From: Candidatus Eiseniibacteriota bacterium
Lineage (GTDB): Bacteria; Eisenbacteria; RBG-16-71-46
Reading direction: 5' to 3'
NCBI GenBank assembly: GCA_038231135.1
Contig: JBBRLX010000006.1
Coordinates: 1 to 64,000, forward strand
Length of the DNA: 64,000 nucleotides
The notes beneath the pieces were generated by a model. That model was not told where the DNA came from, ran no database searches, and saw only the letters and a program-made list of their open reading frames with translations. Below, piece after piece: positions 1 to 64,000 of this stretch. A program made the translations under genes and the position numbers. How positions within the stretch are numbered: the first letter of the stretch is position 1; every line of letters starts with the position of its first letter.

Positions 1-98
1 CAACGGCGAGGAGACAGAAAGGGGCAGTTCAGTTCCAGACGAGTAGCGATCCAACGGCCGGGCTCGGCTGGAGGATCGCCATGCCCATACAAATCACG

Positions 99-671
99 TC
101 AACACGCACGCGTGCCAGTGTGAAACCGCGCTTGTTTGAGGACTAGCGGATCCGGAGACGCCAGTACCGCGCAATGATGATACGGCGGCGGCAGCTGCCG
201 GCAGCGCCAGGCCGCCATGAATCGCGCGAGCGCGAGCCGCCCGGGACGGGTATTGCCGAGCACGACCTCGTCGGCCTCGAATCCGAGCACGAGCGCCCAG
301 TGCGCCGACCACGCGGGACCCCCGAGCAGGCCCTGGTCGACGCACGCCGGCACCGGGATGCCGAGACTCACGTGCTGGCGGACGCGTTCGAGCGCCCGTT
401 CCGGGTGCGCACCGAACGGCCCGGAGTGGACGATCTCGGCGTGCAACCCGTGGGCACGCAACGCGGCCGCGATGCGACCGGCGCTGGTGCCGAGGCCGAA
501 CGGCACGTCGGGTCCGAACCGCGCGCTCACCGCGTCGATCGCGGCGCCGTCGTCGGGCGCCGCGCCGGACGTGAACGGACCGGCGCCAAACCGCGCGAGC
601 AGCGTGGCGACCGCGGCCTGCCCGCAGGTGTTCCAGTCGCGGTCGCGCCGGTTGGCGATCACGCGCACCAC
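99..671 (-). CDS. C39-like papain-fold cysteine peptidase (putative)
   Basis: N-terminal NTCGQAAVAT (candidate catalytic Cys) and later HWALVLG (candidate His); starts 1 nt after the epimerase stop. Confidence 0.6.
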   Translation of the reverse strand: MVRVIANRRDRDWNTCGQAAVATLLARFGAGPFTSGAAPDDGAAIDAVSARFGPDVPFGLGTSAGRIAAALRAHGLHAEIVHSGPFGAHPERALERVRQHVSLGIPVPACVDQGLLGGPAWSAHWALVLGFEADEVVLGNTRPGRLALARFMAAWRCRQLPPPYHHCAVLASPDPLVLKQARFHTGTRAC

Positions 672-672
672 G

Positions 673-1191
673 TCAGCCTGCGCGCGGCGGGTCCGTCCGC
701 GACTCGCTCAATTCCAGCAGCACGCCGCCCACGCTCTTCGGGTGCACGAACGCCACCCGCGAGCCGTGGGCGCCCGCCCGCGGCGTGTCGTCGATCAGCC
801 GCACACCGGTATCGCGGCAGCGCGCGAGCAGCGCGTCGAGATCGGCCACTTCGAGGCTCACGTGGTGCAGCCCCGGCCCGCGCGTGTCGAGGAACTTCGC
901 GACCGTGTGCTCGGGGGAGCGCGGCTCGAGCAGCTCGAACGTGACGGGCCCCAGGTGGACGAACAGCACGCGCAACGTGCCCTGGTCGAGCAACTCCTCC
1001 TCGCCGCGGGTGGCGCCGAGCGTCTGCTGGAACACGGTCGCCAGCGCGTCCGCGTCGCGCACCGCGATCGCGACGTGCGCGAGTGCGGTCACCCGGGCTG
1101 CGCCCGTTGGTTCACCGGCGCCACCGCCGTGACCGCCCGCCGCGCCCCCGAGCCCGCCGGCCTCGCCGCCGCTCCTGGGTTCCGCGCTCAC
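673..1191 (-). CDS. mce: Methylmalonyl-CoA epimerase (VOC fold)
   Basis: HVAIAV, ELLEP, GPGLHHVSLEV, GAHG..VAFVHPKS.GGVLLEL; GTG at 1191 overlaps the mutase stop, alternative GTG at 1092. Confidence 0.92.
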   Translation of the reverse strand: MSAEPRSGGEAGGLGGAAGGHGGGAGEPTGAARVTALAHVAIAVRDADALATVFQQTLGATRGEEELLDQGTLRVLFVHLGPVTFELLEPRSPEHTVAKFLDTRGPGLHHVSLEVADLDALLARCRDTGVRLIDDTPRAGAHGSRVAFVHPKSVGGVLLELSESRTDPPRAG

Positions 1192-2921
1192 GCCGGCCGC
1201 CCCGCGTCGTAGACGCCGAACACGCCGCGCAGGGTGTCGCACACCTCGCCCAGCGTCGCCCCGGCCTCGAGCGACTCGAGGATCGGCGGCACCAGGTTCG
1301 CGTCGCCGCGCGCCGACGCGTCGAGGCGCGCGATCGCCCGGTCGACGCCGTCCTGCGCCCGCCGCGCCCGCCAGCCGGCGAGGAACGCCACGCGCTCCGC
1401 CTCGACGTCGCCGCCGGGCACGAACGGCGGCGGCGTCGCGGGCGCCCCGTCGGCGTGCGCGTTCACGCCCACCACCACGCGGGTGCCGGCCTCGACTTCG
1501 CGGTGCCAGCGATACGCCGCGTCGTGGATCTGCGCCTGCACGAAGCCGGTGCGGATCGCGTTCAGCATGCCGCCCATGGCATCGACCTGCGCGAGCAGCG
1601 TTCGCGCCGCCGCCGCCAGTTCCGCGGTGAGCGCTTCCACGAAGTACGAGCCGGCGAGCGGGTCCACGGTGTCGGTCACGCCGCTCTCGTGTGCGAGGAT
1701 CTGCTGGGTGCGCAGCGCCAGCGTCGCCGACTCGGCGCCCGGCAGGCCCAGCGCCTCGTCGTAGCCGTTCGTGTGCAGTGACTGCGTGCCCCCCAGCACC
1801 GCCGCGAGCGCCTGCACCGTGACCCGCACCACGTTGTTGAGCGGCTGCTGCGCCGTGAGCGTCGAGCCCGCGGTCTGGGTGTGGAACCGCAGCTTGAGCG
1901 CCTCGTGGTCGGTGATGCCGAAGCGCTCCGCCAGCAATTCGGCCCACAACAGCCGCGCGGCGCGGAACTTCGCCACCTCCTCGAACAGATGGTTGTGGCC
2001 GTTGAAGAAGAACGACATGCGGCGGGCGATCGGCACCGGGTCGAGCCCGCGCGCGCGCGCCGCCTCGAGATACGCGACGCCGTTGCCGAGCGTGAACGCC
2101 AGCTCCTGCACGGCCGTCGAGCCGGCCTCGCGCATGTGGTAGCCGCTCACCGAGATCGTGTTCCACAGCGGCACCTCGCGCGTGGCGAACTCGAACACAT
2201 CGGTGATCAGCCGCAGCGACGCCTCGGGCGGGTAGATGTACGTGCCGCGCGCCGCGTACTCCTTGAGCACGTCGTTCTGGATCGTGCCGCCGAGCATCGC
2301 CCGCGGGATGCCGCGCGCGTCGGCCACGGCGATGTAGAGCGCGAGCAGCAAGGGGGCGGTGGCGTTGATCGTCATCGACGTGGTCACGCGATCGAGCGGC
2401 AGCCCGTCGAGCAACTGGTCCATGTCGGCAAGGCACGAAATCGCGACGCCGGCCCGGCCCACTTCGCCGCGCGCCCGCGGATGATCCGAGTCGTAGCCCA
2501 TCTGGGTCGGCAGATCGAACGCCACCGACAGCCCGGTCTGGCCCTGCGCCAGCAGGAACCGGAACCGCTCGTTCGTGGCGCGCGCGGTGTCGAAGCCCGC
2601 GTACTGGCGCATCGTCCACAGCCGCGATCGGTACATGGCGGGGTGGATGCCGCGGACATAGGGCGGCTCGCCCGGGGGTGCCGCGCCGGCGGCCGCGGGC
2701 GGCACGTCCGCTGCGTAATACACCGGTCGCACCTCGAGCCACGACGGGGTATACCGCGGCGGCACGTCCGGCTGGGGCGGCGGCGTGGCGGCCCGGGACG
2801 AGCGCGCGCGCGCCGTTGCAGCGGGCGCCGCGCTGGCGCCGGAGCGCCGCGGCGCTACCGGACGCACCGCCGCCGCGGCGCGCGTTCGCGAACGCGCGGC
2901 CTTTCGCGTGCCGCGCTTCAC
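1188..2921 (-). CDS. Methylmalonyl-CoA mutase, substrate-binding (N-terminal-domain) subunit
   Basis: RLWTMRQYAGF, GLSVAFDLPTQMGYDSD, GTIQND, SGYHMREAG, GGTQSLHTN; no B12-binding DxHxxG domain. Confidence 0.93.
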   Translation of the reverse strand: MKRGTRKAARSRTRAAAAVRPVAPRRSGASAAPAATARARSSRAATPPPQPDVPPRYTPSWLEVRPVYYAADVPPAAAGAAPPGEPPYVRGIHPAMYRSRLWTMRQYAGFDTARATNERFRFLLAQGQTGLSVAFDLPTQMGYDSDHPRARGEVGRAGVAISCLADMDQLLDGLPLDRVTTSMTINATAPLLLALYIAVADARGIPRAMLGGTIQNDVLKEYAARGTYIYPPEASLRLITDVFEFATREVPLWNTISVSGYHMREAGSTAVQELAFTLGNGVAYLEAARARGLDPVPIARRMSFFFNGHNHLFEEVAKFRAARLLWAELLAERFGITDHEALKLRFHTQTAGSTLTAQQPLNNVVRVTVQALAAVLGGTQSLHTNGYDEALGLPGAESATLALRTQQILAHESGVTDTVDPLAGSYFVEALTAELAAAARTLLAQVDAMGGMLNAIRTGFVQAQIHDAAYRWHREVEAGTRVVVGVNAHADGAPATPPPFVPGGDVEAERVAFLAGWRARRAQDGVDRAIARLDASARGDANLVPPILESLEAGATLGEVCDTLRGVFGVYDAGRPA

Positions 2922-3430
2922 GGCGCCGCCTTGAGCCGCACCAGCGGCTGGCCCGCGGCGACGGGCGCGCGCTCGGCCACCAGGATCTCGGACACCACGC
3001 CGCCACGCCGCGCGGCGAGTTCGTTCTGCATCTTCATCGCCTCCACGACCACCACCGCCTGACCCGGGGCCACGAGGTCGCCGGCCTTCACGCGGAACGC
3101 CACCACCACGCCCGGCATCGGCGCCGCGATCGTCTCGCCGCCGGCCACGGCGGCGCGCGTCATCGACTTGATCAATCGCTCGATCGGCCGCCGCACCTCG
3201 ACCGGCAGCACGTCACCATGCACCGACACGTCGAGGCCGCCGCCCGGGTTCGGAGCGATCCGCACCTCGTGCGAGCGCCCGTTCACGAGCAGCGAGTACA
3301 CCTCGCCATCGGGCAGCGGATGGAAGTCGGCCTCGAGCTCGCGGCCGTCGACCAGGATCCGCACGACGTCCCCGTCGGTGCGGAACTCCACGTCGGCATC
3401 GCGGCCCTCGAGCGTGATCCACAGCTTCAT
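2918..3430 (-). CDS. Biotin carboxyl carrier protein of an acyl-CoA carboxylase
   Basis: APMPG and EAMKMQN biotinylation motif; ATG at 3430 overlaps the carboxylase stop. Confidence 0.92.
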   Translation of the reverse strand: MKLWITLEGRDADVEFRTDGDVVRILVDGRELEADFHPLPDGEVYSLLVNGRSHEVRIAPNPGGGLDVSVHGDVLPVEVRRPIERLIKSMTRAAVAGGETIAAPMPGVVVAFRVKAGDLVAPGQAVVVVEAMKMQNELAARRGGVVSEILVAERAPVAAGQPLVRLKAAP

Positions 3431-4941
3431 CCGCGCGTCCTGCCGGGCGCGCGCCCGGCTGAGGCCCAGCGCCACGCCGAGGGCGTGCCGCCGGTGCCGT
3501 CCGGCAGCACGACGCGCTCGCGGTCCTGGCGCTCGTGCAGCGCGGCGGCGATCAGCGCGACGTCGGCGGCTGCCGCGCCGGGCGCGAGGTGTGCGGGGTC
3601 GAAGTGCTCGTCGAGGAACCGCGTGCTGAGCCGGCCCGCGATGAACTCCGGATGCCGGACCAGCCAGCGGTGAAAGCCGATGTTCGTCCTCACGCCGTCG
3701 AGCACGAACTCGTCCAGCGCTCGCGCCAGCCGCCGGCGCGCCTGCTCGCGATCGCTGCCCCACACCACCAGCTTGCCCAGCAGGGAGTCGTAGAACAGCG
3801 GCACTTCGTAGCCGCGATAGACGCCGGCGTCGTTGCGCACGCCGGGGCCCTGCGGAAATCGCACGCGCTCGATGCGGCCCGGCGACGGCATGAAGTTCGC
3901 CGCCGGGTCCTCGGCGATGATGCGGGCCTCCATCGACCAGCCGCGCGGCTCGGGCGGGGCTCCGCCCGCGAACAGCGGGCCGCCCTCGGCGATGCGCACC
4001 TGCTCCGCGACCAGGTCCAGCCCCGTCACCATCTCGGTGACCGGGTGCTCGACCTGGAGCCGGGTGTTCACCTCGAGGAAGTAGAACGCGCCCGACTCGT
4101 CGGCGATGAACTCGACCGTGCCGGCGTTGAGATACCCCACGCTCGCGGCCACGCGGCACGCGGCGTCGGCGAGCGCTGCGCGCTGAGCGGGGTCGAGCGC
4201 CGGCGACGGGGTCTCCTCGAGCAGCTTCTGGTGGCGGCGCTGCACCGAGCATTCGCGCTCGCCGAGGCACACCACCCGTCCCGACGCGTCGGCGAGGATC
4301 TGCGCCTCGATGTGGCGCGGCCGCTCGATCGCCCGCTCGACGTACACGCGATCGTCGCCGAACGCCGCCAGCGCCTCGCCGCGCACCAGCGGCCACGCGG
4401 AGTCGAGCTCCGCGGCGCTCCGCACCACGCGCATGCCCTTGCCGCCGCCGCCGGCCGCGGCCTTGAGCATGAGCGGAAAGCCCAGGTCGCGCGCCAGCGC
4501 GCGCGCCGCGTCGAGGGTGTCGAGCGGTCCCGTCGATCCCGGCACCAGCGGCACGCCGGCGCGGGCGGCCACCGCGCGGGCCGCGAGCTTGTCGCCGAGC
4601 GCCGCGATGGTCTCGGGCCGGGGGCCGATGAACGTGATGCCGGCCTCGGCACAGGCGGTGGCGAACCCGGCGTTCTCGGCGAAGAACCCGTAACCCGGAT
4701 GGATCGCGTCGGCGCCCACCCGCACCGCGGTTTCGATCACCCGTTCGAGGTTGAGGTAGCTGTCGCGCGAGGGCCCGGGGCCGATCGCGTACGCCTCGTC
4801 CGCCAGCAGCACGTGCAGCGCCGTCCGGTCGGGGGTGCTGAACACCGCGATCGACGTGATGTCGAGTTCGCGCAACGTGCGGATCACCCGCACCGCGATC
4901 TCCCCGCGATTCGCGATCAGCACCCGGCGGAGGCGCTTCAC
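3427..4941 (-). CDS. Biotin carboxylase subunit (acetyl/propionyl-CoA carboxylase)
   Basis: VLIANRGEIAVR, IHPGYGF, GGGGKGMR, RECSVQRRHQK, EVNTRLQVEHPVTE. Confidence 0.95.
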   Translation of the reverse strand: MKRLRRVLIANRGEIAVRVIRTLRELDITSIAVFSTPDRTALHVLLADEAYAIGPGPSRDSYLNLERVIETAVRVGADAIHPGYGFFAENAGFATACAEAGITFIGPRPETIAALGDKLAARAVAARAGVPLVPGSTGPLDTLDAARALARDLGFPLMLKAAAGGGGKGMRVVRSAAELDSAWPLVRGEALAAFGDDRVYVERAIERPRHIEAQILADASGRVVCLGERECSVQRRHQKLLEETPSPALDPAQRAALADAACRVAASVGYLNAGTVEFIADESGAFYFLEVNTRLQVEHPVTEMVTGLDLVAEQVRIAEGGPLFAGGAPPEPRGWSMEARIIAEDPAANFMPSPGRIERVRFPQGPGVRNDAGVYRGYEVPLFYDSLLGKLVVWGSDREQARRRLARALDEFVLDGVRTNIGFHRWLVRHPEFIAGRLSTRFLDEHFDPAHLAPGAAAADVALIAAALHERQDRERVVLPDGTGGTPSAWRWASAGRAPGRTRG

Positions 4942-4943
4942 GA

Positions 4944-5324
4944 TCAATCCTCGATCACCACGCACGCGATGGCGAGCCCGCCGTCGTGCGTGAGCGACAG
5001 GTGCGAGCCGCGGCAGCCCAGTTGATCGAACCGCTCGCGGGCGATGCCGTGGAACTCCAGCCGGGGCTGGTGGCCGCCCGGCTGCAGGACTTCGAACTGT
5101 TTGAATCCGATGCCGCCGCTCATGCCGGTGCCGATCGCCTTCGACGCCGCCTCCTTGGCCGCGAACCGGGCCGCCAGGTGCGGCAGCGGATCCTTGTGAG
5201 TGCGGCAGTAGGCGAGCTCGGCGTCCGTGAACAGGCGGCGCTCCATGCGCTCGCCGAAGCGCTCCAGCGCCTCGACCAGCCGCTTCACCTGAACCACGTC
5301 GATACCGATGCCGCGGACCGCCAA
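4944..5324 (-). CDS. acpS: Holo-[acyl-carrier-protein] synthase
   Basis: GIGIDVV, LAARFAAKEA, SLTHD; TTG start after a GAAGGGG ribosome-binding site. Confidence 0.92.
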   Translation of the reverse strand: MAVRGIGIDVVQVKRLVEALERFGERMERRLFTDAELAYCRTHKDPLPHLAARFAAKEAASKAIGTGMSGGIGFKQFEVLQPGGHQPRLEFHGIARERFDQLGCRGSHLSLTHDGGLAIACVVIED

Positions 5325-5536
5325 GCGGGCCCCCTTCGCGGCAAGGCCGCCGGGACATGGCCCGCGGGCCGGAACGCCGGGCGCGGAGCCGAATCGGTGA
5401 GGGTGCGAGCCGACGAATCTAGGGAGGGTGGCAGGGGGGGTCAAGGCCACGCTGGCGAACGAGCGCCCGTGATGTATGCTGGACCCATCGTTGCGCCGCG
5501 ACTGACTGCGCCCCCATTCCAACCGGAACCCATTGC

Positions 5537-6220
5537 ATGCCCGTTCTGCATCCATCGCGAGGCCGTGTCGTACCCGTTGTGATGCTCCTGATCCTCCTGA
5601 TCGGGGCCTGTGGGAAGTCGTCCAAGAAGTCGACCGAGCCGGAGGTTCCGGTGGCGCCGACGCCGAATTCACCGCAAAACGCGCTCGCGCTGCTGGTGTA
5701 TTCGTGGGAGCAGCGCTCCCCCGCGGCGTACAAGACCGTGTTCACCGAGGATTACCTGTTCGATTTCGCTCCCTCCGATTCGATGGGTGCTGCGGTGGTC
5801 GACCGGACCGAGGAGCTGGCGGTTGCGAACAATCTGTTCGTCACGGGCAGGCCGGGGCATCCGGTCGCGACCTCGATCTACTTCAAGCTCGATCCCAGCC
5901 TGATCGTGGTCGCCGACGATCGGCCCGGCCACCTGGCACGCTGGCACAAGCGCATCACATCGAACGTCCGCGTGAACGTCAACAGCACCGGCCCCGACTA
6001 TTCGGTGCTGGACCACGCGGTGTTCTACGTCACCCGCGGCGACTCGGCGCACATTCCGGCCGACCTGATCGCCGCCGGAGCCACACCCGATTCCACGCGG
6101 TGGTACGTGGACCACTGGACCGACGACACGTTCTGTCCGGACACCAAGTCCTGCTCGACGATCGGCAAGATCAAGATCGCCTACGCGGACACGACGCTGG
6201 CCGCCGAACGCCGGCGCTGA
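5537..6220 (+). CDS. Hypothetical lipoprotein
   Basis: Hydrophobic signal followed by LIGAC lipobox; host-like codon usage; start uncertain. Confidence 0.7.
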   Translation: MPVLHPSRGRVVPVVMLLILLIGACGKSSKKSTEPEVPVAPTPNSPQNALALLVYSWEQRSPAAYKTVFTEDYLFDFAPSDSMGAAVVDRTEELAVANNLFVTGRPGHPVATSIYFKLDPSLIVVADDRPGHLARWHKRITSNVRVNVNSTGPDYSVLDHAVFYVTRGDSAHIPADLIAAGATPDSTRWYVDHWTDDTFCPDTKSCSTIGKIKIAYADTTLAAERRR

Positions 6221-6227
6221 CGCTTGA

Positions 6228-7430
<1,203 letters not shown>

Positions 7431-7532
7431 GCCGGGACCGCGCGCAGCACCGCCGGCCTGAGCCAGGCCGGCGCACGATGCGATGGTCGGGACCGCGACG
7501 GTCCATCACTCAACTCGAGGAGATTCGAACCG

Positions 7533-7853
7533 ATGGATGCATTCGCCCAGACGGGCGCCGCGGCCGGGGCGCCGAACCCCACGATCGCCGTGCTGCTCCA
7601 GTTCCTGCAGTTCGTGCCGATCTTCCTGATCATCTACTTCCTGCTGATCCGCCCCCAGCAGCAGCGGCAGAAGACGCTCGACCAGATGCTCAAGAGCCTG
7701 AAGAAGGGCGATCGCGTGGTGACCACGGGCGGCATCATCGGCACCGTGATCGGGCTCGAGGACACGAAGGCCGTGCTGCGTATCGCCGAGGACACGAAGG
7801 TCGAATTCACCAAGGCGTCGATCGTCCAGGTGCTCGCGGGAGACGCGAAGTGA
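7533..7853 (+). CDS. yajC: Preprotein translocase subunit YajC
   Basis: TM segment, YFLLIRPQ, LKKGDRVVTTGGIIG; follows tgt. Confidence 0.95.
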   Translation: MDAFAQTGAAAGAPNPTIAVLLQFLQFVPIFLIIYFLLIRPQQQRQKTLDQMLKSLKKGDRVVTTGGIIGTVIGLEDTKAVLRIAEDTKVEFTKASIVQVLAGDAK

Positions 7854-7962
7854 GGTTTGCAGCCGGCCGCTCGAACCCGGGACGGGTCGCCCCCGGACCG
7901 TGCCACGCCCGCCCGGCGGATTCGTGCGGGCGCCGCGAGCCGACCCGGGAGGCGCGCGACTG

Positions 7963-8499
7963 ATGGCGGTGCGTCCCGTCCGCATCTTCGGCGACCCGGT
8001 GCTGCGCCAGAAGGCGCAGCCGGTGGTCGAATTCGACCCCGCGCTGCGCGAGTTCATCGCCGACCTGCGTGAGACGATGGCGGCCTACGAGGGCGTGGGA
8101 CTCGCCGCGAACCAGGTGGGCGTCGCCTCGCGCGTGCTGGTGGTGGACGTCCCGCTCGACGACGGCGCGCGCGCGCAACTCGCGCTGGTGAATCCGGTGA
8201 TCACGCAGCGCGCCGGCTCCGAGACCGGCGAGGAGGGCTGCCTGTCGATTCCCGGGGTGTACGAGGACGTCGCGCGCGCGACCACGCTCACGATCCAGGC
8301 CCAGGACGAGCGCGGGGCGCCGGTCGAGTACGAAGCCGAAGGCTTCCTGGCGCGGGCGCTGCAGCACGAAGTGGATCATCTGGACGGCGTGCTGTTCGTC
8401 GATCGCCTGTCGCCGCTCAAGCGGCAGTTCCTGCGCAAGTCGCTCGAAGCGCTCGCGCGTGGCGAGCTGCCCGAAGGCCATCGCGGCCCGGGCCGCTAA
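7963..8499 (+). CDS. def: Peptide deformylase
   Basis: GVGLAANQVG, EGCLS, QHEVDHLDG. Confidence 0.96.
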   Translation: MAVRPVRIFGDPVLRQKAQPVVEFDPALREFIADLRETMAAYEGVGLAANQVGVASRVLVVDVPLDDGARAQLALVNPVITQRAGSETGEEGCLSIPGVYEDVARATTLTIQAQDERGAPVEYEAEGFLARALQHEVDHLDGVLFVDRLSPLKRQFLRKSLEALARGELPEGHRGPGR

Positions 8500-8585
8500 G
8501 GGAGCCCCAAGGAACCCATCGTGTCGAAACGCTCTCGCACGCCTGGCGCGTGCCCGCCGGCGCCCACCGTCCTCGCGGGCCGGTC

Positions 8586-9545
8586 GTGACGGTCCGTCCG
8601 CGCGTCGTGTTCATGGGCACGCCCGAATTCGCGGTGCCGTCGCTGCGCGCGGTGGCCGCGCGCTGCGAGCTGGTCCTGGTGGTGACGCAGCCCGACCGCC
8701 CGCGCGGGCGCGGGCGGAAACTGGCGGCATCGGAAGTGGCGGAGGCCGCGGAGGAGCTGGGATTGCACGTGATGAAACCCGACACCCTGAAGGCCCCGGC
8801 GCTGCGTGCCGAAGTCGCGGCGTTGCGGCCCGATCTGATCGCGGTGGTGGCGTTCGGCGCGATCCTGAGCGCCGAATGGCTCGCGGTGCCACGGCTGGGC
8901 GCCATCAATCTGCATGGTTCGCTGCTGCCGGACTATCGCGGCGCGTCGCCGGTGCAGCGCGCGCTGTGGGACGGCAGGAACGGCAGCGGCGCGACGACGC
9001 TGTGGATGGACGAGGGCATCGACACCGGCGACCTGATCCTGCAGCGCTGGACCGCGATCGAAGCCGCGGACACGGCGGACACGCTGGCCGCGCGGATCGC
9101 CGCGATCGGGGCGCCGCTGCTGGCGGACAGCCTGCTGCTCGCGGCCCGCGGTGAGGCGCCGCGACGGCAGCAGCCGCGCGACGGCTCGTACGCGAGGAAG
9201 CTGGCGAAGCACGACGGGCGCGTGGATTTCGGCGTGGATGCGGTGACGGTGTGGAACCGCCAGCGCGCGGTGACGCCGTGGCCGGGAGCCACCACGGGAT
9301 TCCAGGGCCGCGGGCTGCTGATTCTGGAATGCCGGCCGCACGACATGCTGCCGGCGGCCGCGGCGCCGGGCACGGTGACGGAACTCGGACGTGACGGCGT
9401 GACGGTGGCCTGCGGCACGGGAGCCGTGACGGTGCTGCGCGTGAAGCCCGACGGGCGGAGCGCGATGGATGCGATGGCTTGGGCGCGCGGAGTGCGCGTC
9501 GTACCGGGGAATCGACTGGAATGCAACGAGGAGGCAGCAACGTGA
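8586..9545 (+). CDS. fmt: Methionyl-tRNA formyltransferase
   Basis: FMGTPEFA, VVTQPDRP.GRG, NLHGSLLP.YRGASP, DTGD. Confidence 0.96.
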   Translation: MTVRPRVVFMGTPEFAVPSLRAVAARCELVLVVTQPDRPRGRGRKLAASEVAEAAEELGLHVMKPDTLKAPALRAEVAALRPDLIAVVAFGAILSAEWLAVPRLGAINLHGSLLPDYRGASPVQRALWDGRNGSGATTLWMDEGIDTGDLILQRWTAIEAADTADTLAARIAAIGAPLLADSLLLAARGEAPRRQQPRDGSYARKLAKHDGRVDFGVDAVTVWNRQRAVTPWPGATTGFQGRGLLILECRPHDMLPAAAAPGTVTELGRDGVTVACGTGAVTVLRVKPDGRSAMDAMAWARGVRVVPGNRLECNEEAAT

Positions 9546-11944
9546 ACGACGAACGACCCCGGAACCCCGGGCGCCGGCCCCGCGCCAGCGCCGCCGATGC
9601 CGGCAACGACACGCCGCGCCCGCAGGAATTCGATGCGCCCGCCGCCGGCCCGCCGCGCGATGACGGCGAGGATCTGTCCGGCGACCAGTCGCAGGCGGTG
9701 AACCGCTCGCGCCCGATCTATCCCGCGGCGCGGCCGAATCGCTGGACTCGCGGCGGCAGTGCCGGAGGTCCGGGAGCCCGCCCGCGATCCGGAGGCGCCA
9801 GCGGTACCGGCGGCTCCTATCGCGATCGTCCCCAGGCCGGCGGAGCCGGGCGCGGACCATCGCAGGGCGGTGCCGGCCGTGGCTACGACCGCGGCGGCCG
9901 TGGACCGGCTGCGGGCGGCGCCGGCCGCAGCTCCGACCGCGGCGGTCGCGGACCGGCTCCGGCTGCGGGCGGCCGCGGCCCGCGCGACGCCTCCCGGGGT
10001 GACGCCGGGCGTGGCTACGATCGCGGCGGACGTCCTCAGCAGGGCGGCGGGCGGAGTTTCGATCGCACGTCGCGCGGGCCCGCCCCGGGCGGCGCTCCGC
10101 GGAGCAGCGATCGTGGCTCGCGCGGACCGTCTGCGGGGGGCGCGGGGCGCGGCTACGATCGAGGCTCGCGGGGTCCGGCTCAAAGTGGCGGACGCGCGTT
10201 CGATCGCGGCGGGCGCGGCCCGTCGGCGAGCGGCAGCGATCGCAGTTTCCGCAGGCCCGAGGGCACGACCGCGGGCGGCGGCGACCGTCCGGCCCGCGGA
10301 CCAAGGCCCGGCGGCCCGCGCCGCGACGATCGCAGTCGCGGACCGGGAGCCGGACGGCGACCCGACGATCGGCGGCCGCGTCCCGAGGCCCGGCGCCCGG
10401 GCGCCAACGGCCCCGACGCCGTGGGCGATCGGCCGCGCTACGAAGGCTTCACCGGCGGCTACACCTACACCGGCCGTCCCCCGGGCCGTCCGGATGCCGA
10501 GCCCTCGCGCAGCAGCGGACGCACGTCGCGCACCGAGCGGCGCTTCGGCGATCCCCAGTCGCCGCAGCGGCGCGTCGATCCGCATCCGAACCGGCTCGAG
10601 CCCGAAGAGCGCTTCGTGATGCCTGACAACCCGCGCGAGGCGGCGCTGCGCATCCTCCACGACGTGGATACGCGGGGCATGTTCAGCGACCGGCTGCTCG
10701 ATGGCGCCCACTCGCGCGGCGGCTGGGATCCCCGCGACGAGGCGCTGCTGCACGAGCTGGTGAAGGGCACGCTCCGCTGGCGCGGCCGCATCGACTGGGT
10801 GCTCGACCAGATCGTCCACATCGGCATCGAGCAGGTGCAACCGTGGGTGCGCAACGTGCTGCGGCTCGGCGCCTACCAGATCCTGTTCCTCGACCGCATC
10901 CCCGATCACGCCGCGGTGGACGAGGCGGTCAAGCTGGCGAATCAGTACGGCCACGCCGGCACCGCCGGGCTCGCGAACAGCGTGCTGCGGCGGCTCGCCG
11001 ACGAGAAGGACTCGTTCGTGATTCCCGCCGGCGACGACGCGCCGTCGCTCGCCGCGTGGGGATCGCATCCGCTGTGGCTCGTCGAGCGCTGGCTCGCGCG
11101 GTTCGGAGTCGACGCCACCCGCGCGCTGATGATGGCGAACAACCGGCACATTCCCGTGGGACTAAGGGTGAATCCGCTGCGCGGCACCCGCGACGAGTTG
11201 ATCGCGTGCCTGGCCGTGGAGGGCGTCACCGCACGGCCCGCGCAGTATTCGCCGGACCTGGTCTGGATCGACGAGCACCAGTCGCCGGGCAAGCTCGCGG
11301 CGTTCAAGCAGGGCTACTGCACGATCCAGGACGAGAGCGAGGCGCTGGTCGGCCGGCTCGTGGGTCCACAGCCGCACGAGCGGCTCCTCGACCTGTGCGC
11401 GGCGCCCGGCGGCAAGAGCACGCACCTCGCCGAGCTGATGGGTGACGAGGGCGAAGTGTGGGCGATGGAGCGCGCGCCCGAGCGCGTGCAGAGCCTCGAG
11501 GCCGCGGTGGCGCGGCTTGGAGTCCACAGCATTCACGTGGTGCAGGGCGACGGCCGCAGCTATGCGTTCCCGATGCCGTTCGACCGCGTGCTGGTCGACG
11601 CGCCATGCTCCGGCCTCGGTGTCCTGGGGCGGCGGGCGGACGCCCGCTGGCGGAAGACGCCCGACATCCTCACCGAGATGCCGGCGATCCAGCTCGATCT
11701 GCTGGGTGCGGCGGGCCTGAGACTCCGCCCGGGTGGGGTGCTGGTCTACAGCGTATGCTCATTCGAGCCCGAGGAGACGACAGAGCTGGTGGAACGGTTC
11801 CTGCACACCAATCCGGCGTTCGTGCACGAGGATCCAAACGACCTGTTGCCTGAAGGGCTAGTGGACGAAAACGGATTCATGCGAGTGCTGCCCCATATTC
11901 ACGGTTGCGACGGCGCGTTCGCCGCCCGGTTCCGCAAGATATGA
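9542..11944 (+). CDS. rsmB: 16S rRNA m5C967 methyltransferase RsmB with a long N-terminal RG-rich extension
   Basis: NusB-like domain, DLCAAPGGKS, DAPCSG, YSVCS; GTG 9542 overlaps the fmt stop; alternative ATG at 10619. Confidence 0.92.
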   Translation: MNDERPRNPGRRPRASAADAGNDTPRPQEFDAPAAGPPRDDGEDLSGDQSQAVNRSRPIYPAARPNRWTRGGSAGGPGARPRSGGASGTGGSYRDRPQAGGAGRGPSQGGAGRGYDRGGRGPAAGGAGRSSDRGGRGPAPAAGGRGPRDASRGDAGRGYDRGGRPQQGGGRSFDRTSRGPAPGGAPRSSDRGSRGPSAGGAGRGYDRGSRGPAQSGGRAFDRGGRGPSASGSDRSFRRPEGTTAGGGDRPARGPRPGGPRRDDRSRGPGAGRRPDDRRPRPEARRPGANGPDAVGDRPRYEGFTGGYTYTGRPPGRPDAEPSRSSGRTSRTERRFGDPQSPQRRVDPHPNRLEPEERFVMPDNPREAALRILHDVDTRGMFSDRLLDGAHSRGGWDPRDEALLHELVKGTLRWRGRIDWVLDQIVHIGIEQVQPWVRNVLRLGAYQILFLDRIPDHAAVDEAVKLANQYGHAGTAGLANSVLRRLADEKDSFVIPAGDDAPSLAAWGSHPLWLVERWLARFGVDATRALMMANNRHIPVGLRVNPLRGTRDELIACLAVEGVTARPAQYSPDLVWIDEHQSPGKLAAFKQGYCTIQDESEALVGRLVGPQPHERLLDLCAAPGGKSTHLAELMGDEGEVWAMERAPERVQSLEAAVARLGVHSIHVVQGDGRSYAFPMPFDRVLVDAPCSGLGVLGRRADARWRKTPDILTEMPAIQLDLLGAAGLRLRPGGVLVYSVCSFEPEETTELVERFLHTNPAFVHEDPNDLLPEGLVDENGFMRVLPHIHGCDGAFAARFRKI
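9836..10253 (+). repeat. Degenerate ~48-nt coding repeats (approx. GGAGR-[GY/SS/SF]-DRGGRGP) in the rsmB extension
   Basis: About 7-8 imperfect units such as GAGRGYDRGGRGP, GAGRSSDRGGRGP, GAGRGYDRGSRGP; boundaries approximate. Confidence 0.8.
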
Positions 11945-13365
11945 CCCACCCGGGCCGCGGCCCGGACGAGGAATCTCCGGGACCCGCAGGCGAACCGTTG
12001 TCCGAATACGACGAGCTGTTCCGGCCCGCGGTGCCTGGGCCTGCCCCGAAACCCGTCCGGCGCTGGCCCTGGAGCCGCGCTCCGAAGCCGGCGGTGGCAC
12101 CGGCGCCACAGCCGGCCGCTGCCGAACCGCTGCGGGTCGTGGAGGTGCCGCGGCCCGCTCGCGACGCGGCCAGGCCCGGGAAACCGGCCAGGGCTGCCAA
12201 ACCGCCCCGGAAGCCCAAACTGCACCGCAAGGATCGCGCGGTCGCGGCGGATGGGGCACCGCCAGCCGCACCCCCAACGCCTTCCTTACAACCCGCCTCT
12301 CCCATCCCGGCGGCACCACCCGAGCCCGCGGCGTCGGCAGCACCTCCCCAGCCGGAGGTGGAGCCCGCTCCGCCGGTGGCCTTGTCGGGGCCCGCGGTGG
12401 CACCGGAGCCCGCGGCCAAACCGGCTCCTGTGGCGGCGCCCGCGCCCGCATCGGGACCTGCGCCGGAGGCTCAGCCTGCCGCCGCGCCGGCGGTCCCGAC
12501 CGCCGCAACGCCCGAACCGGCCGTGCCTCGCGAGGAGGAGCTGCCCACCGGCAGGCCCGGCCCGTATTTCGATCCGGCCACCGAACTGCCGGTGTTCACC
12601 AACGAGGAGATCGAGGCGCACGGGGGCACCACGCCTCCGCGGCGGCGGCTCATCGGATCGCTCGTGGTGCTGGGGGCCGCGCTCGCGGCGTTCGCGACCG
12701 GGCTCGTGGTGTTCAACAACATGATCATGCCGCGGTTCATCCACAGCACCGCCGAGGTGAAGGTGCCCGATCTGTCGAGCCTCAACTACGACCAGGCCGA
12801 GCAGGCGCTCAGGCCGCTCGGGCTCATCCTGTCGCGCGCCGGCGAGCGGTTCGATCCATCGGTGCCGCGCGGGTTCGTGTTGTCGCAGGACCCGCCGCCC
12901 GACACGCCGGTGCGCGGCCGCAAGCGCGTGATGGTGGTGGTCAGCCTCGGCGAGGAGTTCAGCTCGGTGCCGAGCCTGTTCGGCGAATCGTTGCGCAGCG
13001 CGCGGTTCCTGCTGCAGCGCTCCGGGCTGCGTGTCACCGGCATCACGCGCGCGCCGTCGGAGGAAGTCGGCGAAGGTCTCGTGTCGGGCACCGATCCGCC
13101 GGCGGAGACCGTGCTGCCGCACAACGCCACCGTCGCGCTGCTGGTGTCGTCGGGTACGGGACAGGAGCAGTATGTAATGCCCGAGCTGCTCGGCCGCGAG
13201 ATCGCCGGCATCCGCCGCCAGCTCGAGTCGCTGGGCTTTCGCGTGATCACGCCGCCCGCCGCGCCGTCGGTGGGGGCGATCGTGTACCAGGATCCGCCTG
13301 CCGGCTCACGCATCACGCTCGACAGCCCGATCAGCCTGCAGGCCACGGGGCGCGTGATCCGGTAG
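11941..13365 (+). CDS. PASTA-domain membrane protein with a Pro/Ala-rich N-terminus
   Basis: One TM helix then three PASTA repeats (VPDL..VLSQDPP, VPSL..TDPP, MPEL..YQDPP); no kinase motifs. Confidence 0.85.
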   Translation: MTHPGRGPDEESPGPAGEPLSEYDELFRPAVPGPAPKPVRRWPWSRAPKPAVAPAPQPAAAEPLRVVEVPRPARDAARPGKPARAAKPPRKPKLHRKDRAVAADGAPPAAPPTPSLQPASPIPAAPPEPAASAAPPQPEVEPAPPVALSGPAVAPEPAAKPAPVAAPAPASGPAPEAQPAAAPAVPTAATPEPAVPREEELPTGRPGPYFDPATELPVFTNEEIEAHGGTTPPRRRLIGSLVVLGAALAAFATGLVVFNNMIMPRFIHSTAEVKVPDLSSLNYDQAEQALRPLGLILSRAGERFDPSVPRGFVLSQDPPPDTPVRGRKRVMVVVSLGEEFSSVPSLFGESLRSARFLLQRSGLRVTGITRAPSEEVGEGLVSGTDPPAETVLPHNATVALLVSSGTGQEQYVMPELLGREIAGIRRQLESLGFRVITPPAAPSVGAIVYQDPPAGSRITLDSPISLQATGRVIR

Positions 13366-13394
13366 CGCCATCGCTTGCGCTACACTGTGCCGCG

Positions 13395-14165
13395 ATGACC
13401 ACTCCCGCATACCCGCTCACGCCGCCCATCGTCGCGCCGTCGATCCTGTCGGCCGATTTCTCGCGGCTCGCACCGGCGCTCGCCGTCGTGCATCCCGCCC
13501 ACGACTGGGTGCATTGCGACGTGATGGACCATCACTTCGTCCCGAACCTCACGTTCGGTCCCCTGATCGTGAAGGCGGTGCGCGCGCTCACGCGCGCGTT
13601 CGTGGACGTGCACCTGATGATCGAGAGCCCCGAGCGGCTGGCGGCGGCGTTCCGCGACGCCGGGGCCGATCAGATCACGGTGCACCTCGAAGCCTGCCGG
13701 GAGTACGGCGTGCCGCTGGCGGCCTTCGATCCCGGATCCGTGCCCAGGGAACGGGTCGAGGCCGTGCTGGACCGCGTGCGGGCCGCCGGCGCCCGGGTGG
13801 GGCTCGCGCTCAAGCCATTGACGCCGTTCGAAGCGGCGGAGCCGTTCCTCGGGCTCCTCGACAACCTGCTGATCATGACCGTCGAGCCCGGCGCCGGCGG
13901 CCAGCCGTTCATGGAGGGGATGCTGCCCAAGATCCGCGCGGCGGCGGCGTGGAAGCGCGCGCATCGCGCGGCCTGGCTGATCGGGGTGGACGGCGGCATC
14001 GATCCCGGCACGGCCCCGCGGGCCCGCGAGGCGGGCGCCGAGGTGTTCGTGGCCGGCAACGCCGTGTTCGGCCAGCCGGGCCCGGTGCGGGCCCTGGGGC
14101 AGCTCCGGGATGCCGTGGGCGCCGCCGGGCCGCGGCTCGGGGCCGAGCTGCGCCCCGGCATCTGA
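13395..14165 (+). CDS. rpe: Ribulose-phosphate 3-epimerase
   Basis: APSILSADF, HCDVMD.HFVPNLTFG, DVHLMI, MTVEPG.GGQ, VDGGI. Confidence 0.95.
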   Translation: MTTPAYPLTPPIVAPSILSADFSRLAPALAVVHPAHDWVHCDVMDHHFVPNLTFGPLIVKAVRALTRAFVDVHLMIESPERLAAAFRDAGADQITVHLEACREYGVPLAAFDPGSVPRERVEAVLDRVRAAGARVGLALKPLTPFEAAEPFLGLLDNLLIMTVEPGAGGQPFMEGMLPKIRAAAAWKRAHRAAWLIGVDGGIDPGTAPRAREAGAEVFVAGNAVFGQPGPVRALGQLRDAVGAAGPRLGAELRPGI

Positions 14166-14237
14166 AACCGGGGGGCCACCCGCCTATCTTTCATCTTCGT
14201 CATATGTTAACTTACCTGACTCTTTTGGGAAGGGTCC

Positions 14238-15566
14238 GTGTTCGAAGCACTCTCCGATCGCCTCCAGGGCATCGTTCGAAATCTCACCGGTCAGGGCCGG
14301 CTGTCGGCGGACAACATCCGCGACAGCCTGCGCGACGTTCGGCGTGCGCTGCTGGAAGCCGACGTCAACCTCACGGTGGCCAAGGACTTCATCGCGCGGA
14401 TCGAGGCGCGGGCGGTCGGCGAGGATGTGCTGAAGAGCCTGACCCCCGGCCAGCAGGTGGTCGGGATCGTGCACGAGGAGCTCGAGGCGCTGCTCGGGCA
14501 CGCGTCGGTGACGCTCGCGGGTTCGCCGCACGTACCGACGGTGGTGCTGCTCGCGGGGCTGCAGGGATCGGGCAAGACGACGTTCGCCGGCAAGCTCGGG
14601 CTGTGGCTGGCGCAGAAGAACAAGCGGGTGCTGCTTGCGAGCGTCGACGTGTACCGGCCGGCCGCGATCGAGCAGCTCGAACAACTGGCCGGGCGCGCGG
14701 GCGTCGGATTCTGGAAGGCGCCCGAGGGCACGGCCCCGAAGGACATCGCCGAAGGCGCACTGGCGCAGGCGCGAACACGGGGATTCGATTTCCTGATCCT
14801 CGACACGGCAGGGCGGCTGCACATCGACGATGCGCTCATGACGGAGCTGCGCGAGGTGCGCGCCGCCGTCAAGCCGCACCAGATTCTGCTGGTGATGGAC
14901 GGCATGACGGGGCAGGAGGCGGTGCGCGTCGGCACGGCGTTCAATGAGCAGATCGGCGTCGACGGGCTGGTGCTGACGAAGATGGACGGTGACGCGCGCG
15001 GCGGTGCCGCGCTGTCGCTGAAGCAGGTGACGGGCAAGCCGATCCAGTTCCTGGGGGTCGGCGAGAAGCTGGATGGGCTCGAAGTATTCCATCCGTCGCG
15101 GCTGGCCGGCCGGATCCTCGGCATGGGCGACGTGATGGGGCTGGTCGAGAAGGCGCGCACCGCGGTGAGCGAGCAGGACGCGATGCGGCTCGCCGAGCGG
15201 ATGCGCAAGTCGGACTTCACGCTCGACGACTTTCTCGAGCAGTTGCAGCAGGTGAAGAAGCTGGGCTCGATGGAGAGCATTCTCAAGATGCTCCCCGGCG
15301 TGTCGAAGGAAATGCTGGAGCAGGCGAAGCCCGACACGAACAAGCTCAAGTACTACGAGGCGATCCTCACCAGCATGACGCCGAAGGAACGGCGCCTGCC
15401 GCGGGTGATCGACGGCAGCCGCCGCCGGCGCATCGCGGCGGGGTCGGGCACCACGGTGCCCGAGGTGAATCGCATGCTCAAGGAGTTCGAGCAGGCGCGG
15501 ATGATGATGAAGCAGATGAAGAAAGGCCCGCGCGGGCTCGCCGCGCTGCGCGGGCGCATGCGGTAG
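14238..15566 (+). CDS. ffh: Signal recognition particle protein Ffh
   Basis: GLQGSGKTT, DTAGR, TKMDGDARGG, Met-rich M domain with SRRRRIA.GSG. Confidence 0.98.
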   Translation: MFEALSDRLQGIVRNLTGQGRLSADNIRDSLRDVRRALLEADVNLTVAKDFIARIEARAVGEDVLKSLTPGQQVVGIVHEELEALLGHASVTLAGSPHVPTVVLLAGLQGSGKTTFAGKLGLWLAQKNKRVLLASVDVYRPAAIEQLEQLAGRAGVGFWKAPEGTAPKDIAEGALAQARTRGFDFLILDTAGRLHIDDALMTELREVRAAVKPHQILLVMDGMTGQEAVRVGTAFNEQIGVDGLVLTKMDGDARGGAALSLKQVTGKPIQFLGVGEKLDGLEVFHPSRLAGRILGMGDVMGLVEKARTAVSEQDAMRLAERMRKSDFTLDDFLEQLQQVKKLGSMESILKMLPGVSKEMLEQAKPDTNKLKYYEAILTSMTPKERRLPRVIDGSRRRRIAAGSGTTVPEVNRMLKEFEQARMMMKQMKKGPRGLAALRGRMR

Positions 15567-15660
15567 CGTCACTCACATCGATCCCCAAGCGCCGCGTCAA
15601 CACCGCCACGGCGGCGGACGCGAGCCGGGACGTTCAGGAAACCTCTAAGGGAGGCTGTTC

Positions 15661-16095
15661 ATGGCAGTCGTGATTCGCCTGATGCGGGCCGGCGCGAAGA
15701 AGCGGCCCTTTTATCGCATGGTCGCAGCCGATTCGCGCCGCCAGCGTGACGGCCGGTTCCTCGAGATCCTCGGCCACTACAATCCGCTGAGCCAGCCGTT
15801 CGAGCTGGTCGTGCACAAGGACAAGGTCGAGAGCTGGATCGGCAAGGGCGCCCAGCCGTCGGAGCAGGCCGCGTCGCTGCTGCGTTCGCTCGGCATCTCG
15901 GTCCGGAGCACGCCGCAGGCCGCACCGGGCACCACGGTCGAACCGGCGACGCCCGCGGCGAAGAAGCCGGCGGTCAAGCGTGCCGTGAAGCGGACGCTGT
16001 CGGCGCGCAAGGTCGAAAAGCGCGCGCACAAGGCCGCGATGAAGAAGGCGGGAACGGTGGCGCCCGCGAAGAAGAAGAAGGCGAAGAAGTCCTGA
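15661..16095 (+). CDS. rpsP: 30S ribosomal protein S16 with a Lys/Ala-rich C-terminal tail
   Basis: IRLMRAGAKKRPFYR.VAADSR..RDGRFLE.LG.YNP, GAQPS; AGGGAGG ribosome-binding site. Confidence 0.96.
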   Translation: MAVVIRLMRAGAKKRPFYRMVAADSRRQRDGRFLEILGHYNPLSQPFELVVHKDKVESWIGKGAQPSEQAASLLRSLGISVRSTPQAAPGTTVEPATPAAKKPAVKRAVKRTLSARKVEKRAHKAAMKKAGTVAPAKKKKAKKS

Positions 16096-16198
16096 TCGGA
16101 CGCGGGCGCCCGCACCAGTGGCCCGGTTCCTGCGAATGCACGTACCAACGGCTCCACGGATGCGGTCGAAAGACCGGGCCTCGAACGCGCACGGTGGC

Positions 16199-16567
16199 AT
16201 GCTCACCGGGCGCGGGTCGCGCCGCTGGCTCGTCGCCGCACTGCTCGCGGTGCTCGCCCTGGGCTGCGCTCCCCGAGTCACGCCCGAGCAACTGGCTGCC
16301 GCGCGCCAGTCGCGGGCGCAAAAGCTGATCGAGTCCGGCAACGAATCGTATCGCATCGGCGACTACCGGCTGGCGGCGCGGCGCTATGCGGCGGCCGCGG
16401 TGGTGAAGCAGGACGATCCCGCGGCGTACTTCGGCATGGGCATGGCGCTGAGCAAGCTCGGCCGCGACGAGGAAGCCCGCACCGCGTATGCGCGGGCACG
16501 CGAGCTGGCCCGCGGAAAGCAGCCGCCGGCGGCGGCCCGTGACACGACTCCGGCGCGAAGTCCCTAG
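16199..16567 (+). CDS. Small TPR-repeat lipoprotein
   Basis: LALGC lipobox; TPR-like helices (AYFGMGMALSKLGR.EEA..AY). Confidence 0.75.
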   Translation: MLTGRGSRRWLVAALLAVLALGCAPRVTPEQLAAARQSRAQKLIESGNESYRIGDYRLAARRYAAAAVVKQDDPAAYFGMGMALSKLGRDEEARTAYARARELARGKQPPAAARDTTPARSP

Positions 16568-16666
16568 CGCCGCGTTCGCCCAAGCTCGGATGATCCCGCA
16601 CCGCCGTCGCCCAGGTCCGCACACTCACCGAGCCCTCGCGGCTCGCAACCCAGAGTCCCACCACCC

Positions 16667-17950
16667 ATGCACGATCTGAAATTCCTGCGCACCCATCGCG
16701 ACAAGGTCGAAGCCGGGGTGGCGCTCAAGGGCATGCACGTCGACCTCGCACGGTTCTACAGCATCGAGGAGCGCCGGCTCGCCGTGCTGCACGAGACCGA
16801 GCAGCTCAAGGCGCGGCGCAACAGCGCGAGCGAGGAGATCGCGGCGCGCAAGAAGCGCGGCGAGGCAGCGGCCGACGAGATCGCCGCGATGCGCGAGGTC
16901 GGCGAGCGCATCAAGGGGCTCGATGCCGAGCTCAAGCAGCTCGAGGAGGAGAGCGAGCAGCTCGCCGCGTGGATCCCGCAGCTCCCGCACGCCTCGGTGC
17001 CGCCGGGGCACGATGCCGCGCAGAACCAGACGCTGCGCACGTGGGGCGAGCCGCGGAAGTTCACGTTCCTCCCGAAGCCGCACTGGGAGCTCGCGACCGC
17101 GCTCGGGCTCCTCGATTTCGAGCGTGCCACCAAGATCGCGGGATCGGGATTCCTGCTGTTCACCGGGCTCGGCGCCCGGCTCGAGCGCGCGCTGATCGGC
17201 TTCATGCTCGACTTCCACACCACGCGGCACGGCTATCGCGAGCTGTCGGTGCCGCACGTGGTGCGCCGCGCCGTGCTGTACGGCACCGGCCAGCTGCCTA
17301 AGCTCGAAGGCGACATGTATCACATCGGTGAGGACGACCTGTTCCTCAATCCCACGGCCGAGGTGCCGGTGACGAACGTGTACCGCGAGGAGATCCTCGA
17401 GCCCGGCATGGTGCCGATGTACCTCACGGCGCACTGCGCGTCGTACCGCCGTGAGGCCGGCGCCGCGGGCCGCGATACACGGGGCATGGTGCGCGTGCAT
17501 CAGTTCGACAAGGTCGAGCTGGTGAAGATCGTGGCGCCCGAGACCAGCTACGACGAGCACGACAGGCTGGCGCGCGACGTGGCCGACATCTTCGAGGCGC
17601 TGGAGCTGCCGTATCGCGTCGTGCTGCTGTGCAGCGGCGACATGAGCTTCGCCGCCGCCAAGTGCTACGACTTCGAGGTGTGGGCGCCCGGCACCGGCAG
17701 CTGGCTCGAGTGCTCGTCGTGCTCGAACTTCGAGGACTTCCAGGCGCGCCGCATGGGCATGCGGTTCCGCCGCGAGCCCGGCGCCCGCGCCGAGCATCCC
17801 CACACGCTCAATGCCTCGGGCGTGGCGCTGCCGCGCACCTACGCGGCGCTGCTCGAGAACCACCAGACCGAGGATGGGCGCGTGCGCATTCCCGAGGCGC
17901 TGCGGCCCTACCTGGGCGGGATGGAGTATCTGGAATCGGCGGGGAAGTAA
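16667..17950 (+). CDS. serS: Serine--tRNA ligase
   Basis: N-terminal coiled coil, PTAEVP, YRREAG, RVHQFDKVE, ECSSCSN, HTLNASG. Confidence 0.97.
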   Translation: MHDLKFLRTHRDKVEAGVALKGMHVDLARFYSIEERRLAVLHETEQLKARRNSASEEIAARKKRGEAAADEIAAMREVGERIKGLDAELKQLEEESEQLAAWIPQLPHASVPPGHDAAQNQTLRTWGEPRKFTFLPKPHWELATALGLLDFERATKIAGSGFLLFTGLGARLERALIGFMLDFHTTRHGYRELSVPHVVRRAVLYGTGQLPKLEGDMYHIGEDDLFLNPTAEVPVTNVYREEILEPGMVPMYLTAHCASYRREAGAAGRDTRGMVRVHQFDKVELVKIVAPETSYDEHDRLARDVADIFEALELPYRVVLLCSGDMSFAAAKCYDFEVWAPGTGSWLECSSCSNFEDFQARRMGMRFRREPGARAEHPHTLNASGVALPRTYAALLENHQTEDGRVRIPEALRPYLGGMEYLESAGK

Positions 17951-18046
17951 CGGCGGCGGATCCCTTGAGGGTCGGCGCCCAGGGCATGTCACAGCCACCT
18001 CGCGTGCGATCTTCCGGCAGCCACGCCGCCGTGCGATGATGCGGGC

Positions 18047-19294
18047 ATGAGCCTTCCGCGCCTGCATCGCACGCTGCTCGTGGCCGGCGGCGTGCTGCTC
18101 GTCGGCGGCGTGTTCGTGTTCACGCAACTCATGATCACGCGGTTGTCGCTGGAGGTTGCCACCACCTCCGGGGTGCTCGCGCGGTTCCTGGCCCAGGCCT
18201 CGATGCCCGCCACGCGCGACGCCGTGCTGCAGAACATCCTGTCGGACGTGATCGAGAACATCGATTTCCCGATCGTGATCACCGACACGCTCGGGACGCC
18301 GCGCGCGTGGCACCAGCTCAGCATCAATTCCAATCTCGTGCCCGCGGAATCGATCGACAGCCTGTCGGCCGGCCGGACGATCTCGCCGGTGATCAGGGAT
18401 CGCATCGAGCGCGTGCGGCGCGAGGTGCGGAACCTCGATCGCGCGAACGACCCGATCGAGATGCGCCACGGTTCGGGGATCCGGCTCGGCGCCGTGCACT
18501 ACGGCGACCCCACCGTGCTGCGCGACCTGCGCTGGGTGCCGTTCGCGTCGGTGGCCGGCGTGCTGCTGCTGCTGGCGATCGGCTACGCCGGCCTCGCGAG
18601 CATGCGCGCCGCCGAGCAGCGCACGATCTGGGTGGGCATGGCGAAGGAGACCGCGCACCAGCTCGGCACGCCGCTGTCGTCGCTGATGGGGTGGGTCGAG
18701 ATGTTGCGCGGCGAGGCGGAATCGGGCGCGGTGCCCGCCGCGGCCGTGGCCGAGGCCGTGCGCGAGATGGAGCGCGACCTCGACCGGCTCAACAAGGTCG
18801 CGCAACGCTTCAGCCGCGTGGGCTCGGCGCCGAGCCTGACCGCCCAGGACGTGCGCCCGGTGGTGAAGGGCGTGGTGTCGTACATGCGCCGGCGCCTGCC
18901 GCAGGGGTCGAGCGGGGTGGCCGTGACCGAGCGCTATGACGAGGTGCCCGAGGTGATGGTGAACGCCGAGCTGATGGAGTGGGCGCTCGAGAACCTGATC
19001 TCGAACTCGGTGTCCGCGCTCGATCAGCGGCCGGGCACGATCGCGATCAGCGTGGTGAACAGCGACGCCGGCGGCGTCGAGATCGCGGTGGCCGACACCG
19101 GCCGCGGCATGAGCGCCGCGGAGCAGCGCCGCGCGTTCGAGCCCGGCTACACCACGAAGCGCCGCGGCTGGGGCCTGGGGCTCGCGCTGGCGCGGCGGGT
19201 CGTCGAGGACTACCACCAGGGCCGGATCTTCGTGAAACGGAGCGCGCCCGGGGAGGGGACGACGATGGCGGTGAGGTTGCCGGGGGTGTCGTGA
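18047..19294 (+). CDS. Membrane sensor histidine kinase
   Basis: Two TM helices, H-box AKETAHQLGTPLSSL, N-box ENLISN, DTGRG, GWGLGL. Confidence 0.93.
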   Translation: MSLPRLHRTLLVAGGVLLVGGVFVFTQLMITRLSLEVATTSGVLARFLAQASMPATRDAVLQNILSDVIENIDFPIVITDTLGTPRAWHQLSINSNLVPAESIDSLSAGRTISPVIRDRIERVRREVRNLDRANDPIEMRHGSGIRLGAVHYGDPTVLRDLRWVPFASVAGVLLLLAIGYAGLASMRAAEQRTIWVGMAKETAHQLGTPLSSLMGWVEMLRGEAESGAVPAAAVAEAVREMERDLDRLNKVAQRFSRVGSAPSLTAQDVRPVVKGVVSYMRRRLPQGSSGVAVTERYDEVPEVMVNAELMEWALENLISNSVSALDQRPGTIAISVVNSDAGGVEIAVADTGRGMSAAEQRRAFEPGYTTKRRGWGLGLALARRVVEDYHQGRIFVKRSAPGEGTTMAVRLPGVS

Positions 19295-19842
19295 CCGCCG
19301 CGACGCCGGCGACCCGGAGCATGCGGTCGCTCGCCACCGCGGCGATGGGCAGTGCCGCCGTCATCATGGCGTATCAGGTGGCGTCGCGGGCTGTTCCCGT
19401 CCCGGATCGCGAGCGCGCGGCGTGCGCAGCGAAGCGACCGTCGGGCGCCAGGTCTGGGAGTCGCAGCGGCTGCTCGACCGACTCGCGGACCACGGAGAGG
19501 ACCCGTTCGTCGACGAGTTCCTAAGGGACCGCGCCGGGCCGAGGCTGGAACACGTGTTCACGCGGCTGTCGCTCGTGCTGCCGCGCGAGCCGCTGCATCC
19601 GCGGGCTGCACGCGGGCGACCGCATAATGCGCGGCACCGCGCTCGAGTATCTCGAGAGCGTGCTGCCGCCGCCTGTGCGGTATCTCGAGCCGGACCACTC
19701 GGCACGCCGCGCGGGCACCGTTCCGCGGCGCGATCGCGAGCAGGTGCTCGAGGACCAGCTGCGTTCCAACCAGTCGACCAAGGTCAGCATCGAGGAACTG
19801 CGGCGGAGTCTCGACGAGGGCGCCGAGTCCGGCGAACCCTGA
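19291..19842 (+). pseudogene. Remnant of a membrane transporter/helical-repeat protein with an internal deletion and frameshifts
   Basis: First TM-like segment (AAMGSAAVIMAYQVASRA) joined to C-terminal-like blocks in different frames (QVWESQRLLD..LEHVFTRLSLVLPREPL; RGTALEYLESVLP). Confidence 0.55.
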
Positions 19843-20029
19843 GGCGGGGGGGGCGAGGACACGCCGGGCAGCGCCGCGCGTCCGAGCCCGGCTACGCACG
19901 AAAAGGCGCGGCTGGAGCCTCGGGCTGTGTGCAGGGTCGAGGACTCGGAGGCGCAGATTTGAGTGAGGGGGAGCGCTCTCGGATAGGAGACAAAAAAGAG
20001 GCTTCGGGTTCGGATCTTGGGGGGGCGAC

Positions 20030-20224
20030 ATGAAGTGGGATGACTTTGTGCAGGTCCGTGGCGAAGACGGAATGGCGCACGTTGCGAAGAAAAAGAGTAC
20101 GCGAACGCTCTGCGACAAGAATGTCGTGCTGGGTGAAGGTGACCGAGTGTGCCCAAAGTGCCAGCGCCTGCGTCGCAGCGCAATTACCCGGGAGGACACG
20201 TCTATTCAGAGAAGGAGAACGTAA
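20030..20224 (+). CDS. Small putative zinc-finger protein (H..C..CxxC)
   Basis: AHVAKKKSTRTLCDK...VCPKC; G-rich ribosome-binding site before the ATG. Confidence 0.45.
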   Translation: MKWDDFVQVRGEDGMAHVAKKKSTRTLCDKNVVLGEGDRVCPKCQRLRRSAITREDTSIQRRRT

Positions 20225-21083
20225 CTGGGGTGCCACCAACCGTGATAACTACCCGACACGGGGATCGATTTGCTACCGGGCACATAAACGTGGAAGTCGC
20301 GACTCGTGTCTCGCCCGGGGCAAGTATTGGGGACTGCAGCTCACTGGCGGTACTCATCAACAGCTGCGCCAGACTGTTCTCCTGCGTGCTCTCTGCGTTT
20401 AGGAATGCATTGTTCTGCGCCTGAGTTGCATAGTATCTATCCGCGGCCGCCCTATTCATTAGCCCAGTTATTACCATGGCCTGAGCGTTACCGATTTGTT
20501 CAACAAGGGTCGGTGTGCTGCTAACGGTCCCCGATATTGTCGTGTTATTGCCATAAGTCCATGCATTAGCCCGAATGGTAGTCGGGGGTACTTTTGGCGC
20601 AGGCGGTGGAATTGGAACAAATGGCGCCATGTTCGTCATGGCTCTGCCTGCATCTTCGTGCGCCGTGGCGGCAACGTCTTGGGCGGCTTGTAGGGTGTTA
20701 ACCCTTACGACGGTATATCCCGCCTTTTCAAGGCGGATAAAGTCAGCGGTAATCGACTGGGGCTGGGAAGATTGGTTAGCAAGATGCACCTCGACGTAGT
20801 ACTTCTCGACGCCCCGAAACACAATACAAGATACTAATTGGCCGTTGACCGTCGTCGTTGGCATCTGAATGTCATCGATGGTGTGAATTTCGCAAGAGGG
20901 GTTGCAACCCGACGCATTGAGAACCGGGCGACCAAAATGCATCTGTCCACTTATCGTCGACAGCTCGGGAGGCGACGGCAGCCTCAAGTCGTCGTCATTG
21001 CTGCTCCTGGCCTCCTGAGGGAATGCACAAACCTCACCTTGAAGGGCCGCAAGAATCGCGAACACTGTCACCCAAGATCTCAT
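20202..21083 (-). CDS. Hypothetical exported protein
   Basis: 293-aa ORF in the low-GC islet with a signal-peptide-like N-terminus. Confidence 0.6.
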   Translation of the reverse strand: MRSWVTVFAILAALQGEVCAFPQEARSSNDDDLRLPSPPELSTISGQMHFGRPVLNASGCNPSCEIHTIDDIQMPTTTVNGQLVSCIVFRGVEKYYVEVHLANQSSQPQSITADFIRLEKAGYTVVRVNTLQAAQDVAATAHEDAGRAMTNMAPFVPIPPPAPKVPPTTIRANAWTYGNNTTISGTVSSTPTLVEQIGNAQAMVITGLMNRAAADRYYATQAQNNAFLNAESTQENSLAQLLMSTASELQSPILAPGETRVATSTFMCPVANRSPCRVVITVGGTPVTFSFSE

Positions 21084-21498
21084 CTTGATACCCCCGCATA
21101 ACTTGATGAAACAGATACAAGGTGAGCTGGCTTTAGCTAGGCATCGGCAGACAAGCTAACCTAATTGAGCACAATGACCATTGCCTGACTCGTCGTTCCG
21201 GGAGGTCAACCCCTCGGGGTTGGGTCTCTACCACCTCAACGGGCCATGAAGGGCGGGGCGCCCCTCTTGTCGGGTGATCTTGGTCCTGCGAGCATTGATG
21301 TCGTGCGGGACGCACGGCATCGCACGATCTCGGTCAGCGTGGTGAAAAGCGATACCGGCGGAAACGGCCTAATTGCGGGAGGCAGCGGGGCAGTGGCGTG
21401 GCGAGTTCGAGTTCTGATCAGACAACAAGATGGCCGAGAGGACTCTGAAAGGTACTCAGGGCCTAGACCGTGAGGCGACATTACAGAGAGGGGTACAC

Positions 21499-22158
21499 GT
21501 GTCCATTCATATCGATCCCGTCCAAATGATTCGGGAGTGTCTCTCGGAGTACATCGAAATCTCACGCCTTGGGCTCAATCACAAGAAAGACCATGCCGGT
21601 AGTGTCCTCGGGTACGCTACGGCGGAGATGCTCTTTCGAATAGTGGATGTGATCGGTGGGTACTGTCGTGACGAAATGGTCGAGGTGCGTGACAGCACGC
21701 GTCGAAGGGTCGGCACCGATTCGCAGGGGTTTTTCATCTTAAACCATCCGTACTTCGGGTACATGTTTACGAGAGACGAGGTCAAGCGTGTTTGCAGCCA
21801 GGTAAGAAATCCCCTCACTCACGGTGCCATCCTTGGAGTGGGAGTCCGTCTTTCCAAGGAACGCTCGGTTCAGGGTGGAATTGTATTTGGCGAGGATCAA
21901 TGGCTTGAAATCTCCTTGCCGGAATTGTTTGAACGTGTGGAAGGCGCTGTAAGCCAGTTCCTTTCCAACGGCGAGAAGCACCTAGCATCTAGTCGGGTAG
22001 CCGAAAGGGATTACCTCGTAGTAAATGCGGCGGGAATCGAGGCCATTCGACAGAGCTCCGAGGGCCATGAATTTGCGCAATCTGTTTCCGTGACCGCACG
22101 CGGACCGGATCCAACGTTTCTGCCCCGTCGGAAAAGAAGAGGGTCCATTCGTCTCTGA
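21499..22158 (+). CDS. Hypothetical protein with a HEPN-like RxxxxH motif
   Basis: RNPLTH at 21805-21822; GTG after GAGGGG; ORF could extend to ATG 21430. Confidence 0.55.
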   Translation: MSIHIDPVQMIRECLSEYIEISRLGLNHKKDHAGSVLGYATAEMLFRIVDVIGGYCRDEMVEVRDSTRRRVGTDSQGFFILNHPYFGYMFTRDEVKRVCSQVRNPLTHGAILGVGVRLSKERSVQGGIVFGEDQWLEISLPELFERVEGAVSQFLSNGEKHLASSRVAERDYLVVNAAGIEAIRQSSEGHEFAQSVSVTARGPDPTFLPRRKRRGSIRL

Positions 22159-22341
22159 CGACGGACGTGGAACTGGCTTCCGCCCGTGACGTTTGCCGAA
22201 GCCCGAAGGGAGTGCGGCTGCGCTGCGCGTTCGCCCCGAACTTTCAGTACCAGGGAATCGTTCGCGCTTCGCCATTTGCGTCCGGAGTGCATCTCGCCGC
22301 GCCGTTCGCGCCCCACCGCTACCGTGGGCTACAGTCGCCAC

Positions 22342-23916
22342 ATGGCTGAATCCCCGAAACACCGCGTGCTGTGGGCCGACGACGAAATCGAGCTGCTGAC
22401 TCCCCACATCCGGTTCCTCGAGCAGAAGGGCTTCGGCGTCACGCCGGTGACGAACGGCGCCGACGCGCTCGACGAGCTGTCGAAGTCGCGCTTCGACCTC
22501 GTGCTGCTCGACGAGAACATGCCGGGGCTGGGCGGGCTCGCGACGCTCGATGAGATCAAGACCCGCGAGCTGGGCGTGCCGGTGATCCTCGTCACCAAGA
22601 GCGAGGAGGAGAGCCTCATGAACGAGGCGATCGGCCGCCACATCACCGACTACCTCATCAAGCCGGTGAATCCGTCGCAGGTGTTCCTGGCCTGCAAGCG
22701 TGTGTTCGACAGCAGCCGGCTGCAGGACTCGCAGCGCAACCGCGACTACGCGGGCGAGATGCAGCGCTGGCAGCAGATGGACCTGAGAAAACTCGACTGG
22801 CAGGGCTGGACCGATCTCGCGATCGACGTCGCCCGCTGGGACGTGCGGTTCGACAGCGTGCAGGAGGCGGGGCTCAAGCAGGCGCACGTCGACTTCCGCC
22901 GCGGGCTCAACGTGGAGTTCGCGAAGTTCGTGGAGGACCAGTATCCGGGCTGGGTGCGCAGCCCAGACAACCGCCCGATGCTGTCGACCGACGTCGTGGC
23001 TCGCGGGGTAGTGCCGCACCTGAAGCAGGGCAAGCGGGTGGTGTTCATCATCATCGACTGCATGCGGCTCGACCAGTGGTTCTCGCTCGAGCCGCTGCTC
23101 GAGGAGCTGTTCGACATCCATCGCGACTACTACTACTCGATCCTGCCCACCGCGACGCCGTATTCGCGCAACGCGATCTTCTCGGGCCTGCTGCCGGCCG
23201 AGCTGTGGAAGCGCCATCCGGACCTGTGGCAGGAGGCGAGCGTCGAGGAGCGCACCAAGAACCGCTACGAGCGCCAGCTGATGGACCTGCAACTGCAGCG
23301 GCTGCGCGCGGTGCCGGAGCGCCCGACCAAGTACATCAAGATCTACGACGCCGACGAGGCGCACCAGACGCGCCGCCAGATCAATTCGTTCTCGGGGCTC
23401 GGGCTCGTGAGCCTGGTGTTCAACTTCCTCGACATCCTCGCGCACGGCCGGTCCGAGAGCGAAATATTACAGGAGCTGGCCCCCGACGAGGCGGCGTTCC
23501 GCGCGGTGATGAAGGCGTGGTTCGTCCACAGCCCGCTGTACGAGATCTTCCGCGCGCTGTCGCAGCAGCAGGATTGCGTGACGGTGCTCACCACCGATCA
23601 CGGCGCGGTGCTCAGCCGCCGTGCGGCGCTGGTGCACGGCAACCGCGACACCTCGACGAACCTGCGCTACAAGTTCGGCGTGAACCTGAACACCGATTCC
23701 AAGCAGGCGGTGATCGTGCGCAAGCCGATGGACTTCATGCTGCCGGACGACGGCGTCAACAAGAACTACGTGCTCGCGCGCGAGGACTTCTTCTTCGTCT
23801 ACCCCACGCGGTTCCACGAGTTCGAACGCCAGTATCGCGGGAGCTTCCAGCACGGCGGCATCTCGATCGAGGAGATGATCCTGCCGATGCTGACGCTGAC
23901 GCCGCGCAAGTCCTAG
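22342..23916 (+). CDS. PorX-like response regulator (receiver plus PglZ/alkaline-phosphatase domain)
   Basis: [25 protein letters not shown] receiver; [34 protein letters not shown]. Confidence 0.92.
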
Positions 23917-23932
23917 GGACACTGGGGCCAGC

Positions 23933-24406
23933 GTGCGGTTCACCTCGGCGTCGGAGGCGGAGACCGAGCGGCTGGGAGCGGCGCTGGGCGCCGTGCTCGA
24001 GCCGGGCGACCTGATCCTGCTGGAAGGGCCGCTGGGCGCGGGCAAGACGCGATTCGTCGCCGGTGTCGCGCGCGGTCTCGGCGTGCAGGCGCGCGTGCGC
24101 AGCCCCACGTTCACGCTGGTGAACGAGTACCACGGGCGGGTCACACTGCTGCACGCCGATCTCTACCGGCTCGAGCCGGCCGACGTTTACGCGCTGGCGC
24201 TGGGCGAGGCGCTCGACCGCGCCGCGGTGGCCGTGGAATGGGCCGGGCGGCTGCCGGCCGCGCTGCGTGCCGATGCGCTCGGCGTCGTGCTGTCCGCGCC
24301 GGGCGACGACACGCGCACGCTCGACGCCACGGCCGCGGGCGCGCGCGGCCACGCCCTGCTCGGACTCTGGAGCGCGGCGCTGGCCGCGGCGCGGGAGCGC
24401 GCGTGA
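23933..24406 (+). CDS. tsaE: tRNA threonylcarbamoyladenosine biosynthesis ATPase TsaE
   Basis: [28 protein letters not shown]. Confidence 0.95.
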
Positions 24407-25620
24407 CCGGACTGGCGATCGAATCCGCGACGTCGCACGTCGAGGTGCGCGTCGAGCGCGACGACGGCACGGCGCTCGCGGAGCGCGTGGAGGAGGTCGG
24501 CCACGGCCACACGCGCCGGCTGACGCCGCTCGTCGAGGACACGCTGCGCGTGGCGGGCGTGTCGCTGGGCGACCTCGGCTGGATCGCCGCGGATCTCGGG
24601 CCCGGCTCGTTCACCGGCGTCCGCGTCGGGCTGGCCACCGCGCAGGCGCTCGCGATGGTGTCGGGGGCGCGGCTGGTGGGCGCGTCGTCGCTGACCGCGC
24701 TGGCACTCGGCACGCGCGCGCCGCGCGCGCTCGTGGTGCCGCTCGTGCCGGCCGGGCGCCGCGACGTTTACGCCGGATTCTTCCGCGGCGACGCGCGCGG
24801 CGACACGCGGTTGTTCGCGATGCCGTGCGTGGGCACGGTCGAGGTGGTGCTCGACCGCGTCGCCGAGGCGCGTGACGTGCTTGGCGAGGTTGCGGTGAAG
24901 TTCGTGGGACCCGGCGCCGCGCGCGAGTGCCAGGCGCTCGAAGCCGCGTGGCCCGGGAGTACCACGCCTCCGTGGCGGGCGGCGGGGCTGTCGGCGGCCG
25001 ACCTCGCCCGCGCGGCGTGCGCCACGGGCGGTTCCGCTCGCGGCCTGCCGGTGCCGGGTGCGGCGACGGCGCCGGTCTACGTACGCCCCGCCCTGGCCGA
25101 GGACACCGTGCGCCACCGGGCGCTCGCCGGCATCCCGATCCTGCTGCGCGCGATGACCCCGGCAGACGTGCCGGCGATCACGACCATCGAGCGCCAGGTG
25201 TTCCCGGATCCCTGGTCGGACGCGGCGTTCCTCGGCGAGCTGCGGCAGCCGGGCATGCACGCGCGGGTCGCGGACCGCGAGGGCCGGCTCGCGGGCTACA
25301 GTCTCACCTGGCTCGGCTCCGGTGTCGGACATCTCGGGAACATCGCGGTCGCCCCCGATCAGCGGCGCCGTGGGGTCGCCGCGGCGCTGCTGGACGATCT
25401 GCTCGATCGCGCCCGTGCCATGACCGTGCAAAGCGTGACCCTCGAAGTGCGGGTCTCGAACGCCGAGGCCCAGGCGTTGTACCGGACCCGGGGATTTCGG
25501 GTGGCCGGTTTGCGCCGGCGGTATTATCGTGACGGAGGTGAGGACGCGCTGGTGATGGAATGGCGCGCCGCGGCGCCTCCCCGCGTCCCGGCTCCGGCGC
25601 GTCACGAAACGCGATCCTGA
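24403..25620 (+). CDS. tsaB: TsaB-RimI fusion protein
   Basis: LAIESAT and [11 protein letters not shown] (TsaB), then in frame [20 protein letters not shown]...GF, YY..GEDA (RimI GNAT). Confidence 0.88.
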
Positions 25621-25653
25621 TTCTCGAACTCCACCCCTCCCCACGCGGAATCC

Positions 25654-26600
<947 letters not shown>

Positions 26601-26604
<4 letters not shown>

Positions 26605-27857
26605 CCCACACGACGCTGCAGGGCGCTCTCGAAGCGCTCTATGGACTCGAACGACGCCAGGGGAAGCTGGGCCTCGACGGCACGCGCAAGCTGCTGGCGG
26701 CGCTCGGCAGCCCCGAACGGACATTTCGCGCCGTGCACGTGGCCGGCACGAACGGCAAGGGCTCGACCTGCGCCCGCATCGAGCGGGCGCTGCGGCTGTC
26801 GGGCGTGCGCACCGGCCTGTTCACCTCGCCGCACCTGGTGGAGTTTCGCGAGCGCATCCGCGTGAACGGCCGCTGGGCCGACTCCGCCGGGCTGCATGCG
26901 ATGCTCGAGCGCATCGCCGTGCTGCCGGAGGCCGCGGACCGCACGTTCTTCGAAGTGGCGACCGCGCTCGGGTTCGGCTGGTTCGCCGAGCAGCACGTGG
27001 AGTGGGCGGTCGTCGAGGTCGGGCTCGGCGGCCGGCTCGACACCACGAACGTGCTCGAGCCCGCCGTGTGCGCGATCACCCGCATCGGCCTCGATCACAC
27101 GGAGCTCCTGGGCGACACGCTCGAGGCGATCGCCGCCGAGAAGGCCGGGATCGTGAAACCGGGCGTGCCGGTCGTCGTCGCGCCCGACGTGGACGCGCGG
27201 TCCCGCGCCGTGATCGTGGCGATCGCGGCGGAGCGCGGCGCCCCGGTGATCGAGCCCGAGGCCCTCGGGACTGCCGCCGCGGGGGACGGCGGCCACTCCG
27301 GTGCCGTGGGTGCCGCCTACCAGGACGCCAACGCCGCGACGGCGCGCGCGGTGCTGCACGTGCTGTCCGGGCTCGGCGTGAACGTGACGCCGCGCGCGTT
27401 GTGCGAGGGGCTCTCGCACACCCGCTGGCCGGGACGCTTCGAGCAGGCGCCCGGCGAGCCGCGCCTGTGGTGGGACGGCGCCCACAACGCCGACGGCATG
27501 GGGGCGCTCGAGCAGTCGTGGCGCGCGGCGTCGCTGCCGGAGCCGGCCGCCCTGGTGCTGGCGCTGTCGCGGGACAAGGATCTCGACGCCGTGATCGCCG
27601 TGCTGAGCCGGTTCGCCGGGAGCGCGGAGGTGGTTGCCACGCGATCCCACAGCGAGCGGGCGCTCGACCCGGAACGGATCGCGACCGCGGCCCGGGCGGC
27701 CGGCATGCGCGCGCGCGTGGCGGACGATGTGGCGGCCGCCTGCCGCGCCGCGGTCGCGGCCACCGCGCCCGGCGGCCTGGTATTGCTCACCGGCTCGCTG
27801 TTCGCCGTGGGCGAGGCGATGCAGGCGTTCGGTGGCGCGCCGGGAGAACTGCTGTGA
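26601..27857 (+). CDS. folC: Folylpolyglutamate/dihydrofolate synthase
   Basis: HVAGTNGKGS, FTSPHL, EVGLGGRLDTTN, WPGRFE, DGAHN, TGSLF. Confidence 0.95.
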
Positions 27858-30800
27858 GGCGCGTGTGGCTGGCGCTGGCGATCGCGATCGCCAGCGCGGC
27901 GGGCGCCGCGGGCGCGGCGCCGGCCGTTCCAGCGGCGCCGACGCCCTGGCCGATCGAGGTCACGCCGATCGTGCCGTCGAGGGTCACGCAGCCCTCGGAT
28001 ACGGCCGGAGCGGCGGCGCGGCACCAGGCGGCGGCCACGAGCCGCGCGTCCGACGCCGGCAGGTCCATCGCACCCACTGCGGGCGCCGGCGCGCACGATG
28101 GCGCCGAACCTGCCAACCGCACACCCGCGCCGCCGGGGTTCGGCGCCGCGTTCGACAGCACCCGCGGCTCCCACCCGGGGACGCCGGGCACCGCGATCGT
28201 CGTGGCACGCGACTCCGGAGCGGTGGTGCCCCCGGCCGCGGCGGGCATCGGCACGCCGCCGCGCGCCGTGCGGCCGCCGGCGTCGGCACCGGCGCGGCCG
28301 GCCGGACCCACGCCGCCGCTCAACATCGCCGCCGACAACGTCACCGGCAGCCACGGGCCCGAAGGCGACGTGATTCTGCTCAACGGCAACGTGCGGATCA
28401 CCCGCATGCGGAGCGTGATCACCTCCGACCACGGCCGCTACCTGCGCAGCGAGGGCATGCTGTACCTGGAACAGAACGTGAAGCTGGTCGACAGCACCAC
28501 CACGATGACGTGCAACCAGGCCTCCTACTCCGAGAACGACGACATGCTCCGCCTGCAGGGCAACGTCGTGGTCACCGACCACGACGCCACGCTGCGGGCG
28601 CCGTGGGCCACCTACGATCGCCGCATCGGGCGGGCCGAGCTGTTCGGCGGCGTCGACGCGCACGACAAGCACGAGACGATGCGCGCCGACAGCGCGCTCT
28701 ACCTGCGGGACTCGTTGCTGCTCAAGGCCCGCGGCCACGTGCGCGGCATCGACAAGGACAACAAGCTGGAACTCACCGCCCGCGCCGTCGACTGGGATCG
28801 CGACGCCCGGGACGCGATCGCGTGGGGCGATCCCCAGCTCGTGTCGCACGAGGACCAGGGCCACGACACCGTGATCCGCGCGCGCACGCTGCGCGTGAAC
28901 ACCGACACGCGCGTGGCCGAGGCGGTGGACTCGGTCACGATCGTGCGCGACACGCTGCAGGCCCGCGCCGACTACGGGCAGTTCGACGATCTCGCGAACT
29001 ACGCGATCCTCACCGGCCACCCGCGCGCCTGGGACCAGGAGACGGTGGTGACGGGCGACACGCTCGAGATGTGGACGGACGGCCATCACCTGCAGCGCGT
29101 GGTCGTGGAGCGCAACGCGGTGATGGACTACGCCGGCCGGGAGCCGCTGACACTGGGCGAGAAGAGCCGGCTCAGCGGCGACCAGGTGACCGTGTACTTC
29201 ACCGACGACGACATCGACAGCCTGGTGTCGGTCGGCAAGGCGCACAACGACTACACGGCCGTGCCGCGGCCCGGGAAGGCGTCCGAGACGAATCTCGCCC
29301 AGGGCGACACGATCACCGTGTTCTTCCTCAAGCGGAAGATCGATCGCGCCCGGGTGGAGGGCAAGGCGTCGGGCGAGTACCAGTTCGCCGTCGCGAAGGG
29401 GGACACCGCCGCCGCGGCCGACGAGCGCGTGCGCTACGACGCCCGCACCATCGAGTACCAGGTGTCGCGCAACCGCATCGTGCTCGACCCCGGGGCCCAT
29501 CTCACGTATCGCGATCTGGAGCTGACCGCGCGCCGCGTGGAGTTCGACCTCAACCGCCAGACGCTGGTCGCGGAGGGCAAGCCGGAACTGGTCGAGCACG
29601 GCGACAAGGTGACCGGCAACCTGATGACGTACGACCTCGAATCGCGCGTCGGCAACATCTACAAGGCCGAGACCGAATACGAGGCGGGGCTGTATCACGG
29701 CGAGCGGATCCGGAAGGTGAGCGACAAGGAACTGGACGTGATGAACGGCTCCTACAGCACCTGCAATCTGCCGGAGCCGCACTATCACTTCGCGTCGCGC
29801 TGGATGAAGATCTATCTCAAGGACAAGCTGGTCGCGAAGCCGGTGGTGTTCTACGTCAAGCACGTGCCGCTGCTGGCGCTGCCGTTCTGGGTGTTCCCGC
29901 TCAAGCCCGGCCGGCACTCCGGATTCATGCTGCCGACGTTCCAGCTCGGCTTCAGCAATCGCGCCGGCCAGTTCTTCCGGAACGCCGGCTACTACTGGGC
30001 GCCGAACGACTACATGGATCTGACGGTGGACGGCGACTACTACGCGGCCGAGCCGTCCTGGGTGGTCCGCACCGAGGGCAATTACAAGCTGATGTACGTG
30101 CTCGACGGCACGTTCAACGGCAGCTTCGCGCGTGACGAGGGCATCAAGACCGAGAACTGGGACTTCGACGCCGACCACACCCAGGAGCTGACCCCGCGCT
30201 CCCGGCTCGTGGCGCGGGCGTCGTTCGTGTCGAGCCGCGACTACAACTCGAGCAACCTGTTCGGGCGCTCGCTGTCGCAGCGCCTCAACCGGTTCCTCAC
30301 GTCGAGCGTCGCGATCAGCCACAACGCGGACTGGGCGAGCTTCAACAACTTCGTCGAGCGGCGCCAGGATCTCGACGCCGATCTCGAGCTCGACGATCCC
30401 GACGGCGCGGGGCCGGGCCGGTCGAAGCCGGTGGGCACCCGCGCGTCGCAGTTCAATCTCACCGAGAGCCTGCCGAGCCTCGACATGTCGTTCCCGACGC
30501 GCACCGCGGGCTCGCTCGGGTTCCTGCGCGGCACCCCGTTCGAGAAGGCGCTCAGCACGATGTATCTCAGCATGTCGGCGCGGTTCCTGTCGCTGCACAC
30601 CCAGCGCGCGTTCGTCGAGGCCCGGCTGCCCACCGCCGCCGACACCACTCAGGATTCGCTGCTGGTGCTCGGCCAGGAGCAGAACACGCGGCGCGGGTTC
30701 CAGACCGACGCGTCGGTGTCCGACGCGCGGCGCGCGTTCGGCTGGCTGAATCTGCGGCCGTCGCTGAACACGTCGGTGGCGGTGTTCGACCACGACCGGC

Positions 30801-31744
30801 TGGGGAACAAGCTGGTGCCGACGGGGGTGTGGTCGGCGGGCATGAACGCGAGCGCGTCGTTCTACGGCACGTTCACGCCGCACCTGGGTGCGCTCGACGC
30901 GTTCCGTCACGTGGTGTTCCCCAGCGTGACGCTGCAGTACAGCCCGGATTTCAAGAACCTGCTGATCGCGGGCCCGAACGGCACCGAGCAGGAGCGGTTC
31001 GAGAGCTTCGGCGGCATCGGCGTGTCGGGCGCCAAGCAGTTCCAGCTCGCGCTCGGACTCGACCAGCGGCTGCAGGTGAAGCTCCGCCACAAGGACCAGA
31101 TCACGCGCATCGACAACCTGCTGGCGTGGAGCATGTCGAGCAACTACGACTTCCTGTGGGCGGAGCACGGGGCCAGGCACCCGCTGACTCCGATCGGCTC
31201 GGCGGTCACGTTCCAGCCGCCCAAGTACTTCAACGCTTCGATGAACTTCACCACCGACCCCTACAACGGCCGCCCGCTGCGGTCGCTCACGTACTACCTG
31301 GGCCTCAATCTGTCGAGCAGTGGCGCGCGGCGCGACGATGCGCCCGGCCTCGCGGTCGAGCGCAGCTCGAACGAGGTCGAGGCGTTCCACGACAACTGGA
31401 ACGTGGGGCTCACGTATTCCTATTCCGGCGGCTACCCCGGCGACCTGCCCGGCAAGGCGAGCCCGTTGTGGACGACGACGCGCAACGCGAACGCCGTGAC
31501 GAGCTATCAGTTCAGTCCGGCGTGGGGCGTCGAGTATTCGGCGTCGTTCGACCTCACCCTGCGGCAGATCGGCACGCAGCGGTTCTCGCTCACCCGCGAT
31601 CTGCATTGCTGGGAGGCGACGTTCTCGCGCACGTTCACAGCGGGCGGCGAGGCCGAGTACTACTTCCGGCTCGGCGTGAAGGAGCAGAAGGAGATCTACA
31701 TCGAGCGCGGCACGCGCTCGGGCAGCCTGGGCGGGATCCAGTGA
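27854..31744 (+). CDS. lptD: LPS-assembly protein LptD-like, with an extended N-terminal OstA/LptA-like region
   Basis: Signal peptide, low-complexity linker, repeated beta-strand OstA-like units, YSTC..PEPHYHF, SGFMLP, RNAGYYWA, RDLHCWE near the C-terminus. Confidence 0.82.
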   Translation: MRRVWLALAIAIASAAGAAGAAPAVPAAPTPWPIEVTPIVPSRVTQPSDTAGAAARHQAAATSRASDAGRSIAPTAGAGAHDGAEPANRTPAPPGFGAAFDSTRGSHPGTPGTAIVVARDSGAVVPPAAAGIGTPPRAVRPPASAPARPAGPTPPLNIAADNVTGSHGPEGDVILLNGNVRITRMRSVITSDHGRYLRSEGMLYLEQNVKLVDSTTTMTCNQASYSENDDMLRLQGNVVVTDHDATLRAPWATYDRRIGRAELFGGVDAHDKHETMRADSALYLRDSLLLKARGHVRGIDKDNKLELTARAVDWDRDARDAIAWGDPQLVSHEDQGHDTVIRARTLRVNTDTRVAEAVDSVTIVRDTLQARADYGQFDDLANYAILTGHPRAWDQETVVTGDTLEMWTDGHHLQRVVVERNAVMDYAGREPLTLGEKSRLSGDQVTVYFTDDDIDSLVSVGKAHNDYTAVPRPGKASETNLAQGDTITVFFLKRKIDRARVEGKASGEYQFAVAKGDTAAAADERVRYDARTIEYQVSRNRIVLDPGAHLTYRDLELTARRVEFDLNRQTLVAEGKPELVEHGDKVTGNLMTYDLESRVGNIYKAETEYEAGLYHGERIRKVSDKELDVMNGSYSTCNLPEPHYHFASRWMKIYLKDKLVAKPVVFYVKHVPLLALPFWVFPLKPGRHSGFMLPTFQLGFSNRAGQFFRNAGYYWAPNDYMDLTVDGDYYAAEPSWVVRTEGNYKLMYVLDGTFNGSFARDEGIKTENWDFDADHTQELTPRSRLVARASFVSSRDYNSSNLFGRSLSQRLNRFLTSSVAISHNADWASFNNFVERRQDLDADLELDDPDGAGPGRSKPVGTRASQFNLTESLPSLDMSFPTRTAGSLGFLRGTPFEKALSTMYLSMSARFLSLHTQRAFVEARLPTAADTTQDSLLVLGQEQNTRRGFQTDASVSDARRAFGWLNLRPSLNTSVAVFDHDRLGNKLVPTGVWSAGMNASASFYGTFTPHLGALDAFRHVVFPSVTLQYSPDFKNLLIAGPNGTEQERFESFGGIGVSGAKQFQLALGLDQRLQVKLRHKDQITRIDNLLAWSMSSNYDFLWAEHGARHPLTPIGSAVTFQPPKYFNASMNFTTDPYNGRPLRSLTYYLGLNLSSSGARRDDAPGLAVERSSNEVEAFHDNWNVGLTYSYSGGYPGDLPGKASPLWTTTRNANAVTSYQFSPAWGVEYSASFDLTLRQIGTQRFSLTRDLHCWEATFSRTFTAGGEAEYYFRLGVKEQKEIYIERGTRSGSLGGIQ

Positions 31745-32382
31745 CCGGATCCAAGGCCGCGCCGGCGATGACCGCGGCGCCGCGCAGGACCGGAACGATC
31801 CGGCTTACGGTGCGCTACCTCGCGGTCGCGATCGCGGCCGCCGCGGTCAGCGCGATCGCGCAGCGCGGCGGCGCGCCGGCGTGGCTCGGGTACCTGGGCT
31901 CCGCGATCGTCGTGATCGTGTCGATCGCGTGGATCGAGACCCGGCGCCGCACCGCGCGGGCCAGGGCGGACGACCCCGACCTGCGGCTGTTCCATGCCGA
32001 CGCGCCGCGCGAGCGGCTGCTCGCGCTGCTCGCGGCGCTCGAGCGGGCCGAGCGGCCGCGCGCGGGGGTGGGCGTGGGGATTCCGCCCGGGACCGGCAAG
32101 CTGTGGATCCGTCACGTCGAAGGGGCGTTCGAGGTCCACGTGTTCGCGGTGAGCGCCGCGGACGGCGCCCAGCTCGAGCGCATGATCGCGCTGCTCAAGC
32201 GCAGCGCCGCGGTGCGCGCGGTCGCGTCGGGCGCGCCCCGCGTGGCCGCATTCCGGGCGGTGCTCGGCGCCGGGATGCTGAACGGGATCGTGGTCCAGAT
32301 GCTCGAGGACGAGCGCACCCCGTCGGCGACGCGCGACGTTCAGCTATGGTGGAGCGTGACGCTCGGGGACGCACCCGGCTAG
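31741..32382 (+). CDS. Hypothetical membrane protein
   Basis: GTG overlaps the lptD stop; two hydrophobic segments near the N-terminus. Confidence 0.5.
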   Translation: MTGSKAAPAMTAAPRRTGTIRLTVRYLAVAIAAAAVSAIAQRGGAPAWLGYLGSAIVVIVSIAWIETRRRTARARADDPDLRLFHADAPRERLLALLAALERAERPRAGVGVGIPPGTGKLWIRHVEGAFEVHVFAVSAADGAQLERMIALLKRSAAVRAVASGAPRVAAFRAVLGAGMLNGIVVQMLEDERTPSATRDVQLWWSVTLGDAPG

Positions 32383-33197
32383 GCCAGTCCCCACTCCTCC
32401 AGGTCGTCCTCGTCGAGCCCCAGCAGATGGCCGACCTCGTGCTGCACGGTCACGCGCACCTCCTTCTGCAGCTCCTCGCGCGAATGACACACGCGCAGCA
32501 GGTTGCGCCGGAACAGGTAGATCGCGCCGGGACCGCTCGCCACGTCCTGGGTGGTGCGGCTCATCAGGTCGCGCCCCACGAACAATCCGAGGATGTCGGG
32601 CGGCAGCGGCGGATTCTCGGAGGTCAGTACGTCGAGCAGCGGCAGCGGCTGCACCAGCACCGGGAATTCGTCGAGGTGCTTGCGGACCTGCGGCGGCAAC
32701 TCGGCCAGGCTGTCCTCCACGAGCTGGTCGAACTCCGCGTCGGTGTACTCCAGCGCCGGCGGGAAGTTCTCGGGGTCGAGGTCGTGGGCCTCCTCCGCGT
32801 GTTCCGCCGCGCCGCCCGCGTCGCCGAGGTGCTCGAGCGTGCGCGACAGCAGATCGTGCGCGTCGGCGAACTCGGGGCGCACGGCGAGCGACCGCTCCGC
32901 GTCGTCCCGCGCGGACTCGAGCTTGCACAGGTCGAACTCGGCGCTGGCGCGCAGGTGGAAGAACAGCGCGGGATCCGCAGACATCTCGGCGCCATCGAGC
33001 GCCGCGAGCGCCAGCGTGGGCTCGCCCTCCTCGAGCGCGATCGCCGCATCCACGATGCGCACGTCGGCGTGCCGCGCCCGCGCCCGGAACCGCATCTTGA
33101 GCTCGCGCCGGGCGGCCTCGGCGTCGCCGTTCTCGAGCAGGTCCCAGATCTTGCTCAGCTCGTCCCAGTCCGTCTCGGACAGTGTCTCGAAGTGCAC
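32379..33197 (-). CDS. TPR plus zincin-like metallopeptidase protein
   Basis: TPR-like N-terminus; ILGLFVG, IYLFRRNL, HEVGHLLGLDE. Confidence 0.85.
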   Translation of the reverse strand: MHFETLSETDWDELSKIWDLLENGDAEAARRELKMRFRARARHADVRIVDAAIALEEGEPTLALAALDGAEMSADPALFFHLRASAEFDLCKLESARDDAERSLAVRPEFADAHDLLSRTLEHLGDAGGAAEHAEEAHDLDPENFPPALEYTDAEFDQLVEDSLAELPPQVRKHLDEFPVLVQPLPLLDVLTSENPPLPPDILGLFVGRDLMSRTTQDVASGPGAIYLFRRNLLRVCHSREELQKEVRVTVQHEVGHLLGLDEDDLEEWGLA

Positions 33198-33441
33198 GCG
33201 CGCTCCCGAATTCCGTTTCGCGGCCGACCTGTGGCGCCTGGCAACCGCGCCGGACCACTGGTCGCGAGACTACGCTCGGGGGTTGGGCGGCGGCAATCGC
33301 GGGCCCGGACGGCGCCCGGCGCGCCGACGCCGCGCGTGGGCGCCCGATCCGAAACTACCGGGTCGAAGCTGCCGACGGTCCGGGTGGCTGTCAGCGATTC
33401 CGCAACTTGCGCAGCGCCCCAACCCGGGCCGGGGACGGCTC

Positions 33442-33470
33442 TTGCGCTTCGATCGGCGTCCCCGTAGACT
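33442..33470 (+). promoter_or_regulatory. Putative sigma70 promoter of the selenoprotein gene
   Basis: TTGCGC-N17-TAGACT ending 44 nt upstream of ATG 33515. Confidence 0.5.
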
Positions 33471-33514
33471 CCCCGCAGGCTGGTCTGCAGAGTCCCAACG
33501 TCACCGGAGATTCC

Positions 33515-34939
33515 ATGAAGTCTCTTACCACCCGAATTCTTGCTGCTGCCGTGGTCGCCGTCGTGAGCTGGCTCGTGCTCGCCTCCGCCGCCGCGCCCCA
33601 CTCGCTACAGCCGAACAAACTGGTCATCCTCTCGACAACGGACGTCAAGGGCAAGACCAGCCCCTGTGGCTGACACACGCCCAAGGGGGGTCTGGCCCGG
33701 CGGGCCAGTTTCGCAGACAGCGTAAAGCTCCAGTACAGCAACGTGCTGCTGGTCGATGCCGGAGGGTTCTTCCCCGAAGGCGCCACCGAGTACGACGTGG
33801 CGTGGTTCATGATGGACGCCATGAAGCTGCTCGGCACCGACGGCGTCGGCGTGGGTGAGCGCGACCTCAAGTACGGGCTCGCGTGGCTCAAGGGGCAGCA
33901 GAAGCGCACCGGACTCCCGATCGTGTCGGCGAACCTGCTCGACAAGAAGACCGGCAGGCCGGTGTTCGCGCCGTTCGTGATCAAGCGGGTCGGCACCGCG
34001 AAGGTGGGCATCTTCGGGCTGATCAGTGACAAGGTCGACCTCGGGCCGGCGCGGGATTCGCTCACCGCCCAGGACCCGATGGTGGCGGCGAAGAAGGCGA
34101 TCGCCGACATGCACAAGGCCGGGGCGACGGTGATCGTGCTGCTGTCCCAGCTGGGCAAGGTCGAGAGCGAGGACCTCGTCACTGCGGTGGACGGCGTCGA
34201 CGTTGTGATCGCGGGCCGCAACGTGCCGCTGATCCAGAAGGGCCGGCTGATCAAGAACACGGTCGTGGCGTACGGCGGCGAGCAGGGCCAGTACGTCGGC
34301 CGCACGATCATCACGCTCGGGCCCGGCGGCAAGGCGACGGCCGGGGACGACGACATGTTCATCCTGAGCCCCGAAGTCGGCGAGAAGCCCGAAGTGCTCG
34401 CGCTGGTCAAGAGCTTCGAGGACGCCTACAACGAGAAGCTGCGCAAGGGCCAGATGGATTCCGAGGCGTCGAAGGCGGTGGCGCAGGAGAACAATCCCGA
34501 CCGCTACCTCGGAGCCGAGTTGTGCACGCGCTGCCATTCGTCCGAAGGTGAACAGTGGAAGACCACCGCGCATTCGCTGGCGTGGCAGACGCTGGTGAAC
34601 GTGAAGAAGGACGCGACGCCCGAGTGCATCGGCTGCCATTCGGTCGGCTTCAACAAGTCGGGCGGCTTCACGAGCGCGACGGCGACGCCGCACCTCGAGA
34701 ACGTGCAGTGCGAGAACTGCCACGGCATCGGCACCCAGCACGACTCGTTCGCGGCCACGCCGCACCCGGTGACGGCCGAGGTGTGCCAGACCTGCCACCA
34801 TGGCGATAACGATCCCGACTTCAACTTTGCGAAGTACCTGCCGAAGATCGCGCACAGCAACCTGTCCGGCGAGACGATCAAGAACATGAAGAACAAGATG
34901 TCGCCGGGAATGATGAAGGGGAGCGGCGGCACGAACTGA
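33515..34939 (+). CDS. Putative selenoprotein: UshA/5'-nucleotidase-like domain with a CGU motif fused to a tetraheme cytochrome c domain
   Basis: GGAG ribosome-binding site, ATG and signal peptide; single in-frame TGA at codon 53 (SPCG-U-HTPKGGLARRA); frame stays open to 34939; CTRCH, CIGCH, CENCH, CQTCH. Confidence 0.85.
33692..33708 (+). promoter_or_regulatory. Candidate bacterial SECIS hairpin
   Basis: CTGGCCC-GGC-GGGCCAG perfect 7-bp stem with a G-first loop 25 nt downstream of the UGA. Confidence 0.65.
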
Positions 34940-34998
34940 CCGCCGCACCGGCCCTGCCCTCGCCCCACACCATCGACTCCAGCCGGGAGCCGCAAGCT

Positions 34999-36390
34999 TT
35001 GACGAACGTGCTCGAGGGTGTTCGGTACTTCGAGAACATCCTGCAGACCGTCGGCAACACGCCGCTCGTCCGCCTGCGCAACGTGGCGCGGGACTGCCCA
35101 TGCCCGGTGCTCGCCAAGCTCGAATACTTCAATCCCGGCGGCAGCGTGAAGGACCGGATCGGGCTCGCGATGGTCGAGGCCGCGGAGCGCGACGGCAATC
35201 TCAAGCCCGGCGGGACGATCGTCGAGTGCACGTCGGGCAACACCGGCCTCGGGCTCGCGATGGTGGCGTCGGTGCGGGGCTACCACGCGGTGTTCTGCAT
35301 GCCGGACAAGGTGTCGAGCGAGAAGGTGAACCTGCTCAAGGCGTTCGGCGCCGAGGTGCTGCTGAGTCCCACCGCCGTCGAGCCCGACTCGCCCGAATCC
35401 TACTATTCGGTCGCGCGCCGCATCGCCGCCGAGCGGCCGGGCGCCTACCTCACGAACCAGTACCACAACCCGGCGAACCCGCTGGCGCACTACCTCACCA
35501 CGGGACCCGAGTTGTGGCAGCAGACCGCGGGGCACATCACGCACTTCGTCGCCGGCATGGGCACGGGCGGCACGATCAGCGGCACCAGCCGCTATCTCAA
35601 GGAGCAGAATCCGCAGGTCCAGACCATCGGCGCCGATCCCGTCGGCTCGATCCTCAAGCACTACCACGAGACGAAACAGCTCAGCGAAGCGCACACCTAC
35701 AAGATCGAAGGCGTGGGCGAGGACTTCATCCCGAGCGCGACCGATTTCTCGGTGGTGGACCGCGTGGTGGCGTGCAACGACCGCAACGGGCTCAACATGG
35801 CGCGCACGCTGGCGCGCGAGGAGGCGATCTTCGTCGGCGGCTCGGGCGGCATGGCCACGTGGGTCGCGATCGAGGTGGCGAAGGCGCTGCCGGCCGACAG
35901 CCTGGTCGTGGTGCTGCTGCCCGACACCGGCGAGCGCTACCTGAGCAAGGTGCACAACGACGAGTGGATGCGCGACAACCATCTGCTCGACCCGACCGCC
36001 GCTTCGGCGGGGCAGATCGTCGACACCAAGAAGCGCAAGATCCCGAATCTTCTGTCGGTGCCGTCCGGCGCGTCGCTCAAGCAGGCGCTGGCGCTGGTCG
36101 AACAGCACGAGATCAGCCAGATCCCGGTCGTCGACGGCGACACGGTGATCGGCACGCTCGAGGAGAGCGACATCCTCAAGCTGGCGATGTCCGATCGCGC
36201 CGCGCTCGATCGTCCGGTGAACGCGTGGATGAAGCCGCCGCTGCCGATGGTGAACGCGGACGAGCACGTCGACCAGGTCACGCGGCTGCTGGTGCGGGAG
36301 CCGGCGGTGCTCGTGAAACGCGAAGGCCGTGTGGTCGGCATCCTGACGCGCTACGACATGCTGCAGTTCATCGCCGGAGGCGAGGGATGA
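34999..36390 (+). CDS. Cystathionine beta-synthase (PLP domain plus CBS pair)
   Basis: GNTPLV, NPGGSVKDR, TSGNTG, GMGTGGT, PDTGERYLSK, C-terminal CBS domains; TTG start. Confidence 0.92.
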   Translation: MTNVLEGVRYFENILQTVGNTPLVRLRNVARDCPCPVLAKLEYFNPGGSVKDRIGLAMVEAAERDGNLKPGGTIVECTSGNTGLGLAMVASVRGYHAVFCMPDKVSSEKVNLLKAFGAEVLLSPTAVEPDSPESYYSVARRIAAERPGAYLTNQYHNPANPLAHYLTTGPELWQQTAGHITHFVAGMGTGGTISGTSRYLKEQNPQVQTIGADPVGSILKHYHETKQLSEAHTYKIEGVGEDFIPSATDFSVVDRVVACNDRNGLNMARTLAREEAIFVGGSGGMATWVAIEVAKALPADSLVVVLLPDTGERYLSKVHNDEWMRDNHLLDPTAASAGQIVDTKKRKIPNLLSVPSGASLKQALALVEQHEISQIPVVDGDTVIGTLEESDILKLAMSDRAALDRPVNAWMKPPLPMVNADEHVDQVTRLLVREPAVLVKREGRVVGILTRYDMLQFIAGGEG

Positions 36391-37559
36391 CCGACGACGC
36401 GCTCACCCCCACGTCGGGCTTTTCCACGCGCGCCGTGCACGCGGGGCAGATGCCCGATCCCACCACGGGCGCCGTGGTGGTGCCGATCTACCAGACGTCA
36501 ACGTATGCCCAGGAGGCGCTGGGCAAGAACACGGGCTTCGAGTACGCGCGCACCCACAACGCGACCCGGTCCGCGCTCGAGGGCAACCTGGCGTCGCTCG
36601 AAGGCGGCCGCCACGGGCTGTGCTTCGCGTCGGGACTCGCCGCCACCACCACCCTGATGCACACGCTGTCGGCGGGCGACCACGTGATCGCCGGCGACAA
36701 TCTCTACGGCGGCACCTACCGGCTGTTCGAGCGCGTGTTCCGCAGGTTCGGCCTCACGTTTACGTACGTGAGCGGCACCGACAGCGCCGAGATCGAGCGC
36801 GCGTTCACGCCCGAGACGAAGCTGGTGTTCGTCGAGACGCCGACGAACCCGATGATGCGGCTCGTCGATCTGGCCGCGGTGAGCGAGGCCGCGCACCGGC
36901 GCCAGGCGCTGGTGGCCGTCGACAACACGTTCATGACCCCGTATTTCCAGCGTCCGCTCGAATTCGGCGCGGACGTGGTGCTGCACTCGGTCACCAAGTA
37001 CCTCAATGGCCACAGCGACATGGTGGGGGGGGCTCTGGTGACGAGCCACGAGGAGCTGGCGACGCAGCTGCGGTTCCTCCAGAACGCGGCGGGGTCGGTG
37101 CCGGGGCCCATGGACTGCTGGCTGGCGCTGCGCGGCACGAAGACGCTGGCGCTCCGCATGGAGCGGCACAACTCGAACGCCATCGCGCTGGCACGCTCGC
37201 TGGCCGCGCACCCGGGCGTCCAGCGCGTGTTCTATCCGGGGCTCGACAGTCACCCCCAGCACGAGCTGGCGAAGCGGCAAGCCAGCGGATTCGGCGGCAT
37301 GATCTCGTTCGTCCCGGGGGACGGATCCCTCGAGACCGGCCGCCGGGTGTTCGACCGGTTCCGGCTGTTCACCCGCGCCGAGAGCCTGGGCGGTGTCGAG
37401 AGCCTGGTGTGCCACCCGGCGTCGATGACGCACGCCTCCGTGCCCCGCGACCACCGGCTCGCCATGGGATTCGCCGACGGGCTGCTGCGGCTGTCCGTGG
37501 GGATCGAGGACCTCGATGATCTGCGCGCGGACCTCGCGCAGGCGCTCCAGGAAGGATAA
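36387..37559 (+). CDS. Cystathionine gamma-lyase/synthase
   Basis: PIYQTST, YAR..N.TR, ETPTNP, DNTF, HSVTKYLNGHSD, ESLGGVESL. Confidence 0.93.
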   Translation: MTDDALTPTSGFSTRAVHAGQMPDPTTGAVVVPIYQTSTYAQEALGKNTGFEYARTHNATRSALEGNLASLEGGRHGLCFASGLAATTTLMHTLSAGDHVIAGDNLYGGTYRLFERVFRRFGLTFTYVSGTDSAEIERAFTPETKLVFVETPTNPMMRLVDLAAVSEAAHRRQALVAVDNTFMTPYFQRPLEFGADVVLHSVTKYLNGHSDMVGGALVTSHEELATQLRFLQNAAGSVPGPMDCWLALRGTKTLALRMERHNSNAIALARSLAAHPGVQRVFYPGLDSHPQHELAKRQASGFGGMISFVPGDGSLETGRRVFDRFRLFTRAESLGGVESLVCHPASMTHASVPRDHRLAMGFADGLLRLSVGIEDLDDLRADLAQALQEG

Positions 37560-37623
37560 ACATTTGTGCCGTGGTGTTTTCCCCGGACCGAACCCCTCGA
37601 AACCTCCGGGAACAGAAACACAG

Positions 37624-37653
37624 TTGACAAATCGGAGCCGTCGCTCATAGCCT
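37624..37653 (+). promoter_or_regulatory. Putative sigma70 promoter
   Basis: TTGACA-N18-TAGCCT in an AT-richer intergenic region. Confidence 0.45.
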
Positions 37654-37846
37654 TTCGCGCGTTTTGGTCGGCTGGATCCCGGCGATGATTCCTTCGTGCA
37701 TCGCGCCTAACGAGCATCGCGCACGACAACTTGCAGCCCATGGGGCCGATGCCACCGCCTTGGGACACCTCAGCAGGGTGTCCTTGATTTTGATCGTGAG
37801 AGAAAAACCAGGGGCCGCTACGGCGGCGATTCCGAGAGGAGGTGAA

Positions 37847-38044
37847 ATGAAAACCATGCGGAAGAATTTCGCGCTCGTGATGGTGGCTCTGCTGTCGCTG
37901 ACCATCGCGTTGGCTGTCGCAGGCTGCGGGAAGAAGGCTGAGGAGACGTCCACCACCTCGACCGAGACGACCACGCCGGCGATGTCGGACACCTCCTCCA
38001 TGATGCACGACAGCACGATGGCCGATACCGGCTCCCACAAGTAG
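37847..38044 (+). CDS. Small Thr/Ser/Met-rich lipoprotein
   Basis: AGGAGGTG ribosome-binding site; VAGC lipobox; 65 aa. Confidence 0.8.
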   Translation: MKTMRKNFALVMVALLSLTIALAVAGCGKKAEETSTTSTETTTPAMSDTSSMMHDSTMADTGSHK

Positions 38045-38073
38045 ATCGGGCCAGTCGTCGAGGAGAATCATCG

Positions 38074-38113
38074 GGAGGGGAGAATCCATCGGGAGGCTCC
38101 CCTCCTTCATTTT
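38074..38113 (+). terminator. Rho-independent terminator
   Basis: GGAGGGGAG...CTCCCCTCC stem followed by TTCATTTT. Confidence 0.7.
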
Positions 38114-38199
38114 GTCCCCGTCCGGGGCCGGTTCGTGCCCCTGTCCCGAAACCCTGGGCCCCTCCCGTCCGTATGTCCTGCACAGAGGAGGAATTCCCG

Positions 38200-39264
38200 G
38201 TGAGGAACATACGGCTGGCGGTGCTGGTTCTGGCGGTTCTCGGGGTGCTCCCCCGCATGGCGGGGGCCGAGACCCGGCAGGAGCAGAGCACCCTCGACAT
38301 CCCGGTGGCCGGCATCCGGTCGCTGCGGGTCGAGAATGGCCGGGGGCTCGTCACCGTGTCCCGCGGCGCCGGATCCCGGATCCACCTCACCGCCCTCAAG
38401 ATCGTGCGCTCCCGGGACGACGCGTGGGCCCGCCGGGTGGCGCGGCAGACCCAGGTCGAAACGGACATGAGGGGCGGCGAGTATGAGATTCGGGTCGTGT
38501 ATCCTCAGCGCCAGGCGATCCGGGTGCGGTTCTGGGACCTGTTCTCGGACTTCGAATTCCCCAACATCGAGGTGCGGCTGGCGATCGAAGTGCCCGACGG
38601 GCTGCCGCTGACGCTCGAATCCACGAGCGGTGACCTGATCTCCTCGGGGGTGCGCGCGACCCAGGTGCTGGAATCGACGAGCGGCGACGTCACGGTGACC
38701 GGTGCGGCCACCGTGAACGCGTCCAGCACCAGCGGCGACGTGCACATCTCGGATGCCGGCCCGTCACGCGTCCGCACCGTGAGCGGCGACCTCGTGGCCC
38801 AGCGCATGCGCGGCCCGCTGGCGGCAAGCACCACGAGCGGCGACGTGCGGGTGAGCGAGAGCGCGGACTCGCTCGTCCTCGCCACGGTGAGCGGGGACAT
38901 CACGGTGGACGCGGCGCCCCGCGGGCTCGAGCTGTCCACGACCAGCGGCACCGTGGACGTGCGACGCGCGTCGGGCATCGTCCGCGTGCAGAGCACCAGC
39001 GGAGACGCGGCGCTGGGATTCGTCGCGCCGGTCCGTCGCACGCAGATCGTCACCGGCAACGGCGACGTGCGCCTCCGGTTCGCCCCGGCGCTCGCGTACT
39101 CGCTCGATCTCGCCACATCGAGCGGCGAGATCCAGGTCGAGGTTCCGCTCGACGTCGAGAACGTCACGCGCCACAGACTCACGGGAGTCGTGCGGCACGG
39201 CGCCACGCCGATCGTCGTGCACACGGTATCGGGAGACATCAGCATCGCGGAGGGGGCACGATGA
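38200..39264 (+). CDS. DUF4097-like beta-strand repeat protein (putative adhesin-like)
   Basis: Signal peptide; many (S/T)(T/V)SGD(V/I/L) repeats; GAGGAGG ribosome-binding site. Confidence 0.85.
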   Translation: MRNIRLAVLVLAVLGVLPRMAGAETRQEQSTLDIPVAGIRSLRVENGRGLVTVSRGAGSRIHLTALKIVRSRDDAWARRVARQTQVETDMRGGEYEIRVVYPQRQAIRVRFWDLFSDFEFPNIEVRLAIEVPDGLPLTLESTSGDLISSGVRATQVLESTSGDVTVTGAATVNASSTSGDVHISDAGPSRVRTVSGDLVAQRMRGPLAASTTSGDVRVSESADSLVLATVSGDITVDAAPRGLELSTTSGTVDVRRASGIVRVQSTSGDAALGFVAPVRRTQIVTGNGDVRLRFAPALAYSLDLATSSGEIQVEVPLDVENVTRHRLTGVVRHGATPIVVHTVSGDISIAEGAR

Positions 39265-41009
39265 ACAGGAAGCCACGGCTATGGGAGGCGCTGCTCGCGG
39301 CGGCGCTGGTGGGAGTGGTGGTGTGGGGAGTCGCGGGTTCGTTCGTGGTGCCCCTGGGCCGCGCGGCGTGCGGTGGCCCCGCGTGGGTCGTGAACGGTCT
39401 CCCGCTGCGCCGGGAAGCGCGCGTGCTGTCGCAGGTGCGGCGGCAGGCACTGTGGGCGCTCGGCCACTGGAGCGCGCCGCCGGCGTCCGCGGACGTGCTG
39501 CCGTTCAAGCCGGTGCCGCCCGAGAGCGTGTCGCAGTTCGAGCGGCGCACGCGGACGCGGATGCACGGACATCGGGCGCCGGCCACTCCGCCCGCGCCCG
39601 ACGCCGTCGCCGCGCCCGACGCGCCCGATGCTCCCGACGAGCCGGACACGCCCGACTCGATCACGACGCCGCTGCCGCCGTCGCCGCCCGGCAAGTCCGG
39701 CAACATCACCCGGCTGGGCTCCGACATCTACATCGCGCCCGACCAGGTCGTGGTGGGCGACGTGGTCGCGGTCGGCGGCGACGTCACGGTCGCAGGGCAC
39801 GTCGAGGGTGACGTGGCCTCGATGGGCGGCGACGTGTCGCTCAAGGCCACCGCGCGCGTGGACGGCGACGTGGTATCGATGGGCGGCCGGCTGCTCGAGG
39901 AACCGGGTGCGTCCGTGGGCGGCCAGCGCGTGAGCGGGCTCGGCTCGCACCGCACGCGGATCCGGCAGGTGACGAGCCACATGGTGGAGCGTGGCACGGG
40001 CAGGTTCGTGGCCTCGCTGATCTGGCTGCTGATACTGCTCGGGCTCGCGTGGGGGTTCACCCGGCTGGGCCCGGGACGCACCCGCGACGCCGCCGACACC
40101 CTGCGGCGTGAGCCCGCGGTATCGCTCGGCGTGGGCGCCCTGATCTTCGCGCTGATCGTGCCGTCGGTGGTGGCGCTGGCGCTGGTGGTCGCGATCCTGT
40201 GCATCACGATCATCGGGATTCCGTTCGGCCTCGCGGCGCTGCTGGCGTACGCCATGTTCCTGTGCCTGTTATGGGGCTGGGGATTCGTGATCGCCGCGGT
40301 GGTCATCGGCCAGACCATACTGGGCCGCACCGGCGCTCATCCTCATCTGTCGGGCTACGGCGCGGTGCCGCCGGGCGGTACCGGAGCCCCCGCGCCGTAC
40401 GCGCCGGCACCGGGCTATGCTCCGGCACCCGGGTACGCCGCCACGCCAGGCTACGCTCCCGCGCCCGGTGCTCCCGGTGTCCCCGGCATGGCACCGTGGA
40501 TCCCCGCGCCGCCGTCGCTCACGCGATGCGCGGTGGTGGGTATCCTGTTCCTTGGCGCGTCCAACCTGCTGGGCCGCATGTTCCAGGCGATCGGGCCGCT
40601 GCACGCCCTGGGGACGCTGATCCACGTGCTGGCGTCCATCGCCGGCCTGGTGGCGATCACGTTCGGCTCGGGGGCGTGGCTGCGCACCGAGATTCGCGCC
40701 GGCACGGTGGCGCGCTGGTGGCGCGGCAGCCAGTGGGGCCGCGGCTCGTCCGGCCCGGTGCCGCCGGTGGGCGGCGTCCCGCCCGGAGCCGCACCCGCGT
40801 CCGCGGCGGGCGCCGCCTATGGGGCGAATCCCTACGCCAGCTCGGCGTCGACTCCGGCTGCGGCTCCCTATGCGGCTCCCGGACCGCCGCCGTCCGGCGG
40901 CTCGGGATGGGAAACCCCATCCGCGCCTCCGCCACCGCCGCCGTCGGCCTACATGCCGCCGCGGCCGCCCGAGCCACCGGAGCCGCCGCCCTCGGCCCCG
41001 GTCGCCTGA
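39261..41009 (+). CDS. Membrane protein with a bactofilin-like (polymer-forming) beta-helix and a multi-TM domain
   Basis: VGDVVAVGGDV.V.G.V.GDV repeats, several TM helices including ITIIGIP, Pro-rich tail. Confidence 0.75.
   Translation: MNRKPRLWEALLAAALVGVVVWGVAGSFVVPLGRAACGGPAWVVNGLPLRREARVLSQVRRQALWALGHWSAPPASADVLPFKPVPPESVSQFERRTRTRMHGHRAPATPPAPDAVAAPDAPDAPDEPDTPDSITTPLPPSPPGKSGNITRLGSDIYIAPDQVVVGDVVAVGGDVTVAGHVEGDVASMGGDVSLKATARVDGDVVSMGGRLLEEPGASVGGQRVSGLGSHRTRIRQVTSHMVERGTGRFVASLIWLLILLGLAWGFTRLGPGRTRDAADTLRREPAVSLGVGALIFALIVPSVVALALVVAILCITIIGIPFGLAALLAYAMFLCLLWGWGFVIAAVVIGQTILGRTGAHPHLSGYGAVPPGGTGAPAPYAPAPGYAPAPGYAATPGYAPAPGAPGVPGMAPWIPAPPSLTRCAVVGILFLGASNLLGRMFQAIGPLHALGTLIHVLASIAGLVAITFGSGAWLRTEIRAGTVARWWRGSQWGRGSSGPVPPVGGVPPGAAPASAAGAAYGANPYASSASTPAAAPYAAPGPPPSGGSGWETPSAPPPPPPSAYMPPRPPEPPEPPPSAPVA
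40398..40469 (+). repeat. Four 18-nt coding tandem repeats (YAPAPG)
   Basis: YAPAPG YAPAPG YAATPG YAPAPG. Confidence 0.8.
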
Positions 41010-41033
41010 GACGGCGCACCCGAATTCGTACCC

Positions 41034-41063
41034 GCGCCCGGGATCCCCTAGGATCCCGGGCGC
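41034..41063 (+). terminator. 13-bp perfect hairpin, probable terminator
   Basis: GCGCCCGGGATCC-CCTA-GGATCCCGGGCGC after the stop at 41009; weak U-tract. Confidence 0.55.
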
Positions 41064-41086
41064 TTCGACTTGCCGGGAGGTGATCG

Positions 41087-43123
41087 ATCGAGAGTTCGCT
41101 GCTCGTCCAGGGTCGCGCCGCCGGCGCCTCCTTTGCAGAACCGCCCGCCGCCATCGGCGTCGACACCGGCGGCACGTTCACGGACTTCGTGGCCGTGCTG
41201 GGCCGGCGCCTGGTGGTGTTCAAGCTGCCGTCCACGCCCTCGGGCCCGGACCGCGCCGTGATCGCGGGGCTCGACCGGTTGCGCGCCGCGCGCTCGACCC
41301 GGGTGCGCCACGGCTCCACCGTCGCCACGAACGCGTTGCTCGAGCGCCGCGGCGCCCGTGTGGTGTTCGTCACCACCGCGGGGTTCGAGGACCTGCTCGA
41401 GATCGGCCGCCAGGAGCGGCCCGACATCTACGCGCTCACGCCGCGGCGGGAGCCGCCGCTGGTGCCGGCGAGGCGGCGGCTCGGTGTGCGGGAACGCACG
41501 GGTCCGCGCGGCGAGCGCCTGCTGCGGCTGTCGGCGGCGGAGCGGTCGCGCGTGCGCCGCGCGGTCGCGCGGGCGCGGCCGGAGGCGATCGCGATCGGGC
41601 TGCTGCATTCCTACGCCGATCCCGCACACGAGCGGGCGCTGGCACGCGAGCTGCGCGGTCTGGGGGTGCCGGTCACCTGCTCCTCCGAGCTGTGTCCCGA
41701 GATCCGTGAATACGAGCGGTTCGCCACCACGGTGGTGAACGCGTGGCTGGCCCCGCGCGTCGGCCGCTATCTGGCGGCTGTGGCGCGGCGCGCGGGACCG
41801 GCGTTCGAGGTCGTGCTGTCGCACGGTGGCACCGCGCCCGCGGCGGTCGCGGCGCGCGAGCCGGCGAAGCAACTGCTGTCGGGTCCGGCGGCGGGGGTCC
41901 GCGCCGCCCGCGACGCGGCGCGCGCCTGCGGCTTCGCGGCCGCGCTCACGCTGGACGTCGGCGGCACATCGACCGACTGCGCCTACGTCGGCCGCGAGTT
42001 GCCGCGCCGGCGCGCCCGCATGGTGGCCGGGATCCCGATTCAGCTGCCGATGCTCGACGTGCATACGATCGGCGCGGGCGGCGGCTCGGTGGCGCGCGTC
42101 GACGCGGGCGGGCTGCTGCACGTCGGGCCGGACAGCGCCGGGGCCGATCCCGGGCCCGCGTGCTACGGGCGGGGCGGACCCCCCACCGTCACGGACGCGC
42201 TGGTGGTGCTCGGCCGGCTGCCGGCGCGGGCTCTCGCCGGCGGCACGTTTCCGATCGATGCGGGCGCGGCGCGGGCGGCGATGGCGCAGCTCGCGCGGTC
42301 GCTCGGCCATCGCGACGCGCTGCGCGCCGCCGCCGGCGTCGCGACGCTCGCCGAGTCGCACATGGGGGCGGCGCTGCGGCGCGTGTCGGTCGAGCGCGGC
42401 CACGATCCGCGCGGCGCCGCCCTGGTGTGCTTCGGCGGCGCGGGCGGGCTGTTCGCCTGCGCGCTCGCGGCGGAGCTGGGGACGGCGGTGGTGTTCCCGC
42501 GCCACGCCGGCGTGCTGTCGGCGCTGGGGGCGCTGACCGGCGGCTCGCGGCGCGAGAAGAGCCGCTCGGTGCTGCTCGACGCCGGCGACCGCCCGCGCAT
42601 CGCCCGCGTGCTCGCGGCGCTCGAGGCGGCGGCGCGCCGCGAGTTCGCGCCGGCGCTGCGCGGGCGCGCGACCGTGGAGCGCTGGGCCGAGGCGCGCTAC
42701 CGCGGCCAGGCGCACGAGCTCCCGATTCCCGCCGCCGGCGACCTCGCGCGCCGGTTCCATGCCGCGCACGAGCACCGCTATGGCTTCGCCGATCCCGCGG
42801 CGCCGGTCGAGATCGTGACGCTCGAGGCGCGGGTGTCGGTGGCCGGCGAGCGGCTGCCGGCGATGCGGCCGGCGCCGCGCCGCGGACCGCGGCCGCCGGG
42901 CAGCGTCACCGTCCGCCACGCGGGACGCGACATCAGGGCCCTGGTGTGGGACGCCGCCCAGCTCGGCCGCGGGGCGCGCGTGGCCGGCCCGGCGGTGGTG
43001 GTGGAGGACGGCGCGACGCTGTGGGTGGTGCCCGGGTGGTCGGGCACGCGCCACGCGAGCGGCGCCCTGGTGCTCGTGCCCGGAAGGCTGCGCGCCGCGC
43101 CGCGACGCCGGGGGCCGCGATGA
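41087..43123 (+). CDS. Hydantoinase/5-oxoprolinase subunit A (start uncertain)
   Basis: IGVDTGGTFTD (41153), HGSTVATNALLER, REYER, LSGPAAG, DVGGTSTD, GAGGGS, SAGA.PGPACY. Confidence 0.88.
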   Translation: MESSLLVQGRAAGASFAEPPAAIGVDTGGTFTDFVAVLGRRLVVFKLPSTPSGPDRAVIAGLDRLRAARSTRVRHGSTVATNALLERRGARVVFVTTAGFEDLLEIGRQERPDIYALTPRREPPLVPARRRLGVRERTGPRGERLLRLSAAERSRVRRAVARARPEAIAIGLLHSYADPAHERALARELRGLGVPVTCSSELCPEIREYERFATTVVNAWLAPRVGRYLAAVARRAGPAFEVVLSHGGTAPAAVAAREPAKQLLSGPAAGVRAARDAARACGFAAALTLDVGGTSTDCAYVGRELPRRRARMVAGIPIQLPMLDVHTIGAGGGSVARVDAGGLLHVGPDSAGADPGPACYGRGGPPTVTDALVVLGRLPARALAGGTFPIDAGAARAAMAQLARSLGHRDALRAAAGVATLAESHMGAALRRVSVERGHDPRGAALVCFGGAGGLFACALAAELGTAVVFPRHAGVLSALGALTGGSRREKSRSVLLDAGDRPRIARVLAALEAAARREFAPALRGRATVERWAEARYRGQAHELPIPAAGDLARRFHAAHEHRYGFADPAAPVEIVTLEARVSVAGERLPAMRPAPRRGPRPPGSVTVRHAGRDIRALVWDAAQLGRGARVAGPAVVVEDGATLWVVPGWSGTRHASGALVLVPGRLRAAPRRRGPR

Positions 43124-44766
43124 CCGCCGCGTTCGACGGCGCGCGGCTCGCGCTGTTCCAGGCGCGGTTCGCCGCGTGCGCCGAGGAGATGGGCGTGACG
43201 CTGATGCGCACCGCGCATTCGCCGAACATCACCGAGCGCCTCGACCACTCGTGCGCGGTGTTCGACGGCCGTGGCCGGCTCATCGCCCAGGCCGCGCACA
43301 TTCCCGTGCATCTCGGCAGCATGCCGCGCGCGGTCGAGGTGGTGCTCGAGCGCTCGACGCTATTGCCCGGCGACGTGGTGATGCTCAACGATCCGTTCGC
43401 CGGCGGCACGCACCTGCCGGACGTTACGCTGGTTTCGCCGGTGTTCGCCGGTTCCGCGCCCGGCCGCGGCGGCCCGCGGCGGCCCGATTACTTCGTCGCG
43501 AGCCGCGCGCACCACGCCGACATCGGCGGCGCGGCGCCCGGGTCGATGCCCCTCGCGCGCGAAGTCTACGAGGAGGGCCTCCGTATCCCGCCCGTGCACC
43601 TGGTGCGCGGCGGCGACGTCCAGGCGGACGTGCTCGCGATCGTGCTCGCGAACGTGCGGACGGCGCGCGAACGCCATGCCGACCTGATGGCGCAGGCCGG
43701 CGCCCAGACCACCGGCATAAGGCGGCTGGAGGCGCTGATCGCGTCCCACGGCACGGCGACGCTGAATCGTGCGGCGGAGGCGCTGATGCGTCACGCCGCG
43801 CGCAGCGTGCTCGCCGCCGTGCGGACCCTGCCGCGGGGGACGTTCCGCTTCGAGGACGTGCTCGACGACGACGGGCTCGGCCACGGGCCGATCCCGATCC
43901 GCGCCGCGGTGACGCTCGGGGCCCGAGGCGTGACCGTCGACTTCACCGGCTCGAGCCCGCAGACGGCCGGGCCGGTGAACGCCGTCGCCGCCGTCACCCG
44001 CGCGGCCGCGACCTACGCGGTGAGGATCGTGCTGGGCGGCGAGCTGCCGATCAACCACGGCACCCTGGAGGCCATCCGCGTGATCGCGCCGCCCGGCACC
44101 GTGGTGAATCCGCTGCCGCCGGCCGCGGTCGCCGCGGGCAACGTCGAGACCTCGCAGCGCATCGTCGACGTCGTGCTGGGCGCGCTGGCGCGCGCGCTGC
44201 CCCATCGTGTGCCGGCGGCGAGCAGCGGCACCATGAACAACCTGCTGATCGGCGGCCGCGATCCGCAAGCCGGCCCGTTCGCATACTACGAGACGCTGGC
44301 CGGCGGCCATGGCGCGGGCCCGGGCGGGGATGGCGCGTCGGCGATGCAGGCGCACATGACGAACACCCGCAACACGCCGGTCGAGAGCCTGGAGCACGCG
44401 TATCCCCTGCGCGTCCGCTCCACGCGCGTGCGGCGTGGCAGCGGGGGCCTGGGCCGGCATCGCGGCGGCGACGGCATCGAGCGTGCGCTCGAGCTCATGG
44501 CCCCGGCGCGCGTCACCGTGATCTCGGAGCGGCGGCTGCGCGGCCCGTGGGGGCTCGCCGGCGGCCGGCCGGGAGCGCCGGGCCGGAACACCGTGCGCGA
44601 GTCGCCCGGCGCCCGCGCGCGCCGGATGCCCGGGAAGTTCGTGGTCGATCTCGCGGCGGGCGCCGTGCTCACGGTGACGAGCCCCGGCGGCGGCGGCTAC
44701 GGGCGACCGGGCTTCGCCGCATCGCGCGCGAAGCGCCGGGTCGCGCGTCGCGCTCCGCAGCGGTAG
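43120..44766 (+). CDS. Hydantoinase B/oxoprolinase subunit
   Basis: EEMG..L.RTA.SPNI.ER.D.SCA, HIPVHLGSM, NDPF.GGTHLPD, GNVETSQR, HMTNT.NTP.E, SPGGGGYG. Confidence 0.93.
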   Translation: MTAAFDGARLALFQARFAACAEEMGVTLMRTAHSPNITERLDHSCAVFDGRGRLIAQAAHIPVHLGSMPRAVEVVLERSTLLPGDVVMLNDPFAGGTHLPDVTLVSPVFAGSAPGRGGPRRPDYFVASRAHHADIGGAAPGSMPLAREVYEEGLRIPPVHLVRGGDVQADVLAIVLANVRTARERHADLMAQAGAQTTGIRRLEALIASHGTATLNRAAEALMRHAARSVLAAVRTLPRGTFRFEDVLDDDGLGHGPIPIRAAVTLGARGVTVDFTGSSPQTAGPVNAVAAVTRAAATYAVRIVLGGELPINHGTLEAIRVIAPPGTVVNPLPPAAVAAGNVETSQRIVDVVLGALARALPHRVPAASSGTMNNLLIGGRDPQAGPFAYYETLAGGHGAGPGGDGASAMQAHMTNTRNTPVESLEHAYPLRVRSTRVRRGSGGLGRHRGGDGIERALELMAPARVTVISERRLRGPWGLAGGRPGAPGRNTVRESPGARARRMPGKFVVDLAAGAVLTVTSPGGGGYGRPGFAASRAKRRVARRAPQR

Positions 44767-44869
44767 AGTGCGCGGTCGAGCAGGCCGCGGCTCGCCGCCC
44801 GCGCGCCGGCATTTCGAAGGTAACGCATCATGGGGCGCCGGACGTGGCACCCCGCTCTCCGGAGGTACG

Positions 44870-46087
44870 ATGCATCGCGCCATACGTGCCGTCGTGCTGC
44901 TGCTCCTCGTCGCTCCGCTGGCCTCGCTATTCGGCTCGCGTGCCGCGCACACCCTGCCGCTCTACGCCGCGCGCACTGGCTACATGTGCCAGCAGTGCCA
45001 TTTCGATCCCAACGGCGGCGGGCCCCGCAACGACTTCGGGTTCATGTTCGCGCGCAACCGCCACAGCACGGATGCCGACACCACGGGCGCGTGGAAGGAT
45101 CTCAACCTCACGAACAGGATCGGCGACACCATGCCGGTCTACTTCGGCGTCAATCAGCGGTTCATGCTGCTGACGGGCACCTCGACCCACTCCGACTCGC
45201 TCGATCGGTTCGCGTTCTTCGGCATGGAGAACAGCCTCCACATCACGTTCCAGCCCCACGAGAAGCTCACGCTCGTATACAGCCGGGATGCGTTCGCGAT
45301 CGACGCCTCGAACGCCAGCGTCGAGCAGAAGGAGGCGTTCGGCATCCTCCACTTCAACGACACTCATTACGTGAAGATCGGCCGGTTCCGCAATCCGTTC
45401 GGCCTGCGCATGGACGACCACACGGTGGCGACGCGCAACGGGTTCCTCGACCTGAGCAGTGGCCAGGGGTTCCTGCCGTACGATCCGCGATATCCGGACA
45501 TGGGTGTCGAGGTCGGCGGCGCGCGCGGGCCGTTCTTCGGCCGAGTCGCGTTCACGAACGGCCATGCGAACTTCTCGAACGGGTTCGCGGAGACCAAGGC
45601 CATCAAGCTCGGCTACAACAGCTCGTTCTATCAGGGCGGCGTGTCGTTCTACGACGAATATCAGAAGGTGCCGGTGACCAACCTGAAACGTTCGACGCGC
45701 TGGGGCTACTACGCGCTCGGCCACCATGGCCCGGTCGCGCTGGTCGGCGAGATCGCGGCGGGCACGGACGAGGCGTTGCCGGTGCTGCCCGGCGCCGTGA
45801 CGGGAGCGAAGACCAACCTGCTCGCCGGATTCGCCGAGCTCGACTGGGCGGCCGGCCGCTCGGTGAACTTCCGGGCGCGCTACGACTACCTGAACCCCGA
45901 TCGCAGCAGCATCCAGGTGATCCGGGACCTGAACTCGCACCAGCGCTACGCGCTCGAGAGCGAGTGGGTGCCGGTGCCGTTCGCGGAACTGCGGTTCGCG
46001 GTGCGCCGCATCCAACACCAGGACGAGGCCGCGTTCGGCTTCAAGGACGAGACGCAGTTCTTCACCCAGGCGCACTTCTCGTACTGA
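44870..46087 (+). CDS. Monoheme cytochrome c-outer-membrane beta-barrel fusion (Cyc2-like architecture)
   Basis: GGAGG ribosome-binding site, signal peptide, LPLYAARTGYMCQQCH, alternating aromatic beta-strands, terminal QAHFSY. Confidence 0.75.
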   Translation: MHRAIRAVVLLLLVAPLASLFGSRAAHTLPLYAARTGYMCQQCHFDPNGGGPRNDFGFMFARNRHSTDADTTGAWKDLNLTNRIGDTMPVYFGVNQRFMLLTGTSTHSDSLDRFAFFGMENSLHITFQPHEKLTLVYSRDAFAIDASNASVEQKEAFGILHFNDTHYVKIGRFRNPFGLRMDDHTVATRNGFLDLSSGQGFLPYDPRYPDMGVEVGGARGPFFGRVAFTNGHANFSNGFAETKAIKLGYNSSFYQGGVSFYDEYQKVPVTNLKRSTRWGYYALGHHGPVALVGEIAAGTDEALPVLPGAVTGAKTNLLAGFAELDWAAGRSVNFRARYDYLNPDRSSIQVIRDLNSHQRYALESEWVPVPFAELRFAVRRIQHQDEAAFGFKDETQFFTQAHFSY

Positions 46088-46108
46088 GTGGACGCCCCGG
46101 TGTCACGC

Positions 46109-46136
46109 GCGAGGCGCCCGTCCGCGGGCGCCTCGC
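46109..46136. terminator. 12-bp hairpin between convergent genes
   Basis: GCGAGGCGCCCG-TCCG-CGGGCGCCTCGC. Confidence 0.6.
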
Positions 46137-46143
46137 AGGCGTG

Positions 46144-47631
46144 TCAGCGGCGCAGCGCCGCCAGCCGCCGGGTGACGACGCGCTGCGTCAGCGGCGTGCG
46201 GTCGGCGGCGGACAGCGTGAGCGCCGCCTCGGGGACCTCATCGAGGAACGCGTCGTTCTGAAGACCCACCACGATCGTGGGTCGCTCGCGGCACGCGGCG
46301 CGCAGCGCCTCGACGCGCGCGGCCTCGAGCGGCAGCCGCGTGGCGACCACCGCCACCCGCGCCGTGGCGAGCGCCGGGTCCTCGGTGAGCGGCACGCCCG
46401 CGTCCGCGAACGCGCGCAGCAGCGGAGTCTCGCCCGGCGGCTCGGCCGGCGTGATGCCGCGCGCCGCCAGCTCGGCCGCCAGCGGGGGCAGCGTGTCGGG
46501 CCCGAAGTTCACCACCTGCCACGGGCCGTTGACCGCGCCCCCGGGCAGCGAACCCCGCACGATCAGCGCGCGATCGACGATCGCCTCTAGTCGCGGCTCC
46601 CAGTCGGCCGGCGTGAGCGCCGCGAGCGGCGCCGCGAGCTCGGCGGCGGTGGGCTCGGGATGCGCGCGGTCCAGCGCCGCGAGCCGCGGGCGCGCGGCGT
46701 CGAAGTTGTCGCGCTCGAGCGTGCCGTCGGTGATCGCGCGCGCCAGCTCCAGCCGCACGCGGCGCAGCTCGTCGTCGTGGAATGCGAACAGCAGCAGGTC
46801 GGCGCCGGCCTCGAGCGCGCGCCGCGCCGCCGCGGCCGGCGCCGCATCGCCGGTCGCGCCCTTCATCTCGAGCGCATCGGTGATGCTGACGCCCGGAAAG
46901 CCCAGCCGGTCGCGCAGCAGATCGTGCGTGATCGCGCGCGAGAACGTCGCCGGGCTCGCGGCATCGAGCGCGCGGTAGAGCACGTGCGCGGTCATCACGG
47001 CATCGGCGTCGAGGTGGGCCGCGAACGGCGCCAGCTCGCGCTGTTCGAGCTGCGCGCGCGACGCCTCGCTCACCGGCAGCGACAGGTGCGAATCCGTGCG
47101 CGTGTCGCCGTGCCCGGGGAAATGCTTGAGACACGCCGCCACGCCCGCGGCGCGGTAGCCGCGCAGCAGCTCGCCCACGCGCGCCGTCACGTCGGCCGCG
47201 GTCATGCCCCATGCGCGCGGCCCGATCACCGGATTGAGCGGCTCGGAATGGATGTCGGCGACCGGCGCGAACACCCAGTCGAGCCCGAGCGCCCGCAGCC
47301 GGGCGCCGGTCACGCGCGCGATCCATTCGAGATCGCCGGGCCCGGCGCCGCGTCCCAGCGTGAGCGCGTTCGGTGGCACCGTCAGGTGCCCGGCGAGCTG
47401 CGATACGTGGCCGCCCTCCTCGTCGATCGCGAGGAACAGCCGGCGCGGCTTCGCCAGCTCGCGCAGGTGGGCCGTGAGCCGCCGCAGGCCGTCCAGGTCC
47501 TGGAAGTCGCGGCGGAACACGATCACGCCCGCCGGGGGATAGGCAGCGAAGTCGCGCTCCCACGCGGGCGTGGGCCCGCCCAGGGGAATGCCGATCATCA
47601 TCCGGCGCGCGATGCCGCGTTGTGCGTCCAT
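46144..47631 (-). CDS. GH3 beta-N-acetylhexosaminidase (NagZ-like)
   Basis: IDEEGG.V, FAPVAD, KHFPGHG.T..DSH, VMTAH, ITDALEM. Confidence 0.88.
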   Translation of the reverse strand: MDAQRGIARRMMIGIPLGGPTPAWERDFAAYPPAGVIVFRRDFQDLDGLRRLTAHLRELAKPRRLFLAIDEEGGHVSQLAGHLTVPPNALTLGRGAGPGDLEWIARVTGARLRALGLDWVFAPVADIHSEPLNPVIGPRAWGMTAADVTARVGELLRGYRAAGVAACLKHFPGHGDTRTDSHLSLPVSEASRAQLEQRELAPFAAHLDADAVMTAHVLYRALDAASPATFSRAITHDLLRDRLGFPGVSITDALEMKGATGDAAPAAAARRALEAGADLLLFAFHDDELRRVRLELARAITDGTLERDNFDAARPRLAALDRAHPEPTAAELAAPLAALTPADWEPRLEAIVDRALIVRGSLPGGAVNGPWQVVNFGPDTLPPLAAELAARGITPAEPPGETPLLRAFADAGVPLTEDPALATARVAVVATRLPLEAARVEALRAACRERPTIVVGLQNDAFLDEVPEAALTLSAADRTPLTQRVVTRRLAALRR

Positions 47632-47850
47632 GGCGGCAACCTGCGGAAGCGTTGCGCGAGTGTCAAGCATCGGCCCGCAACGACGGGCCTGGGACCCGCT
47701 CGGGCCGCCCGTTCCCACGCTGGTAAAGATACACTCGCCTGGCGCGTCGCGAGACCCGACACTATGACTGTGCACCCTGAAGCCCAAGTTGACCGGGATC
47801 TTGCAAAACGCACGTTGGGGCGGCGCTCCGGCCCGCGCTACACTGGCATG

Positions 47851-49029
47851 ATGAAGAACCCCGTCTCCCGGCGCAGCCTGCGGTTCACCGAGTCCGTGAT
47901 CCGCGAAATGACGCGGCTATGCGCGCGCTACGATGGGGTCAATCTGGCCCAGGGCTTCCCGGATTTCGCGGCTCCCGAGGTCCTCAAGGAGGCCGCGGCA
48001 CGGGCAGTGCTAGAAGACCACAACCAATACGCGATCACGTGGGGCGCCAAGCGCCTGCGGGACGCGATCGTGGCCAAGACCCTGCGGTTTCAGGGCCTCG
48101 GCTACGAACCCGAGACCGAGTTGACAGTGTGCTGCGGGGCGACCGAGTGCATGGCGTCGACGATGCTGGCGCTGGTCGATCCGGGCGACGAAGTCATCGT
48201 GTTCGAACCGTTCTACGAGAACTACGGTCCGGATGCGATCCTGTGCGAAGCACAGCCGCGGTTCGTGCGGCTGCGGGAGCCCGACTGGGTCTACGACCCG
48301 GCCGAGCTCGAAGCGGCGTTCTCGAACCGGACGCGCGCGATCGTCATCAATACACCCAACAATCCGACCGGCAAGGTGTTCAGCCGGGATGAACTCGAGC
48401 ACATCGCCGCGCTGTGCCGGAAGTGGGATGTGATCGCGATCACGGACGAGATCTACGAGCACATTCTCTACGATGGCGCGGAGCACGTGCCGCTCGCGTC
48501 GCTGGACGGAATGCGGGAGCGCACGGTGACGATCAGCGGCATGTCGAAGACATACAGCGTAACCGGATGGCGGATCGGCTGGTGCCTCGCGGCGCCGGCG
48601 CTGACGGGCGCGATCCGCAAGGTCCACGACTTCCTCACCGTGGGTGCTCCGGCGCCGCTGCAGGAGGCGGCTTCCGTGGCGCTCGAGCTGCCCGACGATT
48701 ACTACCGCGGCCTCGCCGATCGCTATCGCGAGCGGCGCGAGTTCCTGGTGCCCGCGCTCGAAGCGGCGGGGTTCCGCGCGTTCCGTCCGCGTGGCGCGTA
48801 TTACGTGATGACGGACATTTCGGAGTTCGGGTTCGACAACGATGTCGAGTTCGCGCGCCACCTGGTGGAAACGGTGGGCGTGGCCGCGGTGCCGGGGTCG
48901 AGCTTCTATTCGGATCCAGGCTCGGGACGCCACCGGTTGCGGTTCCATTTCGCTCGCCGGCGCGAAACACTCGAAAACGCTGCGGAACGGCTCGGCCGCC
49001 TCGCGGCCCGTTCCAGTACTGCTCACTAA
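47851..49029 (+). CDS. Class I/II PLP aminotransferase
   Basis: NLAQGFPD, NTPNNPTG, TDEIY, SKTYSVTGWRIG; ATG at 47848 or 47851. Confidence 0.93.
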   Translation: MKNPVSRRSLRFTESVIREMTRLCARYDGVNLAQGFPDFAAPEVLKEAAARAVLEDHNQYAITWGAKRLRDAIVAKTLRFQGLGYEPETELTVCCGATECMASTMLALVDPGDEVIVFEPFYENYGPDAILCEAQPRFVRLREPDWVYDPAELEAAFSNRTRAIVINTPNNPTGKVFSRDELEHIAALCRKWDVIAITDEIYEHILYDGAEHVPLASLDGMRERTVTISGMSKTYSVTGWRIGWCLAAPALTGAIRKVHDFLTVGAPAPLQEAASVALELPDDYYRGLADRYRERREFLVPALEAAGFRAFRPRGAYYVMTDISEFGFDNDVEFARHLVETVGVAAVPGSSFYSDPGSGRHRLRFHFARRRETLENAAERLGRLAARSSTAH

Positions 49030-49050
49030 CCGACACCCGGGGTATCATCG

Positions 49051-50676
49051 ATGCCGTTCCTTCGTCGCAACTCGAAAGGTCCACTCGTCGTGGCCATGGC
49101 GCTGTCGCTGCTGCTCGGATTCGGGCTGGCTCGCGGGCTCCAGGCCACCGACGATCTGCGCAGCCAGCTCGACGTGTTCTCGCAGGTGCTGGGCCTGGTG
49201 CAGAACAACTACGTCGAGGTTCCCGACAACGAAAAGCTCATCAAGGGCGCGATCGACGGGATGCTCAAGACGCTCGATCCGCACACCGTGTACGTTCCCG
49301 AGCAGCGCGCCGAGCGCATGGACGAGGAATTCCAGGGCGAGTACTCGGGCATCGGCATCCAGTTCGAGATCCGTGACGGCGCGATCGTGGTGATCTCGCC
49401 GCTCGAGGGCACGCCGGCCTACCGGCTCGGCATCGGCGCCGGCGACCGCATCACCGCGGTCGACGACAAGCCGCTGCCGAAGACGATCACGAACGACGAC
49501 GTGTTCAAGCTGCTGCGCGGGCCGACCGGCAGCACGGTCAAGGTCACGATCGACCGCGTGGACACCGCCGAGCCGCTGACGTTCTCGATCGAACGCGCGA
49601 AGATCCCGATCGAGAGCATTCCCTACGCCTACATGATGCGTCCGGGCGTGGGCTACGTGCGCATCATCCGGTTCTCGCAGACGACCGGCGAGGAGCTCGA
49701 AAAGGCGATGGCGACGCTGCGCGCCCAGGGCATGAAGTCGCTGATGCTCGACCTGCGCTCGAACTCGGGCGGCCTGCTGTCGCAGGCGGTGGACGTGCTC
49801 GATCAGCTGGTGCCGACGAACAAGCTGCTGGTGTACACGCGCGGCCGCATCCCGTCGTCGAACGCGGACTACAAGAGCAGCGAGCGGAAGAAGTTCCTCG
49901 ACGGGCCGCTGGTGGTGCTGATCGACCACGGCAGCGCGTCGGCGTCCGAGATCGTGTCGGGAGCGATCCAGGATCTCGACCGCGGCCTGGTGGTCGGCAC
50001 GAACTCGTTCGGCAAGGGCCTGGTGCAGAACCAGCTCCGGCTGTCGAACGGCTCCAAGCTGCTGCTCACGATCGCGCACTACTACACGCCGAGCGGACGC
50101 CTGATCCAGCGCGACTACTCCAAGTTCTCGGACCGCGCGGAGTATCAGGAGGACGCCTACAAGGTCGACGTGCCGAGCGATTCGGTGATGGCGACGCTGC
50201 CCAAGTTCAAGACCGCGGGCGGACGCACGGTGTACGGCGGCGGCGGCATCTATCCCGACGTGATCGTGAAGGACGACCCGAACCTGAGTCAGGCCGAGGC
50301 CAACCTGATCCAGAACCGCGTATTCTGGGAGTTCGCAACCGGCTACGTCCACAAGCACAAGGACACGAAGTGGACGTCCGACGCGCTCAACTCGCGCAAC
50401 TTCCAGCTCAACGATGGCGATTGGAGCGACCTCAAGACCGTGGCGAAGTCGCGCAAGGTGGCGGTCGCCGACTCGGTGTGGCAGAACGACCGGCCGTTCG
50501 TGGTGCGCCAGATCCGCGCCGAGATCGCGAGCAACACCATGGGCCAGCTCGAGCGCTACAAGGTGCTGATCGAGGACGACATCCAGCTCAACCAGGCGCT
50601 GGAGCTGTTCCCGCGCGCGACGCGGCTGATGTCGGGCAACTTCGACAACAATACGGAGCCGGCGAAGAAGCGGTAG
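49051..50676 (+). CDS. S41 carboxyl-terminal processing protease (PDZ plus peptidase)
   Basis: LDPH, GIGI, DLRSN.GG, SASASEIVSGA.QD, FGKGLVQ, YYTPSGR.IQ. Confidence 0.95.
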   Translation: MPFLRRNSKGPLVVAMALSLLLGFGLARGLQATDDLRSQLDVFSQVLGLVQNNYVEVPDNEKLIKGAIDGMLKTLDPHTVYVPEQRAERMDEEFQGEYSGIGIQFEIRDGAIVVISPLEGTPAYRLGIGAGDRITAVDDKPLPKTITNDDVFKLLRGPTGSTVKVTIDRVDTAEPLTFSIERAKIPIESIPYAYMMRPGVGYVRIIRFSQTTGEELEKAMATLRAQGMKSLMLDLRSNSGGLLSQAVDVLDQLVPTNKLLVYTRGRIPSSNADYKSSERKKFLDGPLVVLIDHGSASASEIVSGAIQDLDRGLVVGTNSFGKGLVQNQLRLSNGSKLLLTIAHYYTPSGRLIQRDYSKFSDRAEYQEDAYKVDVPSDSVMATLPKFKTAGGRTVYGGGGIYPDVIVKDDPNLSQAEANLIQNRVFWEFATGYVHKHKDTKWTSDALNSRNFQLNDGDWSDLKTVAKSRKVAVADSVWQNDRPFVVRQIRAEIASNTMGQLERYKVLIEDDIQLNQALELFPRATRLMSGNFDNNTEPAKKR

Positions 50677-50701
50677 CGGTCACCGAACTCCGGAGTCATC
50701 G

Positions 50702-50733
50702 AGGCGGGCACTTCCTTGCGGAGGTGCCCGCCT
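50702..50733. terminator. Hairpin between convergent genes
   Basis: AGGCGGGCACTTCC-TTGC-GGAGGTGCCCGCCT (one G-U pair). Confidence 0.6.
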
Positions 50734-50751
50734 TCGCATGGAGCCGCACCG

Positions 50752-51549
50752 TCACCGCGCGCGGATCGTGACCGTGTCCCCGATGCCGAGGCCGACGCGC
50801 AACGCGGCGTGGCCGCCGACCTGCGCGACCTCCAGCCGGTTGCTGGAGCCCACGATCGCGACCAGCGTGCCGATCGGCGAGTCGCCGTAGGAGCGCGCGA
50901 TGCCGCTGATGCGGCGGCCTCCCAGCTCGACCAGCAGATCCTCCTCGGGCACGCCGTGGAACGCCGCCCATAGATCGGCCGACATCACGTTGGTGAGCGC
51001 GTTGCCGAAATGGTCGATGTAGGCGATGCGGCCCACGAGCGCGTCGCCGACGCGCCGGCTCAGGACCTTCTCGAGCCGCACGGGATCGTTGATCTGCGGT
51101 CCCAGCGCCTGGATCGAGACGCCGCGCGCGAGATGCGCGGCCACCGGCGCGAACACGTCGCGGCCATGGAACGTGCGGCTCACCGGCTGGCGGAAGTAGC
51201 GTTCGTCCTTGAGCGCGTGCACCACCGCGCCCGGCGAGCGCAGCGCCCAGTCGAGCACGCCGTTGTCGGGGGCCACGAACGTCTGGCCGCGCGCATGCAC
51301 GGCGAGCGCGCGGCGCGCCGTGCCCACGCCGGGGTCCACGACGACGAGATGCACGGCGCCCGGCGGAAAGTCCTCGGCCGCGGCCTCGATCAGGAACGCC
51401 GCGCGGCCCACGTCCGCGGGCTCGACGGTGTGATTGAGATCCACCACGCGCGCCTCGGGGCACAACTCGTGGATGACGCCATGCACAACTCCCACGAACC
51501 AGTCCGCGTTGCCGAAATCGGAAGTGAACGTGACGATGGGGGCGCCCAT
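50752..51549 (-). CDS. SAM hydroxide adenosyltransferase / chlorinase-fluorinase family (DUF62)
   Basis: TSDFG, VVDPGVGT.R, PDNG, TFHGRD.FAP, DHFGN. Confidence 0.92.
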   Translation of the reverse strand: MGAPIVTFTSDFGNADWFVGVVHGVIHELCPEARVVDLNHTVEPADVGRAAFLIEAAAEDFPPGAVHLVVVDPGVGTARRALAVHARGQTFVAPDNGVLDWALRSPGAVVHALKDERYFRQPVSRTFHGRDVFAPVAAHLARGVSIQALGPQINDPVRLEKVLSRRVGDALVGRIAYIDHFGNALTNVMSADLWAAFHGVPEEDLLVELGGRRISGIARSYGDSPIGTLVAIVGSSNRLEVAQVGGHAALRVGLGIGDTVTIRAR

Positions 51550-51672
51550 GCGCGGCAGCCTAGCACAGGAGCCGCGCGCCGCGCCGCGCCCCAAATGCTT
51601 GCGGCAGGCCAGCTTGGAAGGGCCATCCCCAGTCCTGCAGCGAACCCGGCCCCGAAATGCCGAATCTTTCGC

Positions 51673-51700
51673 TGGACAAGTGATATCACAATAGTATCTT
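51673..51700 (+). promoter_or_regulatory. Putative promoter with a palindromic operator
   Basis: TGGACA-N16-TATCTT containing the perfect palindrome GTGATATCAC (51680-51689). Confidence 0.55.
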
Positions 51701-51725
51701 TAGAGAATCAACCAAGGAGGAGTTC

Positions 51726-52595
51726 ATGTTCCGCGAACGGGTAGCCCGGACCCTGCCGGGCGTGGTCATGCTGGTCGTGCTCCTGATCGTCGCCGTGGCG
51801 CTGGTGGCGCTGTTCATCCTCAACATCGCGAGCGGACACTGGGTGATGGCCGTCACGAGCCTGGTGGTGCTGTTCCTGGACGTCATGTCGCTCACCGGGC
51901 TGTTCGTCGTGAATCCCAACGAGGCCAAGGTGGTGCAGATGCTCGGCAACTACGTGGGCTCGGTGCGGACTCCCGGGTTCCACTGGGTGAACCCGCTGAC
52001 CACGCGCCGCGTGTTGTCGCTGCGCGTGCGCAATTTCGAGAGCGCCAAGCTCAAGGTGAACGAGCACTACGGCAACCCGATCGAGATCGCGTCGGTCGTG
52101 GTGTGGAAGGTCGTCGACAGCGCCGAGGCGATGTTCGAAGTCGACGACTTCAAGAACTTCGTCCAGGTCCAGACCGAAGCGGCGCTGCGCACGCTCGCGA
52201 CGGCGTTCCCGTACGATGCCCACATCGAGGGCGAGATCTCGCTGCGCAGCCACACCCAGGAGATCGCGGAGCGGCTGCAGCACGAGATCCAGGAGCGGCT
52301 GTCGAAGGCCGGCGTCGAGGTGCTCGAGGCGCGCATCAGCCACCTGGCCTACGCGCCCGAGATCGCGAGCGCGATGCTGCAGCGCCAGCAGGCCAGCGCG
52401 ATCGTCGCCGCGCGCACGCGCATCGTCGAGGGTGCGGTCGGCATGGTCGAGATGGCGCTCGCCCAGTTGTCCGCCAAGGGCATCGTGCAACTCGACGACG
52501 AGCGGCGGGTCGCAATGGTGTCGAACCTGCTCGTGGTGCTGTGCAGCGACCGGCACGCGCAGCCGGTGGTCAATGCCGGAACGCTCTACAACTAG
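51726..52595 (+). CDS. SPFH/band-7 domain membrane protein
   Basis: Two TMs, [46 protein letters not shown] ribosome-binding site. Confidence 0.93.
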
Positions 52596-52612
52596 GCCGG
52601 AACGAGGGCGAC

Positions 52613-52816
52613 ATGGCGGAGCGCAAGCCGTATCTATTGAGGCTCGATCCGGCCGTGTTCGACGCGCTGCAACGCTGGGCGGGGGACGATCTGCGCAGCC
52701 TGAACGCACAGATCGAATTCCTGCTGCGCCAGAACCTGCAGCGGGAGGGCCGGCTCCGGCCGGATGGCGCGGCACAGCCGGGCCGCCGGACGCCGCGGCC
52801 GCGGGAGGAGAGGTGA
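52613..52816 (+). CDS. Small Arc-like ribbon-helix-helix protein
   Basis: RKPYLLRLDP...ALQRWA.DDLRSLNAQIEFLL directly after SPFH. Confidence 0.82.
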   Translation: MAERKPYLLRLDPAVFDALQRWAGDDLRSLNAQIEFLLRQNLQREGRLRPDGAAQPGRRTPRPREER

Positions 52817-53637
52817 GCCTGGAAGACTGCAAGCGCCCGGCGCACGCGGGGCAACGATGGCTCGTACTGTCGATCGCATGGCTCGCGCTGGCGACCCCCG
52901 CACATGCGGGCTACGGCCCGAACGGCCCGTTCAGCTTTGGCGCCGTCATCAACGACTCCGTCGTCGTGAACGCGCCGTTTCACTGTCACTGGGCGCTGTT
53001 CTCTGCGGATTCCACACCGGCCGAAATCCGCCTGCGGTTCCCGCCCGGGGTGTCCTGGGTGGCGGGCGATACGATCCTGAACTGCTCCCAGCCCTGCGGG
53101 GGATCGCTTACCGCAGTCATGAGCCGGGCCCGGCCCGCAACGATTCGCCTGGACGCGAGGGTCGAGCACGTGGATGGCAGCGCGGATCTGGGTCACGTCG
53201 ATCTCGAGGTGCGGCCGGGGCTCAAGGGAACGAGCGTGGCCGAGATCACCCGGCTGTGGCCCGGGCAGAGCCGCGCCGTGTGGGCTGCCGGAGGCTGGCT
53301 GCCGGTCGGCACCCGAAACGGCGTGTCCCAGGACGTCATCGCGAGCCGGGGCAGGAAGCCCGTCGTCCGGCATATGGAGGATGCCGAGGATACTTCCGGC
53401 GTCATCCACCAGGCGGTCGAGGTGCCCGTCATCGTGGTAATCGACGAGCACGGCGCCGCCGTAGGAGCCGTGAGAGACGCCGGCAACCCCGGCCGCTGGC
53501 CGGACGGCGTATACAAATCAGCCATCGACTGCGCCCGCTACCGCTGGAAATTCGCCGCGGCCGAGGCCGACCATCGGCAATATGCGGACTGGTTACACGT
53601 CAAGGTCCGGGTTCGGCCGTCGCCCCTGAGGAAATGA
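52813..53637 (+). CDS. Hypothetical exported protein with a TonB C-terminal-like tail
   Basis: Signal peptide ending PAHA; V.V.VVIDEHG...SAIDCA..WKF..A..W..V.V. Confidence 0.5.
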   Translation: MSLEDCKRPAHAGQRWLVLSIAWLALATPAHAGYGPNGPFSFGAVINDSVVVNAPFHCHWALFSADSTPAEIRLRFPPGVSWVAGDTILNCSQPCGGSLTAVMSRARPATIRLDARVEHVDGSADLGHVDLEVRPGLKGTSVAEITRLWPGQSRAVWAAGGWLPVGTRNGVSQDVIASRGRKPVVRHMEDAEDTSGVIHQAVEVPVIVVIDEHGAAVGAVRDAGNPGRWPDGVYKSAIDCARYRWKFAAAEADHRQYADWLHVKVRVRPSPLRK

Positions 53638-54808
53638 TTACCAGGGAACCGGACGGGCCCTGCCGGGCGCCGCCGAGCATCTCCCGCAGCAACTCCCACG
53701 CCCCGTCCACGGTCAGCCGCGTCAGGCAGCGCAGGTCCTCGCACTCGTCGCGGTTGCACGGGCTGCACTCGACGCGCGCGTAGTGCGCGCGATGGCCGGC
53801 GGCTTCGGAGTACGGGAAGAACATCGCCGGGCGGTTGCGCGACATGAGGCCCAGCGTCGGCGTTCCCGAGGCGACCGCGGTGTGCAGCGGACCGGTGTCG
53901 CCCGACACGAACGCCGCGCACAGCGATTGCAACGCGACGAATCGCGCGATCGGCCAGCCGACGATCGCCCGCGCCCGACCCGCCGGCAGCCGGGCCACGA
54001 TCGCGGCGGCGAGCTCGCGCTCGTTCAGCGCACCCGTCACCAGCGCGATCGCGGCAGGATCGGATGCCAGCAGCCGGTTCGCCAGCTCGGCGAACCGCTC
54101 GGGCGCCCAGCGGCGCGTGGGCCAGCGGGCGCCGGGATGGAATCCCACGAGCGTGGCCCCGGTGCCGATGCCGAGCGCGGCCAGCGCGTCCCGCGCCTCG
54201 CCGCGGCGCTCGAGGCCGATGTGGAGCGCGGGCACCCGGTCGGGCGCGGGCCAGCCGAGTGCCGCGACCGAAGCGAGGTGGAACCGCACCGCCGACAGCG
54301 TGCGCGGCCGCGCGTGATGGGTGTAGAGCGCCGAGCGCCAGCCCTTGTTGGGATAGCCCACGCGCACGCGCGCACCCGACGCGAACGTCCACACCGCGGT
54401 GCGCGGGTTGCAGAAGAAATCGATCGCGAGGTCGGGAGCGAACCGGCGCAGGCGCGCGAGCAGCTCCAGCGTCTCGCGCGGGCCCGGGCTCCGCGGCACG
54501 ACGAAGCGCTCGTGTATGCGCGGATCGCCCTCGAGCAGCGGCGCGCTGTCGCGTTCGACGACATAACCGATGCGCGCGCGCGGGCACGCGGCGCGGATCG
54601 CCTCGAGCGCCGGCAGCGTCAGGCAGATATCGCCGAGGAAGCGCGGCCGCACGAGCAGCACGCGGCTCACGCCCGCGGGATCCACGGCGGCGGTCGCCGC
54701 GGCCGCCGCGGAGGCGAACCCGGCCGCACCCCCGGGGGCGGAATCGGAGGCCCGCATGCCTCCGGCGGGCCCGGGGAGGATCACATTCGCGGAAGCTGCG
54801 TTCGGCAT
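53600..54808 (-). CDS. GT9 family glycosyltransferase (LPS heptosyltransferase-like)
   Basis: R..FLGD, HPGARW..RRW, SGDTGPLH.A, CSPC...C..C; start uncertain. Confidence 0.88.
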   Translation of the reverse strand: MPNAASANVILPGPAGGMRASDSAPGGAAGFASAAAAATAAVDPAGVSRVLLVRPRFLGDICLTLPALEAIRAACPRARIGYVVERDSAPLLEGDPRIHERFVVPRSPGPRETLELLARLRRFAPDLAIDFFCNPRTAVWTFASGARVRVGYPNKGWRSALYTHHARPRTLSAVRFHLASVAALGWPAPDRVPALHIGLERRGEARDALAALGIGTGATLVGFHPGARWPTRRWAPERFAELANRLLASDPAAIALVTGALNERELAAAIVARLPAGRARAIVGWPIARFVALQSLCAAFVSGDTGPLHTAVASGTPTLGLMSRNRPAMFFPYSEAAGHRAHYARVECSPCNRDECEDLRCLTRLTVDGAWELLREMLGGARQGPSGSLVIISSGATAEPGP

Positions 54809-54866
54809 GCGCTGGAGTATGATCGGGGTCCGCCTTCGTTCCAACCGCCCTCGAAAGGACAGCAGC

Positions 54867-56075
54867 ATGGCCCGCGATTCCGATTCCCCGCGGCCGCGCG
54901 GTCTGCGGACCCGCGCCGTTCACGGCACCACGCACCTCCCGCCGGGAGCCGTGAGCACGCCGATCGTGCACTCGTCGACGTTCACGTCCGCGAGCATCGA
55001 CGACATGATGCACCAGCAGGAACTCGGGGCCGACGGCAGCTTCTACCAGCGCAGCGGGCACCCCACGCTGAAGGCCGTGGAGGCCCGGCTGGCCGATCTC
55101 GACGGCGCCGAGCGGGCGCTGCTGTTCGCGTCCGGCATGGCCGCGATCGCCGCGGCGTTCCTCGCGCATCTCGAGCCCGGCGACCACATCGTCGCGCTGC
55201 AGCAGAGCTACGGCGGCACGACCGAGCTGCTGCATTGGGGCGCGAAGCGCTTCGGCTGGGAGGTCGCGTTCGCCGACGCGCGCGAGCCCGACGCGATCGA
55301 GCGCGCACTCAAGCCCAACACCCGCATCGTGCACGTGGAATCGCCGACGAATCCCACGCTGTGCATCGTCGACCTGGCGCGCACCGCCGAGCGCACGCAC
55401 CGCCACGGTGCGCTGTTCTTCGTCGACAACACGTTCGCGTCGCCCGCCGGCCAGCGCGCGATCGAGCTGGGCGCCGACCTCGTGATGTACAGCGCCACCA
55501 AGTCCATCGGTGGCCACAGCGATCTGCTGGCCGGCGTCGTCGTGGGGCCCGCGAAGGTCGTGAAACCGGTGTGGAAGGCGCGCGTGGTGTTCGGCGGCAT
55601 CGCCGATCCCACGACGGCGTGGCTGATCGAGCGCAGCCTCAACACGCTGCCGCTGCGGGTCGCCGCGGCGAACGCGAACGCGCTGACGATCGCCACCCGG
55701 CTCGCGGCCAATCCCGAGGTGGTGCGCGTGTTCTACCCCGGGCTCGCCGGCCATGCGAACCACGAGGTGGCGGCACGGCAGATGGCGCTCGGGTTCGGCC
55801 CCGTGGTGTCGTTCGAGCTGCGCGACGCGGCGCAGGCCCAGGCGGTGGTGGACGGGCTCGGGCTGATCTCGGTGGGACCGAGCCTCGGCGGGGTCGAGTC
55901 GCTCGTGACGCTGCCGACGCTGACGTCGCACCGCATGCTGTCGCCGTCCGAGCGCCGGGAGTCCGGCGTCGCGGACGGCCTCGTGCGACTCGCTCTGGGT
56001 ATCGAGGACGCCGACGATCTGTGGGCCGATCTGGAGTCGGCGCTGGCCCGCAGCCGGGTGCCCGCGGCGCGCTGA
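54867..56075 (+). CDS. Cys/Met-metabolism PLP enzyme (methionine/cystathionine gamma-lyase family)
   Basis: FASGMAA, ESPTNP, VDNTFASP, YSATKSIGGHSD, SLGGVESL. Confidence 0.9.
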   Translation: MARDSDSPRPRGLRTRAVHGTTHLPPGAVSTPIVHSSTFTSASIDDMMHQQELGADGSFYQRSGHPTLKAVEARLADLDGAERALLFASGMAAIAAAFLAHLEPGDHIVALQQSYGGTTELLHWGAKRFGWEVAFADAREPDAIERALKPNTRIVHVESPTNPTLCIVDLARTAERTHRHGALFFVDNTFASPAGQRAIELGADLVMYSATKSIGGHSDLLAGVVVGPAKVVKPVWKARVVFGGIADPTTAWLIERSLNTLPLRVAAANANALTIATRLAANPEVVRVFYPGLAGHANHEVAARQMALGFGPVVSFELRDAAQAQAVVDGLGLISVGPSLGGVESLVTLPTLTSHRMLSPSERRESGVADGLVRLALGIEDADDLWADLESALARSRVPAAR

Positions 56076-56210
56076 GGGACGATCCCGCATCCGGTTTCGG
56101 GCCCGAACCCGCGGCTTCCGCGGGTTGCGTGCCCTGTGGCCGGAAACCGCCGCCCCATGCTACGCTGGTGCCGCTCTGACCCCCCGTACACCCCCTGTGG
56201 AGGATTGCCC

Positions 56211-57017
56211 GTGAAGCGCTCGATCCTGGCGCTCGTTCCGCTTGCCCTCGCCGCGTGTCTCGCGGCGGGACCGTCGGCTGCCCAGACCGGCTCCACGCTC
56301 GCGGCTCCGAAGAAGCCCGCGTCCGCCACCAAGACTAAGGCGGCGCCCGCACCCGCGGTGACGGCCCCCGCGGCGACGACCCCGGGAACCGAATCCGCCA
56401 CGCCCGGTGCGACATCGAGTCCGGTGGGAACGACCAGCACTCCGGCTCCCGGCATGCCGACCTCGACAGAGCCGGCGAAGCCGGCGGGCGTCGACAGTCT
56501 CGGCCTGCTCGAGCGCGCCGTGAAACGGGACTCCACCAAGTTCGACAACCTGTACCGGCTCGGCGTCATGTACCTCGATCGCGATCGCGTGACCGAGGCG
56601 ATGACCGTGCTGCTCAAGGCCCACCGGCTCAGGCCCAAGAACCACCGGGTGCTCGTGAACCTCGGCGCCGCGTTCGACGCCGCCGGCCAGCCGGCGACCG
56701 CCCAGACCTACTACAAGGAAGCCCTGGCCGCGGCTCCCGGTGACTCGGTCGCCACCTGCCGGCTCGCGAGTTCGCTGTACGCGCAGGCGAACTACAAGGA
56801 CGCGATGAAGCTGCTGCGCTCGATGATCGGCGACCCGAAGAAGAACACCGGCGCCTATTGCGCGTACTTCACGCTGGGCGTGGCGTTCGCGGATGCCGGC
56901 ATCTATCGCGACGCGATCCGGATGTGGAAGAAGGTCATCGAGATCGCTCCCAACTCCGCCGAGGCGAACAGCGCCAAGGAAAGCATCGACGTCCTGGAAA
57001 AATTCGTGAAGCAGTAG
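56211..57017 (+). CDS. Exported TPR-repeat protein
   Basis: GGAGG ribosome-binding site, signal peptide, Pro/Thr linker, several TPR motifs. Confidence 0.82.
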   Translation: MKRSILALVPLALAACLAAGPSAAQTGSTLAAPKKPASATKTKAAPAPAVTAPAATTPGTESATPGATSSPVGTTSTPAPGMPTSTEPAKPAGVDSLGLLERAVKRDSTKFDNLYRLGVMYLDRDRVTEAMTVLLKAHRLRPKNHRVLVNLGAAFDAAGQPATAQTYYKEALAAAPGDSVATCRLASSLYAQANYKDAMKLLRSMIGDPKKNTGAYCAYFTLGVAFADAGIYRDAIRMWKKVIEIAPNSAEANSAKESIDVLEKFVKQ

Positions 57018-57078
57018 CGCAACCGGGACGGGGCGGGCCTGAGACAGCCTCGATTCCCGAGGCGGCGCACGAGGCCCC

Positions 57079-58239
57079 ATGATTTACTTCGACCACAACG
57101 CGTCCACGCCGGTGCGGCCGGAGGTGATCGCCGCGATGTCCGCGGCGCTCTCCGATCTGCACGCGAATCCGTCCAGCTCCCACCGCGAAGGCCAGCGCTC
57201 CCGCGCGGCCATCGATCGCGCGCGCGAGCACGTGGCGGCGCTGGTGAATGCGCGGCCCTCCGGGATCGTGTTCACGAGCGGCGGGACCGAGGGCGATCAC
57301 GCCGCGATCATCGGCGCCGCGTGGGCGCTCGAATCGCAGGGCCGGCGCATCGCGATCTCGGCGCTCGAGCACCACGCGGTGCACGGCGCGGCCCAGGTGC
57401 TGGTGCGCGGCGGCTGGAGCGTGGAGCACCTGCATGCGACGCCGGCGGGGGCACTCCAGCCCGCGGGCGTCGACGCGCTGCCGGCCGGGACCACGCTCGT
57501 GTCGCTGATGCTCGCGAACAACGAGACGGGCGCGGTGCAGCCGGTGGCCGAAGTGGCGCGGCGTGCCCACGCGCGCGGCATGCGCGTCCATTGCGATGCC
57601 GTGCAGGCGGCGGGCAAGATTCCGGTCGACGTGACGGAACTCGGCGCCGACTACCTCGTGATCTCGGCCCACAAACTCGGCGGCCCGAAGGGCGTGGGCG
57701 CACTGGTGCTGCGCGATGGCGCGCCGTACGAGCCGCTGTTCCGCGGCAGCGGCCACGAGCACGGGCGGCGCGGCGGCACCGAGAACCTGGCGGGTATCGT
57801 GGGGTTCGGCGTGGCCGCGGAGCTGGCGGCCCGCGAACTCGCCGCCGAGCACGCCCGCATGCTCGTGCTGCGTGAGCGGCTGGAGCAGGGCCTGCGGGCG
57901 GCGCTGCCGGATGCCGTGATCCACGCCACCGCGACCGCGCGGCTGCCGAACACCGTCAATGTGTCGGTTCCCGGCGCCCGCAGCGATCACATGCTGATGA
58001 GCCTCGACGCACGCGGCGTCGAGGTGTCGGCGGGCGCGGCATGCGCGAGCGGGGCGGTGGAGCCGTCGCCGGTGCTCGCGGCCATGAGCGTGCCCCGCGA
58101 TCTCGCCGTGTGTGCGATCCGGCTGAGCATGGGGCGCACCACGACCGCGGCCGAAGTCGACGCGGTGGTCGCGGCGATGGTGGCGAGTGCGGCGGCGGCG
58201 CGCACGCTCGGCGGCGTGACCGCGGCGGCGGGCGCGTGA
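57079..58239 (+). CDS. Cysteine desulfurase (IscS/NifS family)
   Basis: YFDHNAST, FTSGGTE, ANNETG, HCDAVQ, SAHK.GGPKG, GAACASG. Confidence 0.93.
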   Translation: MIYFDHNASTPVRPEVIAAMSAALSDLHANPSSSHREGQRSRAAIDRAREHVAALVNARPSGIVFTSGGTEGDHAAIIGAAWALESQGRRIAISALEHHAVHGAAQVLVRGGWSVEHLHATPAGALQPAGVDALPAGTTLVSLMLANNETGAVQPVAEVARRAHARGMRVHCDAVQAAGKIPVDVTELGADYLVISAHKLGGPKGVGALVLRDGAPYEPLFRGSGHEHGRRGGTENLAGIVGFGVAAELAARELAAEHARMLVLRERLEQGLRAALPDAVIHATATARLPNTVNVSVPGARSDHMLMSLDARGVEVSAGAACASGAVEPSPVLAAMSVPRDLAVCAIRLSMGRTTTAAEVDAVVAAMVASAAAARTLGGVTAAAGA

Positions 58240-59462
58240 CCGCGTCGATGCCTGCTCCGCGCCGCCGCGTGCTCGCCGCGATGAGCGGTGGCGTCGATTC
58301 CGCGGTGGCCGCGGCGCTGCTCGCGGAGCAGGGCCACGACGTCACCGGCGTGACGCTCAAGCTGTGGTGCTACGGCACCTCGCCGGTGTCGCCGCGCGCG
58401 TGCTGCACGCTCGACGCGATCGACGACGCGCGCTCGGTGGCGCGGCGCATGGGGTTCCCGCACTTCACGGTCGAGGCCGAGGAGGTGTTCCGCGCGCGCG
58501 TGCTGCAGCCGTTTCTCGACGCCTACGCCGAGGGCCGGACGCCGTATCCATGCGCGCTGTGCAACCAGCACCTCAAGTTCGGCGACCTGGTGTCGCGCAT
58601 GGAGCTGATCGGCGCCGACACGCTTGCGACCGGCCACTACGCGCGCGTCACGCAGGAGCCCGACGGGCCCGCGCTATGGCGCGCCGCCGACACCACCAAG
58701 GACCAGAGCTACGCGCTGGCGCTGGTGCCGTACGCCGCGCTCGGCCGGGCGGTGTTCCCGCTGGGCGCGCTCGAGAAGTCCGAGGTGCGCGGCCATGCCG
58801 AGCGCCTGGGGCTGACCGTGTGGGACAAGCCCGAGAGCCAGGATCTGTGCTTCGTGCCCGATGGCGACTACGCCGGCTACATGACCTCGAAACTCGGCGA
58901 GACGCGCGGCACCGCGCCCGGCGCGTTCGTCACCGCGGGGGGGCGCGAGGTCGGTGCGCATCGCGGCATCATCCACTACACGGTCGGCCAGCGGCGCGGC
59001 CTCGGCATCGGGTCGGGCGAGCCGCTCTACGTGCTGTCGATCGATTCCGCGCGCAACCAGGTCGTGGTCGGCGCCCGCAGTGAGCTCGATTCACCGGGGC
59101 TCGTCACCGGTCCCATGAACTGGCTGGTGCCCGAGCCGCCCGCCGCGGGGACGCGCGCCGAAGTCCAGATCCGCTCGCATCACACGCCGGCCGCCGTGAC
59201 GCTCCATCCGCGGCCCGACGGCGGCGTCGAGGCGTGGTTCGACGTGCCGCAGGCCGCGGTCACGCCGGGCCAGCTCGCGGTGTTCTATTGCGGCGATCGC
59301 GTGCTCGGCGGCGCCACGATCGCGGGCGCGACCCAGGCGGAGGCGGCGGGCTCCGGCTCCGTGCGCGCCCTGGCGACGGCCGCCGCCACGCTCGCGACGG
59401 CGCCGACGGCGGCGACGGCCGCTGCACCGTCGCCGGACGCGACCGCCGCCGCGAGCGTGTGA
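58236..59462 (+). CDS. mnmA: tRNA 2-thiouridine(34) synthase MnmA
   Basis: MSGGVDS, TPYPCALCN, ATGHY, KDQSY, ESQDLCF, TVGQRRG, TPGQ. Confidence 0.96.
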   Translation: MTASMPAPRRRVLAAMSGGVDSAVAAALLAEQGHDVTGVTLKLWCYGTSPVSPRACCTLDAIDDARSVARRMGFPHFTVEAEEVFRARVLQPFLDAYAEGRTPYPCALCNQHLKFGDLVSRMELIGADTLATGHYARVTQEPDGPALWRAADTTKDQSYALALVPYAALGRAVFPLGALEKSEVRGHAERLGLTVWDKPESQDLCFVPDGDYAGYMTSKLGETRGTAPGAFVTAGGREVGAHRGIIHYTVGQRRGLGIGSGEPLYVLSIDSARNQVVVGARSELDSPGLVTGPMNWLVPEPPAAGTRAEVQIRSHHTPAAVTLHPRPDGGVEAWFDVPQAAVTPGQLAVFYCGDRVLGGATIAGATQAEAAGSGSVRALATAAATLATAPTAATAAAPSPDATAAASV

Positions 59463-60391
59463 GCACCGTACCCGCCACCGCCGCGAGCCCGCCGCTCGCG
59501 GTGCGCACGCTCGAACGCTGCCTGGTGTGCGGGAGTGCGAGGCTCCTGCCGCTCGGGATGGCCTACGAGTTCCGCGGCCGGCGCTTTCCCGCCGTGCGGT
59601 GCCACGAGTGCGGGATGCGGTTCCTCGCCGTCCAGCCCGCTCCCGAGGCGTTCGCGGAACTCTACGGCGCCGAGTACTTCGAGACCGATTTTCGCTGCGG
59701 CCGCAGCGACGCCCATTCGTTCGCCGAGGCCGCGTTCCGGGCCGAGAACGCCGGGTTGCTCGACGAGTTCGCGAAGCTCGGGCCCCCGGGCCGGCTGCTC
59801 GAGGTGGGCAGCGCGAGCGGCTGGCTGCTGCGCCACGCCGCGGAGCGTGGCTGGCAGGCGCGCGGCGTCGAGCTGTCCGGGGAGGCGGTCGCACATTCGC
59901 GCTCGATTGGCGCCGAGGTGTTCCATGGCGATCTGCTTGCCGCGCAGTTCCCGGCGGCGTCGTTTGACCTGATCTACCTGGGCGACGTGCTCGAGCACGT
60001 GCCCGACTGCCGTTCTGTGATGGCGGAGGTCGCTCGCCTGCTGGCGCCGGGCGGGCAGCTCTACCTGCGCGGGCCGATCACCACGAACTCGCTGGCCCGC
60101 CGGCTCGCGCTCGCGGCCATGGCGGCGACCGGCCGCACGATCGTGCTGCGCGAGCCGCCGTACCACCTGTGGGAGTTCACGCCGGCATCGCTGCGCCGGC
60201 TGGTGGCGGACTGCGGGCTCGAACTCGTTGCGATGCGCCAGAGCAAGATTCCCGCGGGGCGGCCGCACGGCACGAAGTCGGCGCCCGAGCGCCTGGCGCT
60301 CCGCGTGTTCGACGCCGTGAACGTCCCGATCACCCGCACGTTCCGCGTGTTCGGCGATCGCGTGGTGATGATCGCCCGCCAGCCGCGCTGA
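59459..60391 (+). CDS. Class I SAM-dependent methyltransferase with an N-terminal CxxC..CxxC
   Basis: CLVC..CHEC, LLEVGSASG, DVLEHV.D, PYHLWEF. Confidence 0.85.
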   Translation: MSTVPATAASPPLAVRTLERCLVCGSARLLPLGMAYEFRGRRFPAVRCHECGMRFLAVQPAPEAFAELYGAEYFETDFRCGRSDAHSFAEAAFRAENAGLLDEFAKLGPPGRLLEVGSASGWLLRHAAERGWQARGVELSGEAVAHSRSIGAEVFHGDLLAAQFPAASFDLIYLGDVLEHVPDCRSVMAEVARLLAPGGQLYLRGPITTNSLARRLALAAMAATGRTIVLREPPYHLWEFTPASLRRLVADCGLELVAMRQSKIPAGRPHGTKSAPERLALRVFDAVNVPITRTFRVFGDRVVMIARQPR

Positions 60392-60500
60392 TCCGCGATT
60401 CCTGGGCCGGTTTTTCCGCTGGACCTGGGGCCTAAGAGATGCGTAAGTTCCGGGCGCACAGGACACTTCGGCCTTCGATCCCCTAAGAGGAGGATGAGCC

Positions 60501-61118
60501 ATGCGATGGACGCGTGTGGTGGCAGCATGCGGGACCCTCGGCGCGATCGGCGCAATCGCGTTCGTGAGTTCGTGCGCCCAGAAGACCAGCGAAACCGCGT
60601 CCACCGGCACGGCGGGGAGTGCCATGACGATGGACCAGCGGCTCGAGCACGGGCGGCGGCTGGCGTTGTCGAGCGGCTGCGTCGACTGTCACACCCCGGG
60701 CTCCCTGTATGGCACGCCGGATACCACGCGCATGCTGTCCGGGAGCGAACTCGGCTGGCAGGGTCCGTGGGGTGTGTCGTATCCGCGCAACCTCACTCCC
60801 GATTCCACGACCGGCCTCGGCACATGGACCGAGGATCAGATCGTGACGGCGTTCACCACCGGCCATCGGCCCGACGGTACCGTGCTGCTGCCGCCGATGC
60901 CGTGGCCCGGCTTCGGGGCCGGCTTCACGCCCGATGACGCCCACGCGCTGGCCGCCTATCTCAAGTCGATCCCGGCCGTGCATCATCAGATGCCTGCGGT
61001 CATGCCGCCGGGCAAGCCCGTCAAGGGCCCGGTGATGATCTTCCCGCCGCCTCCGGCATGGGACGCGCAGAATCTGCCGCCGCCTCCTGGCGCACCGGCG
61101 GCCGCGGGCGCGCACTAA
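60501..61118 (+). CDS. Monoheme cytochrome c lipoprotein
   Basis: VSSC lipobox, CVDCHTP, NLTPD..TGLG.WT, PPMPW, AYLKSIP; GAGGAGG ribosome-binding site. Confidence 0.88.
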   Translation: MRWTRVVAACGTLGAIGAIAFVSSCAQKTSETASTGTAGSAMTMDQRLEHGRRLALSSGCVDCHTPGSLYGTPDTTRMLSGSELGWQGPWGVSYPRNLTPDSTTGLGTWTEDQIVTAFTTGHRPDGTVLLPPMPWPGFGAGFTPDDAHALAAYLKSIPAVHHQMPAVMPPGKPVKGPVMIFPPPPAWDAQNLPPPPGAPAAAGAH

Positions 61119-61167
61119 CCGCGTCAAAGGGCCTGCGCGGTTCACGCGCGGCCACGGCATCCAGTAT

Positions 61168-61206
61168 CGCGGCGGGCCCACGACGGGCCCGCCGCGTGTG
61201 TGTGTT
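61168..61206 (+). terminator. Probable terminator
   Basis: CGCGGCGGGCCC-ACGAC-GGGCCCGCCGCG followed by a TG/T-rich tract. Confidence 0.55.
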
Positions 61207-61243
61207 TGGTGGACGCCCGATCGCTTGCTAGCCTCCCCCGCCC

Positions 61244-62257
61244 ATGTCCGATCCAGCGTCGATCCATGCCCCCGCCGTCGAGGTCCGCGGCATCCGCCGC
61301 ACGTTCAAGGCATCGCGCGGCGGCGGCGAAGTGCAGGCGCTCGCGGGTGTGGACGCCCGCATCGAGCGGGGCGAGGTGTTCGGCCTCCTGGGTCCCAACG
61401 GCGCCGGCAAGACCACGCTGATCAAGATCCTCACCACGCTGCTGTACCCGAGCGCCGGCGAGGCGAAGGTCGCGGGCTACGACGTCGTGCGCGAGGACAT
61501 CGAAGTGCGCCGCCGGATCAGCCTGGTGTCGGGCGGCGAGAGCGCGGGCTACGGCATTCTCACCGTGCGCGAGTGCCTGTGGATGTTCTCCCAGTACTAT
61601 GGCGTGCCGTCGTCGGTGGCATGGCCGCGCGTGGATGCCCTGATCGACGTGGTGGGCCTCAAGGAGCACCAGCACTCGCGCATCAACCGGCTGTCGACCG
61701 GGCAGCGGCAGCGCATGAACTTCGCGCGCGGGTTCGTGAGCGACCCCGAGGTGCTGTTCCTCGACGAGCCGACGCTCGGCATGGACGTGACCGCGGCGCG
61801 CCAGCTCCGCACCTACGTCGCCGAGTGGGTGCGCGAGCGGCCCGGCCGCACGGTGCTGCTCACCACCCACTACATGGCCGAGGCCGAGGAGCTGTGCGAC
61901 CGCGTCGCGATCATCGACCGCGGCCGCGTGCTGGCGTGCGACAGCACGGCCGCGCTGCGCCGCCAGGTGCAGGGCGGCCAGCACGTGGAACTGGAGCTGC
62001 GGAACGCGGACGGCGCGCTGGCCGATCTCCGGATGCTCGGCGACACGCCCACGGCGTGGGGGGCGGTCCATCCCGAGCGCGGCACGCGGACGCTCAAGTT
62101 CCTGCTGCCGCCCGGCCGGCCGCTGGTCGACGTGCTGCGGGCGCTCGAGCTCCAGCGCGTGCGCGTGGAAGGCATTGCCACCCACGAGACCACGCTCGAG
62201 GACGTGTTCATCGCGGTGGTGGGACGCGGGCTCGAGGACCTGGAGCCGCCGTCGTGA
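61244..62257 (+). CDS. ABC transporter ATP-binding protein
   Basis: GPNGAGKTT, LSTGQ, LFLDEPT, TTHYM. Confidence 0.95.
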   Translation: MSDPASIHAPAVEVRGIRRTFKASRGGGEVQALAGVDARIERGEVFGLLGPNGAGKTTLIKILTTLLYPSAGEAKVAGYDVVREDIEVRRRISLVSGGESAGYGILTVRECLWMFSQYYGVPSSVAWPRVDALIDVVGLKEHQHSRINRLSTGQRQRMNFARGFVSDPEVLFLDEPTLGMDVTAARQLRTYVAEWVRERPGRTVLLTTHYMAEAEELCDRVAIIDRGRVLACDSTAALRRQVQGGQHVELELRNADGALADLRMLGDTPTAWGAVHPERGTRTLKFLLPPGRPLVDVLRALELQRVRVEGIATHETTLEDVFIAVVGRGLEDLEPPS

Positions 62258-63081
62258 GCACCACGATCGTCCGCGGTCCGGCGCTCGAGGTGCGCGCGTG
62301 CCTGGCGCGCGCGTACGTGCGGCTCGTGGGATCGGTGCGGGAGCCGTCGTGGATCATCAACGACGCGGTGTTCCCGGCACTCGGCATGGTCGCGTTCGTG
62401 CTGCTGTACCGCGCGCTGGGCGCGCCGCGCAGCTACGAGGCGGTGGCCGTGATCGGCGGCATCCTGTCCACGTTCTGGCTCAACGTGCTGTGGGGCATGG
62501 GCGCCCAGCTCTACTGGGAGAAGCAGCAGGGCCAGCTCCAGTTGTATTTCGCGGCGCCGTGCTCGCGCATGGCGATCCTCGCCGGCATGGCGCTGGGCGG
62601 CCTCGGCATGACCTCGGTGCGCGCGATCTTCGGCATCGCCCTCGGGTTCGGCGTGTTCGGCGTGCGCGTGCAGCCATTCTCGATCGGCGAACTGCTGGGC
62701 GTGTTCCTGCTGACGATGTTCGCGCTGTATGCGCTCGGCATGGTGCTCGCGTCACTGTTCCTGTTGTATGGCCGCGAGGCGTGGCATCTGTGCAACGCGC
62801 TCACCGAGCCGGTGTACTTCCTGTCGGGAATGTACTTTCCGCTGCGCACGCTGGGAGCGCTCGGCGGCGTGGTCGCGGGGATCATCCCGCTCGCGCTCGG
62901 CATCGACGCCATGCGCCAGGTGCTGCTCGGCCGCGGCGCCCACGGCATGCTGCCGGTCGCCCTGGAGGCCGGGATCCTCGCCGCGCTGGGCGCGGCGCTG
63001 CTGGTGCTGGCGCGGTTCACGCTGCGTTACCTCGAGGGCCTGTCGAAGCGCGAAGGCCGGCTCACCCAGCGATGGCAGTGA
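62254..63081 (+). CDS. ABC-2 type permease
   Basis: About six TMs, WEKQQGQL, LSG.YFP; overlaps the ATPase stop. Confidence 0.88.
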   Translation: MSTTIVRGPALEVRACLARAYVRLVGSVREPSWIINDAVFPALGMVAFVLLYRALGAPRSYEAVAVIGGILSTFWLNVLWGMGAQLYWEKQQGQLQLYFAAPCSRMAILAGMALGGLGMTSVRAIFGIALGFGVFGVRVQPFSIGELLGVFLLTMFALYALGMVLASLFLLYGREAWHLCNALTEPVYFLSGMYFPLRTLGALGGVVAGIIPLALGIDAMRQVLLGRGAHGMLPVALEAGILAALGAALLVLARFTLRYLEGLSKREGRLTQRWQ

Positions 63082-63085
63082 CGCG

Positions 63086-63928
63086 ATGACGGCGCTCGTA
63101 CAGCGCGCCCGCGCCGCCGCCTGGCTCGGCTGGCAGATCGAATCGAACTGGGCGGACTGGTTCACGTTCTCGGTCTACACGCTGATCCGTCCGATCGGCA
63201 CCGCGCTGATCCTCGGCGGCATGTACTGGGCCGTCGGCGGCGCTGCCCGCCACGCGTCGCTGTTCGCGGCGTTCTACCTCGCCAACGCGTTGCACGAGTA
63301 CGTCACGCGCGTGCTCGTCGGCATGGGCTGGGTCGTGGTCGAGGAACGCGAGGACTACGAGACGCTCAAGCTGGTATACACCTCGCCGGTCGGCATGCGC
63401 ACGTACCTGCTGGGCCGGGCCGGCGTGAAGTTCGGCCTCGCGACCTGCAGCGCCGTGCTGGTGCTGGCGCTCGGCTGGTTCGCGCTCGGCGTGCGGTGGC
63501 ACTGGGGCGACGTGCGCTGGCTGCCGCTCGCGGTCGCGGTCGGGATGATCCTGGTCTCGACGCTGTTCCTGGGGTTCCTCGTCGCCGGGTTCGCGCTGCT
63601 GCTGACGCGCGCCGCCGTGAGCATGAACGAAGGCGTGTCGATCGGACTCTATCTGCTGTGCGGCGTGATCTTCCCGATCGACCTGCTGCCGCATGGCCTG
63701 CGTGAGGTGGCGCTGGTGCTGCCGTTCACCTACGGCTACGAAGCCGTGCGCCGGTTCGTGCTGGGACACGGCGCGAGCGCCATGCTCGGCCGCCTCGGCG
63801 ACGTCCAGTTGCTGGGGATGCTGGCGCTCACGACGGCGCTGATCTCGGTGATCGGCTATCGCGGCTACGGCGCGCTCGAACGCAAGGCGCGGCGGGAGGG
63901 CAAGCTGGACCAGACGACGATGTTCTGA
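63086..63928 (+). CDS. ABC-2 type permease
   Basis: About six TMs, EERE..ETL, LCGVIFP...LP. Confidence 0.88.
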   Translation: MTALVQRARAAAWLGWQIESNWADWFTFSVYTLIRPIGTALILGGMYWAVGGAARHASLFAAFYLANALHEYVTRVLVGMGWVVVEEREDYETLKLVYTSPVGMRTYLLGRAGVKFGLATCSAVLVLALGWFALGVRWHWGDVRWLPLAVAVGMILVSTLFLGFLVAGFALLLTRAAVSMNEGVSIGLYLLCGVIFPIDLLPHGLREVALVLPFTYGYEAVRRFVLGHGASAMLGRLGDVQLLGMLALTTALISVIGYRGYGALERKARREGKLDQTTMF

Positions 63929-64000
63929 ACGGCGTCGCTACTTCGCCGGGTCCGCCTCGCCGGTCTGGGAGTAATTCGCCTCGAGCCACGTCGCCGCGTC

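Follow-up and report, generated by a model that had tools for sequence, protein, structure and literature searches.

The window analyzed here is a 64,000-nt stretch (contig JBBRLX010000006.1) of a Candidatus Eiseniibacteriota genome that is 93% complete. It contains a forward-strand gene that the list of open reading frames breaks into two pieces, 33182-33673 and 33743-34939, both in one frame, as described in an earlier note on this DNA. Read from the ATG at 33515, which the same note had correctly placed behind a ribosome-binding site, and through an in-frame TGA, the frame extends to the TGA at 34937-34939. The resulting protein has the claimed 474 aa, with four CxxCH motifs across 34523-34798. 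Its N-terminus has, by eye, the traits of a signal peptide (basic start, hydrophobic run, AxA). The gene and its surroundings are organized as follows.

27854..31744, + strand: LptD, conserved upstream neighbor (profile match, locus comparison)
33506..33509, + strand: GGAG, resembling a ribosome-binding site, 5 nt upstream of the ATG at 33515 (from the sequence)
33515..34939, + strand: whole gene, 474 aa with selenocysteine read-through, NF041198 UshA-like (seleno)protein (translation, family profile score)
33515..33595, + strand: predicted signal peptide, approximately residues 1-27 (by eye)
33608..34447, + strand: 5'-nucleotidase N-terminal (metallophosphoesterase) fold and linker helix, dimetal ligands lost (structure match, alignment)
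33665..33673, + strand: TGT GGC TGA, Cys51-Gly52-Sec53, the last very likely selenocysteine (sequence, homolog alignment)
33692..33708, + strand: SECIS-like hairpin with a 7-bp stem and a GGC loop 25 nt after the UGA (fold, synonymous-site covariation)
34493..34858, + strand: cytochrome c554-like tetraheme domain with His353, His409 and His447 as its only distal His (alignment, structure match)
34999..36390, + strand: cystathionine beta-synthase (cbs), 59 nt downstream, conserved neighbor in the class (profile match, locus comparison)
36387..37559, + strand: cystathionine gamma-lyase/synthase family gene (cgl), conserved neighbor (profile match, locus comparison)

Probable recoding of the in-frame TGA

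Codon 53 (TGA, 33671-33673) lies in frame within the segment SPCG-U-HTPKGGLARRA and is very likely read as selenocysteine (Sec), since a conserved Cys-Gly-TGA motif coincides with a covarying hairpin and with all four selenocysteine genes in the genome. TGA is the commonest stop here, closing 587 of 870 long coding-like open reading frames genome-wide, and recoding at codon 53 would thus be site-specific, as the earlier note had argued from the window. The aligned codon is TGA in all 30 best loci (the window's genome and 29 others) and TGC or TGT in four tandem paralogs. A sample of 80 loci from many phyla yielded 71 motif hits with TGA (33), TGC (23) or TGT (15), one of the Cys hits looking spurious. 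Among the 63 aligned homologs that cover the site, Cys51 is found in 61 and Cys53 in 62, in agreement with the statement in the note that relatives carry Cys at the Sec position. RNA contigs from two independent libraries of relatives span the codon (five in X19, two in X20) and show no difference there among those listed, which argues against a sequencing slip. Many library homologs begin only at residue 58-100, the kind of mis-annotation by gene callers that had been anticipated.

The genome encodes selA, selB, selD and a tRNA-Sec (selC) with a UCA anticodon, all above cut-off; selD, itself a Cys form (G000:C31:7989-9183), adjoins the tRNA gene. Within the class to which the genome belongs (61 genomes, probably Ca. 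Eisenbacteria), selA is found in 57. On a midpoint-rooted tree of 82 sequences the Cys copies are interspersed among the Sec copies, which suggests that Sec has repeatedly changed to Cys in this family.

Bacterial SECIS elements are hairpins located just 3' of the UGA with a G early in the loop. The hairpin in the window fits this placement and has a G in its loop. When copies with identical ARRA residues are compared, 68 of 78 TGA copies retain the loop G and both pairs at synonymous sites, versus 2 of 10 Cys copies; the copies are related and not independent, and the p-value of this contrast is therefore overstated. One pair swaps between G-C (47 copies) and C-G (20 copies). It is extremely improbable that the TGA really ends translation, or is erroneous, and that the gene is split or dead. 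The hairpin's folding energy, which is not significantly better than that of shuffles (z -1.0 to +0.05), speaks for such a reading; the conservation of TGA across loci, the kept synonymous pairs and the Sec machinery contradict it. So does G009, a relative that lacks a selA match at 94% completeness and whose best copy encodes Cys, although TGA persists in two others lacking a selA match at 84% and 86% completeness.

A crude genome scan for further Sec genes gave noisy output. The genome encodes a likely second selenoprotein, a peroxiredoxin-like protein with an in-frame TGA (TPG-U) followed by a long hairpin (G000:C4:182652, + strand; L177).

A nucleotidase fold joined to a tetraheme domain

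The alignment-based model of the full protein is confident (pLDDT 94.8, pTM 0.91) and contains two domains. In this predicted structure the N-terminal domain matches the 5'-nucleotidase 2z1a (Z 34.9, rmsd 2.4, 280 aligned residues) and SoxB (Z 33.0, rmsd 2.6, 276 aligned), which bears out the UshA/5'-nucleotidase fold assigned in the earlier note. The resemblance to UshA/CD73 and SoxB covers the N-terminal fold and the linker helix (Z 33-35, rmsd 2.1-2.7), whereas the dimetal ligands are lost and the substrate-binding C-domain is replaced by the tetraheme domain. Instead of the ligand set DxH, GD, GNH, H and GHxH, the window's protein has DxK, GG (DAGG), GER (GERD), Q (SQ) and GRNV; across 246 family sequences, GNH is found in none and DxH in four. 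A residual Asp84/His212/His235 triad is kept by 27 of 37 Sec copies at other Eisenbacteria-like loci and by 13 of 22 elsewhere, versus 0 of 34 in the own family of the window's genome (grouping by locus is approximate), and the protein studied here has Gly84, Gln212 and Arg235. The conserved job in this lineage thus does not need that metal. The invariant core consists of Cys51, Cys/Sec53, the twelve heme-binding residues and the distal His353, His409 and His447. Animal 5'-nucleotidases also have a Cys in the loop that carries Cys-x-Sec here. Many Sec members retain D43, D84, E115, H212 and H235, which could bind a single metal next to the CxU loop.

The C-terminal domain contains CxxCH motifs at 34523, 34625, 34709 and 34784-34798, all invariant among aligned homologs, and matches cytochrome c554 both in structure (Z 11.2, rmsd 2.8, 126 aligned) and in sequence (E 5.6e-14), so that the tetraheme cytochrome c domain proposed before is upheld. 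The c554 of Nitrosomonas europaea (1bvb) likewise has four hemes and three distal His, and the alignment matches motifs 1-3 and the distal His of WxxTAH, but the heme domain of the window's protein is shorter and is fused to a Cys-x-Sec domain. With three distal His for four hemes, one heme site is likely open, without a His distal ligand, and is predicted to be heme 2, where we infer the same openness as in c554. The conserved P434 and F436, part of an S/D-P-x-F motif after heme 4, presumably line the open-heme pocket as they do in c554. A single-sequence model of the heme domain alone reaches a pLDDT of 32, too low to be of use. Close to the heme-2 motif, a handful of residues coincide with the beginning of the nucleotidase C-domain, in the open as well as the closed structure, an overlap too slight to build on. 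Genes for heme-c assembly and for a heme-copper oxidase are present in the genome. Eight of 97 homologs have Cys in place of the last distal His (position 447), which may point to a His/Cys heme variant.

A coupling analysis of the 246 sequences recovered pairs within domains, including covariation among positions 84, 115, 212 and 235, and gave no credible inter-domain pair above noise. The N-terminal domain can stand alone, since heme-less Cys paralogs exist; these are located in tandem with the Sec copy in five loci (L038, L042, L056, L058, L062). One heme-less copy (L103) retains the TGA. The window's genome also encodes a Cys paralog (CGC) with four hemes, located behind some 500 residues without a Pfam match (G000:C9:96414-99344, - strand; L053), which scores 244 bits against NF041198, below the cut-off.

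Family record, neighbors and fusions

The whole protein scores 285.2 against NF041198 (UshA-like (seleno)protein; curated cut-off 275). Model positions 2-269 and 353-518 are matched, the latter by 34352-34828 of the window, and thus both domains, and the PCG-U/C motif lies inside the 5'-nucleotidase-like N-domain. The protein is therefore a real member of a selenoprotein family that has already been catalogued, and its fusion to a heme domain is not new, because the curated model already spans it. A 2008 publication lists the family as 'COG0737 UshA-like, CxU', counting 76 Sec and 92 Cys members, and sequences in the supplement share the PCGU...GG motif with the window's protein (PMC2398784, supplements), so that the mention of reported UshA-like selenoproteins in the earlier note holds. 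It is also tabulated in passages of PMC9312934 and PMC13188914. The passages covered from these three sources mention neither a function nor hemes, and no function was found in the literature searched, which covered few subscription papers and, of PMC2398784, the supplements. The window's protein adds to this family, whose function was not found in print, a member from a lineage that has lost the residual metal site kept by many others.

The nearest named relatives are from Ca. Eisenbacteria (61-63% identity). Strong copies (best E <= 1e-50) are encoded by 58 of the 61 genomes of the class, the remaining three being less than 90% complete, and the family counts 831 representatives at E <= 1e-30. 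In a second phylum, sampled with 151 genomes centered on a Planctomycetota record, 92 genomes have matches.

The gene is followed by cbs in 23 of the 30 top loci (1.5-kb flanks). In a set of 20 loci from other families, 11 have cbs and 17 have lptD; in 80 loci across many phyla these numbers are 4 and 14, respectively, and the neighborhood may therefore be inherited gene order. A near-universal copy beside lptD in the class resembles a housekeeping gene. Outside the class, the neighbors are mostly unrelated housekeeping genes. Elsewhere in the window, 44768-46087 (+ strand) encodes a protein that looks exported and has a single CxxCH close to the N-terminus and then, by eye, a probable beta-barrel; no Pfam hit was found for it at 1e-4.

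Fusions and neighbors of DsbA-like or DUF1573 type are more telling than the cbs/lptD context. Of 19 long homologs scanned, six weakly match a DsbA-like domain (E 2e-7 to 7e-5), whereas four contain a fused DUF1573 domain. Four of the five fused DsbA-like domains that were read show only CPxG or CPFA, with one Cys and not CxxC. Among 120 loci, 12 have a DUF1573 gene, in most cases immediately upstream and on the same strand; the records are from Nitrospirota, Planctomycetota and Armatimonadota. A CxC motif is encoded by 11 of the 12, and one matches the OS_HP2 (seleno)protein family. A passage of PMC13188914 names DUF1573 among selenoprotein families. The window's genome has no DUF1573 match. 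In one Planctomycetota record (L143:2154-7251), a DUF1573 gene and a Cys family member directly follow hydrazine synthase alpha.

Proposed function and alternative readings

We propose that this exported UshA-like selenoprotein is a periplasmic thiol-disulfide oxidoreductase, in which electrons pass between the Cys-x-Sec pair and the four-heme chain, and give this reading a probability of about 0.55. The nucleotidase fold would serve as a scaffold presenting Cys51 and Sec53, which would cycle between a reduced state and a selenenylsulfide against thiols or disulfides of partner proteins (DsbA-like, DUF1573 or envelope). Electrons would enter or leave at heme 2, which like that of c554 probably has no His as distal ligand, and the remaining hemes would link to respiratory cytochromes; this wiring of CxU to heme is one that we infer. 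We lean toward oxidation of partner thiols as the direction. The reading is based on the conservation of Cys51 and Cys53, the four invariant CxxCH motifs with three distal His, the near-complete loss of GNH and DxH, the confident two-domain model with its c554 match, the DsbA-like and DUF1573 fusions and the DUF1573 neighbors, the copy in nearly all class genomes, the heme-c assembly genes and heme-copper oxidase, and the distribution of DsbB (0 of 61 class genomes) and VKOR (9 of 61). Against it stand the one-Cys DsbA-like motifs, the heme-less paralogs, the lack of inter-domain coupling, the missing DUF1573 match in the genome, its own VKOR-DsbA fusion and the trend in the second phylum.

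In that phylum we found no mutual exclusion with DsbB/VKOR: one or the other is present in 28 of 92 carriers of the family and in 10 of the 59 genomes without it (Fisher p 0.08), a direction opposite to a replacement of DsbB/VKOR. With a stricter threshold, the numbers are 25 of 84 and 13 of 67, respectively. Carriers from other lineages (50 of 64 chosen genomes, after 14 near-duplicate lineages were dropped) encode DsbB in 4 and VKOR in 17 of the 50, figures that have no baseline. In the class itself DsbB has no match and VKOR is scarce, as given above, though lptD widely adjoins the UshA-like selenoprotein gene. A bolder and rather doubtful extension of the oxidoreductase reading is that the protein forms a third route to periplasmic disulfides, as a soluble selenium-heme thiol oxidase of DsbA-like partners that passes electrons from Cys-x-Sec to c-type hemes in phyla mostly without DsbB/VKOR.

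The main rival, itself tentative and clearly less probable than the oxidoreductase reading, is a sulfane-sulfur enzyme convergent with MccSep/ExtKL (NF040886), the polysulfide reductase of Geobacter sulfurreducens: Cys51 would ligate heme 2 or lie beside it, Sec53 would attack a polysulfide or persulfide and the sulfur would come from the CBS/CGL neighbors. MccSep reduces periplasmic polysulfide with a His/Cys heme 2, its catalytic heme, and Sec (PMC13510729). Both proteins are periplasmic multiheme c proteins with Sec (predicted for the window's protein) whose annotation is split at the UGA, and the fold in common with SoxB and the frequent cbs gene downstream (23 of 30 top loci, 11 of 20 from other families) fit as well. 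The architecture differs, however: MccSep has five hemes, one of them His/Cys-ligated, and carries Sec on a C-terminal Ig-like domain, in contrast to the four CxxCH motifs and Sec53 here, and NF040886 is not among the profile hits of the window's protein. The cbs gene, which may be inherited gene order, is found in only 4 of 80 loci across phyla, and the genome encodes a heme-copper oxidase.

Two other readings are weaker than the sulfane-sulfur one. It is unlikely that the open heme 2 serves to detoxify a small oxidant (peroxide, NO or hydroxylamine), with Cys-x-Sec as reductant entry or protective switch. One heme without a His distal ligand, the reactivity of related scaffolds with nitrite and hydroxylamine (OcwA, in the passage covered) and TlpA/peroxiredoxin-like neighbors in 5 of 120 loci speak for it, but the alignment offers no catalytic His, Arg or Tyr conserved on the distal side, S/D-P-x-F being what follows heme 4. 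Less likely still is a retained phosphoesterase or other hydrolase in which Cys-x-Sec forms a structural or regulatory bond and the hemes act as a sensor: the 5'-nucleotidase fold (Z 34.9), the Cys in the same loop of animal 5'-nucleotidases and the triad kept by many Sec members outside the own family would suit such an enzyme, yet Gly84, Gln212 and Arg235 replace the triad here, none of the 34 Sec copies of the own family has it and the catalytic GNH motif is missing in all 246 sequences.

For the class, the gene call mends a systematically split annotation of a nearly universal gene. It belongs to a broad family (831 representatives, 92 of 151 second-phylum genomes) for which no function was found in the literature searched, and whose natural Cys versions offer easy expression and testing. 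If its thiol chemistry is coupled to the hemes, as the oxidoreductase reading holds, the protein would join MccSep as a second Sec-heme enzyme, one built independently, and could account for the handling of envelope disulfides in bacteria without DsbB or VKOR.
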